Below, in pieces: positions 1-41,811 of a stretch of DNA of 41,811 nt. The stretch's first letter is position 1; each line of letters begins with the position of its first letter. Under the pieces are notes generated by a model. That model was not told where the DNA came from. It ran no database searches and saw only the letters and a list, made by a program, of their open reading frames with translations. Origin of the DNA: Bradymonadales bacterium (GTDB lineage: Bacteria; Bdellovibrionota; UBA2394); NCBI GenBank assembly GCA_007693605.1, contig REDG01000031.1, positions 1-41,811 of the forward strand. The letters run 5' to 3'. A program made the position numbers and the translations under genes.

Positions 1-63
1 GATGCCACTCGAGAAGCGCAGCGACGCAGCCGCCGAAGTAGATGGGCCCTTAGCGACAGTCCC
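1..63 (+). repeat. MITE-like repeat, right part (cut by window edge), copy A
   Basis: Nearly identical to 32040-32101; ends GATGGGCCCTTAGCGACAGTCCC. Confidence 0.9.
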
Positions 64-118
64 CAAATGTGGAAAATTCGTATCGCCCAATAATCCAGCA
101 TTTGATACTCCATAGTTT

Positions 119-1291
119 ATGAAGATTCATGAATATCAAGCTAAGGCTCTCCTTCGAAAATTTAGCGTGCCGGTTGCTCAGGGGGAACTTCTCACTGAGA
201 TTTCTCAACTGCCGGAGCTCTACAAGAAATTGGGAGCCCCCGTGGTGGCGGTTAAGGCCCAAATTCATGCGGGGGGTCGGGGTAAGGGAGGAGGCGTTAA
301 GATTGTAAAATCTTTAGAGGAGGCTAAGACCCAAGCCGAAAAGATTCTGGGAATGACTTTAGTGACTCCTCAGACCGGACCTGAGGGCCAAGTCGTCAAG
401 AAGGTCTATCTTGAAGCGGGAGCAGAGATCGCCAAAGAGATGTACCTGGCCATTCTATTGAATCGAGAGAGTTCAGAACTCATTTTTGTAGCATCCGCTG
501 AAGGCGGAATGGAGATTGAGGAACTCGCTGAGACCCATCCGGAGAAAATCTTTCAATTCCCGATTGATCCTCTGATTGGATTCCGATCCTTTCAAGCCAG
601 AGAACTCGCCTCTCAGCTAGGTCTCGAGCCTAAAACTCACGGAGCCTTCTATCGCTTTTGCCTGGGATTGATTGAGGCCTATATCAAGCTCGATGCCAGC
701 TTGATTGAAATCAATCCCCTAGTTCTGACCAAGTCTTCTGAATTCGTCGCCTTGGATGCCAAGATGACTTTTGATGACAATGCCCTTTACCGACAGAAAG
801 AAGTCGCGGCTCTTCGAGATCTTGACGAAGAAGATCCTCTAGAAATGGAGGCCGCCGAATATGGAATGAGTTATATCTCTCTCGACGGTCAGATAGGCTG
901 TATGGTCAATGGCGCCGGGCTGGCGATGGCGACCATGGATGTCATTAAGCTGGCGGGAGCCGAGCCAGCAAACTTTCTAGATGTTGGAGGCAGCGCCTCA
1001 GAAGAAGCCGTTACAGCAGCTTTCAAGATTATTCTCAAAGACCCAAAAGTGAAGGCCATACTGGTGAATATTTTTGGGGGGATCATGAAATGCGATATCA
1101 TTGCAAACGGGATTATCAATGCGGCCAAAGCCACCGGCTTGAAGCTCCCTTTGGTGGTGCGCCTTCAGGGCACCCACGCTACCGAAGGGCGGCAACTTCT
1201 GGCCAAGTCGGGCTTGGCCGTGATCACAGCAGAGAGCATTGACGAAGCCGCTCAAAAAGTTGTGGAAGCCGCAAAAAAACAAGCCGCCTAA
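119..1291 (+). CDS. sucC: Succinyl-CoA ligase (ADP-forming) beta subunit
   Basis: MKIHEYQAK start, [49 protein letters not shown]. Confidence 0.98.
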
Positions 1292-1308
1292 AACAGTTGG
1301 GAGAAATA

Positions 1309-2199
1309 ATGTCGATACTGGTGACAAAGAAAACAAAAGTAGTGATTCAGGGAATTACGGGCAAAGCGGGATGGTTTCACGCTCGTCAGTCTTTAGACTA
1401 TGGCACCCAAGTGGTGGGTGGAGTAACCCCAGGCAAAGGGGGAACTTTTATGGAAGAAGGGCCTCATCGTTTGCCGGTCTTTGATTCCGTAAAGGAAGCA
1501 GTGCAAAAGACGGGTGCCGAGGCCAGTGTGATTTTCGTTCCGCCCCCCTTCGCGCCCGATGCGATTTTAGAGGCCGCCTATGCAGGCATTCGTTTGATCG
1601 TCACGATCACTGAGGGAATACCGATTAACGATATGATCTCGGTGAAAAGAGATTTGAGCCGATTTCCGGATCTTCTCTTAGTCGGGCCCAACTGCCCGGG
1701 TGTCACCACCATTGGCGAGAGCCGTTTAGGCATTCAGCCCGGCAATATCGGAAAGGCGGGCAAGGTGGGGGTTTTGTCTCGCTCGGGAACGCTGACCTAC
1801 GAAGCCGTCAATCAGGTCAGTCTAGAGGGATTGGGCGCAACCACCTGTGTGGGAATTGGGGGAGATCCAATTCATGGGGCCAACTTCATTGATATCCTGA
1901 GCCGCTTCAAAGAGGACTCGAAGACCCAAGGAATTGTCATGATTGGCGAGATTGGGGGCTCTGAAGAAGAAGAGGCGGCGGAGTGGATCTCAAAGAACTT
2001 AAAGGATAAGCCGGTTGTAAGCTTTATTGCCGGAGCCACGGCCCCCAAGGGGAAACGGATGGGTCATGCCGGAGCCATCATTTCGGGCGGAAAAGGGACA
2101 GCTCAAGGAAAGATGGAATCTCTTCGAAAAGCCGGAGTGATTGTGGTAGATACACCAGCACAAATTGGAGCCGCCATGAAAAAGGCCTTGGCCGCATAG
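1309..2199 (+). CDS. sucD: Succinyl-CoA ligase alpha subunit
   Basis: [30 protein letters not shown], phospho-His motif RMGHAGAI; start placed at MSILV. Confidence 0.98.
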
Positions 2200-2263
2200 A
2201 GACTCAACGACTTAACACGAAATTTATTTAGAGAGAAATAAAGAGAAAAGAGGACAGATCAAG

Positions 2264-2686
2264 ATGGAAAGAACGCTCAGCATCATCAAACCCGACGCCG
2301 TTAAAAAAAATGTGATCGGAAAGATTTTAACTCGCTTCGAAGACGCCGGCCTTAAAATCCTTGCTGCAAAGAAGATTCAGTTAACAAGACCCCAAGCAGA
2401 GGCTTTCTATGAAGTCCATAAAGACCGACCTTTTTTTCCCGCTCTTGTGGAGTTCATGACGAGTGGGCCTGTTTTTGTGAGCGTGCTAGAGGGAGAGTCC
2501 GCAATCTCTAAAAATAGAGAACTGATGGGAGCAACCAACCCTAAAGAGGCTAAGGCCGGGACCATTCGAGCCGATTTTGCCGAGAGTATTGATGCAAATG
2601 CGGTTCACGGCAGCGACGCCGCTGAAACTGCCGAGAGAGAAATTCGGTTCTTTTTTAACGCCACCGAGATTGAGAACTGGAAGTAA
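2264..2686 (+). CDS. ndk: Nucleoside diphosphate kinase
   Basis: [32 protein letters not shown]. Confidence 0.99.
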
Positions 2687-2716
2687 GCATAGGGAGAACT
2701 TCTTTCGAGAAGTGTC

Positions 2717-3823
2717 GTGATGAATGAAGCACTGAAATTTCCCGAACCTCAAGGCTCTGTCTTAGAGCAGCCTTGGTTGTTTTTTGACGAGGAGATCGAA
2801 GCGGCTGAAGAAAGGCTTCTGGCTTTCGGCGTGAAAAACTACCATGCCAAAAGCTTTACTCACTTTGTTTATCAGCTGGGGGTCTTGGAGCCTTCTAAAA
2901 TGCTGAGTCTCAGTCGAGACTTTCGAAAGCGTTTGCAAGACTGCGTCGACACCCGCCTCTTGCCCATCAAGAAAAGACTGGTTTCGAAGGACGGGACAGT
3001 GAAGTTTCTTTTCGAGGTCCGCGGGCCCAAGTCCTTAGAAGAAATTGAAGCGGTCTATATTCCAGAAAAATCAAGAGTGACCCTCTGTGTGAGCTCTCAG
3101 GTGGGTTGCAAAATGGGTTGCCGTTTTTGCCTGACAGCCCAGCTCGGATTTCGTGCGAACTTAAGTGCGGGAGATATTGTTCGACAGGTGATGACGGTGA
3201 ATGCCGATCCGGAACTTCGTCCCGTGACCAATATTGTGTTCATGGGAATGGGAGAACCTTTTGATAATTTAGACGAAGTGCGAAAGGCCACCAAGATCCT
3301 TACGCACGAGAGAGGCTTAAAACTCTCGGCTCGTAAGATTTGCGTCTCTACGGTTGGCCTTGCCGATCGAATTGATTCTCTCACCAAAGAAGAGCCCTTT
3401 CGATTGGCCGTTTCTTTAAACTCTTCGGATGATGTGAGCAGAAATGAAGTCATGCCCATCAACCGACGATGGAATCTTGAACGACTCTTGGAGAGTTGTC
3501 TTCGCTACAGCCAAAGAACAAACAAAAAAGTCACTTTTGAATACATTCTCATGAAAGGGGTGACGGATCGTGATGAAGACCTTCGAAATCTAGTACGACT
3601 CCTCTCCCCCATCCCCTGCAAACTAAATTTGATTCCTTACAATGAGAGCCCTTTTACCCCCTTCAAGAGACCGACAGAGGAACGAATTTTGGAGTTCCAT
3701 GCCGGACTTCTGAAGGCTCAGTTTCCTGTCTTCATTCGAAAGAATCGGGGCAATGATATCTTTGCCGCCTGCGGGATGCTCAAAAGGGTCGATCCTCAAA
3801 GCTCTGTAATTCCAGAGGCTTAG
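2717..3823 (+). CDS. rlmN: Dual-specificity 23S rRNA m2A2503 / tRNA m2A37 radical SAM methyltransferase
   Basis: CVSSQVGCKMGCRFC (CxxxCxxC), NIVFMGMGEP, NLIPYN, DIFAACG. Confidence 0.96.
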   Translation: MMNEALKFPEPQGSVLEQPWLFFDEEIEAAEERLLAFGVKNYHAKSFTHFVYQLGVLEPSKMLSLSRDFRKRLQDCVDTRLLPIKKRLVSKDGTVKFLFEVRGPKSLEEIEAVYIPEKSRVTLCVSSQVGCKMGCRFCLTAQLGFRANLSAGDIVRQVMTVNADPELRPVTNIVFMGMGEPFDNLDEVRKATKILTHERGLKLSARKICVSTVGLADRIDSLTKEEPFRLAVSLNSSDDVSRNEVMPINRRWNLERLLESCLRYSQRTNKKVTFEYILMKGVTDRDEDLRNLVRLLSPIPCKLNLIPYNESPFTPFKRPTEERILEFHAGLLKAQFPVFIRKNRGNDIFAACGMLKRVDPQSSVIPEA

Positions 3824-3869
3824 GCTCATCTCCCCGAAAGGCTTCGTCTCTTGTTAAACTGTAAGAGAG

Positions 3870-4175
3870 ATGAGTCTTGAAGCGCTTTATATTTCAGCCG
3901 TGGTCTTTTCGTTGCTGGCGACCAACTGCCTGATCTTACTGACCCGACAGCTTCATCAGCTAAAGAAGGCTCCCGAAGAGGCCGATTATCTGGCTCTTGA
4001 GCGAGAGATGAAGCAAATGGAGTTTAAGTTGGAGAGCCAGGGCCAAGAAGTTTTGGATCTTCAGCTTCGGTTGGAAGAGTTAAAAGAGCAACTCGCCAAA
4101 GAGGTTGCCGAGAAAAACAGCCTATCCAACCCCGAGTCCCCCACCGAACAAGCTCCCCAAAGAGCGGCCTCTTAG
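3870..4175 (+). CDS. Hypothetical protein with N-terminal membrane anchor and coiled coil
   Basis: Hydrophobic residues ~5-24 followed by an E/K/Q/L heptad-rich region. Confidence 0.7.
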   Translation: MSLEALYISAVVFSLLATNCLILLTRQLHQLKKAPEEADYLALEREMKQMEFKLESQGQEVLDLQLRLEELKEQLAKEVAEKNSLSNPESPTEQAPQRAAS

Positions 4176-4484
4176 CTGCTTTCCTTACTTAATCATTGTC
4201 ATTCCCCGCATCTTCGAGAGCTCGATTGGCTGCCCCCCCAGACCATAAATGCCTTTAAAGGGTGGAATGCGATGCCCCACAGTGCGGCAGTCATTTCGTC
4301 ATGCACAGATCGGCGCCAGCAGCCGAGTCGTCAGCCGCCATTCGAGAAAATCGGGCAGAATGGGCCTCAATTCATGCTCCAAGCGGGGCTGGCGACGGGT
4401 GCCATCAAGATCGGTTTCAAGGCCATTGACCCCAATTTCGTGACGAGCTAGCCTGGGGTTTAAGAAATGGGTAAAGAACGAATG

Positions 4485-4513
4485 TTGCAGTCTATAGGAC
4501 GAATTCTTAGAAT
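4485..4513 (+). promoter_or_regulatory. Sigma70-type promoter upstream of RNase G/E
   Basis: TTGCAG(4485-4490)-N17-TAGAAT(4508-4513). Confidence 0.55.
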
Positions 4514-4740
4514 TTCGCTTTTAAGCGAATGGATTGCCAGCATCGTCAAATTGTTCAAAGTCCCCGAAGCCTCGCTAGGTCTCACGGGGACGATGTCTCA
4601 AGATCTCTTCAAGCTAAACCCCTCTCAAACAGAAAGCCGCCTGGGCGAAATCCTTTTTCGACATCCTCTGCTCTCTGCTTTGGTAGACCGCCTAAAGCAT
4701 GCCTTGAAGCTCTTGAAACCTCAGAAGGAAGGTCAATACA

Positions 4741-6705
4741 GTGGCAAAAAAGATTTTAATCAATTCAACCCCTCAGGAAACCCGAATTGCGCTCGTCGAA
4801 GACGGGCGAATTTCAGAAATTTTTCTAGAGCGCAATGCTGACAAAGGAATTGTAGGCAATATCTATAAGGGAAAAGTCGTCCGAGTCCTTCCGGGAATGC
4901 AGGCGGCCTTTGTCGATATTGGGCATGAACGAGCAGCCTTTCTCTACGCTGGGGACTTTGTTCCGACACAAGCCAAGGGCGAAGATGCCGACTTCGGAGA
5001 AGAAGAGCCCGGCCGCAGACGCCGCAGAAGCTCCGAGGAGATTCCCCCCATTGCCGAGCTGGTAAAGCCAGGGCAGGAAATTCTCTGTCAAGTCGCAAAG
5101 GGCCCCCTAGGCACCAAGGGGGCAAGACTCACCTGCCATATCTCTTTGCCCGGAAGATTTTTGGTCTTTATGCCCGGCTTAAAACACAACGGGGTTTCTC
5201 GAAAGATTGAAAGTTACGACGCCCGTAAGAAGCTTAAAAAGCTCATGGATCAACATCGCTCGAAAGAGGGGGGCTTTATTGTCAGAACCGCTGCGGCCGG
5301 AGATGGAATTGAAGCCAAGCTTTTGAAGGCGGATGTTGAGTATTTGTTGAGCCTTTGGCAAAAGGTGCATCGAAAGTACAAGAACTCAGGCGCGCCCAAG
5401 CTACTTCACTACGACCTCGATCTTACCACTCGCATGATCCGAGATCATTTAGATGAAGAAATCGACTTCATGATTGTGGATTCTGCAATTGAACATAAGA
5501 AGGTGCTCCGCTTTCTTAAAAGTTTTCAGCCTGAATTGAAAAACAAAGTAGAATTCTATCAAGACCCCATTCCACTTTTTGATCGCTTTCATGTGGAGGC
5601 TGAGATTCAGCGCGCTCTGAACAAACGAGTCTGGCTGAAGAGTGGCGGCTACTTGATCATTGAATCTACTGAAGCTCTCTCTACCATTGATGTGAACACC
5701 GGAAGATTTGTTGGAAAGAAAAACTTAGAGGAAACCATCCTCAGGACGAATCTAGAGGCCGCAGAAGAGATTGTTCGACAGCTCAGACTCCGCAATATGG
5801 GAGGCATTATCATTATCGATTTTATCGATATGGAGAAGGAATCTTCGAAGGAACAAGTCTACCGACACCTTGAGCAACTGGTTCGGGACGACAAACAAAA
5901 GACCACCATTCTTAAGATTTCCAATTTGGGCCTCATCGAGATGACTCGAAAGAGAAGTCGAGAACCCCTCCATCGGTTTTTGACCAAGACCTGCCCAACT
6001 TGCGACGGTCGAGCTTTCGTCAAAAATCCGGTCAGTTTGGCCCACCAAGCTCTTAGGGATTTGCGTCGAGAACTTCCCGGCATCTCTGCCGACTATGTCC
6101 ATCTTGGCGTGCATCCAGAAGTCTTTCAGATTTTGAACGGCCCAGAAAACCAAGCCCTCATGGCGCTAGAAAAGAATTTTCAAAAGGGAATCAAGCTTCA
6201 CTCAGAGGCGAGTTTTCATTACGAGCAGATTTCCATTAATCCTTCGACCGAGTCGAAGCCAAAATTGGGGCCGCCACCCTGCCTTCAGCTAGAGGCCCTC
6301 GATAAGATTGTTACCGCAGAGGCGATTGATGACGAAGACGAGAGCTATGGCGAAGAGGACTATCAGAAAGATGTGGCAGAGATTCAAGCCGTTCGAAGGG
6401 CCCAACTTGAAGAAGCAGAGAAGAAACTTTCTCGAAAGTCTGGGATCGAACAGGCTTCTTCGGCTGAGTCTTCGGAGAATGGCAACGAAGGCTTCAGCCC
6501 CCACGAGGATTTGGTGAAAATTGAGCCCCCTGATCAAGAGAGTGACACAGAGGACGACGACGGCGTCGAGAGTCCGGTGATTCGTGAAAGAGCAGAGTTT
6601 GGTGGACCAGAAGACGAGCTTGATTCAGACGAGCTGGACTCTGATGAGATCGAAGAAGAAGGGGTGGCCGCCCCCGAAGACCAGGAGTTTAAGGGCCGAG
6701 CTTAG
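4741..6705 (+). CDS. rng: Ribonuclease G/E family endoribonuclease with acidic C-terminal extension
   Basis: GNIYKGKVVRVLPGMQAAFVDIG (S1), IDVNTG, GGIIIIDFIDM, EMTRKR, Zn-link CPTCDG; RBS AAGGAAGG. Confidence 0.93.
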   Translation: MAKKILINSTPQETRIALVEDGRISEIFLERNADKGIVGNIYKGKVVRVLPGMQAAFVDIGHERAAFLYAGDFVPTQAKGEDADFGEEEPGRRRRRSSEEIPPIAELVKPGQEILCQVAKGPLGTKGARLTCHISLPGRFLVFMPGLKHNGVSRKIESYDARKKLKKLMDQHRSKEGGFIVRTAAAGDGIEAKLLKADVEYLLSLWQKVHRKYKNSGAPKLLHYDLDLTTRMIRDHLDEEIDFMIVDSAIEHKKVLRFLKSFQPELKNKVEFYQDPIPLFDRFHVEAEIQRALNKRVWLKSGGYLIIESTEALSTIDVNTGRFVGKKNLEETILRTNLEAAEEIVRQLRLRNMGGIIIIDFIDMEKESSKEQVYRHLEQLVRDDKQKTTILKISNLGLIEMTRKRSREPLHRFLTKTCPTCDGRAFVKNPVSLAHQALRDLRRELPGISADYVHLGVHPEVFQILNGPENQALMALEKNFQKGIKLHSEASFHYEQISINPSTESKPKLGPPPCLQLEALDKIVTAEAIDDEDESYGEEDYQKDVAEIQAVRRAQLEEAEKKLSRKSGIEQASSAESSENGNEGFSPHEDLVKIEPPDQESDTEDDDGVESPVIRERAEFGGPEDELDSDELDSDEIEEEGVAAPEDQEFKGRA

Positions 6706-6715
6706 GCAGGGGCCC

Positions 6716-7426
6716 TCAAATGGGTGGGGGAAGATCTCCACAAGCTCTTAAGGGAGCAATCGTGGGTTGCCCCTCGTCCCCACCAATTTCTATAAAGGCG
6801 TCCGTGGGACTCAGCCCAGCCGGGTTCGGCTTCAACCGAAAACCCGGCAGGTCGCCAATGCCCTCTTGAGAGGGGCATCGATTGCAACTCCGACCCGCAA
6901 AAATAGGAACAGGAATGGCAGAGAGCTGCTCAATCAGGCTTTGGGTCGCTCTCTCTTCCTGATCGAAGGCAAAACAACCATAGGCCACTACATAGTACCG
7001 ATTGGGAACAAGCTGATTATTGATTTCCTCTGTAAAGGGCAGCAAAAACTCAACAATCACCTGAAGGGCTCTTCGCCTCAAGGGAACAACTGGGGCGGTA
7101 GCCGAAGCGCTGGCAAAAAAGTTCTCGGGAAAAAAAGGCCTGCCTTCTAAAAGGGCTCGATGCCAGAAAACTCGCAGCTCGTTCTGTTGGTTGACCAAGG
7201 CCGTGGGCAGGGCTCTAAAGGGATCAACAATGGCCGCTTGCGCCTGCAAAAGATCGTAGCTGACAACTGTTCGGTAAGTGACCAAATCAGAAAACTGATT
7301 GAGAATGTCTTGAGCGTTATTACTCGTGTTCATCTCAATCTGAAACTCAAACTCTGGCTCGTCGGGCCCCCCACAGGCCGAGAGCCCGAAACTGATACAA
7401 AACAAAGCCACTAATTTCCTCAACAT
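6716..7426 (-). CDS. Hypothetical lipoprotein
   Basis: Start re-placed at MLRKLVALFCISFGLSAC (lipobox LSAC); several internal Cys. Confidence 0.75.
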   Translation of the reverse strand: MLRKLVALFCISFGLSACGGPDEPEFEFQIEMNTSNNAQDILNQFSDLVTYRTVVSYDLLQAQAAIVDPFRALPTALVNQQNELRVFWHRALLEGRPFFPENFFASASATAPVVPLRRRALQVIVEFLLPFTEEINNQLVPNRYYVVAYGCFAFDQEERATQSLIEQLSAIPVPIFAGRSCNRCPSQEGIGDLPGFRLKPNPAGLSPTDAFIEIGGDEGQPTIAPLRACGDLPPPI

Positions 7427-7439
7427 CTCTTCTCCCGCT

Positions 7440-8057
7440 TCAATCTGGAAACAACCTAAAACAATTCTCTTGGGCCGGGGTCGGAAGATCAAGCTCTACT
7501 GATCGACTGACCACAAAATCGCCCTGCCTCTTGATTCGAAAGCCATTCGAAAGAGGCTCAGCACCGTAGACCTGCAGGCAATCTGGAAAGCTGGCCTCTT
7601 GGCCATAAAAAACCAAAATGAAAACAAAGCGAGAGTCGGACTCCAAACGGAGATTCGCTCTCTCTTGATCGGTCGAAAAGCTCTGACCATCAAAGACCGT
7701 CGAACCGAAATAACTCGCTAGGCCGTTGCAAGAGTTTGCCGGAGGTGCAAAGCCCTCCCCCAAAACTTGAGGATCTTGAACCAACTCATCTTCAATCACG
7801 CAGCCCCGTAGAAAGGCCTGATAGTCGATGGAATCGAAACTTCCCCCGGGCAGTTCCGGGGGCGGAAGTGTGATATTGCTGTGATAAGTCCCCACGGCCT
7901 CGGTCTCTTGGCCCGCAGAAGGATCGTCCAAGCGAATCAAAAGAACCAGCGAAGGGCTGTCTAAGCCCAAATTCAGCTTCAGGCTCCAGTCTGGGCCAGA
8001 CCCACAGGCCGTCAAGCTGAGAATCAGAAATGACCACAAAAGGCAGCGCCCAAGCAT
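7440..8057 (-). CDS. Hypothetical lipoprotein
   Basis: Start re-placed at MLGRCLLWSFLILSLTAC (lipobox LTAC); 4 further Cys. Confidence 0.75.
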   Translation of the reverse strand: MLGRCLLWSFLILSLTACGSGPDWSLKLNLGLDSPSLVLLIRLDDPSAGQETEAVGTYHSNITLPPPELPGGSFDSIDYQAFLRGCVIEDELVQDPQVLGEGFAPPANSCNGLASYFGSTVFDGQSFSTDQERANLRLESDSRFVFILVFYGQEASFPDCLQVYGAEPLSNGFRIKRQGDFVVSRSVELDLPTPAQENCFRLFPD

Positions 8058-8224
8058 TGGCCCCAGTCTATCCAAGAGCCCTCTGGCAAGGCCACGAATT
8101 TTTGCCCCCAGAGCCCCCGGCCCGCGCCCCAATTTTAGGCGGATCTCTTACTTGATCCCTCTGGCCTAGAAGCTGTATGAAAAGCCTTTGGGGGCAGTAG
8201 CCACTTCTATAGGAGAACAAAGAG

Positions 8225-8566
8225 ATGTTTGCAGTATTTGAGGCCATGGGCCGGCAGTATAAAGTTTCCGTTGGAGATGTGATTCACATAGACCGAATTT
8301 CGGATGAATCGAAGGCCGAACTGCAACCCGGAAGTGAATTGGAGTTTAATCAGGTCTTGATGATCGGAGAACCAGACTCGACAGAAAACTCAAAGCTTGG
8401 AAAGCCCTTTCTGGAAGGCGCTCTCGTTTTGGCCGAGCTCGTCGATAACGACAAAGATGCCAAGGTCATTGCCTTCAAGAAGAAGCGCAGAAAAGGCTAT
8501 CGGAAAAAGATTGGACATCGCCGGCAGTTTAGCTCGGTCGTGATCAAAGAGATTAAAGCCGCTTAA
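8225..8566 (+). CDS. rplU: 50S ribosomal protein bL21
   Basis: MFAVFEAMGRQYKV, FKKKRRKGYRKKIGHRR. Confidence 0.97.
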   Translation: MFAVFEAMGRQYKVSVGDVIHIDRISDESKAELQPGSELEFNQVLMIGEPDSTENSKLGKPFLEGALVLAELVDNDKDAKVIAFKKKRRKGYRKKIGHRRQFSSVVIKEIKAA

Positions 8567-8595
8567 TAGACTAAGGGCTTAGGAAGGAATCAGAA

Positions 8596-8859
8596 ATGGC
8601 TCATAAGAAAGCGGGAGGAAGTTCGAAGAATGGACGAGACTCCAATCCTCAGTACCGAGGAGTGAAAAAGTTCGGAGGTCAGCCCGTTCGAGCCGGAAAT
8701 ATTTTGGTTCGACAGGTTGGAAGCAAAATCCATCCGGGCCAAAATGTTGGAATGGGTCGAGACTTCACTCTCTTTGCTCTGACAGACGGTGTTGTTCATT
8801 ACCAACGAAAGGGTCGTGACCGAATGCTGGCCTTGGTACAGCAAGCCGCTTCTGCTTGA
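8596..8859 (+). CDS. rpmA: 50S ribosomal protein bL27
   Basis: [27 protein letters not shown]. Confidence 0.99.
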
Positions 8860-8948
8860 GAGACTCAATTTGGATTTGAAGAGAGCGCCGGGGGGCTTTC
8901 GCTTCCGCTTAGTTTCTTGGCTCCACTCCTGAATTCCGAGGAATTGAA

Positions 8949-9980
8949 ATGTCATTTATAGATGAATGTCGAATTCGAGTGAAAGCCGGTAACGGCGGCA
9001 ATGGGGCCGTGAGCTTCCATCGTGGGCCTCATTTGCCGAAGGGCGGGCCCGATGGTGGCAATGGGGGTCGAGGCGCGTCCATTTATTTCGAAGGCAACCC
9101 CAATCTACAGAGCCTCTTAGACTTCAAATACCAACGAGAGTTTATTGCGAAACGAGGCCAAGACGGTCGGGGCAAAGATTGTGACGGTCGATCTGCCGAA
9201 GACTTAGTGATTCCTGTCCCGCTGGGCACAAGATTGCATGACGAAAAGTCGAAAGAGACTTGGGACATCACCGAGGCCGGACAAAAGTTGTTGATGGCAA
9301 GTGGAGGAAAGGGTGGCCGAGGAAATCGAAGTTTTCGGTCTTCGACTCAGCAAGCCCCAAGAATTGCCACCCCCGGACAGATTGGCCAAGAGCGAGAGCT
9401 GAGACTTGAGCTTTTATCTTTGTGCGATATTGGATTCGTAGGCCTTCCAAACGCCGGCAAGAGCAGTCTGCTGAAAGCGCTGACAGCCGCCCGACCAAAG
9501 GTCGCAGACTATCCCTTCACGACACTTCAGCCTCAGCTGGGAGTGATGGAGCTAGAGGGTCATTCTGTTCAGATGGCCGATATTCCGGGATTGGTGAAAG
9601 AAGCCCATCAGAATCAAGGGCTCGGGCATCGATTTCTGCGACATATTGCTCGAGCCCGAAACCTTTTGGTGGTTTTGGGCCTCGATTCGGAGCGCAGCTT
9701 AGAGAGCAGCTTAGACATTCTACTTTCTGAGCTGAGGCTCTACGATCCGAAGCTTTTGGAGAAAGAGCGGCTCCTTGTAGTCAACAAATCTGACCTTCTC
9801 ACCCACTCCGAAGATCTTCGCAAAGACTGGGAAAACTTTCAGAAGCTTCACCCAGAAAGTCTGCTGATTTCTGCACTGCATCAGGAGGGGCTCTCAGAGC
9901 TCAAGAGACGGCTCTCTGAAAAGGGGAGTGTCGCTAAAGACCCATCTCCCCCTGCTTTCAGGTCGAGCTTCGGTCGATGA
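8949..9980 (+). CDS. obgE: GTPase ObgE/CgtA; last ~18 aa encoded by an inserted repeat
   Basis: Gly-rich Obg fold GGPDGGNGGRG, GLPNAGKS, YPFTTL, DIPG, NKSD. Confidence 0.97.
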   Translation: MSFIDECRIRVKAGNGGNGAVSFHRGPHLPKGGPDGGNGGRGASIYFEGNPNLQSLLDFKYQREFIAKRGQDGRGKDCDGRSAEDLVIPVPLGTRLHDEKSKETWDITEAGQKLLMASGGKGGRGNRSFRSSTQQAPRIATPGQIGQERELRLELLSLCDIGFVGLPNAGKSSLLKALTAARPKVADYPFTTLQPQLGVMELEGHSVQMADIPGLVKEAHQNQGLGHRFLRHIARARNLLVVLGLDSERSLESSLDILLSELRLYDPKLLEKERLLVVNKSDLLTHSEDLRKDWENFQKLHPESLLISALHQEGLSELKRRLSEKGSVAKDPSPPAFRSSFGR

Positions 9981-10104
9981 TGTTGGCGGATGTCTGCAAC
10001 GCTCCTAGCCCGCGTTCCAGTGGCGGCTGCGTCGCTGCGCTTCTCGAGTGGCATTTGAACCACACTGCGATGCTCGCTCCTATCGAGAGTTTGGCGACAG
10101 TCCC
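9924..10104 (-). mobile_element. MITE-like element, copy B (inverted, ~70-bp internal insertion), flanked by 7-bp direct repeat TGAAAAG
   Basis: Ends GGGAGTGTCGCTAAA ... TTTGGCGACAGTCCC; core ~10022-10081 matches the reverse complement of copy C; TGAAAAG at 9917-9923 and 10105-10111. Confidence 0.8.
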
Positions 10105-10155
10105 TGAAAAGCTTTGTTGGCCGACGCATCAACACTTGTGTTACAATGTTTCCAA

Positions 10156-10866
10156 GTGATCTTTAAGAGATCCATTCTTGCTTTTATCGTCTTCTCTCCA
10201 ATTCTATCAATCGGTGAAGTCCGTGGCGGGCTCTTTGACCGTATTGATGGAAAGGCCGAAGTTGTGGGTGGCCCAGAGGCCATCGAGTTACCTTCCTGGC
10301 TTTTGCAAAGCTCCTTTCAAGTCGAACAGCGAATTGAAACCTACTTTGATGGCAGCGAAGAGGCTCAAGGCCTGGTTCATCGCTCAGAGACAAGAGAGAG
10401 TTTGGTTTTTCAAAATGATGAGCACTGGCGACTTCGTCGAGTCCTCCCCTTTTCGGGAAGCTCCAGAGAAATTCTCCGCCGACCGGAGGGCTTCTACAAC
10501 CTGACATCGAGTCAACGAAAAATTCCCAGCCCAGAAACTTATCCTCCAAAGATCTGGCAATCCCTCATTGTCTTCCCGTTTGAGCTGGCACAGCGCTGGG
10601 GCTTCTCGACGGACGAGCGAACTTGGGCGGAGTGGTTTGAGAGAGCTCAATCGAATGCCGGAGAGTGGAGCAATGTTGACGGCGACCAGATGCGAGTGTC
10701 GTACCAAGCCGAAGGTGAAGAGAGACAGCTTCGGATTAGCTTTGATGGACGGCTAAGCTTTCCGCCTACTCTCAAGATGAGAGTTCGTGGAGAGTGGCAG
10801 ATAGAGTTAGGAAAAGAAATTTCAGACAAGATGCTGCAGACCGCTTTGAATGGAGGTTCAAACTAA
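10156..10866 (+). CDS. Hypothetical exported protein
   Basis: GTG start giving a signal-like N-terminus (KRSILAFIVFSPILSIGEVRG); overlaps the nadD start; family not recognised. Confidence 0.65.
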   Translation: MIFKRSILAFIVFSPILSIGEVRGGLFDRIDGKAEVVGGPEAIELPSWLLQSSFQVEQRIETYFDGSEEAQGLVHRSETRESLVFQNDEHWRLRRVLPFSGSSREILRRPEGFYNLTSSQRKIPSPETYPPKIWQSLIVFPFELAQRWGFSTDERTWAEWFERAQSNAGEWSNVDGDQMRVSYQAEGEERQLRISFDGRLSFPPTLKMRVRGEWQIELGKEISDKMLQTALNGGSN

Positions 10867-11503
10867 AGGAATGCCCAATCGTGACGCTCTCTTTGGCGGC
10901 AGCTTCGACCCTCCCCACAAGGCTCATATTCAATGCCTTCAACAACTTCTTGAGTCCGGCAATTTTGATCGGATTTTTGTGATTCCCAGCAAATTCCCTC
11001 CAGGTAAAGAGGCGACGGCCCCCTTCGAGACTCGCTTGGCTTGGGTGAAGGACTGCTTTAAGGAGCCTGGTTTCGAGGTGCTTGAATGGGAGGCTCCTGC
11101 CACGCAGAGCGTTTTTGCCAAAGAGATTGTTGAGAAATTTCAGCGCAAGTACCGGAATTCAAGACTTTTTTGGATTCTGGGAGAAGATCAGTTTTCTCAG
11201 CTTGAGTTCTGGCAGCAGATCGACTCTTATGCCGGAAGCTTAGAGTGGTTTGTGCTTCCGAGAGGCTCTTCAACAGAGGCTCGGGCTGCTGGAATTTTAA
11301 GCAAAAGATTGCTAGCCTCCTCTTGCTCCTATGAATGGGCATTGAATACGGCCCGACTTGAGCTCTCTTCGACAGAGATTCGAGAGCGCTGTTCAAAACC
11401 GAGAGCAGAGCAAGACGAGGATCTAAGGGATGCATTGCATCCAGCAATTTGGAAGTCTGTCATTCAAACATATCGAGATATTCGAAAAGGAGGTCAAACT
11501 TGA
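10850..11503 (+). CDS. nadD: Nicotinate-nucleotide adenylyltransferase
   Basis: LFGGSFDPPHKAH, FWILGED, LSSTEIR; synteny with rsfS-rlmH. Confidence 0.9.
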   Translation: MEVQTKGMPNRDALFGGSFDPPHKAHIQCLQQLLESGNFDRIFVIPSKFPPGKEATAPFETRLAWVKDCFKEPGFEVLEWEAPATQSVFAKEIVEKFQRKYRNSRLFWILGEDQFSQLEFWQQIDSYAGSLEWFVLPRGSSTEARAAGILSKRLLASSCSYEWALNTARLELSSTEIRERCSKPRAEQDEDLRDALHPAIWKSVIQTYRDIRKGGQT

Positions 11504-11898
11504 GAAGAGAGCCTACTGAGACACACAAAGAGTCGAGCCATGATCTAGCCTGTTGGATTGCTCAACAATTGGATCGTAAGGGAGGACGAGAGGTCTCTGT
11601 GATTCAGATCGAAGGTCAAAGTGTGGTGGCCGATTTTCTAGTCATTGCGACGGGGACAAGTTCTCGGCATATGCAAAGTCTTTTGGACTCCCCTTGTGTG
11701 GAACTCAAGAAGTTGGGCTACCCTCCCATGAGTGTTGATACCGAGGGAAGTCATTGGTACTTGGCCGATTTGGGGGATGTGGTTATCCATGTTTTCGACG
11801 AAGAAGGCCGTCGCTATTTTGACTTAGAGGGTTTTTTGGCAAAGGCGCCTCGAGTGGATTGGGCTGAGGGAGAGGTTCTGAAGAGTCGAGTCAAGTGA
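11500..11898 (+). CDS. rsfS: Ribosome silencing factor (iojap)
   Basis: ADFLVIATGTSSRH, WYLADLGDVVIHVF, RRYFDLE; TTG start after AAGGAGG, TTGA overlap with nadD stop. Confidence 0.92.
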   Translation: MRREPTETHKESSHDLACWIAQQLDRKGGREVSVIQIEGQSVVADFLVIATGTSSRHMQSLLDSPCVELKKLGYPPMSVDTEGSHWYLADLGDVVIHVFDEEGRRYFDLEGFLAKAPRVDWAEGEVLKSRVK

Positions 11899-12323
11899 TC
11901 CGGGTCACTTGCTTTGGGGGCGAGATCACAGATTCCCTTCAAGTCTATCTCGACCGAATTTCAAAACAGATTTCGATCGAGTGGAAAATTTTAAAAATCA
12001 AGAAGCAAACTTCTGAGCAGGGCTCTGAGCCCCTCAACGAAGAAAAGGCGTTTCTGAAATCTCAAGAAGGCCGAGCTTGGGTCGCCCTGACCGTGGAGGG
12101 ACAGAAAATGAACTCCATGGAATTCTACCAATGGCTTTTTCAAAAAAAGCGACACTTAGTGATCGGTCCCGCCGCTGGCTTTCACCCTAAGACTTTGGCG
12201 GCAGCGGAGTCGAAGCTCTCTCTTTCTCCCCTCACATTCACCCACCAAACCGCCCAACTCATGCTGGCAGAAAGCCTTTACCGCTCCGTCTGCATCCACT
12301 TCAATCACCCCTTCGCGAAGTGA
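11895..12323 (+). CDS. rlmH: 23S rRNA m3Psi1915 SPOUT methyltransferase (divergent)
   Basis: LVIGPAAG, LSLSPLTFTH, LAESLYRS, HPF; position after rsfS. Confidence 0.85.
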   Translation: MIRVTCFGGEITDSLQVYLDRISKQISIEWKILKIKKQTSEQGSEPLNEEKAFLKSQEGRAWVALTVEGQKMNSMEFYQWLFQKKRHLVIGPAAGFHPKTLAAAESKLSLSPLTFTHQTAQLMLAESLYRSVCIHFNHPFAK

Positions 12324-12485
12324 ATCTCTCAGCCAACAACGGACGGACCAGAAATGGAGCGCCCGCCTTCCGCCGGCCTCTCCCTGCCCTGAGACCCAGT
12401 CTAGAACTATGTCTACTGCCGCTGCGGAATTGGAGATCGTTTCCATTCACAGATCAGGTGACCTGAAACTCCCAAACGGCCTCAA

Positions 12486-14333
12486 TCAGCTCGACTGGCT
12501 TGCGGTCGCTTGACGATCTTCTGGGGGATACATGGACTCGATTTGGTCTCTGAAATTTTCTTGAATCACTCGCCGTTTCAACTTCATAGAGGGCGTGAGC
12601 TCGTTCTTTTCAATGCTGAAGGGACGATCGATTAACCGAAAATACTTGATGGTCGCGTAACGGCCGAGGTCTTTGTTTACCTCGTCCAAGATTTCTTGAA
12701 AGCGATCTTGAACGGCTTTGGATTCCACACAGTCTCGAACGCTCTTTAACGAACCCGAGACGCCCGAAGCTTTTGAACGAGCCCAAGACTGACAAATTTC
12801 TAAATTGGGGACAATCAGAGCCGTCAAATACTTTCGCTGATCTCCGATCACGCACACCTGCTCTGCAAAGGGAAAGCTCTTGATCTTGTTCTCAATCGGT
12901 TGAGGGGCAATATTCTTTCCTGCGGCGGTGATAATGATCTCTTTCTTTCGATCAGTAATCGAGAGATAGCCCTCTCCGTCGAGCTTTCCAATATCTCCGG
13001 TCTTGAAAAATCCATCCTCGGTAAAAACTTCCTCTGTCTGCTCGGGCCGACGAAAATAGCCCTTCATCAACTGCGGTCCTCGAACCAGAATCTCTCCGTC
13101 TTCGGCGATCTTGAACTCGGTGTCATCAAAAGCCAAACCGACGGTACCGAATCGAATCTTGCCCGGACGATTTACCGAGAGGATCATGGTTTCCGAAAGT
13201 CCATAGCCTTCCAAAATCACAATCCCCATTTGAAAGAAAAATTCAGCGATCTCTTTCGAAAGCGGTGCCCCCCCGCTTACAAAAAACTTTAACCGACCTC
13301 CTGTGATGGCCCGAATCTTCTTGAAAACCAAAAGATTCGCCAGAGTCATGGGTAGCTGCAGCGAAAGAGGCAGATCCTCTTCTTTTAGGCGATAGGGAAC
13401 GGTTCTCTTTCCAATTTCAAAACTCAGTCGAGCGACGAGCCTCTTGGCGACCGAACTCTCTCTCAACTTCTCTTGAACCTTGACGAACATCTTCTCAAAC
13501 ACTCGAGGAACGCCGATCATCATATCCGGTCGAATCTCTGCAATATTCTCGACCAGTTTTTCAATGCTCTCGGCAAAGCAGACTTTGATCCCAATCAATA
13601 CGACCGTCGTCTGCAAAGAGCGCTCGTAGATATGACTGAGCGGTAAAAAACTCATGGTCAGCGAAAGTTCCTCCAAGGGAATCGCATTGTGCATTTGATG
13701 GATGTTTGCCGTGAAGGCCTTCTGAGTGAGTTCGACCCCCTTCGGCTCGCCCGTAGTCCCCGAAGTGTAGAGCAAAATGGACCGAGACTCCGGATCCACC
13801 TCTAATGCGAGTTGTGAGGCCTCTTCAACGCTAAGGGAGTCTTTTAAGAACTCCTTCTCTTTTAAGACGGGAACACCCGCCTTCTCTTTTGGCATTCCAT
13901 CGAAATCATCCCAAAGCACGACGGCTTTTACCGACGGGTAACGCCCCAGATCCCCAAGCTTTTCAAAAAGCTCTTGATTCGAACAGAAAATGAACTTGGC
14001 CTCACACTCATTCAGAATGTGTTCAATATCTGAGGTCGAGCTGGTGGTATAGATGGCGGTGGTCGAACCTCCTAGCCACTGAGCCGCCCAATCCGTTAAA
14101 GTCCACTCTTCTCGATTCTCGGCGAGCAAACAAACACAATCCCCCTTCTGAAAACCCAAGGCTCTCAGACCCGCCATCGCCTTGCGAATATATTCAAAAC
14201 ACTCTCTTGCGCTTCGATCAATCCATCGACCATTTCGCTTGCTGGCAAAAACAATATGATGGGGCTCTCTCTGAAGAAACTGACTCAAAAGAGCGGGAAC
14301 CGTCTTTCCACTTAATTTCTGACTCTGATTCAA
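12486..14333 (-). CDS. fadD: Long-chain fatty acid-CoA ligase (AMP-binding)
   Basis: YTSGTTGEPKG, FLPLSHIYER, GYGLSET, FKTGDIG, ELTPSMKLKR; TTG start with TTGA overlap to the upstream gene. Confidence 0.9.
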   Translation of the reverse strand: MNQSQKLSGKTVPALLSQFLQREPHHIVFASKRNGRWIDRSARECFEYIRKAMAGLRALGFQKGDCVCLLAENREEWTLTDWAAQWLGGSTTAIYTTSSTSDIEHILNECEAKFIFCSNQELFEKLGDLGRYPSVKAVVLWDDFDGMPKEKAGVPVLKEKEFLKDSLSVEEASQLALEVDPESRSILLYTSGTTGEPKGVELTQKAFTANIHQMHNAIPLEELSLTMSFLPLSHIYERSLQTTVVLIGIKVCFAESIEKLVENIAEIRPDMMIGVPRVFEKMFVKVQEKLRESSVAKRLVARLSFEIGKRTVPYRLKEEDLPLSLQLPMTLANLLVFKKIRAITGGRLKFFVSGGAPLSKEIAEFFFQMGIVILEGYGLSETMILSVNRPGKIRFGTVGLAFDDTEFKIAEDGEILVRGPQLMKGYFRRPEQTEEVFTEDGFFKTGDIGKLDGEGYLSITDRKKEIIITAAGKNIAPQPIENKIKSFPFAEQVCVIGDQRKYLTALIVPNLEICQSWARSKASGVSGSLKSVRDCVESKAVQDRFQEILDEVNKDLGRYATIKYFRLIDRPFSIEKNELTPSMKLKRRVIQENFRDQIESMYPPEDRQATASQSS

Positions 14334-16333
14334 TCCACCGCCTCCGCAATCACTTCTGCCAAATCCTGTACCACAATATCTTCTCTTTCTTTCGATTTTA
14401 GGCCATCTGTGATCATTGTCATACAAAAAGGGCAGCCAACTCCCACCCTTTTGGCCCCCGATTGAATGATCTCATCGGCTCGATTGGCGTTGATGCGAGT
14501 TCCTGTGGTCTCTTCCAACCACATCCGACCGCCTCCGGCACCGCAGCAAAAACCCTTGTCTCGGCTTCGAGGCATCTCAATGAGCTTCTTCTCACTCACA
14601 GATTGCAGGGCTCGCCGCGGCTGGTCGTAAATGTCATTGTATCGGCCGATATAGCAAGAGTCATGGTAGGTCAGCGAGTCAGAGACCGACTTCTTGGGCT
14701 GAATGCGACCCTCCTGGATCAGGGAGTCAAGCACTTCGGAGTGATGAATCACCTCATACTGCCCGCCAAAGGCCGGGTACTCGTTTTTTAGAGTGTTGAA
14801 ACAATGCGGGCAGGAAGTGATGACTTTCTTAACTGCCTTTCCGTTCAGAAGCTCTACGGTGGTCTGCATCATCTGCTGAGCCAACCACTCATTGCCCATT
14901 CTTCGTGCCGTCTCGCCATTGCACTTCTCTTCTTTGCCCAAAATTCCGAATTTGACCTCCGCCTTTTTCAAAAGTTTAATGACCGAATCCACCACTTTGC
15001 GGTTTCTCTCGTCAAAACTTCCCGCGCATCCGATGTAATAGAGATAGTCAAAGTCTTCAGAGTTCTCAAACAGGGGAACCCCCTGCTGCACGAGCCAGTC
15101 TTGTCGGCTCTCTTCAGACAGACCCCAGGGGTTCGAGCTGGTTTCAAAGTTGCGGAAAACATTTGTGGCCTCGTCGGGGTTCGAGCCCCGATTCAATACC
15201 AGCGCTCGCCTCATCTCGACAATCGCATCGACATGGTCAATCATCACGGGGCAGGCCTCCACACAGGCGCCACAGGTCGTACAATCCCAAACAAACTGAT
15301 CACTAAAGGTGTTGGGCACTAAAGTCTCTTCTTGTAGCGCTGCTAAGGCTGCATTCCCTTCAATATTTTGTTGATACAAAGATTTGCGCCGCGTCGCTGC
15401 CGCCCTCAGATCAATCATTAGGGTTTTCGGCTTCAAGGCCTTTCCTGTCGAAGCCGTCGGACAAAACTCGTTGCAGCGACCACATTCAGTGCAAGCAAAA
15501 GCGTCCAAAAGACTGGTCCAAGGCAGATTCTCTACTCTCTCCGCCCCGAACTCTTCAATGCTTTCGTCTTCTAGGTCTGGAGTGCTGAGCTCACCGCGGG
15601 CTTTGACTTTGCTGAAAAAGACATTCGGAAAGGCGAGAATCACATGCAGATGCTTTGAAAACGGAAGGTAGTTTAGAAAGACCAAGACAATCAGCAAGTG
15701 AAGCCACCAAGATGCCTGATAGATCCAACCGCCTGTTGTCAGCTCAGGCAATACTCCCGCCAAAAGCGATGAAAAGACTTGAAAACTTGGAAGAGCCTTG
15801 TCACCGTAGTTTTGGATCTCGATGGCGTGGCAAAGAAGACTGGTCGCCACCAAACCCCCAATCAAAGCCAAGATGAAATAGGCATCGGCCCTCGACTTCG
15901 AGCTATTGTCTCGCATTCGCTGCGGCTTCACGACCAGGCGCCTCCAGAAGGCGACCAGAATGGCGGCCAGAACGAACGAGTTGAACCAGTCTTGACTCAA
16001 AAGAAAAAGCCCGTAACCCGTTCTTCCTAAAAAGTCGAACTTGCCCCCTCCCGTGAGACCCATATACATCCACTCCAAGGTCCCCGCACTTAGAATCACA
16101 AAGCCCCAAAAGATCAGAAAATGAATGAGCCCAGGCACTCCCTGCCGAAACAATTTCTTGTGAAGCACCACCTGATCGATCACCGCTTTCAGGCGAAGAT
16201 GGTAGGCGTTCCAAACATCCCGAGAGGCTCCCGCCAGAATGATCTGCAAAAGTTTCCAAAAATTATAAGAAAATAGACCAAAGGCCAAGACCAGCAAAAC
16301 TGCGGTCACCCACTGAGAGAGCACACCAACCAC
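14330..16333 (-). CDS. fadF: Membrane Fe-S oxidoreductase, FadF / ETF:menaquinone oxidoreductase-like
   Basis: N-terminal TM helices with His residues, CTECGRCNEFCP and CTTCGACVEACP, CCG domains (SCPHC, YHDSC, CCGAGGG, GCPFC). Confidence 0.88.
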   Translation of the reverse strand: MVGVLSQWVTAVLLVLAFGLFSYNFWKLLQIILAGASRDVWNAYHLRLKAVIDQVVLHKKLFRQGVPGLIHFLIFWGFVILSAGTLEWMYMGLTGGGKFDFLGRTGYGLFLLSQDWFNSFVLAAILVAFWRRLVVKPQRMRDNSSKSRADAYFILALIGGLVATSLLCHAIEIQNYGDKALPSFQVFSSLLAGVLPELTTGGWIYQASWWLHLLIVLVFLNYLPFSKHLHVILAFPNVFFSKVKARGELSTPDLEDESIEEFGAERVENLPWTSLLDAFACTECGRCNEFCPTASTGKALKPKTLMIDLRAAATRRKSLYQQNIEGNAALAALQEETLVPNTFSDQFVWDCTTCGACVEACPVMIDHVDAIVEMRRALVLNRGSNPDEATNVFRNFETSSNPWGLSEESRQDWLVQQGVPLFENSEDFDYLYYIGCAGSFDERNRKVVDSVIKLLKKAEVKFGILGKEEKCNGETARRMGNEWLAQQMMQTTVELLNGKAVKKVITSCPHCFNTLKNEYPAFGGQYEVIHHSEVLDSLIQEGRIQPKKSVSDSLTYHDSCYIGRYNDIYDQPRRALQSVSEKKLIEMPRSRDKGFCCGAGGGRMWLEETTGTRINANRADEIIQSGAKRVGVGCPFCMTMITDGLKSKEREDIVVQDLAEVIAEAVD

Positions 16334-16390
16334 CTTTCACAACCCAAGTTCAGAAAGAAAGCAGTGCTCGCCCTCTGAATTTGGAACAAC

Positions 16391-17347
16391 CTAAGCCAAC
16401 GACTTCTTGATTTCTTGAGTAATTGCCGGAACCAACTCGAACAGATCTCCCACCAAACCGTAATCGGCCTTCGAAAAAATTGGAGCGTCTGGATCTTTGT
16501 TGATCGCCACAATCACCTTGCTCGTTCGCATTCCTGCCAAATGCTGAATGGCTCCACTAATTCCGCATGCAATATAAAGCTTCGGGTTCACGGTCTTGCC
16601 GGTTTGTCCCACTTGCATTTCGTGAGGAGCCAGGCCTTCGTCAACTGCCGCCCTAGAAGCCCCCGCTGCCCCCCTCAAGGCATCAGCCAACTCAAAAATG
16701 ATCGAAAAATTTTCTTTCGATTTCAGGGAGCGGCCCCCACTCACCACCACCGAGGCCTCGGTGAGGTCGGGTCTTGTGGATTTTGCTTCTTTCTTTTCAA
16801 CAAACTGTAGCGGACTGTTTGCGAAGTCGAAGTCGACAGCCAGCTCTGTCACAGAACCTGACTGGGCTGGCAAATCCCCAACAACCAGAGAGTTCGGTCG
16901 AAGCGACACCACTTTCAGTTTCGCCTCCGGTTGAAACTCAATCTCAGCCAAGGCCTTTCCTGCGAAAAAGGGCTTCTTCAACTGAATTCCGGATTCCAAA
17001 GAAACAGCCGTGCAGTCTGCCACCACACTCGCAGCCTGCCGAGCCGCAATCTTCGGCAGCAGATCTTTCCCCAAAGCAGAAGCCGTTCCTAAAACAAGCT
17101 CAGGAGAAAACTTCTCGATCACTTCTTGAGCGGCTTTGGCGTAGGCTTCGGAGTGATAGAAGTCAAACTTTGCGTCTGAAACCCAAAACACCTCGGAGCA
17201 CTTTTCGGCCAAAGCTTCTGCGGCCGGTTTGGCCTGAGAGCCAAAAACAAGGGCCTTCACTTCATGGCCTTGGCTGGCTTGCAGTAACTCAAGAGCCACC
17301 GACTTCAATTTTCTCGAACTCTGTTCTGCTAGTATCAATATCTTCAT
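16391..17347 (-). CDS. etfA: Electron transfer flavoprotein alpha subunit
   Basis: VVSGGR, GASRAAVD, QVGQTGKTV, LYIACGISGAIQHLAGM. Confidence 0.97.
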   Translation of the reverse strand: MKILILAEQSSRKLKSVALELLQASQGHEVKALVFGSQAKPAAEALAEKCSEVFWVSDAKFDFYHSEAYAKAAQEVIEKFSPELVLGTASALGKDLLPKIAARQAASVVADCTAVSLESGIQLKKPFFAGKALAEIEFQPEAKLKVVSLRPNSLVVGDLPAQSGSVTELAVDFDFANSPLQFVEKKEAKSTRPDLTEASVVVSGGRSLKSKENFSIIFELADALRGAAGASRAAVDEGLAPHEMQVGQTGKTVNPKLYIACGISGAIQHLAGMRTSKVIVAINKDPDAPIFSKADYGLVGDLFELVPAITQEIKKSLA

Positions 17348-18126
17348 GACCCAATCACCTTGGCTTCCTCTTTCAATAGGCGAACAAGTTCTGCCGCCTG
17401 AGTGTTCATATCGCCCTCAATCATCTTCACCGCAGCCCGCTCGGAGGGAAGGCTCCAAGACCGCACTTTCCAGTCGGCCTGAACGCTCGGCAAAGGCACT
17501 TCTTTCACTTCTTTCTTTGCCGCTTTTCGGATGTTGATCAGAGAGGCCATTCGCATCTTGTTCAGGCCCTTGTTGGCCGTAATCAAGGCGGGTAGCTTCA
17601 GCTTGAAGATCTCTTTGGAGCCCCCATCCACCGCTCTTTCGACTTGAGCCATCTCTTTGCCCTCAAAATCAATCTTTGAAACCACGCCCACATGGGGAAT
17701 CTTCAAATGCTCAGCTAGCATCTGAGCGGTTGCATGAGAATCCGAATCGACGGCCTGCTTTCCCGCAAAAATCAAATGAAAGCCTTCTTCTTGGCAAACG
17801 GTCTTCAAAGCTTCTGAAACGCTCTTGGGGTCTGAGGCTTTTCCTTCTTCATCCAGAATGTGGACTCCCCGATCAAGACCCACGGCCAAAACATCCCTCA
17901 AAGCCTTTTGAGCCGCCTTAGGCCCCAAAAGAACGGCCACGGTCTCAACTTTTTGACCCGCCTTCTCCCAGATTTCTTTCGTCTTTAGAGCCTCTTCGAC
18001 TCCAAACTCATCGTAGGGGTTCACAACGAATTTGAGGCCAGAGGCATCGATTTGATCCCCCTGAAGCTGAATTTTTGAATTGGTATCTGGCACTTGTTTT
18101 ACAAGAACACCGATTTTTAATGTCAT
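17344..18126 (-). CDS. etfB: Electron transfer flavoprotein beta subunit
   Basis: LVKQVPDT, NPYDEFGVEEAL, AGKQAVDSD; ATGA overlap with etfA. Confidence 0.96.
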   Translation of the reverse strand: MTLKIGVLVKQVPDTNSKIQLQGDQIDASGLKFVVNPYDEFGVEEALKTKEIWEKAGQKVETVAVLLGPKAAQKALRDVLAVGLDRGVHILDEEGKASDPKSVSEALKTVCQEEGFHLIFAGKQAVDSDSHATAQMLAEHLKIPHVGVVSKIDFEGKEMAQVERAVDGGSKEIFKLKLPALITANKGLNKMRMASLINIRKAAKKEVKEVPLPSVQADWKVRSWSLPSERAAVKMIEGDMNTQAAELVRLLKEEAKVIGS

Positions 18127-18255
18127 AATCACCAAAATCTAACGATCTACGGGTCAGAGGTAAAGCCTTATGGCCCCCCCAAGTTCGTTGCCAGCTCAGG
18201 CCGACAGCCTCATTGAATTTCGACAGGGGAACGACTTGACGACCGGGCCCAGTTA

Positions 18256-18272
18256 ATGCAAACAATTTGCAT
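18256..18272. promoter_or_regulatory. Candidate Zur operator (7-3-7 palindrome)
   Basis: ATGCAAA-CAA-TTTGCAT perfect inverted repeat, resembling the Desulfovibrio-type Zur motif ATGCAACnnnGTTGCAT, upstream of a znu operon. Confidence 0.7.
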
Positions 18273-18369
18273 CTTTGTGGTGAGCCCTCCCCTCAGCATT
18301 CAAAGCCGTCACAGGCTCGGGGCCGCCCAAAGAACGAAAAACGAGAGCTTTAGAAGGAGAACCCCATCG

Positions 18370-19020
18370 ATGCGCAGATTCTATCAATTCAGCCTGTTCT
18401 TTTTACTGAGTACTCTGCCCGCTTTGGCCGTCGATCTTCAAAACATTGAGGATAAGCTCGCCGAACTACGACTTCCCTTGAAGGAACGAGTTCTGGGTAT
18501 GGAGTTGATTCTAAAGAAGCCAGAAGCCGAAGCGAAAGCGCAAAATCAAGGCTTTCTTTGGCGAGTCGTTTTAGAGACTGAAAGTGCGGGCGCACTCGGC
18601 CTAGAATATGACTGTGTCGTCGTGACGCTAGGGGCTCAGTCGGACTTCTCTTGTTTTTTTCAGCGCATCCTCAAGGCAGAGATTCCTCGAGTGCTGCGGC
18701 AGGATGCTAAGGTCTTAGAGCGCCCTCAGATTTTTAGAGCCTCGCACTTTGCCAAAGCCGTCTACGACGCTCTATATGACGACTCTGGATTTATCGCCTT
18801 TGCAGACCATCAGAAGAAGTCTGGTGACTGGACTCACATCTTGCTGGGGCAGTCGGGCCGAAACATTCTCACGAAGGTCGAATCCGAAGACCTGCAACAG
18901 TTTGGATACTCTCACTTTCACGCCGGCGAAGACTTTGACTGGCACTCCTATCGCGACGGGCGCCTGATTCCCCAAATTCCTCGCGTAGTGGAGCCCAACT
19001 CAGAAGAGGAGGGCTTTTGA
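18370..19020 (+). CDS. Exported hypothetical protein with C-terminal His cluster
   Basis: RBS AAGGAG; signal peptide MRRFYQFSLFFLLSTLPALA; YSHFHAGEDFDWH motif. Confidence 0.75.
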   Translation: MRRFYQFSLFFLLSTLPALAVDLQNIEDKLAELRLPLKERVLGMELILKKPEAEAKAQNQGFLWRVVLETESAGALGLEYDCVVVTLGAQSDFSCFFQRILKAEIPRVLRQDAKVLERPQIFRASHFAKAVYDALYDDSGFIAFADHQKKSGDWTHILLGQSGRNILTKVESEDLQQFGYSHFHAGEDFDWHSYRDGRLIPQIPRVVEPNSEEEGF

Positions 19021-19742
19021 AAAAGCTCTTCAGCACAATCCTGTTGGGAATGAGTGGGCTGATGCTTGGCTGCGGAGACGAACGACTCGCTCCGGATACA
19101 AACGAAGGTCAACCCAGGGGCTCGGAAACTTCTCAAGCCTCTGAGTCTTTTCAGGTCGAGCCCAACTCAGAGCAAACGCCAGAAGCTATCGCCTCCTATA
19201 AAGCTGGAGACGGATTTCAGTTCTCTGGCCTGCAGTTCAGGTTGCGGCGAGGTCAGGTGGCCCTCACCGAGAAAGGTCTTGAGGGAACGGGCCTCCTGTT
19301 GGTCAACGGTCCGCTGGCCCCATCCATTTATTCCGATGCGCTGATTTCTGTGGGCTTTGAGGTCTCAGACGAAGACTCCAGCTTTGCGGAATTGATGGCT
19401 TTTGTCAGGAATGATGCCTCTCAGGGCATTCGTCTGCGGATGAACTCCAGCTCTGTTATTCTGATTGGGCCCCAGGGACAGCTGACCGTCGTTCGAGAAA
19501 ATAGAACAAAGAGAGAGCTCTCTCTCGAGATTCATAACTCAGAAGATCCCAGCCATATCATTCTTTGGGATCAGTGGGAAGTGGGGCGCTTCACTGATGA
19601 GATTTTTGATTCAGCGCTGGATGCCGGCCCTTTAGGAAGCCGCGCCTTCGGTCGAGCTCGAGGAAATTTTTTCGGCGTGGAACTGAAGAATGCCACCCTC
19701 ACCCGAATCGAGAGAAGAAGCAGAATTGCCAGACCCCACTAA
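19017..19742 (+). CDS. Hypothetical beta-rich lipoprotein
   Basis: MKKLFSTILLGMSGLMLGC lipobox; TTGA overlap with the upstream stop; RBS GGAGG. Confidence 0.75.
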   Translation: MKKLFSTILLGMSGLMLGCGDERLAPDTNEGQPRGSETSQASESFQVEPNSEQTPEAIASYKAGDGFQFSGLQFRLRRGQVALTEKGLEGTGLLLVNGPLAPSIYSDALISVGFEVSDEDSSFAELMAFVRNDASQGIRLRMNSSSVILIGPQGQLTVVRENRTKRELSLEIHNSEDPSHIILWDQWEVGRFTDEIFDSALDAGPLGSRAFGRARGNFFGVELKNATLTRIERRSRIARPH

Positions 19743-19760
19743 ACTGACGAGAAAGCCTCC

Positions 19761-20897
19761 GTGCAAAGAGAGATGATGAGAAATTCTATAGATCGCCAGA
19801 TAAATACATGGAAACAGAAGAAAAGGGGCGGCTATCTTTTGGCCAGTCTTCTTCTTTTGTTGGCCCTATTCTGTCCTCCGGCAAGCCTGAAGGCTTCTGA
19901 CTGGGGCGGCCTTCAAATCGGCGGCGCCGCTGACCTGATCGCTGATTTTGGATTTAAAGATGCGAACCGAGATCGAAAGCTAAACGTTCGAAGTGTGGAG
20001 CTGATGCTTTACGGCCCCACCGATCATCTTTTCGAAGGCGTTCTCTCTTTTGCCGCCCATGAATATCAGGGAGAGTTCAACCTTGGGCTTCACGAAGCCT
20101 TTATAAAGAGTAGTCGGCTCATTCCGAGAACTCGCTTTCAAATCGGTCAGTTCTTTTTGGGAGTGGGCCGTCTCAACGCCCTTCACCAACATGACTGGCC
20201 TTTCATCGACAGCCCTCTCACCCAAGCGCAATTTTTTGATGGGGAGGGCATCATCGACTCTGGGCTAGAAGTCGCTTGGTTGAGCCCGCTTCCATTTTAT
20301 ATGGACCTGACGGTGGGTGTGACCAACGGCTGGCGAATCACCCATAGCCACGGCGATGCCGGAAAGAAGCCGAGCTTCCCAACCCACTACGCAAAGCTGG
20401 AATTTTTTCAAGATCTGCCGGCCGGAGGGGGCCTGCTTTGGGCTCTGAACTATTTGGGGCGTCGAGACTCAGACAAAACCTGGCTCCGACTGGCTGGCGC
20501 CCATGCCGTCGCAAAATGGCGAGAGGCCAATTTCTTGCGAGTTCTGTTGCAGGCAGAAGTCTGGGCTCGATTTCTTAAACCTCAAGGCGTCGCTTCAGAA
20601 AATCAATTGGGAGGCTATCTCTATGCTCAATACGGCTGGTCTCCGCTGATTTCTACGGGTCTTCGCTTCGATATGCTCTCAAGCCTCAGCCTGAAAGATT
20701 TGGATCAAAAATCCGTGCCGAACCATCAAATGCAGTTCAGCCCGCAGATCAACTTCTCTGTGAGTGAAATGGCCGTTTTCCGAGCCGGCTATTCCTATCT
20801 TCGAGATTTTCAGAGAGGTCGATCGACCGGTCACGAACATCAGATCCTCTTGCAGAGTATTTTTATTTTAGGAGCCCACCCCGCCCATGATTTTTAA
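19761..20897 (+). CDS. Outer-membrane beta-barrel, zinc-uptake-associated porin/receptor family
   Basis: Signal peptide, amphipathic strands, GRLNALHQHDWPF and C-terminal LGAHPAHDF motifs typical of barrels encoded beside ZnuA. Confidence 0.75.
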   Translation: MQREMMRNSIDRQINTWKQKKRGGYLLASLLLLLALFCPPASLKASDWGGLQIGGAADLIADFGFKDANRDRKLNVRSVELMLYGPTDHLFEGVLSFAAHEYQGEFNLGLHEAFIKSSRLIPRTRFQIGQFFLGVGRLNALHQHDWPFIDSPLTQAQFFDGEGIIDSGLEVAWLSPLPFYMDLTVGVTNGWRITHSHGDAGKKPSFPTHYAKLEFFQDLPAGGGLLWALNYLGRRDSDKTWLRLAGAHAVAKWREANFLRVLLQAEVWARFLKPQGVASENQLGGYLYAQYGWSPLISTGLRFDMLSSLSLKDLDQKSVPNHQMQFSPQINFSVSEMAVFRAGYSYLRDFQRGRSTGHEHQILLQSIFILGAHPAHDF

Positions 20898-21810
20898 GAT
20901 TTTTATCTCCGCTTTGTTTGCTTTAGGTTCCCTCACCGCCTTTTCGCCTTCCGTCAAGGCGAGCGCGCCACTTCAAGTCGTCACTTCCATTCCTGACTTT
21001 GCTTGGCTGATTCAAAGGCTGGGAGGAGACTCGGTGATTGTTCAGCCTTTACTGCGAGGCACAGAAGATCCCCACTTCGTTGATGCGGTCCCTTCTCACA
21101 TCCTTATGGCGAGTCGGGCCGATCTGTTTTGTTTTGTCGGCCTGGAGCTGGAAGTCGGATGGGTGCCAAGAGTCATCGAAAGATCTCGAAATTCCAAAAT
21201 TAAAGTCGGAAGCCCCGGTCACTGTGATTTGGGAAACTTTGTTCAGCCTTTAGACCCCATCGACGGACCCATCGATCGATCGATGGGACATCTTCATGCC
21301 TCCGGAAATCCCCACTATTGGCTGTCCCCCACAATCATGGGGGATTTGGCCCAAGTCGTCGCCCAAAAACTCTCAGAGCTTCGGCCTCAAAACCGAGACT
21401 CCTTTGTAGAGGCGGCCAACGGCTTGCGAAAAGAATTGCAAGAACTTGCCAAGAGGCAAGCCCAGAGACTTCAGGGCCAGAATTTAAAAATTTTGGAGTA
21501 TCATGCAGAGTTTTCCTATCTGATCGAAAGCTTGGGCCTTGAAAGACTGCCCTATGAAATCGAAGAAAAACCAGGCGTTCCCCCTTCCGCTTCTGCCCTC
21601 TATGACCGAATTCAAAGAGCAAAAAGGGATGAAGTTCGTTTGGTTTTAGCCTCTCCCTCTTCACCCCATCGCCTTCTGAGGCGCTTTTCGAAAGAGTCCG
21701 GCATTCCTGTGCTTCGACTTCCGACGATGACGACCGAAGGGGACTACCAAAGATTCTATCGAGGCTTGGTGGACCAGATTCTGGAACATTCGCAGGGGTC
21801 TTCATCCTGA
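20887..21810 (+). CDS. znuA: Zn/Mn ABC transporter substrate-binding protein
   Basis: VVTSIP, EDPHFVD, GLELEVGW, GNPHYWLSP, EYHAEFSY. Confidence 0.88.
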   Translation: MIFKIFISALFALGSLTAFSPSVKASAPLQVVTSIPDFAWLIQRLGGDSVIVQPLLRGTEDPHFVDAVPSHILMASRADLFCFVGLELEVGWVPRVIERSRNSKIKVGSPGHCDLGNFVQPLDPIDGPIDRSMGHLHASGNPHYWLSPTIMGDLAQVVAQKLSELRPQNRDSFVEAANGLRKELQELAKRQAQRLQGQNLKILEYHAEFSYLIESLGLERLPYEIEEKPGVPPSASALYDRIQRAKRDEVRLVLASPSSPHRLLRRFSKESGIPVLRLPTMTTEGDYQRFYRGLVDQILEHSQGSSS

Positions 21811-21828
21811 GTCTTAGGAGCGATTTTT

Positions 21829-22515
21829 ATGCTGCAGACTCCAGATAAAGACTCTCGCCTGCGAGGCTTTGAGCCCAGGGCCTTTGCGAAGCCTCGATCG
21901 CCTCTTCAGCTTTCTCCTTCTGCCCCCCTGCTTCAGCTTCGAGAAATCAGACTCGGCTTTGCTCATCAGCCTCTCTTTGCAAATCTGAACTTTGAGTTAG
22001 GCCCCTCTGAGCGAGTTTTTATTCGAGGACCGGTGGGAGCCGGCAAATCGAGCCTGCTTCGATTGATTTCTGGAGATCTTCAAGCTGACTCCGGAACCCG
22101 ATTCTGCCCCCTCAAAGAGACCGAGATTGAACTCTTGCCGCAGTTCCGATTTCAGAGTCAGCATCTTAATTTTCTGTTGGGGGAATGGGCTGAAAGCTCA
22201 GGATCTGAGCATCCTCTGCAGATTGAACTCTTGACGCCTAAACAGAGAAAGCTGGCTTGGAACTCCGCCAGTGGCGGTGAAAAGACTCTATGCCTGCTAG
22301 AAGCTTGCCTTCGCAGACAACCTAAGCTTTTGCTCTTTGATGAAGTCTTAGGAAATCTAGACTCTACAACGGCCGCCCAAGCCGAAGAGGGAATTTTGGA
22401 GTACAGCAGGCGTTTCCCCAAGAGTTCGATGCTTCTTGTCGATCATCATCGAGTCGCCGATTGGGCCACCGGGGTTTATGAACTGAGTGCGGGCCAACTC
22501 TATGCCGTCCGCTGA
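21829..22515 (+). CDS. znuC: Metal ABC transporter ATPase (divergent ZnuC)
   Basis: Walker A GPVGAGKS, signature ASGGE, Walker B LLLFDE, H-loop VDH. Confidence 0.75.
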   Translation: MLQTPDKDSRLRGFEPRAFAKPRSPLQLSPSAPLLQLREIRLGFAHQPLFANLNFELGPSERVFIRGPVGAGKSSLLRLISGDLQADSGTRFCPLKETEIELLPQFRFQSQHLNFLLGEWAESSGSEHPLQIELLTPKQRKLAWNSASGGEKTLCLLEACLRRQPKLLLFDEVLGNLDSTTAAQAEEGILEYSRRFPKSSMLLVDHHRVADWATGVYELSAGQLYAVR

Positions 22516-23296
22516 GTTTTTGGGATTGCTTCAGTTCTATGCGCCTTCTTTTCTGGCGGGAACTCTGATGGCTGTCGGCTTGGCGCTTTGGGGATGCTTT
22601 ATCGTAGACCAAAAGAGAGTGATGGAGAGTTTTGCACTCTCTCAAGCCGCAGGTTTTGGCTCTCTACTAGGACTTTCTTCTGGCATTCCCCATCTTCTGG
22701 GCGCCGGAGTTTCAGCGGGAAGCACTCCCTTTCTTTTTCGAGTCTTTAAGGCAGGCCCACAGGCGAGCCCTACGGGAGTCCATGCCGCTTTGTATATTTT
22801 CTTTCTCGCGGCCAGCTATCTTCTGATTCGACTCAGCCCACACCTAGAGTCTCACTTCAGTTTGTTGTTGTACGGAGATGTGAGTTTGATTCATGGTTTC
22901 GACCTCTGGCTCAGCAGCTTTGTGGGCATTCTCGCCATCTCTTGGGCCGTCTGGAACCGAAGATTTTTGTTTCGAGAGAGTTTTGAGTTCCATCTCTTTT
23001 CTCGGCCGATCTCTCGATGGAGTCGCTTCATGCAAATTGCCTTGATTGTCTTTAGCATGAGCTCCTTTGGATTTCTCTTCAGCATTGCCTTTTTAACATT
23101 GCCGACCAGTTTGCTTCAGTCCAAGAACTCTCGAGGCATCTTTTCGCATTTTTATGAATGCGGCATTCTGGCGGGATTGAGTTTTCTGCTCGGATTCTTT
23201 ATCTCCCTGTGTTGGCCGAGTCTTCCATCGACACCCTGCATTGTGCTCTGTCTCCTTTTCATTTGCCTGCTGAGACGCAGCTTCAGATCAGGTTGA
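22502..23296 (+). CDS. znuB: Metal ABC transporter permease (ZnuB/ABC-3 family)
   Basis: Multi-TM; FALSQAAGFG and LLYGDV motifs; operon context. Confidence 0.75.
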   Translation: MPSAEFLGLLQFYAPSFLAGTLMAVGLALWGCFIVDQKRVMESFALSQAAGFGSLLGLSSGIPHLLGAGVSAGSTPFLFRVFKAGPQASPTGVHAALYIFFLAASYLLIRLSPHLESHFSLLLYGDVSLIHGFDLWLSSFVGILAISWAVWNRRFLFRESFEFHLFSRPISRWSRFMQIALIVFSMSSFGFLFSIAFLTLPTSLLQSKNSRGIFSHFYECGILAGLSFLLGFFISLCWPSLPSTPCIVLCLLFICLLRRSFRSG

Positions 23297-23400
23297 CATC
23301 CTCTTCGAGGGGCCAAAAAATGGCAGTTGAGGTGTTTGATTGTTTCAGGCCTTCACAAAGACTGAGAATATCTCCAAACTCTTGGCTGGGGAGTGGTACT

Positions 23401-24006
23401 ATGAAAGAAATGATGTTGAGAAGCCTCGGTTTATGTTTTCTGGCTCTTGGGCTTGTTCTCGGGGGCCTTGACTCCCTATCCGCACAAATGGCCCCCATGG
23501 GCAATATGGATGCCCTCTTTAAGGGGCTTGATAAAGACCCAGAGTTTCTAAAACTTCTCGGATCGGAGCACAAAGACAGTCGTGGAAGTTTGGTCCTTCA
23601 GGGCCGCCCAAAGTCAGACTACAAGCCTCGAGTTCAAGCCCTAGAACGATTGAATCAGAATCCTAGAGCGGGAGCAAAGCGGGCCTTTGAATTCGCTCGA
23701 GAAGACTGTCGCCTCTTGCCTCAATACAGCAACAAAATCAAAAAAGACATTCATGTACCCGAGTGTGAAAAATATTTTCAACAGCTGGCAAAGAATACCG
23801 ACGAAATTGACGACACCACCGCCTGGATGCTTCACCACACTTATCTTTTGGTTATGCGAGGACAGATGGAAGACTGGTCTGAAGACAAACTAAAACAAGA
23901 GCAGCAAAATCTAATGTTTCGAGAGGACAGCCCGATCTTAGGCTCGATGAATATTCCGCCTGAAGCTCGAGAGATGATGCGACAGATGCAGAAAAACTCA
24001 AACTGA
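23401..24006 (+). CDS. Exported hypothetical helical protein
   Basis: Start re-placed at MKEMMLRSLGLCFLALGLVLGGLDSLSAQ; Met-rich ends; one Cys pair in the mature part. Confidence 0.65.
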   Translation: MKEMMLRSLGLCFLALGLVLGGLDSLSAQMAPMGNMDALFKGLDKDPEFLKLLGSEHKDSRGSLVLQGRPKSDYKPRVQALERLNQNPRAGAKRAFEFAREDCRLLPQYSNKIKKDIHVPECEKYFQQLAKNTDEIDDTTAWMLHHTYLLVMRGQMEDWSEDKLKQEQQNLMFREDSPILGSMNIPPEAREMMRQMQKNSN

Positions 24007-24018
24007 TTTTGATGAGCG

Positions 24019-24834
24019 CTACTTCTTACGCAGCTCTTTTGAGCGGCTTGTTGCCGCCTCAAGACATTCCTCTATCGTCTTTTCCAGCTGAGCGGCCTTA
24101 AGACAGTCAAGTCCTGCCTCGGTGGTGCCTCCCTTCGTAGCCACCGAGTTTTGCCATTCCTCTAGGCTACGAGCCCCCCCTTTGGCGAGCATTCCGGAGG
24201 CCAAACAAGTTTGCGACACGATCAGTCTCGCCGTGGGTTCGTCAAAGCCCCTGCGAAGAGCGGCGTCGACAAATCCCTTCATCCAATAGAAGAAATAGCC
24301 CGGCCCCGATCCTGAAAGTGCCGTCACGAAGTCCATTTGAGACTCGTCCACCCACAACAACTCGCCCATCTTGCGAAAGACCGTCTCGCATTCTAAGCGA
24401 TAGTCTTCTTGGATTTCTTTCGCGTGGGCAAAGACCGTCATCGAGACATTGAGCTGCGCCCCGAGATTTGGCATGGCCCTTAGAACCTGGGCTTGTCCTC
24501 CAGACCATTGATGAATCTGAGCGCTTTCGATACCCGCACAAACTGAAATAATGAGATGTCTCTTCTTAAATTCCAAGCCCTGAAACAAGGGCTCGATCTG
24601 ATAAGGCTTTACCGCAACAACGACAATATCAGAAACTTCCAGCACTTCGCTCGCCGAATCACAGCCCTCAAAATTCGGCAGCTTCTCACAGCTCGAAAGA
24701 ATCTCGGGGGAAGCATCAAAGCCCCGAATCGGTTTTTCAAGACTTTGATTCGAAGCCTGTTCGAGCTGCTTCAGACTTGCCTTCAAAATGGCGCCCCCCA
24801 TCTTACCGAGCCCAATAAATCCCCAGCGACTCAA
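24019..24834 (-). CDS. proC: Pyrroline-5-carboxylate reductase
   Basis: GFIGLGKMG, AVKP, RAMPN, TALSGSGPGY, VATKGGTT. Confidence 0.96.
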   Translation of the reverse strand: MSRWGFIGLGKMGGAILKASLKQLEQASNQSLEKPIRGFDASPEILSSCEKLPNFEGCDSASEVLEVSDIVVVAVKPYQIEPLFQGLEFKKRHLIISVCAGIESAQIHQWSGGQAQVLRAMPNLGAQLNVSMTVFAHAKEIQEDYRLECETVFRKMGELLWVDESQMDFVTALSGSGPGYFFYWMKGFVDAALRRGFDEPTARLIVSQTCLASGMLAKGGARSLEEWQNSVATKGGTTEAGLDCLKAAQLEKTIEECLEAATSRSKELRKK

Positions 24835-24877
24835 GGCATTTCCCTTCTGTTAAGACAAGCTCCCACGAGTTACTCCC

Positions 24878-25972
24878 TTAGCTCCCCACCAATGTGACTT
24901 GATGACGATCCAAAGTTTTTTTCCACAATTCCGACTGCTCTCTCAACTTTCGTCTCGTCAACTCATAGCCATATTCAACAATCTGTCGACGCGACTCAAA
25001 GTCCATGGGGTTAAAAAGAAACATGGTCGAATCGTCTTGATCGGGCTCAATCAGAAGTATGTCCATATCAGGGTCTCGATAACCCATATGATGAAGCGCC
25101 GTATGAACCCGAGTAAACAGCTCTGTTCGCATCGCTTGGTCAAAGACATAGGTAAGACCCTTGTCTTTGATTCGCCCCCTCTCTTCAAAGACAGTCTTGA
25201 TCCGAACATTTTCATGATCATTGTTCACGGGCACCATGGGATTAATCATAATCACCAGCTTCACATTCGAGCTCGACTGTAGATCTAGGTGCGCGAGTTT
25301 GCCGAGCCCTCCGTCCATATAATACCGATCTTCAATTTGCACGGGCTTGAAAAAAATCGGAATGGCAGACGAGGCAGAGATCGCTTTGTAGAAAGGAATA
25401 TGCCGCCAGTGCTCAGACCCAAACACCACTCGTTTCGTGGAGTCCACATCGGTGGCGGGAATGTAGAGCTCCTTCTCGAGCTGAGAGAAAAATGTCGGCA
25501 AAGACTTGCTCTCAAAGAACTCCTTTATCCATGCCTCGTAGTAGCGGGGAGCAAACAGACCTGAGGGAAGAGAGTCTTTCAGACCCCAAAAGAAACTGGG
25601 AGCTTCTTTCGGATCTTGAACCTTTACAAAGATGATATAAAAGAGAGTCCAAAAGAACTTAATGAGTTCCGCCCCCCAATCGAGAAAGCTAAAACGGTAA
25701 ATATCCTCTCTCTCGATATGAAAGACGCTTTGGTCATCTTTCATCATGGCCTCAACAATCTGCTGAGGACGAAGGCCCACCGCCAAACTGGTACTCACCA
25801 AGCTCCCCGCTGATGAACCTACGAAAACATCAAACTCGGTGCTGCGCTTGCTCAGGTGATCGTCTAAAGCGGCAAGGACCCCAAAATGGAAGAAGGCGCC
25901 GGTCACGCCCCCCCCTAAGAGATGAATGCCGTACTTCCGTTTGATCTCAGGTTTCGACTCGAGTGATGCCAC
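24878..25972 (-). CDS. Patatin-like phospholipase
   Basis: GGGVTG oxyanion motif, GSSAG nucleophile elbow, SASSAIP, DGG. Confidence 0.9.
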   Translation of the reverse strand: MASLESKPEIKRKYGIHLLGGGVTGAFFHFGVLAALDDHLSKRSTEFDVFVGSSAGSLVSTSLAVGLRPQQIVEAMMKDDQSVFHIEREDIYRFSFLDWGAELIKFFWTLFYIIFVKVQDPKEAPSFFWGLKDSLPSGLFAPRYYEAWIKEFFESKSLPTFFSQLEKELYIPATDVDSTKRVVFGSEHWRHIPFYKAISASSAIPIFFKPVQIEDRYYMDGGLGKLAHLDLQSSSNVKLVIMINPMVPVNNDHENVRIKTVFEERGRIKDKGLTYVFDQAMRTELFTRVHTALHHMGYRDPDMDILLIEPDQDDSTMFLFNPMDFESRRQIVEYGYELTRRKLREQSELWKKTLDRHQVTLVGS

Positions 25973-26567
25973 GAACTCGAACCCTCAACTCAATCTTTCG
26001 ACTCTCCTCCACAAACAGCAAGCCTGCATTCAATAAATTCTTCAGCTGAAACAGTCCCAAGGCATCGAGTTTTTCAGAGAGAAACTCGTGCTGCCGCTCC
26101 CAAGCAGACTCCGAGCACTCTGAACCCCTCACCTCAGAGGTCAAGCGATAGTCCAACTCAATCCGATTGAACTCTGCGGTGCCGGAGGCCTCAGAATCGG
26201 CGCTGACTTGGCAGTTTCCAAGAGAGCTTTTTCGCCCTCCGCTCGCTGAAATTCGTGAACTCGCGCCCACCTGCAAACTGGAGCGAAGCTCATTGATTTG
26301 CAGCACATAGCCGTCTCCGACTGTGACTCTTGAGATCAATTCATCTCTCAAGTCATTTCCTCTGAACTGGAACTGCATGGAGCGATTCTCTGAAGGATCC
26401 CTCCCATCAATCTTCACCTCAACGCTCATCTCTGTCAGTCGATAGGGAATGAGATTCACATTCTGAAGGTATTCCGGAACCGATGCATATTCAGGGCTGT
26501 CAGACCCGCAAGCGACTAAAGCGGTCAAGCTGAAGGCTCCCAAAAAAATGAATTTTATCAACGGCAT
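25947..26567 (-). CDS. Hypothetical lipoprotein
   Basis: MPLIKFIFLGAFSLTALVAC lipobox; overlaps the patatin start. Confidence 0.75.
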   Translation of the reverse strand: MPLIKFIFLGAFSLTALVACGSDSPEYASVPEYLQNVNLIPYRLTEMSVEVKIDGRDPSENRSMQFQFRGNDLRDELISRVTVGDGYVLQINELRSSLQVGASSRISASGGRKSSLGNCQVSADSEASGTAEFNRIELDYRLTSEVRGSECSESAWERQHEFLSEKLDALGLFQLKNLLNAGLLFVEESRKIELRVRVRGITRVET

Positions 26568-26627
26568 AACAACCCCCTTTTGAGCTTAGTTTAGCGGTGT
26601 CGCGTCATTGAGGGCAAGTGCTTTGAT

Positions 26628-26653
26628 CAGACTGTCGCTAAGGACCCACCTGC
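26628..26653 (-). repeat. Isolated MITE terminal repeat, copy E
   Basis: CAGACTGTCGCTAAGGACCCACCTGC resembles GGGACTGCCGCTAAAGGCCCATCTGC (end of copy C, reverse strand). Confidence 0.6.
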
Positions 26654-26668
26654 TCTTGCCCCACCGAT

Positions 26669-28225
26669 TTAGGGGCGCAACTTCCAAGTCACTTGGTACA
26701 AATCGTGCCGTCTGTCTTTCAAATTTTGTACGGTGCCTGAGTTTCGAGCCACCAGCAGGTCTTCAATGCGCAAATCGGCAACCGCCACCGTTTCCACATT
26801 CGGGGTCGTATCGGCTGCGATTCCGTCCCTCGCAAAGGGAAAGTCGCAAGGAGTCAGAATGGCTGACTGAGCGTATTGAATATCCATATTTTCCACCCGA
26901 GGAAGGTTTCCAACATTGCCTGCCATCGCCACGAAGATCTGATTCTCCACAGCCCTGGCTTGTGCGCAGTAACGAACCCGAAGATAACTATGCCTTTCAT
27001 CTGTACAGAACGGAATAAACAGAATTCTCGCCCCTTGATTCACGAGGTGCCGCACGAGTTCCGGAAACTCCGAGTCATAGCAGATCAGAACCCCAATTGG
27101 TCCGCAATCGGTGTCGATGGGGGCCACCTCACTGCCTCCCGTCATATCCCACCAATACCTCTCGTTCGGGGTGGTATGAATTTTTGGCTGTTCAAAGACA
27201 GAACCGTCTCGAAGAAAGACAAAGCAAACATTCTGCAGGTCATTTCTGCCCCTTCGCACGGCGGTCGATCCGCCGATGATATTGATATTATAAGAAAGCG
27301 CCAACTCCTGAAGCGCTTGCTTAAAAACTTCTGCAAACTCTGCCATATGCTCGATGGCTTTTCTTGGCTTGAGTGGTTTCGACTGAATCGAAAGCAACTG
27401 AAGAGTAAACCACTCCGGAAACACCACAAAGTCAGAGCGGTAGTCTGATGCCACATCGACAAAGTATTCGACGAGCTGAATAAACTCCTCAAAAGATGAA
27501 ACCGAACGCATTTTGTATTGCACACAGGTGATTCTTACTTTGGTGCTCGGAAAAGCCACCGTGGAGCGCCCCTTTGGCGCCACTTCGACATAGGCCGGAT
27601 TTCTCCAGATCAAGAGAACCGCATTTCCGAGCGAAGACTGGTCGATCGGTAGATAGGCCTCTAAGACACTCTGAATCTCAAAACCATTTCTCAATTGAAA
27701 GGAGAGCACTCGATCTCGAACTCTCTTCTCTTTCACGGCCTTGACATATTCTTCGGCGGAACTGAAGTTCTTTAGACGCTTCTTAAACTCTGGAATTCGT
27801 CCGGCAATCACGATGCCCTTGAGCTGATCTCTCTCAACCAATTTCTTCCGCTCTTCGTAGAGTCTTCGGCCAATTCTCAAGCCCCGATAATCCGGATGAA
27901 CGCAGACCTCCATGCCGTAGAGCATTTCTCCATCTGGCTCGTGTCGACTGTTAAAACCACCGCCGGTGATTTCGGCCCACTGATGAGGTCTTGTTGCTTT
28001 CTCTTCAGAGATTAGAAAGGAGGCCGCATAGCCCACGATTTTATCTTCATAGATGGCGACGAAGGTCCCCTCATTGTAATGGTTGATCTGACCCCGAATA
28101 TGCCCCGGCTGATACGGAGGCATATGAGGATAGGCCGACCTTGTCAGCTCCAATATGCCTGGAATATCAGAAAGTTGAGCCGAACGAATAAGAAGTTTAG
28201 GAAGAACAAGAGACTTTTTTGCCAT
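26669..28225 (-). CDS. Bifunctional GNAT acetyltransferase / carbon-nitrogen hydrolase fusion
   Basis: GNAT motif A VHPDYRGLRIGRRL; nitrilase triad FPE, KIH, ICYDSEFPE. Confidence 0.92.
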   Translation of the reverse strand: MAKKSLVLPKLLIRSAQLSDIPGILELTRSAYPHMPPYQPGHIRGQINHYNEGTFVAIYEDKIVGYAASFLISEEKATRPHQWAEITGGGFNSRHEPDGEMLYGMEVCVHPDYRGLRIGRRLYEERKKLVERDQLKGIVIAGRIPEFKKRLKNFSSAEEYVKAVKEKRVRDRVLSFQLRNGFEIQSVLEAYLPIDQSSLGNAVLLIWRNPAYVEVAPKGRSTVAFPSTKVRITCVQYKMRSVSSFEEFIQLVEYFVDVASDYRSDFVVFPEWFTLQLLSIQSKPLKPRKAIEHMAEFAEVFKQALQELALSYNINIIGGSTAVRRGRNDLQNVCFVFLRDGSVFEQPKIHTTPNERYWWDMTGGSEVAPIDTDCGPIGVLICYDSEFPELVRHLVNQGARILFIPFCTDERHSYLRVRYCAQARAVENQIFVAMAGNVGNLPRVENMDIQYAQSAILTPCDFPFARDGIAADTTPNVETVAVADLRIEDLLVARNSGTVQNLKDRRHDLYQVTWKLRP

Positions 28226-28310
28226 ACGAAGGCTAGTCTTGCGAAAAAACAGCCCACTGACAATTTGAAAGACTCAAGGATTGATTGAAAGCCTTCGAAT
28301 CGAGGTCAGG

Positions 28311-28336
28311 GCAGATGGGCCTTTAGCGACGCTCCC
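28311..28336 (+). repeat. Isolated MITE terminal repeat, copy D
   Basis: GCAGATGGGCCTTTAGCGACGCTCCC versus GCAGATGGGCCTTTAGCGGCAGTCCC at 32076-32101. Confidence 0.75.
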
Positions 28337-29657
28337 CCTGAAGGAGTTCTTCTCTCCGCTTCCTCAAACTAACCGGCAGCTGTAAGAGTGATTCCAAAAG
28401 GAGCTTTTGCCTTTCGGCTTGGGGTTTGTCTTCGATTTCTTGCATCAAGAGCAACAGATCCAAGCTTCTCATGAGACTCAGGTTGAGAGCCTGGGCGTGC
28501 TGTCGCTTGTCAGAATCGAACTCCAACCTTAGCTTCTCTTCAAATGAACTATCATCCATCGGATTCAATAAAAGCAGGCCGGGCAGGTTTGGAGACTCTC
28601 CAATTTCCTCTCGCTGAGAATCGAAGACATTCAAGTCGTTTCGCTTCAAATCTCGATCCATGGCCTCCACCCGAATCAAAAGAAGAGGCGGAGAGCTTTC
28701 CGACATCCGAAGAATCGAAAGCTCGGGCTGCGACTTGACCTGATCAACCCAGAATCCAAAGAAATCTTGAAAGAGATCTCGACAGACCTTAAAGAGAGGC
28801 TCTCCTGAAAAGGACACGATCCCCTTCCATGATTCCAGCTTATCAATGACGACCTCAAGCTCTTGCAAAGCCGCTTGCATTTCGTCTCTTTGCTTTTTGA
28901 GCTCCGTTTCTTTTCGAAATTGGAGCGCCTGAGCCCACTCCGGCAGACTGGCGCTCGACTCTGGGCCTTCCTTTTTGGCGCGAAGCTGCTCGTCTATCGC
29001 TTTTAAAAGCTCAAAACAAGGCTGTCCGAGACTCCGACCTTTCAGTCTTTTCCGGAAGCAAGGTAAAACAAAAACTTGGCTTTCGATGATCAGGCCATGA
29101 AGACCCTTACTCGAACTGACGCTCGGAATCATTTCGAAAGCATCGCTTGGCAGGAAACTCACTTTTGTAGAGGCCCAGTTTTTTACATAAGCCTCGAAAG
29201 CCTTAAGATGCGAGCTCAAACTCAGGCCCGACTTTTCTTGCTGGCGCTGAACTCGAAAGCGATTCAGAATTCTCTTCGCCAGATCAGTGGTGCTAATCAA
29301 ACTCGTTGGGTATCGGGTTCCCTCGTTGATTTTATCGACCATCTCATCCACGAGAAGGCAAACCCAGCTGCCCGCTTCCATCTGCTTGAGAACCTTTGCC
29401 TCCATACGACCCAAAGCCTCGAGGTCTGAATCACAAATACTTCGAGGCCCATCTCTGTCTGGGGTTTCTGTGATTCGCTCGTAGACCCCCGAGGGAATCA
29501 AATAACCATCGTAAGAGAGCTGACTCGACTCCGCTTCGATCTTGCTCAAAAAATCGATCCGACCCCAGTCGGTGTCCATAGACTTTGAATCCGGCTCAAA
29601 GCCCAAGCGATCAAATCCGATGGCGCAGACCTTCCAATCTCTTTTATTTTTTTGCAT
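28323..29657 (-). CDS. Hypothetical protein: alpha/beta domain, coiled coil, possible degenerate PD-(D/E)xK-like domain
   Basis: 444-aa ORF; LPEW followed by a coiled coil and a C-terminal pattern SGEPL..FFGF..GLLLLNP..RSLDL. Confidence 0.6.
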   Translation of the reverse strand: MQKNKRDWKVCAIGFDRLGFEPDSKSMDTDWGRIDFLSKIEAESSQLSYDGYLIPSGVYERITETPDRDGPRSICDSDLEALGRMEAKVLKQMEAGSWVCLLVDEMVDKINEGTRYPTSLISTTDLAKRILNRFRVQRQQEKSGLSLSSHLKAFEAYVKNWASTKVSFLPSDAFEMIPSVSSSKGLHGLIIESQVFVLPCFRKRLKGRSLGQPCFELLKAIDEQLRAKKEGPESSASLPEWAQALQFRKETELKKQRDEMQAALQELEVVIDKLESWKGIVSFSGEPLFKVCRDLFQDFFGFWVDQVKSQPELSILRMSESSPPLLLIRVEAMDRDLKRNDLNVFDSQREEIGESPNLPGLLLLNPMDDSSFEEKLRLEFDSDKRQHAQALNLSLMRSLDLLLLMQEIEDKPQAERQKLLLESLLQLPVSLRKRREELLQGERR

Positions 29658-29695
29658 GAATCTCTTAAATCTCCCCGAAGTTTAGTTTAGCAGAT

Positions 29696-31123
29696 CTAAG
29701 AGACTTTCAACACTTGGCTGCCCTGGGGCGTATCTTCCACCCGATAGCCCATTTTTAGGAGCTCCGCACGAATTCGGTCGGAGTCTGCCCATCGCTTTTC
29801 AGCTCGCGCCTTTTCCCTCTCTTGCACCAATTTCTGCACCTCGTCACCTAAAGTCTCTGAAGACTCTTGACTTAAAACCTCTTGAAGCCCCAATGCAAAA
29901 AAATCATCTGACCAAAGCAGAAGCGATGTTTTTTCTTCAACGCTGGCTTGAGGATCTTTTAAAGCCTCAAACAAAAGGCCGAGGGCTCGGGGACTATTCA
30001 GATCATCAAAAAGCGCCTGCTTCATTCGTTCTTGATTTTGAGTCACAAATTCTGAACTTCCCAACCCCCCTTGCCTCGAGCCCGCCTGACCGACAGATCG
30101 CGTCCAGTCTCGCAATCGATTGAGTAGGCCCGTATAGCCGGCCTCGGCAGCATCTAGGCTGGTCCAATCGAAATGTAGTTCGGTTCGGTAATGGGCCTGC
30201 AAACAAAGAAATCGAAAGGCTCGAGGTCGATAGCCCTTGTCCTCTAAGAGCTTGAGCCTTAAAAAGTCCTCTTTAGACTTGCTCATCTTTCCGGAGCTCT
30301 CGGTCAAAAACTCAGCGTGAAGCCAGTAGCGGGCGAATATTTTCTCGGTGGCGCACTCACTTTGGGCAATCTCATTGGTGTGATGAACGGGGATGTGATC
30401 TTTTCCCCCACAGTGAATATCAAAACTCTCTCCGAGATACTTTATGGCCATCGCAGAGCATTCAATATGCCAGCCCGGAAAGCCTTTGCCCCAAGGACTC
30501 TCCCACTCCATCTGCCGCTTTTTCTTCGGGGGTGAAAACTTCCAAAGCGCAAAGTCGGTGACCGCTCGCTTTTCACCCATTCCCACCCGCATCCCTGCTT
30601 CTAGATTTTCGACATCCAAACGAGCAAAGTCTGCGTAGCGAGGAAATTTTTGAGTATCAAAATAGAGCCCATCGGTTGTTCGGTAAACAAATCCTCGCTT
30701 CTCGAGAGACTGAATAAGCTCGATCATCTCTTGAATATGATCGGTTGCCTTTGGAAGTCGATCGGGCATTCGGCAGCCCAATTTCTGAAAGTCGTCTAGA
30801 AAGCTTTGAGTATAATAATTGGCGATTTCCCGTGCAGACTTTCCCTCTCGGGCGGCCCCCTTCTCCATCTTGTCTTCACCCTCGTCGGCATCTGAAACCA
30901 AATGCCCAACATCGGTAATATTCATGACATGAAAGACTTCATAGCCTGCCAAATGCAGGCTTCGAACTAAGAGATCCTCAAACAGAAATGTGCGCAGGTT
31001 TCCAATGTGAGCGTAGTGATAGACGGTCGGTCCACAGGTGTAGAGCCGAACCTGAGGAGGCTTAAGAGCCTTAAACTCTTCTTTTGATCGGCTCAGAGTA
31101 TTGAAAAGAAAAAACTTCTCCAC
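29696..31123 (-). CDS. cysS: Cysteinyl-tRNA synthetase
   Basis: YTCGPTVY, HIGN, DFALWK, PGWHIECSAM, KMSKS. Confidence 0.98.
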   Translation of the reverse strand: MEKFFLFNTLSRSKEEFKALKPPQVRLYTCGPTVYHYAHIGNLRTFLFEDLLVRSLHLAGYEVFHVMNITDVGHLVSDADEGEDKMEKGAAREGKSAREIANYYTQSFLDDFQKLGCRMPDRLPKATDHIQEMIELIQSLEKRGFVYRTTDGLYFDTQKFPRYADFARLDVENLEAGMRVGMGEKRAVTDFALWKFSPPKKKRQMEWESPWGKGFPGWHIECSAMAIKYLGESFDIHCGGKDHIPVHHTNEIAQSECATEKIFARYWLHAEFLTESSGKMSKSKEDFLRLKLLEDKGYRPRAFRFLCLQAHYRTELHFDWTSLDAAEAGYTGLLNRLRDWTRSVGQAGSRQGGLGSSEFVTQNQERMKQALFDDLNSPRALGLLFEALKDPQASVEEKTSLLLWSDDFFALGLQEVLSQESSETLGDEVQKLVQEREKARAEKRWADSDRIRAELLKMGYRVEDTPQGSQVLKVS

Positions 31124-31170
31124 GCTTCAGTCTTGCCGATGGCCGCCCGAGATTCAAGTCTTGTGAAGCC

Positions 31171-31845
31171 TCAATCGGAGCTTTCTGCAAAGGTCCATGT
31201 CCAATTCACCAAGGTGCTGACTTCGCTCGCCGGAAATGTCCATCGTCGAGCCCTTGGTTCCAGACAGAACAGGAGCATTTCTGAGCCCTTAAAGCCTGCA
31301 AGTTCTCGAACTCGACCCACCTCTCCAGAACTTAAAACCTCAAACTGAAGCCGCAAATCTCCCGTTTCCATCTCCGAAACCTGATCTCTCGCCCAATCGT
31401 AGCACTCCTTGAAGTCACTGGATCTTGCATCCATCACCTTTTCAATATCCCCCTCTTCGAGACCCTTCATCGAAATCGACGATCTCCTCGTGTACTCAAA
31501 ATGCAAATCCACTGGCCCGCGAGAAAAAGGAGGAGAAGCCCTCCAGGATTCGACGATTCTAGACAGACAGTGAACCAAGGGGCCCGAGCCTGCAAAACTC
31601 TCGATGCTTCGAACGGAGCCGAACTCTCCGTTGGGCAAATAATCTGCTCTCAATCGCAGGCTCCCCCCATCGACGCTCGGAAACCTTTCTTGAAAGTCTC
31701 GATAACAATTCTGGATTCTAAACTCAGACTCAATCATCAGGGCCTCGACCGTAGACTGGTCCGTTTGAGCGGCATGTTTAGAGGCACAAGCAACGACCAA
31801 AGGAGCGAGAAAGAAGAGAGTCAAAACAAGCTGAAGTTTTTTCAT
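31171..31845 (-). CDS. Lipoprotein with two tandem AgmX/PglI C-terminal (TonB_C-like) domains
   Basis: Lipobox VVAC; repeats IQNCY..GSLRL..GEFGSVR..HCL..W and FKECY..GDLRL..GEVGRVR..FCL..WTFP. Confidence 0.72.
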   Translation of the reverse strand: MKKLQLVLTLFFLAPLVVACASKHAAQTDQSTVEALMIESEFRIQNCYRDFQERFPSVDGGSLRLRADYLPNGEFGSVRSIESFAGSGPLVHCLSRIVESWRASPPFSRGPVDLHFEYTRRSSISMKGLEEGDIEKVMDARSSDFKECYDWARDQVSEMETGDLRLQFEVLSSGEVGRVRELAGFKGSEMLLFCLEPRARRWTFPASEVSTLVNWTWTFAESSD

Positions 31846-31924
31846 GCCCAGACTCTATAAAAAATAAGCAGCCCTGTAAATGCTTCAACCCCCCCCCAGC
31901 GGCTCAAGAGGCGCATGCCAGGTC

Positions 31925-31970
31925 CGAGAAGCGCAGCGACGCAGCCGACGAAGCAGATGGGCCTTTAGCG
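31925..31970 (+). repeat. Partial tandem copy of the MITE (46 bp)
   Basis: Identical to 32048-32093. Confidence 0.9.
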
Positions 31971-31977
31971 AACCATC

Positions 31978-32101
31978 GGGACTGTCGATAAAGGTCCAGA
32001 TGCGAGAAGACAAGGAGCGAGCATCGCAGTGTGGTTTAGATGCCACTCGAGAAGCGCAGCGACGCAGCCGACGAAGCAGATGGGCCTTTAGCGGCAGTCC
32101 C
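31978..32101 (+). mobile_element. Complete 124-bp MITE/REP-like element, copy C
   Basis: 26-bp imperfect terminal inverted repeats GGGACTGTCGATAAAGGTCCAGATGC / GCAGATGGGCCTTTAGCGGCAGTCCC (21/26 complementary); no transposase. Confidence 0.85.
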
Positions 32102-33137
32102 GAAAGCAGATGACATGCTCCATCTCAAGCCTAACCCCAATCTCCTCCCCTTCTTGAAAGTCATCGTGGCTGGGGATGAGGGCCAAGACTCGACTTCCAG
32201 ACGGAGTTTCTAGGCGATAGAGGAAGTAGGGCCCGCGAAAGGAGCGGGAGATCACTCGCAGTTTTACGGGGCTCTCTGGATCAAAGACTAAATCGTCTGG
32301 TCGCACGAGGGTCATCACCCGATCTTGGGGCTTTAAGCCTGAAGGCAATTTTGCCTGCAATAGGCCAAGCTCCAAGCGAATGCAATTTGGGCCTACGACC
32401 TCACCCTCTATAAAACTTCCTCGCCCAATAAAGTCGGCCACAAAACTATTCTTGGGCTCATGATAAAGCCGATAGGCTTCTGCGAATTGTTGAATCTGCC
32501 CGTCCTTCATCACCGCAATGCGATCGCCAAAATCAAATGCCTCTGATTGAGAATGGGTCACCATCAAAGCACTTGTGCCCAACGACTTTAAGATACTGCG
32601 AATCTCACTCGCAAGATGTGTTCTTAGCTCAGGATCGAGCTGAGAAAGAGGTTCGTCCAACAAAAGAAGACGGGGGTCGGGGGCCAATGCTCTTGCAATC
32701 GCCACTCGCTGCTTCTCCCCTCCAGAAATCTGATGGGGGTACTGCTTCGACAAGGCTCCCAAGCCAACCATTTCTAAAAGTCGGTCGACTCTGCTCTTTC
32801 TCTCAACCGCAGAGAGATGAGAAACTCCGAAAGCGATATTCTCGAAGACCGTCAAATGCGGGAACAGGGCAAAGTCTTGAAACACAAAGCCCACCCCTCT
32901 CGCCTCAGGCCTCAACTGAAAGCCCCTTTTCGACAACAGATTTTCGTTCAACAAGATTCGGCCCGAGTTGATTTTCTGAAAGCCCGCAATGGCCCGAAGA
33001 CAGGTGGTCTTTCCCGATCCGCTGGGCCCCAAGAGACATGAAATTTCTGAAGGTTCTAAGGCAAACGAAGTTTGCCTAAGCACTTGCTTTGAACCAAACG
33101 AAACTTCTACCTCTTCAAAATTCAGTCCTGCAGTCAT
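32088..33137 (-). CDS. fbpC: Fe3+ ABC transporter ATPase
   Basis: GPSGSGKT, FQDFALFPHL, ISGGEKQR, LLLLDEP, TOBE-like C-terminus. Confidence 0.9.
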   Translation of the reverse strand: MTAGLNFEEVEVSFGSKQVLRQTSFALEPSEISCLLGPSGSGKTTCLRAIAGFQKINSGRILLNENLLSKRGFQLRPEARGVGFVFQDFALFPHLTVFENIAFGVSHLSAVERKSRVDRLLEMVGLGALSKQYPHQISGGEKQRVAIARALAPDPRLLLLDEPLSQLDPELRTHLASEIRSILKSLGTSALMVTHSQSEAFDFGDRIAVMKDGQIQQFAEAYRLYHEPKNSFVADFIGRGSFIEGEVVGPNCIRLELGLLQAKLPSGLKPQDRVMTLVRPDDLVFDPESPVKLRVISRSFRGPYFLYRLETPSGSRVLALIPSHDDFQEGEEIGVRLEMEHVICFRDCR

Positions 33138-34741
33138 CGAGAATCCTCAGCTTTACGAATACCGCTTAACTTTAGACTAAGCCACAAGACGATCGGAAAG
33201 GATATCATCACAATCACCAGAGCCGGTAGGGCCGCCCTCTCCCACTCCCCCTCGCGGGTGAACTCGAATATCCGAACGGCCAAGGTGTCCCAACCGAAGG
33301 GTCGCATCATCACATGAATGGGCATCTCTTTGAGGCAATCCATCATCACAAACAGAAAGGCGGCCAAGACAGAGGGGCGAATCAGAGGAAAGTGAAGCCT
33401 TAAAAAAAGTCGAAAGCCCGAGACTCCCAAAGACTGACTGGCCTCATCAAGATTCATCGAGAGCCGACGAAAGCCCTGATAAATCGGCTGAAAGCCGACG
33501 GCAAAAAATCGCAGGCCCAAAGCCATCCACATGGCCAGAAGGACCCACTGCCCCATGGCTCCCGTTGATCCAAAGATAAAAATGAGAACCAGACTCAAAG
33601 AGAGAGCCAGCACGCTGCCCGGAAAGGCATAAGCCACCGTTGCAAAGCGAGCGAAAGAGAACAGAGCCTTTAGCCGATAGATTCTCTGAAGATAGGTGAT
33701 GAGAAAGGCAAAGAAGCACACCAAAATCGCCGTTGCAGCACTCATGAGAATCGCATTTCTCACCCAGCCCAAAAACCGAGCATCGAGCCCCCCTTGAATG
33801 CTTGGCAAACTCCAAAGAATCAGTTGAAGAACAGGGAGAACAAAGACCACAAACCAAAAACAAGTTACTCCCGTAGAGATGAGCCAGGTCCAAGGTCTCG
33901 AGATCTGAAACTCCCAGGGGGCTTCGGCCCCTGCCCCTCGGTCTTCGTAGCGCAAATGCTCCCTGGTGAGCTTTCTCAAAAGCCCCAAGAACAGGAGAAC
34001 AATGCCCAAGTGAATCAGAGCCAGCTGAGCGGCATGAGGAAGCGAGAACATTGAGAACCAGACCCGATAGACGGCCACCGTCAGAGTTTCAATATTGAAA
34101 GCCGAGGCCACTCCAAAGTCTGCCATAGACTCCATTAGAACCAGGGCCACGCCTGAGAGAATCCAGGGTCGGGCTAGTGGAAGGGAGAGCCTCCAAACGC
34201 CTGCAAATGGTCGACAACCAAGGCTTCTCGAAGCTTCAAAGAGACTAGCGCCTTGAGAGCGAAAGGCCTCTCGGGCCAAAAGATAAACATAGGGATAAAA
34301 GGAGGCTGCCAACACCAGGCTCATCCCAAGCCTAGATCGAATTTGAAAAAGGGCGTGGCCATCAACGGCCCAGCTCTCTCGAAGCCAGGTCATCAACTGA
34401 CTTGAATAATCCAAACTTCCAATGGCGATAAAGGCAAAAACATAGGCCGGAAAGGCCAGCGGCAAAGCCAAAACGGCTGAGAAGAACCTGCGCCCCGGAA
34501 AGTCAACAAAGACGACCAGCCAGGCAAGAATCACTCCGACCAAGCTCGCGAAAAAAATCGCCAGAAAGCTGGTGACGAGAGTGTTCCAGAGCGCGCGCCA
34601 CAGAACAAACTCATAGATATGAGACCAAAGATCTTCTGTCCCGCGAAAGGCAAAGAGCAGCAAACTGAGAATAGAGGCGCAAAGCACCAAGCTTGGAAGG
34701 CTAAGAACTAGAGCCCGTAAGGCATTAACGATACTGGACAC
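33134..34741 (-). CDS. fbpB: Fe3+ ABC transporter permease (two EAA domains)
   Basis: FPGRR, EASRSLG and EASQSLG loops, TLAVRIF. Confidence 0.92.
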   Translation of the reverse strand: MSSIVNALRALVLSLPSLVLCASILSLLLFAFRGTEDLWSHIYEFVLWRALWNTLVTSFLAIFFASLVGVILAWLVVFVDFPGRRFFSAVLALPLAFPAYVFAFIAIGSLDYSSQLMTWLRESWAVDGHALFQIRSRLGMSLVLAASFYPYVYLLAREAFRSQGASLFEASRSLGCRPFAGVWRLSLPLARPWILSGVALVLMESMADFGVASAFNIETLTVAVYRVWFSMFSLPHAAQLALIHLGIVLLFLGLLRKLTREHLRYEDRGAGAEAPWEFQISRPWTWLISTGVTCFWFVVFVLPVLQLILWSLPSIQGGLDARFLGWVRNAILMSAATAILVCFFAFLITYLQRIYRLKALFSFARFATVAYAFPGSVLALSLSLVLIFIFGSTGAMGQWVLLAMWMALGLRFFAVGFQPIYQGFRRLSMNLDEASQSLGVSGFRLFLRLHFPLIRPSVLAAFLFVMMDCLKEMPIHVMMRPFGWDTLAVRIFEFTREGEWERAALPALVIVMISFPIVLWLSLKLSGIRKAEDSR

Positions 34742-35780
34742 GATCCATGAGCTGAACAGCTTGAGTCTGTAGCTCGCCTAAGCTTCTTAAGTTTAAAAGA
34801 TCCCCTTGAAAGCTTCCCCAGCCCTCAACAATCGGATCTCGCGCCACCTCTGTCACGATGGGATACTCTAAATTAAGCTCCGCAAAGGCCTTTTGCGCTT
34901 CGGGCTCGGTGAGCCACTCTAGCAGGGCCTGTGCTCCCTCTGGGTTTTTCGCATGCCGAGTCACCCCAGCCCCAGAAACATTCAGATGCGTGCCCGAGTT
35001 TTCGAGACTCGCCCAAAACAATCGAACCGGGAAGTCTGGCTGATCTCGCAAAAGCCGACCGAAATAATAAGAGTTTGCGATACCGACATCGCACTGACCG
35101 GCGGCAATCGCGCGAATCAAATCCGTATCATTCGGAAAGACCTCTGTTGCCAGGTTTCTCACCCAAGCCCCCACAATCTGCTCTGCCCGCTCCTGGCCAT
35201 GGTGCGCAATCAAGGCGGCCACCAGAGATTGGTTGTAGACTTTTCGAGAGGTTCTCATACACAAGCGGCCCGCCCAAGCCTCATCGGCCAGAGCCTCGTA
35301 GGTCGATAAATCTGAAGGAGAAACTCGCTCTGGCGAATACAGGATGGTTCGGGCTCGAAGACTCAGGCCAAACCACTGGTTCTCAGGATCTCTCAAATGG
35401 GCCGGAATCGCCTGTTCCAGTTTTTTGGACTGGATCGGACGAAGCAAGCCCTCTTCGGCCGCCTTCCAAAGATTGCCGGCATCGACCGTCAAGAACAGGT
35501 CGGCCGGGCTATTGGCCCCCTCGGCTTTAAGTCGCTCCATTAAGGGGCCCTCGCTATCCGTTAAAAACCGGACTTCCTGCCCAGTCCTCTCTTGGTAGAG
35601 ATCGAAAATCGGCTTGATTAGATGATCTGCTCTCGAAGAGTAGACGGTCACAACAGAACTCGGGTCAGAGCTGTTTCGAGTGCAGCCCATCGTCTGAATG
35701 AAGCTCACTGATAGAAACAGCAGGCCTACAAAGGCCTTAAATCGGGGCTTGTCGCCCATGAAAGCATCCTGATGAGTCAC
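34725..35780 (-). CDS. fbpA: Fe3+ ABC transporter substrate-binding protein (FutA/FbpA)
   Basis: VYSSR, EGANSPADLFLTVDAGNL, WFGLSLRAR, NSYY iron ligands. Confidence 0.92.
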   Translation of the reverse strand: MTHQDAFMGDKPRFKAFVGLLFLSVSFIQTMGCTRNSSDPSSVVTVYSSRADHLIKPIFDLYQERTGQEVRFLTDSEGPLMERLKAEGANSPADLFLTVDAGNLWKAAEEGLLRPIQSKKLEQAIPAHLRDPENQWFGLSLRARTILYSPERVSPSDLSTYEALADEAWAGRLCMRTSRKVYNQSLVAALIAHHGQERAEQIVGAWVRNLATEVFPNDTDLIRAIAAGQCDVGIANSYYFGRLLRDQPDFPVRLFWASLENSGTHLNVSGAGVTRHAKNPEGAQALLEWLTEPEAQKAFAELNLEYPIVTEVARDPIVEGWGSFQGDLLNLRSLGELQTQAVQLMDRVQYR

Positions 35781-35863
35781 CCTGCTCTTCCTTTCTGGGC
35801 CTGTTCCAAACGGCCCCGCACATCGCCTAAGACCCCATTAGGCCCTAGGCGTCAGCTCATTTA

Positions 35864-35878
35864 TGATAATCGTTATCA
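35864..35878. promoter_or_regulatory. Fur box
   Basis: TGATAAT-C-GTTATCA, one mismatch from the 7-1-7 consensus TGATAATnATTATCA, upstream of fbpABC. Confidence 0.88.
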
Positions 35879-36032
35879 ATATCAGAATTCAAAGCCAAGG
35901 CAAGGGGGAAAGCTCACTTTTCTTACTGGGATCGGCACAGCACTTTCCCCTTGTCTTCGTGCCCAGTAATCTAAAAAATCCTCACTTCAGGTAGTAGGCA
36001 ACTCAAAAGGGCTCTGCTAATAAGTTCTCATT

Positions 36033-36191
36033 ATGGATCATTTGGAATGGCAAAAGTGGAGCCGGATCGAAGGCGTTAGGGAGGGTTTTCAAGCCTCCCG
36101 AAGACCTGCTCGGTCTTTCATCAGGCGCACTCGTCAGTGGTTGCGCCTTCGCGAGCTTCGAAGACAAAGTCGAAATTCCCGAGCTGCCTAG
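36033..36191 (+). CDS. Possible 52-aa Arg-rich small protein (below the ORF-track cutoff)
   Basis: MDHLEWQKWSRIEGVREGFQASRRPARSFIRRTRQWLRLRELRRQSRNSRAA; no clear RBS. Confidence 0.35.
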   Translation: MDHLEWQKWSRIEGVREGFQASRRPARSFIRRTRQWLRLRELRRQSRNSRAA

Positions 36192-36435
36192 CCTGCGAGT
36201 CGCAGCCCAGCTAAGGCTTTTACTTTTTGTATTTGAAAATTTCAGCTTCTCGGTTGAGCAAACCGGCGGTTTACCGACGCGAGGGGTGTTGGGAAGTGGT
36301 TGGTCTTGTTTGAGATCACCGCTTCACTTTCAAGATCAAACATTCCTGCTATCGCTTGGAACTCAGTAGAGGAGAGCTTGGCCAGAACTCGGGGCTTCAC
36401 GCTTACCATGTGTGGGAGTCTCAGACCAGAACAGC

Positions 36436-36765
36436 TCAAAAGGACCGAGCAAGTTTGGAGCTGATAAGTCGGTTGAGGCTCACCTTGGCTTCTTGGGCTT
36501 CAATTGCAAGTTGACGGTGAATCTCAGGAGGGATTCGCAGCATAAACTTTCCGCTGAACTCAGTGGTTGCCAAGGGCTCAGGGATAGGCTCCCTGCGTGA
36601 TTTCATGTCTTTGACCACTGTCTTTACGACTTTCCGAATGCCCTGAAGGGCCGCTTCTTGAGATTTAGCAAGCCAGCTAAGGCTTGGAAACTCAGCGCAA
36701 AGTCCGACAAACTCTTGGTCCTCTTCAGACCAGGTCACGCGATAGGTGTATTTCTCGATGTTCAT
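36436..36765 (-). CDS. hicB: HicB-family antitoxin
   Basis: YTYRVTWSEEDQEFVGLCAEFPSLSW; RHH region FSGKFMLRIPPEIHRQLAIEA..SLN. Confidence 0.92.
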   Translation of the reverse strand: MNIEKYTYRVTWSEEDQEFVGLCAEFPSLSWLAKSQEAALQGIRKVVKTVVKDMKSRREPIPEPLATTEFSGKFMLRIPPEIHRQLAIEAQEAKVSLNRLISSKLARSF

Positions 36766-37031
36766 TCCTCGGTCTCCTTCGCTTTCTTTTCCTTCAGCAT
36801 GTCTATAGCCTTCAAAACTTGTCTCACCTGGTAGGCCTTCGCCTTGCCTCGGTCACTTTGTAAATTCACCCGAGGGTTGCCGGGCCATGGAGTTCGATAA
36901 ACTCTGTGACTTGATCCCGCTTGGCGAGCCACGCCGAAGTAGTGGTCACAGAGCCTGCAGAGCTCTCGAAATCGAACGCCTTTGGGATTGTTCCGCATGG
37001 CTTGTTCAATTCGCTCTATATCCTGGCCCAC
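36762..37031 (-). CDS. hicA: HicA-family toxin
   Basis: NPKGVRF, GSSHRVY (catalytic His), GKAKAYQVRQV; ATGA overlap with hicB. Confidence 0.9.
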   Translation of the reverse strand: MGQDIERIEQAMRNNPKGVRFRELCRLCDHYFGVARQAGSSHRVYRTPWPGNPRVNLQSDRGKAKAYQVRQVLKAIDMLKEKKAKETEE

Positions 37032-37036
37032 ATAAT

Positions 37037-37064
37037 ATAGTATCTATATTGATACTATTGTCAA
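37037..37064 (-). promoter_or_regulatory. hicAB promoter with overlapping operator palindrome
   Basis: TTGACA(37064-37059)-N16-TACTAT(37042-37037); inverted repeat ATAGTATC-N6-GATACTAT at 37037-37058. Confidence 0.75.
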
Positions 37065-37366
37065 GAGCCCCCGGAGGAAAAGCCGGAGGGGGGGCACCCA
37101 GTGTCGATGGGTTTAGTCATCGACAATTTGCAACTCCAGCGGCCTTACGACAACCAGCGATGCAATCATCACCAAACTCATGAGTTCGGAGAGAAAATCT
37201 ACAAGCCGGCAAGTCCTTCAGGATCATTTGTTTGACGGAGGCTGTCTTCAGCCGAGTTACGCATTTCAATAACTTACGCTGTATCGGCCCTAGGGGCATA
37301 TTGTGTAGCTGGCCCGTTAAGTTTTGACCATGCTGAGCCCTAGAGTCTGGGCCAATATTCTTTAAA

Positions 37367-37888
37367 TTGTCTTGCACTCAGGTGGAGCCACTGGGGATAA
37401 TCAGTCGTGTGAAGCTTCTGAATCTGAAGGTAGGCTTTATTCTTTGGGCGGTCTTTAGCTTCTGCTCCTTAATTCATTCATTTGTTAGCGGTAGTTTCGA
37501 TCAACTCCTATATCAATTCATCGAGGCTTTGGGGCCTCTGTCCTTCAATCTGTCCGAAGCAACATTCAAAGTTCTCTCGACTACACTAACTGCTCTGGAG
37601 ATTGGAGTCGTAGGTGTTCTTGTGGCTTGGACGCTCAGGGCAAAAACCCATTTGGCGAAGTGGACAAGCATTGCAGTCTTCGTCGTGTTGACAGCGAACA
37701 ATATCCGCGTTGCTGTGGCATATGATCATGTCTTTCAGACATTGACCTTTTCTGGAGTAGAGACAGGATTTGCGCTCCTTTTCAACTTAGCTTGGTACTA
37801 TCTCGTGCTAGGCACACTTCTGTTTCGCCCAGACAATAATCACCTTAAGAGGGGGCAAGGCCGAACTGCCGAGGCCCTATGTCGGTAA
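37367..37888 (+). CDS. Hypothetical membrane protein (~4 TM); start uncertain (possibly GTG 37409)
   Basis: Four hydrophobic segments. Confidence 0.6.
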   Translation: MSCTQVEPLGIISRVKLLNLKVGFILWAVFSFCSLIHSFVSGSFDQLLYQFIEALGPLSFNLSEATFKVLSTTLTALEIGVVGVLVAWTLRAKTHLAKWTSIAVFVVLTANNIRVAVAYDHVFQTLTFSGVETGFALLFNLAWYYLVLGTLLFRPDNNHLKRGQGRTAEALCR

Positions 37889-38092
37889 CTCCCTGTTCTT
37901 TTGAGCGGTTAGGTCGAAAAGGCGCAGCAGGGGGCTTAGGCTAGAGGATTAGACGGAAGAATGAGGGAACGCCAAGGCGTCGGACACCGAACTACACCGC
38001 ACTCGGCCTTCTACCGAGAGTCAATGAGCTTCAAAACTCAACCGAAGCTCTACGAAATTGAACGAAATGAGCATAAGTGAGATTCGAACATG

Positions 38093-38119
38093 TGGGGACC
38101 GAGAATCCCTCGGCCCCAT
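38093..38119 (-). terminator. GC hairpin just downstream of the flagellin-like gene
   Basis: TGGGGACCGAG-AATCC-CTCGGCCCCA; no clear U-tract. Confidence 0.45.
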
Positions 38120-38127
38120 GCTCGTTC

Positions 38128-39285
38128 TTACTTGCACAACATCTCAGGCAAGCGCGCTTGGATCATCCTTTCTTGAATTTGCGTGATCGATTGATCGATG
38201 ACAGCGAGCGCGTTTTGCGCATTGCTTTGTGTGCTTATGTCGATCGCAGAAAGACCAGTGTGTGGATCAATCGACACCGACAATGAGTCCCTATCATCAA
38301 ACTCAGCAAGAATTGAAAAACCTTCCTTAAAAGTCACATCAAAATCTCTTCCTGATGTTAAAACGATCGAGCCGTTGTAAACTTGCTTGGAGTCTTCGAT
38401 GTTCAAAGCTTCTGCGACATCTCCCTGAGCCTCTAAAACAATGTTTCGGCCATCGGGTGCGTAAAGAACAATACCGTCCGCGCTTCCACTCATAAGTCGA
38501 GCGCGAGTGCCCGTCATAAAAGAAAAGTTATTAATGGTTGTAATGACTTCTGACACATTTTCAAAATAACCAAATATATGGACTCTGTTGATAAGAAGCT
38601 CGCCGGGTTGAACCTCTCGAATGTCCCGAAGTAAATCACGATTGACATCATTCAGCTCAACCACTGTTTGTTCGACATCAGCCATGACGCCAGTCATTGC
38701 AAAAACGGAATTTACTGCCTCCGCAAGACTAACGGAAGAAAATACATGGTAAGGAGGAAGAGAGACAGCATCATTGCTGGTTGAGCTCAGAACATCCTTT
38801 CCATTCACCGAAAGAATATAGGAGGTCTCGCTAGTTGAAATCTCTGGGCGGCGCAATGCAAATCGTTTTACAGCAAGGGCGCCGAACCCATCTCTCTTCA
38901 AAGCGTCGATTGAAAAATCCTGCAAGTAAGCGAAATTCCCGGCAGCTATCTTGATTGGAGTTTTAAATCTGAAACCATCCCTAAGGTAATAGTGTTGATC
39001 TTGGAAAATATCCACAAAATTCGACCCGTTGATGACTCTGAAAGTCTCTTCCAGCCAAGCTTCAAGCTCGTTGTTGAGGAATCCTCTATCTCTACTCGCG
39101 ATAGCGCCGTTGCTAGATTGAATGGCGAGCTCTCTCATTCGCACCAAATTACTGTTTAGTTGAGAGAGACTCCCCATTGCTGCTTGAGAGAACCGAACGG
39201 CCTCTTCGCAATCGAGTTGCTTGCAACCCCCATCAGCCTGAAATGTTAAGCCCACTATCGCAGCAAAGATTAAATTCGATATCAT
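38128..39285 (-). CDS. Flagellin homolog lacking D0 segments, with N-terminal signal peptide
   Basis: ND1 match SQAAMGSLSQLNSNLVRMRELAIQSSNG..DRGFLNNEL; hook-IN-like D2/D3 (AEAVN..TGV.A, DGRNI, GSIVLTS); CD1 match IDISTQSNAQNALAVIDQSITQI; RBS GAGGAGGAGG. Confidence 0.88.
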   Translation of the reverse strand: MISNLIFAAIVGLTFQADGGCKQLDCEEAVRFSQAAMGSLSQLNSNLVRMRELAIQSSNGAIASRDRGFLNNELEAWLEETFRVINGSNFVDIFQDQHYYLRDGFRFKTPIKIAAGNFAYLQDFSIDALKRDGFGALAVKRFALRRPEISTSETSYILSVNGKDVLSSTSNDAVSLPPYHVFSSVSLAEAVNSVFAMTGVMADVEQTVVELNDVNRDLLRDIREVQPGELLINRVHIFGYFENVSEVITTINNFSFMTGTRARLMSGSADGIVLYAPDGRNIVLEAQGDVAEALNIEDSKQVYNGSIVLTSGRDFDVTFKEGFSILAEFDDRDSLSVSIDPHTGLSAIDISTQSNAQNALAVIDQSITQIQERMIQARLPEMLCK

Positions 39286-39646
39286 AAACCCTCCTCCTCT
39301 ATGACAAATTCTGGCTAAGTTTTATGATTGGGTAAATCGTTAATGCTCAAGTCTTTATCCATCAAACGGACAAGATGTCACTTCCGACAGGGAGCGTTGG
39401 GAGTCCGATCATTGAAGCCATTCAAGATGGCGCTTCTTTGAATGAGGTGGCGGCGCTAATCTAGCGCTGAAAGCCAAGTTGTAATAACCTCATATTCGCA
39501 ACGCGGCGCGTTGTCTAGAACTGGTGACGCGTTGCAATGCCAGCTCCAGGCAAACGCCCGCAGACCAAGCTCTTCATCGGTGAATGTTGAACAACCTCTT
39601 CTGCACATAGCTCATCTTCATCAGATCTCAGCATCTCAGACGAAGA

Positions 39647-39943
39647 CTATGCAACCTCTTCAAGGATAACTTTAGTTTTTAGACCAAAAGGCGCTAGATA
39701 TTGATCAAGAGTTTCTCGCGTTGGGCTCACCCTTCCGTTGATCATGCGAGAGATGCTTTTCTCATGAATGCCGGAGACCTCAGAGAATTCCTTTACTCCC
39801 ATTCGTCGAATAGTATGAATGAGGGCATCTTCGATGTCGAGACCATCTTCGCCCTCAATGAGTCCAAGAAAATATTCGCGTGCAAAGCTTTTATCTTTAA
39901 GTTCATCTGCAAGCTGCTCATCGTATGACTTATGTCTTCGCAC
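39647..39943 (-). CDS. HTH antitoxin (HigA / addiction-module antidote type)
   Basis: GTG start after GGAGAG; HTH GVKEFSEVSGIHEKSISRMING..PTRETL; overlaps the toxin stop. Confidence 0.85.
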   Translation of the reverse strand: MRRHKSYDEQLADELKDKSFAREYFLGLIEGEDGLDIEDALIHTIRRMGVKEFSEVSGIHEKSISRMINGRVSPTRETLDQYLAPFGLKTKVILEEVA

Positions 39944-40253
39944 TATAAGCTCTCCAATATTCCTTCGCCAAATCGATGTCCTTTTGCTGACGCCGCTTTG
40001 TTCCGCCATAGAGAAGAATGATGATCTGATTTCTCTTTTCTCCAAAGTAAATCCGATAGCCCGGCCCATAATCCAGTTTGAGCTCGAAAACCCCATCGCC
40101 GAGAGGCTCCACATTCTTCTTTGAGCCGCCCAGCGCGACTCGATCGATGAACGCTCGAATCTTGGCACGCGCAGTGAGATCTTTGATGCTCACAAGCCAG
40201 TCCGTAAAGGGTTGGCCTCCATCCTTCCCTTGATAAACTTTGATTTCCTTCAC
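39930..40253 (-). CDS. RelE/HigB-superfamily toxin (addiction module killer type)
   Basis: PFTDWL, GDGVFELKLDYGPGYRIYF, LLYGGTKRRQQKDI..AKEYW. Confidence 0.92.
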   Translation of the reverse strand: MKEIKVYQGKDGGQPFTDWLVSIKDLTARAKIRAFIDRVALGGSKKNVEPLGDGVFELKLDYGPGYRIYFGEKRNQIIILLYGGTKRRQQKDIDLAKEYWRAYSAKT

Positions 40254-40269
40254 AGCTCACCCCTAAAAG

Positions 40270-40285
40270 GTAACATATGTGTTAC
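40270..40285. promoter_or_regulatory. Operator palindrome upstream of the second TA pair
   Basis: GTAACA-TATG-TGTTAC. Confidence 0.7.
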
Positions 40286-40323
40286 TTTATGTAAACAGGC
40301 CGATAGATCTGTGGAAAGGGCCT

Positions 40324-40656
40324 TCACAGGCCTTCTCCTCGTATCTTGGATAAATAACATGGCTTGAACCATGCATCCAGCCCAACACCAAGCCCCAGCT
40401 GGTCGCGTGTGGAGCAAAGCTCCTTTTCAAAGCCGATGATGCCTCCAAACATGAAGAAACCATCGTCTTGCCACTCTCCTTCGAAGATGCACCAAGTCCA
40501 CCCAGCACAAGTGAGAAAGAGCTTGAAGTAGCAAATGGAGTCTCTCGCATTCTCTTGAGCATAAAGTTTTGGAAGGACAGTCTCCATTTTTTTGGCAACT
40601 TGCAACCAGCTTCCTTGAGGCCTTGAAAGATCGAACGATCGTAATTGTGTTTCCAT
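40324..40656 (-). pseudogene. DUF2958-like protein, apparently degenerate
   Basis: LPKLYAQE..KLF..GWTW..E..FG..GFEKEL..LGL..D.WFKP; the usual GYFSLSEL segment after EL is missing. Confidence 0.55.
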
Positions 40657-40718
40657 TTCTTTCCTGGCCCTGAAGTTCGTAGGGAATTGAGCTTGGGCCA
40701 AGGCCGGTAGCAAGAAGC

Positions 40719-41585
40719 CTAAGGTAAATAGAGTTGGCCTGAGCTCAATGAAGAAAGAAGGCTCCCGCATGCAATATAAGCGGCAGGCGGTATAGAGTAC
40801 GCGACAAGAAGAAAGACAGAAAGACTAACGGGCTGGTCAAAACCCTCCAACTCAAACCCAGCCTTTCTTGAGTTGTTGCTTAAGTAGACTAGCACAAAAC
40901 TTCCCCCGAAAACGGTGATGTAATGAATCGTAGAAAATGGCTGCCAAGGGATTCTGGCTGAACCTTGACCTGTCACTTGAGATAGATGGTGAAAGAAAAG
41001 AAATGGACCAAAAACTCCAGTTAACATTCCAAGCAATGTAGGAATATCTCTTCTCAAATGGTACCAAAGGAATTCTTTCCATTTTGTTTTCTTTGTTGCG
41101 ATTTCTCGGCCAACGCTATCTGCGCGAGGGAGAAGTTCATCTTCAAAATTGAATTGACGGAGAACTCCATCACCAGTCTTCAATGTTGATCTCAGATCAC
41201 GAAGTACATCAGAAAAAAGTCCTGAAAGCCCATCAAACCAAAAGATTGGAACTCTCTGATAAGGTCTTGTGTTCAAAAAATCAACGATGGATTCAACGGC
41301 TGATACACGATAGGCGTAATCTGGGGGTAAGTACTCTAAGTAGAAAGTGTCTTTCGTTTGAGGAAAGAAAAGAAAAAGATCTCCAGAGTCGAAACGCCCC
41401 AAGATGAGTTCTGAATCACGAGATTCATCAAGTATCTGCAAGATAACTGGGTTGGACGCCGCGCCACCATCCGCCATTGCAGGCCCTTCTGAAACCAGCA
41501 TGAATTGTGCAACACACAGAATAAAAGATACAGCTGATCTCGAAGGAGGGGCCACAAAGACCGCCACCAATTTCGATGAAAACAC
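40719..41585 (-). CDS. Hypothetical protein, exported N-terminal region with C-terminal TM helices
   Basis: Hydrophobic N-terminus ending PAMA; about three C-terminal hydrophobic segments. Confidence 0.6.
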   Translation of the reverse strand: MFSSKLVAVFVAPPSRSAVSFILCVAQFMLVSEGPAMADGGAASNPVILQILDESRDSELILGRFDSGDLFLFFPQTKDTFYLEYLPPDYAYRVSAVESIVDFLNTRPYQRVPIFWFDGLSGLFSDVLRDLRSTLKTGDGVLRQFNFEDELLPRADSVGREIATKKTKWKEFLWYHLRRDIPTLLGMLTGVFGPFLFFHHLSQVTGQGSARIPWQPFSTIHYITVFGGSFVLVYLSNNSRKAGFELEGFDQPVSLSVFLLVAYSIPPAAYIACGSLLSSLSSGQLYLP

Positions 41586-41811
41586 TAAAAGACACTAAAG
41601 AATATGCGTTGAAACTTCCAGCTCGACATACTGCTTAAACTAAACTAAGCGATACTTTTAGACCTTCCAACCAAAAGGGAGAAGGCTGAGCCGATGTGTT
41701 ATGGCCTCTCAGGCCAGTTTCTCCGGGCTCTTCAGTGATAGAGGTCGCTTATAATGTGAAGTGCGGGCGTTTGACTGGAGCGGGTAACACTTAGGGATTA
41801 GGGCCGGTTCA

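Follow-up and report, generated by a model that had tools for sequence, protein, structure and literature searches.

A flagellin family that lacks D0 and bears an N-terminal leader appears to have been put to a new use outside the cell

The DNA analysed here (the window, 41,811 nucleotides) carries at 38128..39285 (-) an intact open reading frame of 385 residues, which Pfam and a structural model identify as a D0-less, leader-bearing flagellin derivative, P0001. A ribosome-binding site, GAGGAGGAGG at 39290..39299 (-), lies 4 nt before the ATG, in agreement with the intact frame and strong ribosome-binding site reported in the initial annotation. Residues 1-17 (39235..39285 (-)) form a hydrophobic leader that replaces the N-terminal D0 and is probably a signal peptide, as judged from hydropathy and from low pLDDT at residues 11-18. 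Alignment and model place Cys26 (39208..39210 (-)) as the first residue of helix ND1a (26-57), which together with ND1b (64-87) spans 39025..39210 (-) and retains a face made up of R49, R51, E52, L53, R67 and E73. A family-specific insertion of six residues (94-99; 38989..39006 (-)), seen in the alignment, marks the start of the D1 hairpin region, and the outer domains D2/D3 (about residues 136-345; 38251..38880 (-)) belong, by comparison and in the model, to the same type as those of the flagellins native to the lineage. The CD1 helix (353-384; 38134..38229 (-)) ends at Cys384 (38134-38136), with no C-terminal D0 beyond it. Just 3' of the stop lies a stable hairpin (38089..38120 (-); -29.6 kcal/mol for a 65-nt piece) that has no U tract and is absent from the intrinsic terminator calls. 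No sigma70-like promoter was found on the coding strand of P0001; sigma28 and sigma54 consensus patterns matched upstream neither of this gene nor of the canonical flagellin genes, and are hence uninformative. On expression, no RNA run is listed among those that hold the sequence, and two RNA runs from the source study yielded 0 reads over the full 13.8 kb, which is likewise uninformative.

Homology of the D1 helical bundle to the flagellin superfamily is apparent from Pfam, from PDB sequences and from the model. Pfam Flagellin_N matches P0001 over profile positions 70-125 of 139 only (E 2.4e-5, under the cut-off), and the seven Flagellin_C (PF00700) matches in the genome do not include this locus. 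Nearly all of the 40 flagellin matches among PDB sequences run across residues 22-91, and the protein is 32% identical to the genome's own flagellin. An AlphaFold2 model built from 21 family sequences (pLDDT 90.8, pTM 0.82) contains the three long helices given above and is best matched by Helicobacter pylori FlaA (PDB 9ygu; Z 23.6, rmsd 3.7 A over 320 residues). Its residues 24-385 align to residues 65-433 of the 494 in Salmonella flagellin 1UCU, so that P0001 lacks equivalents of the first 64 and the last 61 residues. In this model P0001 has the D1-D3 flagellin fold, with D0 missing at both ends. The initial annotation had described flagellin D1 helices with D2/D3, a hydrophobic leader in place of about 60 N-terminal residues, the absence of a D0 tail and symmetric trimming, and on all four points the profile matches, hydropathy and model agree with it. 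Two of its details need amending. The outer part, called hook-IN-like, receives no Flagellin_IN score on P0001 itself, although 14 of 27 scanned relatives match at E<=0.05; and the protein does end early after QIQER, but 12 residues later, not about 11, and this stretch, though substituted, can still be aligned gap-free with the end of CD1. No D0 remnants were detected in the six coding-strand frames flanking the gene (three upstream, three downstream), where a frameshifted D0 would have pointed to decay.

P0001 belongs to a family of 28 proteins (29 units, one protein having two) with about 23-44% identity to it among the 21 members aligned. From 184 proteins, a pattern test left 50 without D0 start motifs, and 28 were kept after reading; fragments, divergent D0-bearing flagellins and unrelated matches were dropped, and one fragment was replaced by a full-length member of its cluster. 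P0125, an apparent chimera, was left out, as was P0153, a clostridial-type multi-repeat protein of 633 aa in which a pilin-like N-terminal segment precedes three flagellin D1-like repeats and which may represent a separate re-routing of flagellin. Strong profile matches at a further seventeen loci proved to be D0-bearing, contig-cut, frameshifted or giant flagellins, none of them a member of the D0-less family. The six-residue insertion is filled in 29/29 family units and in 0/53 canonical flagellins, and in a tree the 29 units make up one side of a branch with support of 100. A mixture-model tree of D1-D3 only, with D0 trimmed from the canonical rows and excluding 27 of these rows as well as seven units that were short or had long branches, groups 22 units at 100 and joins them to the lineage-type flagellins at 98; both trees are quick ones with long branches, those of the family being much longer than those of the lineage's own flagellins. 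Judged from these trees, the D0-less family is one clade, derived from the ordinary flagellins of one uncultured bacterial family. This bacterial family probably belongs to the Bdellovibrionota; the source labels of some members read 'Bacteriovoracaceae bacterium' and 'Deltaproteobacteria bacterium'. Homologs of like architecture, for which the initial annotation had asked, thus exist, and the same design in 28 proteins of one clade supports its view that the trimming was selected and not the product of decay.

Seven of the 14 genomes of the bacterial family carry nine D0-less flagellin genes between them, and the non-carriers are 85-98% complete. Among 387 other genomes of the phylum there was no family match at E<=1e-25, a threshold that would miss D1-only forms, and a scan of named genome contigs returned a single match, weak and unrelated. 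Three members consist of D1 only (182-192 aa), one is a tandem D1-D1 protein, and D2/D3 are shortened in one more; the D1-only and tandem forms suggest that D1 is the core of the family. Three members have an extra N-terminal domain, and pairs with equal-length source contigs suggest further tandem copies. The only close DNA pair compared is identical (0 differences in 1164 nt) and therefore yields no dN/dS estimate. Our literature searches, largely confined to papers available without subscription, found no description of a D0-less, leader-bearing flagellin family, and to that extent the family is previously undescribed.

The leader distinguishes these proteins from ordinary flagellins. Measured over eight residues, hydropathy peaks at 2.88 in that of P0001, whereas none of 53 canonical flagellins exceeds 1.64; values of at least 2.0 occur in 25/28 family members versus 0/53 canonical proteins; those below 2.0 are P0048 (1.84) and two proteins with doubtful starts. 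The hydrophobic core of P0001 is confined to its N-terminus, the best later 19-mer scoring 1.26, which leaves no later membrane segment. Atypically, no K or R precedes the core in P0001 and 11 other members, and at least one does in 16/28. No lipobox or membrane anchor was seen in the leader analysis of the family, and a lipoprotein formed through Cys21 was rejected, this residue having no lipobox and not being conserved. The leader is a probable signal peptide, with a putative cleavage site at FQA/DG. The genome of P0001 also encodes VKOR with a DsbA-like domain, no DsbB was found there, and GspD scores over its cut-off in a profile scan.

The initial annotation had missed a pair of cysteines, Cys26 and Cys384, which start and end the long N- and C-terminal D1 helices in the model. 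The first site is Ala in 44/53 canonical flagellins and the second is Leu in 49/53; canonical flagellins contain only four Cys among 24,018 residues. Both cysteines are present in 24/29 family units; of the other five, three lack both, one retains only the second, and in one the first is displaced by four residues. Cysteines at both cut ends of the D1 helices are a new feature of the family. They occupy the places of F41 residues 67 and 432 if the ends align without gaps. Covariation in 126 canonical flagellins (effective number 92, 61 bands, single pairs being noise) gives a weak register of 527-531, compared with 526 for the cysteine pair; in 25 shuffles, whose scores are on another scale, the best band never began at 522-538. 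The simplest reading of the pair is a disulfide that closes the D1 bundle, and alignment and model suggest that it probably replaces D0 at the point where this domain was cut. Disulfide bonds form outside the cytoplasm, and this reading therefore supports export.

Conservation within D1 is uneven. For sites invariant in canonical flagellins, the family's retention rate is 0.59 across the 17 that lie in distal D1, compared with 0.19 across the 12 in proximal D1 (p=4e-4, a value that overstates the difference since the sites are not independent). R67 is invariant in the family, and R49, R51, E52, L53 and E73 are kept in 20-25 of 29 units; the surface R/L/E triple is complete in only 15/29. By contrast with these kept residues, N133, Q148 and G150 of the hairpin persist in 0, 3 and 1 of 29 units, and the RNAND, TAEG, GAxQNR and hairpin motifs have been lost. 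The kept residues correspond by motif to the surface between protofilaments that binds TLR5, for which a hot spot of R89, L93 and E114 in Bacillus subtilis flagellin (PMC5247705) and a binding motif at 89-96 (PMC5869493) have been described. The hairpin and C-terminal helix meet the neighbour's N-terminal helices in the 5-start direction (PMC8306008), and this contact region is remodelled in the family. On alignment, then, one D1 face is kept while the D0-proximal end and the hairpin face are remodelled; taken with the D1-only forms, this leads us to infer a one-faced subunit. The kept residues may, however, serve the fold alone.

Comparison with known systems sets P0001 apart from each of them. 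It shares the D1 three-helix bundle and IN-type outer domains with canonical FliC/FlaA (PF00669 and PF00700), but has no D0 or spoke at either end, gains the leader, the terminal Cys pair and the six-residue insertion, and, unlike canonical flagellin, lies outside the flagellar clusters. It has neither the part of Flagellin_N (1-69) that covers D0/spoke and the export signal nor a C-terminal D0, and very probably could not form a normal filament. FlgL (TIGR02550) shares D1 homology, and some members carry the automatic label 'flagellin-like hook-associated protein FlgL', but this identity was rejected: the TIGR02550 score is 19.7 against a cut-off of 127.2, the genome's own flgL adjoins flgK, and the family nests among flagellins. 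To our knowledge, non-filament flagellins retain D0. This is the inner-tube domain of the flagellar filament (PMC8306008), and its loss makes it unlikely that P0001 polymerises into an 11-protofilament tube. Engineered D0-less fragments have nearly the same boundaries, residues 25-385 of the model aligning to 66-433 of Salmonella F41 (1io1), but F41 and flagellin-cent (3v47, 5gy2) are laboratory truncations, whereas P0001 is natural, conserved, leader-bearing and probably disulfide-bonded. Vibrio FlaE/FlaF are likewise flagellin paralogues with a non-filament extracellular role, but they exit by the flagellin transport channel (PMC6692518), a route for which the P0001 family has no N-terminus. 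The flagellin fold is also used off the filament by Sphingomonas A1 p5/p6 (PDB 2zbi, 3k8v), for which an alternative export route has been suggested as unpublished work; these proteins have retained D0 and take part in building flagella as well, and their alginate binding relies on the termini that P0001 has lost (PMC9751261).

The initial annotation called the gene an orphan, which is correct for the window, where a scan of the 43 other ORFs found no flagellar Pfam family, the genes being housekeeping, transport, toxin-antitoxin or unknown. It does not extend to the genome (2.19 Mb, 90% complete), which carries intact flagellins, fliD, flgK, flgL and rod genes on other contigs. Both flgK and fliD are present in all 14 genomes of the bacterial family, and a second FlgK-length copy was found in none of them; S41 proteases occur in 14/14 and are uninformative on a Bd0967-like role. 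Two toxin-antitoxin pairs, one HicA/HicB-like and one a Gp49-like toxin with an HTH antitoxin, flank P0001 at 36436-37031 and 39647-40253 (-), suggesting a variable region. Separately, a short repeat with very high contig depth lies near 32000-32100, with related copies near 28330 and 41760 (intervals of about 28320-28340, 31980-32100 and 41750-41811).

Relatives' loci place the family in a different setting. In 4/6 of them, a TIGR02147/DUF4423 regulator lies directly upstream of the D0-less flagellin gene or cassette, and no flagellar cluster was present in the six loci read. Two have the order regulator, then a leader with a GNGG-motif domain and trimmed FliD, then two D0-less flagellins; in two loci the GNGG-motif domain is fused to the flagellin part. 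The second fliD genes (L090:9693-11447 (-) in G004 and L094:10384-12135 (-) in G011) encode a leader, a GNGG-motif domain of about 150 aa and a FliD in which FliD_N is matched from 23 or 30 to 96/97 and FliD_C to 208/236. Across 375 alignment columns the derivative shows 41% identity to a normal FliD, and both genomes also keep a normal fliD. In Pseudomonas, most terminal truncations of FliD abolish filament formation (PMC8533109), which suggests that the derivative is not a normal cap. It occurs in only 2/14 genomes, a word-limited search adding no further leader-bearing FliD among its five matches. Since cap and filament subunit share the same change and lie together, their function is tied to filaments. 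The P0001 locus itself, standing between toxin-antitoxin pairs, has no regulator and no FliD partner.

Several features of these cassettes were recorded in passing. TIGR02147 has 97 matches in 13 genomes (1-15 per genome) and none in that of P0001. In about 12/20 of the TIGR02147 loci L113-L132, inspected by eye, the regulator is followed immediately by a gene in the same orientation that bears a leader and in many cases has a GN motif early on. At L093:6819-7674 (G010) the regulator gene upstream of the fusion is itself split in two frames. In the literature searched, DUF4423 turned up once, in a table of PMC12546842. Sequence comparison gave no clear relative of known structure for the extra N-terminal domain. 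The GNGG-motif domain (P0056, P0068 and P0194, about residues 20-150) has an HE but no second His, and its model resembles M48/SprT/YgjP zincin folds at TM 0.5-0.64, under the bar for naming; clusters of look-alikes are mostly from Bdellovibrionota.

The retention of one design in many related bacteria suggests that a motility protein has taken on a different role, one outside the cell. We propose that a copy of the lineage's own flagellin would have been rebuilt once, in the ancestor of the bacterial family, into a soluble exported protein. Very likely, the leader would direct P0001 through Sec to the periplasm, where VKOR-DsbA would join Cys26 to Cys384 and so seal the D1 bundle where it frays; onward transport through a type II secretion system is possible. 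What it does there can be stated only tentatively, and our preferred reading, to which we give somewhat less than even chances, is that of an exported one-faced subunit that would bind flagellin or filament ends and block or reverse growth, most likely on foreign flagella. Keeping the D1 inter-protofilament surface while losing D0, D0-proximal D1 and the hairpin motif would give a subunit that can bind but cannot be built upon, and such a subunit would poison filaments, cap them or loosen them, acting in some genomes alongside a trimmed FliD that would likewise be exported. The family's patchy distribution, its fast divergence with long branches, and its regulated, variable cassettes of secreted cargo point to the flagella of prey or competitors rather than to the cell's own assembly line. 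Of the uses suggested in the initial annotation, a capper or inhibitor is favoured by inference over an adhesin or phage decoy, in view of which residues are conserved and of the FliD derivative encoded alongside. Growing filament tips are shielded by FliD, which makes access for an outside capper doubtful. A broader and more speculative form of the proposal, possible but less probable, is that a probable predator lineage turned the proteins of its own filament and cap into an anti-flagellar kit, exported by Sec and under TIGR02147 control, in which stapled one-faced flagellins would end or unravel others' filaments and trimmed FliD with its zincin-fold domain would be aimed at filament ends.

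The strongest competitor, itself unlikely, would have P0001 act from the periplasm on the cell's own filament. On a flagellum that is sheathed or resorbed, it could serve as a terminator, as an accessory subunit or in disassembly, and the exported FliD would cap pieces of filament taken inside. The family's descent from the lineage's flagellin, whose D2/D3 it mostly keeps, fits this. Furthermore, the flagella of Bdellovibrio and of two Bacteriovorax species are sheathed (PMC7175336), and in B. bacteriovorus the flagellum is taken up into the periplasm, where its flagellin is broken down (10.64898/2026.06.08.730854). An own-filament role sits less easily with a gene found in only half of the genomes when flgK and fliD are in all of them, with the loci of relatives free of flagellar clusters, with the much longer branches, or with the lack of matches at E<=1e-25 in the rest of the phylum.

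Somewhat less likely again is a decoy or ligand for something that recognises D1, be it the receptor of a eukaryotic grazer or host, a flagellotropic phage or a protease. In its favour, the kept residues include counterparts of the TLR5 hot spot, mapped by motif and structure alignment (PMC5247705, PMC5869493), D0-less flagellin constructs signal 269-1355-fold less through TLR5 (PMC5247705), and an arms race would fit the fast divergence. Against it, no animal host is known, and the only sequencing run that holds the DNA, which may be its source, is labelled soda lake metagenome. Flagellotropic phages meet the outer surface of the polymer, yet D1-only forms exist, and a decoy leaves the co-exported FliD derivative unexplained.

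We give a similarly low probability to a surface or matrix adhesin, in which the stapled D1 would be a stalk presenting D2/D3 or a fused domain to polysaccharide or prey. Precedents are FlaE/FlaF, which bind exopolysaccharide (PMC6692518), and p5/p6, which bind alginate at the cell surface (PMC9751261), and the extra N-terminal domain of three members could be presented in this manner. The p5 alginate site, however, needs terminal residues 20-40 and 353-363 (PMC9751261), parts lost here; D2/D3 are absent in the three D1-only members and in both tandem units, besides being shortened in another; and the leader analysis gave no anchor.

A Sec-exported fibre, its D0-less units stacked by D1 contacts and its threads started or ended by exported FliD, is improbable: the run of one cap-like and two subunit-like genes in two genomes, the tandem D1-D1 protein and the suggested further tandem copies speak for it, but the lost D0-proximal end and hairpin are the makers of axial and 5-start contacts (PMC8306008), and 5/7 genomes have a single gene without a FliD partner. 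Hardly any weight falls on a truncated fliC pseudogene or assembly artefact, for although P0001 sits among toxin-antitoxin pairs at slightly lower GC (0.45 vs about 0.50), 28 intact proteins down to about 23% identity share the new features, the flanks hold no D0 remnants, and one contig from the source run spans the gene without differences.

Flagellins are generally held to need D0 and to have no way out of the cell other than the type III channel of the flagellum. The natural flagellin family described here shows a changed putative export route and a probable disulfide in place of D0, and has lasted across at least six genera, while the filament cap went through a parallel change; together they show a way in which an axial protein of the flagellum can become independent of the machine it belonged to. 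The proteins, predicted to be naturally non-polymerising, would be tools for work on filament capping and disassembly, a poorly understood process, and they offer a lead on what TIGR02147 cassettes regulate in Bdellovibrionota. If true, the anti-flagellar kit would be the first instance in which the parts that build flagella serve as weapons against them.

Beyond the D0-less family, the bacterial family has several divergent D0-bearing flagellin paralogues of 270-640 aa outside the flagellar clusters (L133-L145), among them a conserved group of about 500 aa with an altered N-terminus. Those in the genome of P0001 (G000) lie at C42:26697-30436, C62:8603-10537 and C50:9935-10747. One open frame of at least 4566 residues at L146 (G002:C37:1-13700) contains many flagellin outer-domain repeats and encodes a giant flagellin-like protein. 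Finally, at C38:2-481 and C38:19586-20065 of G000, nearly identical flagellin starts point off both ends of a 20-kb contig, as expected for repeated or invertible flagellin genes.
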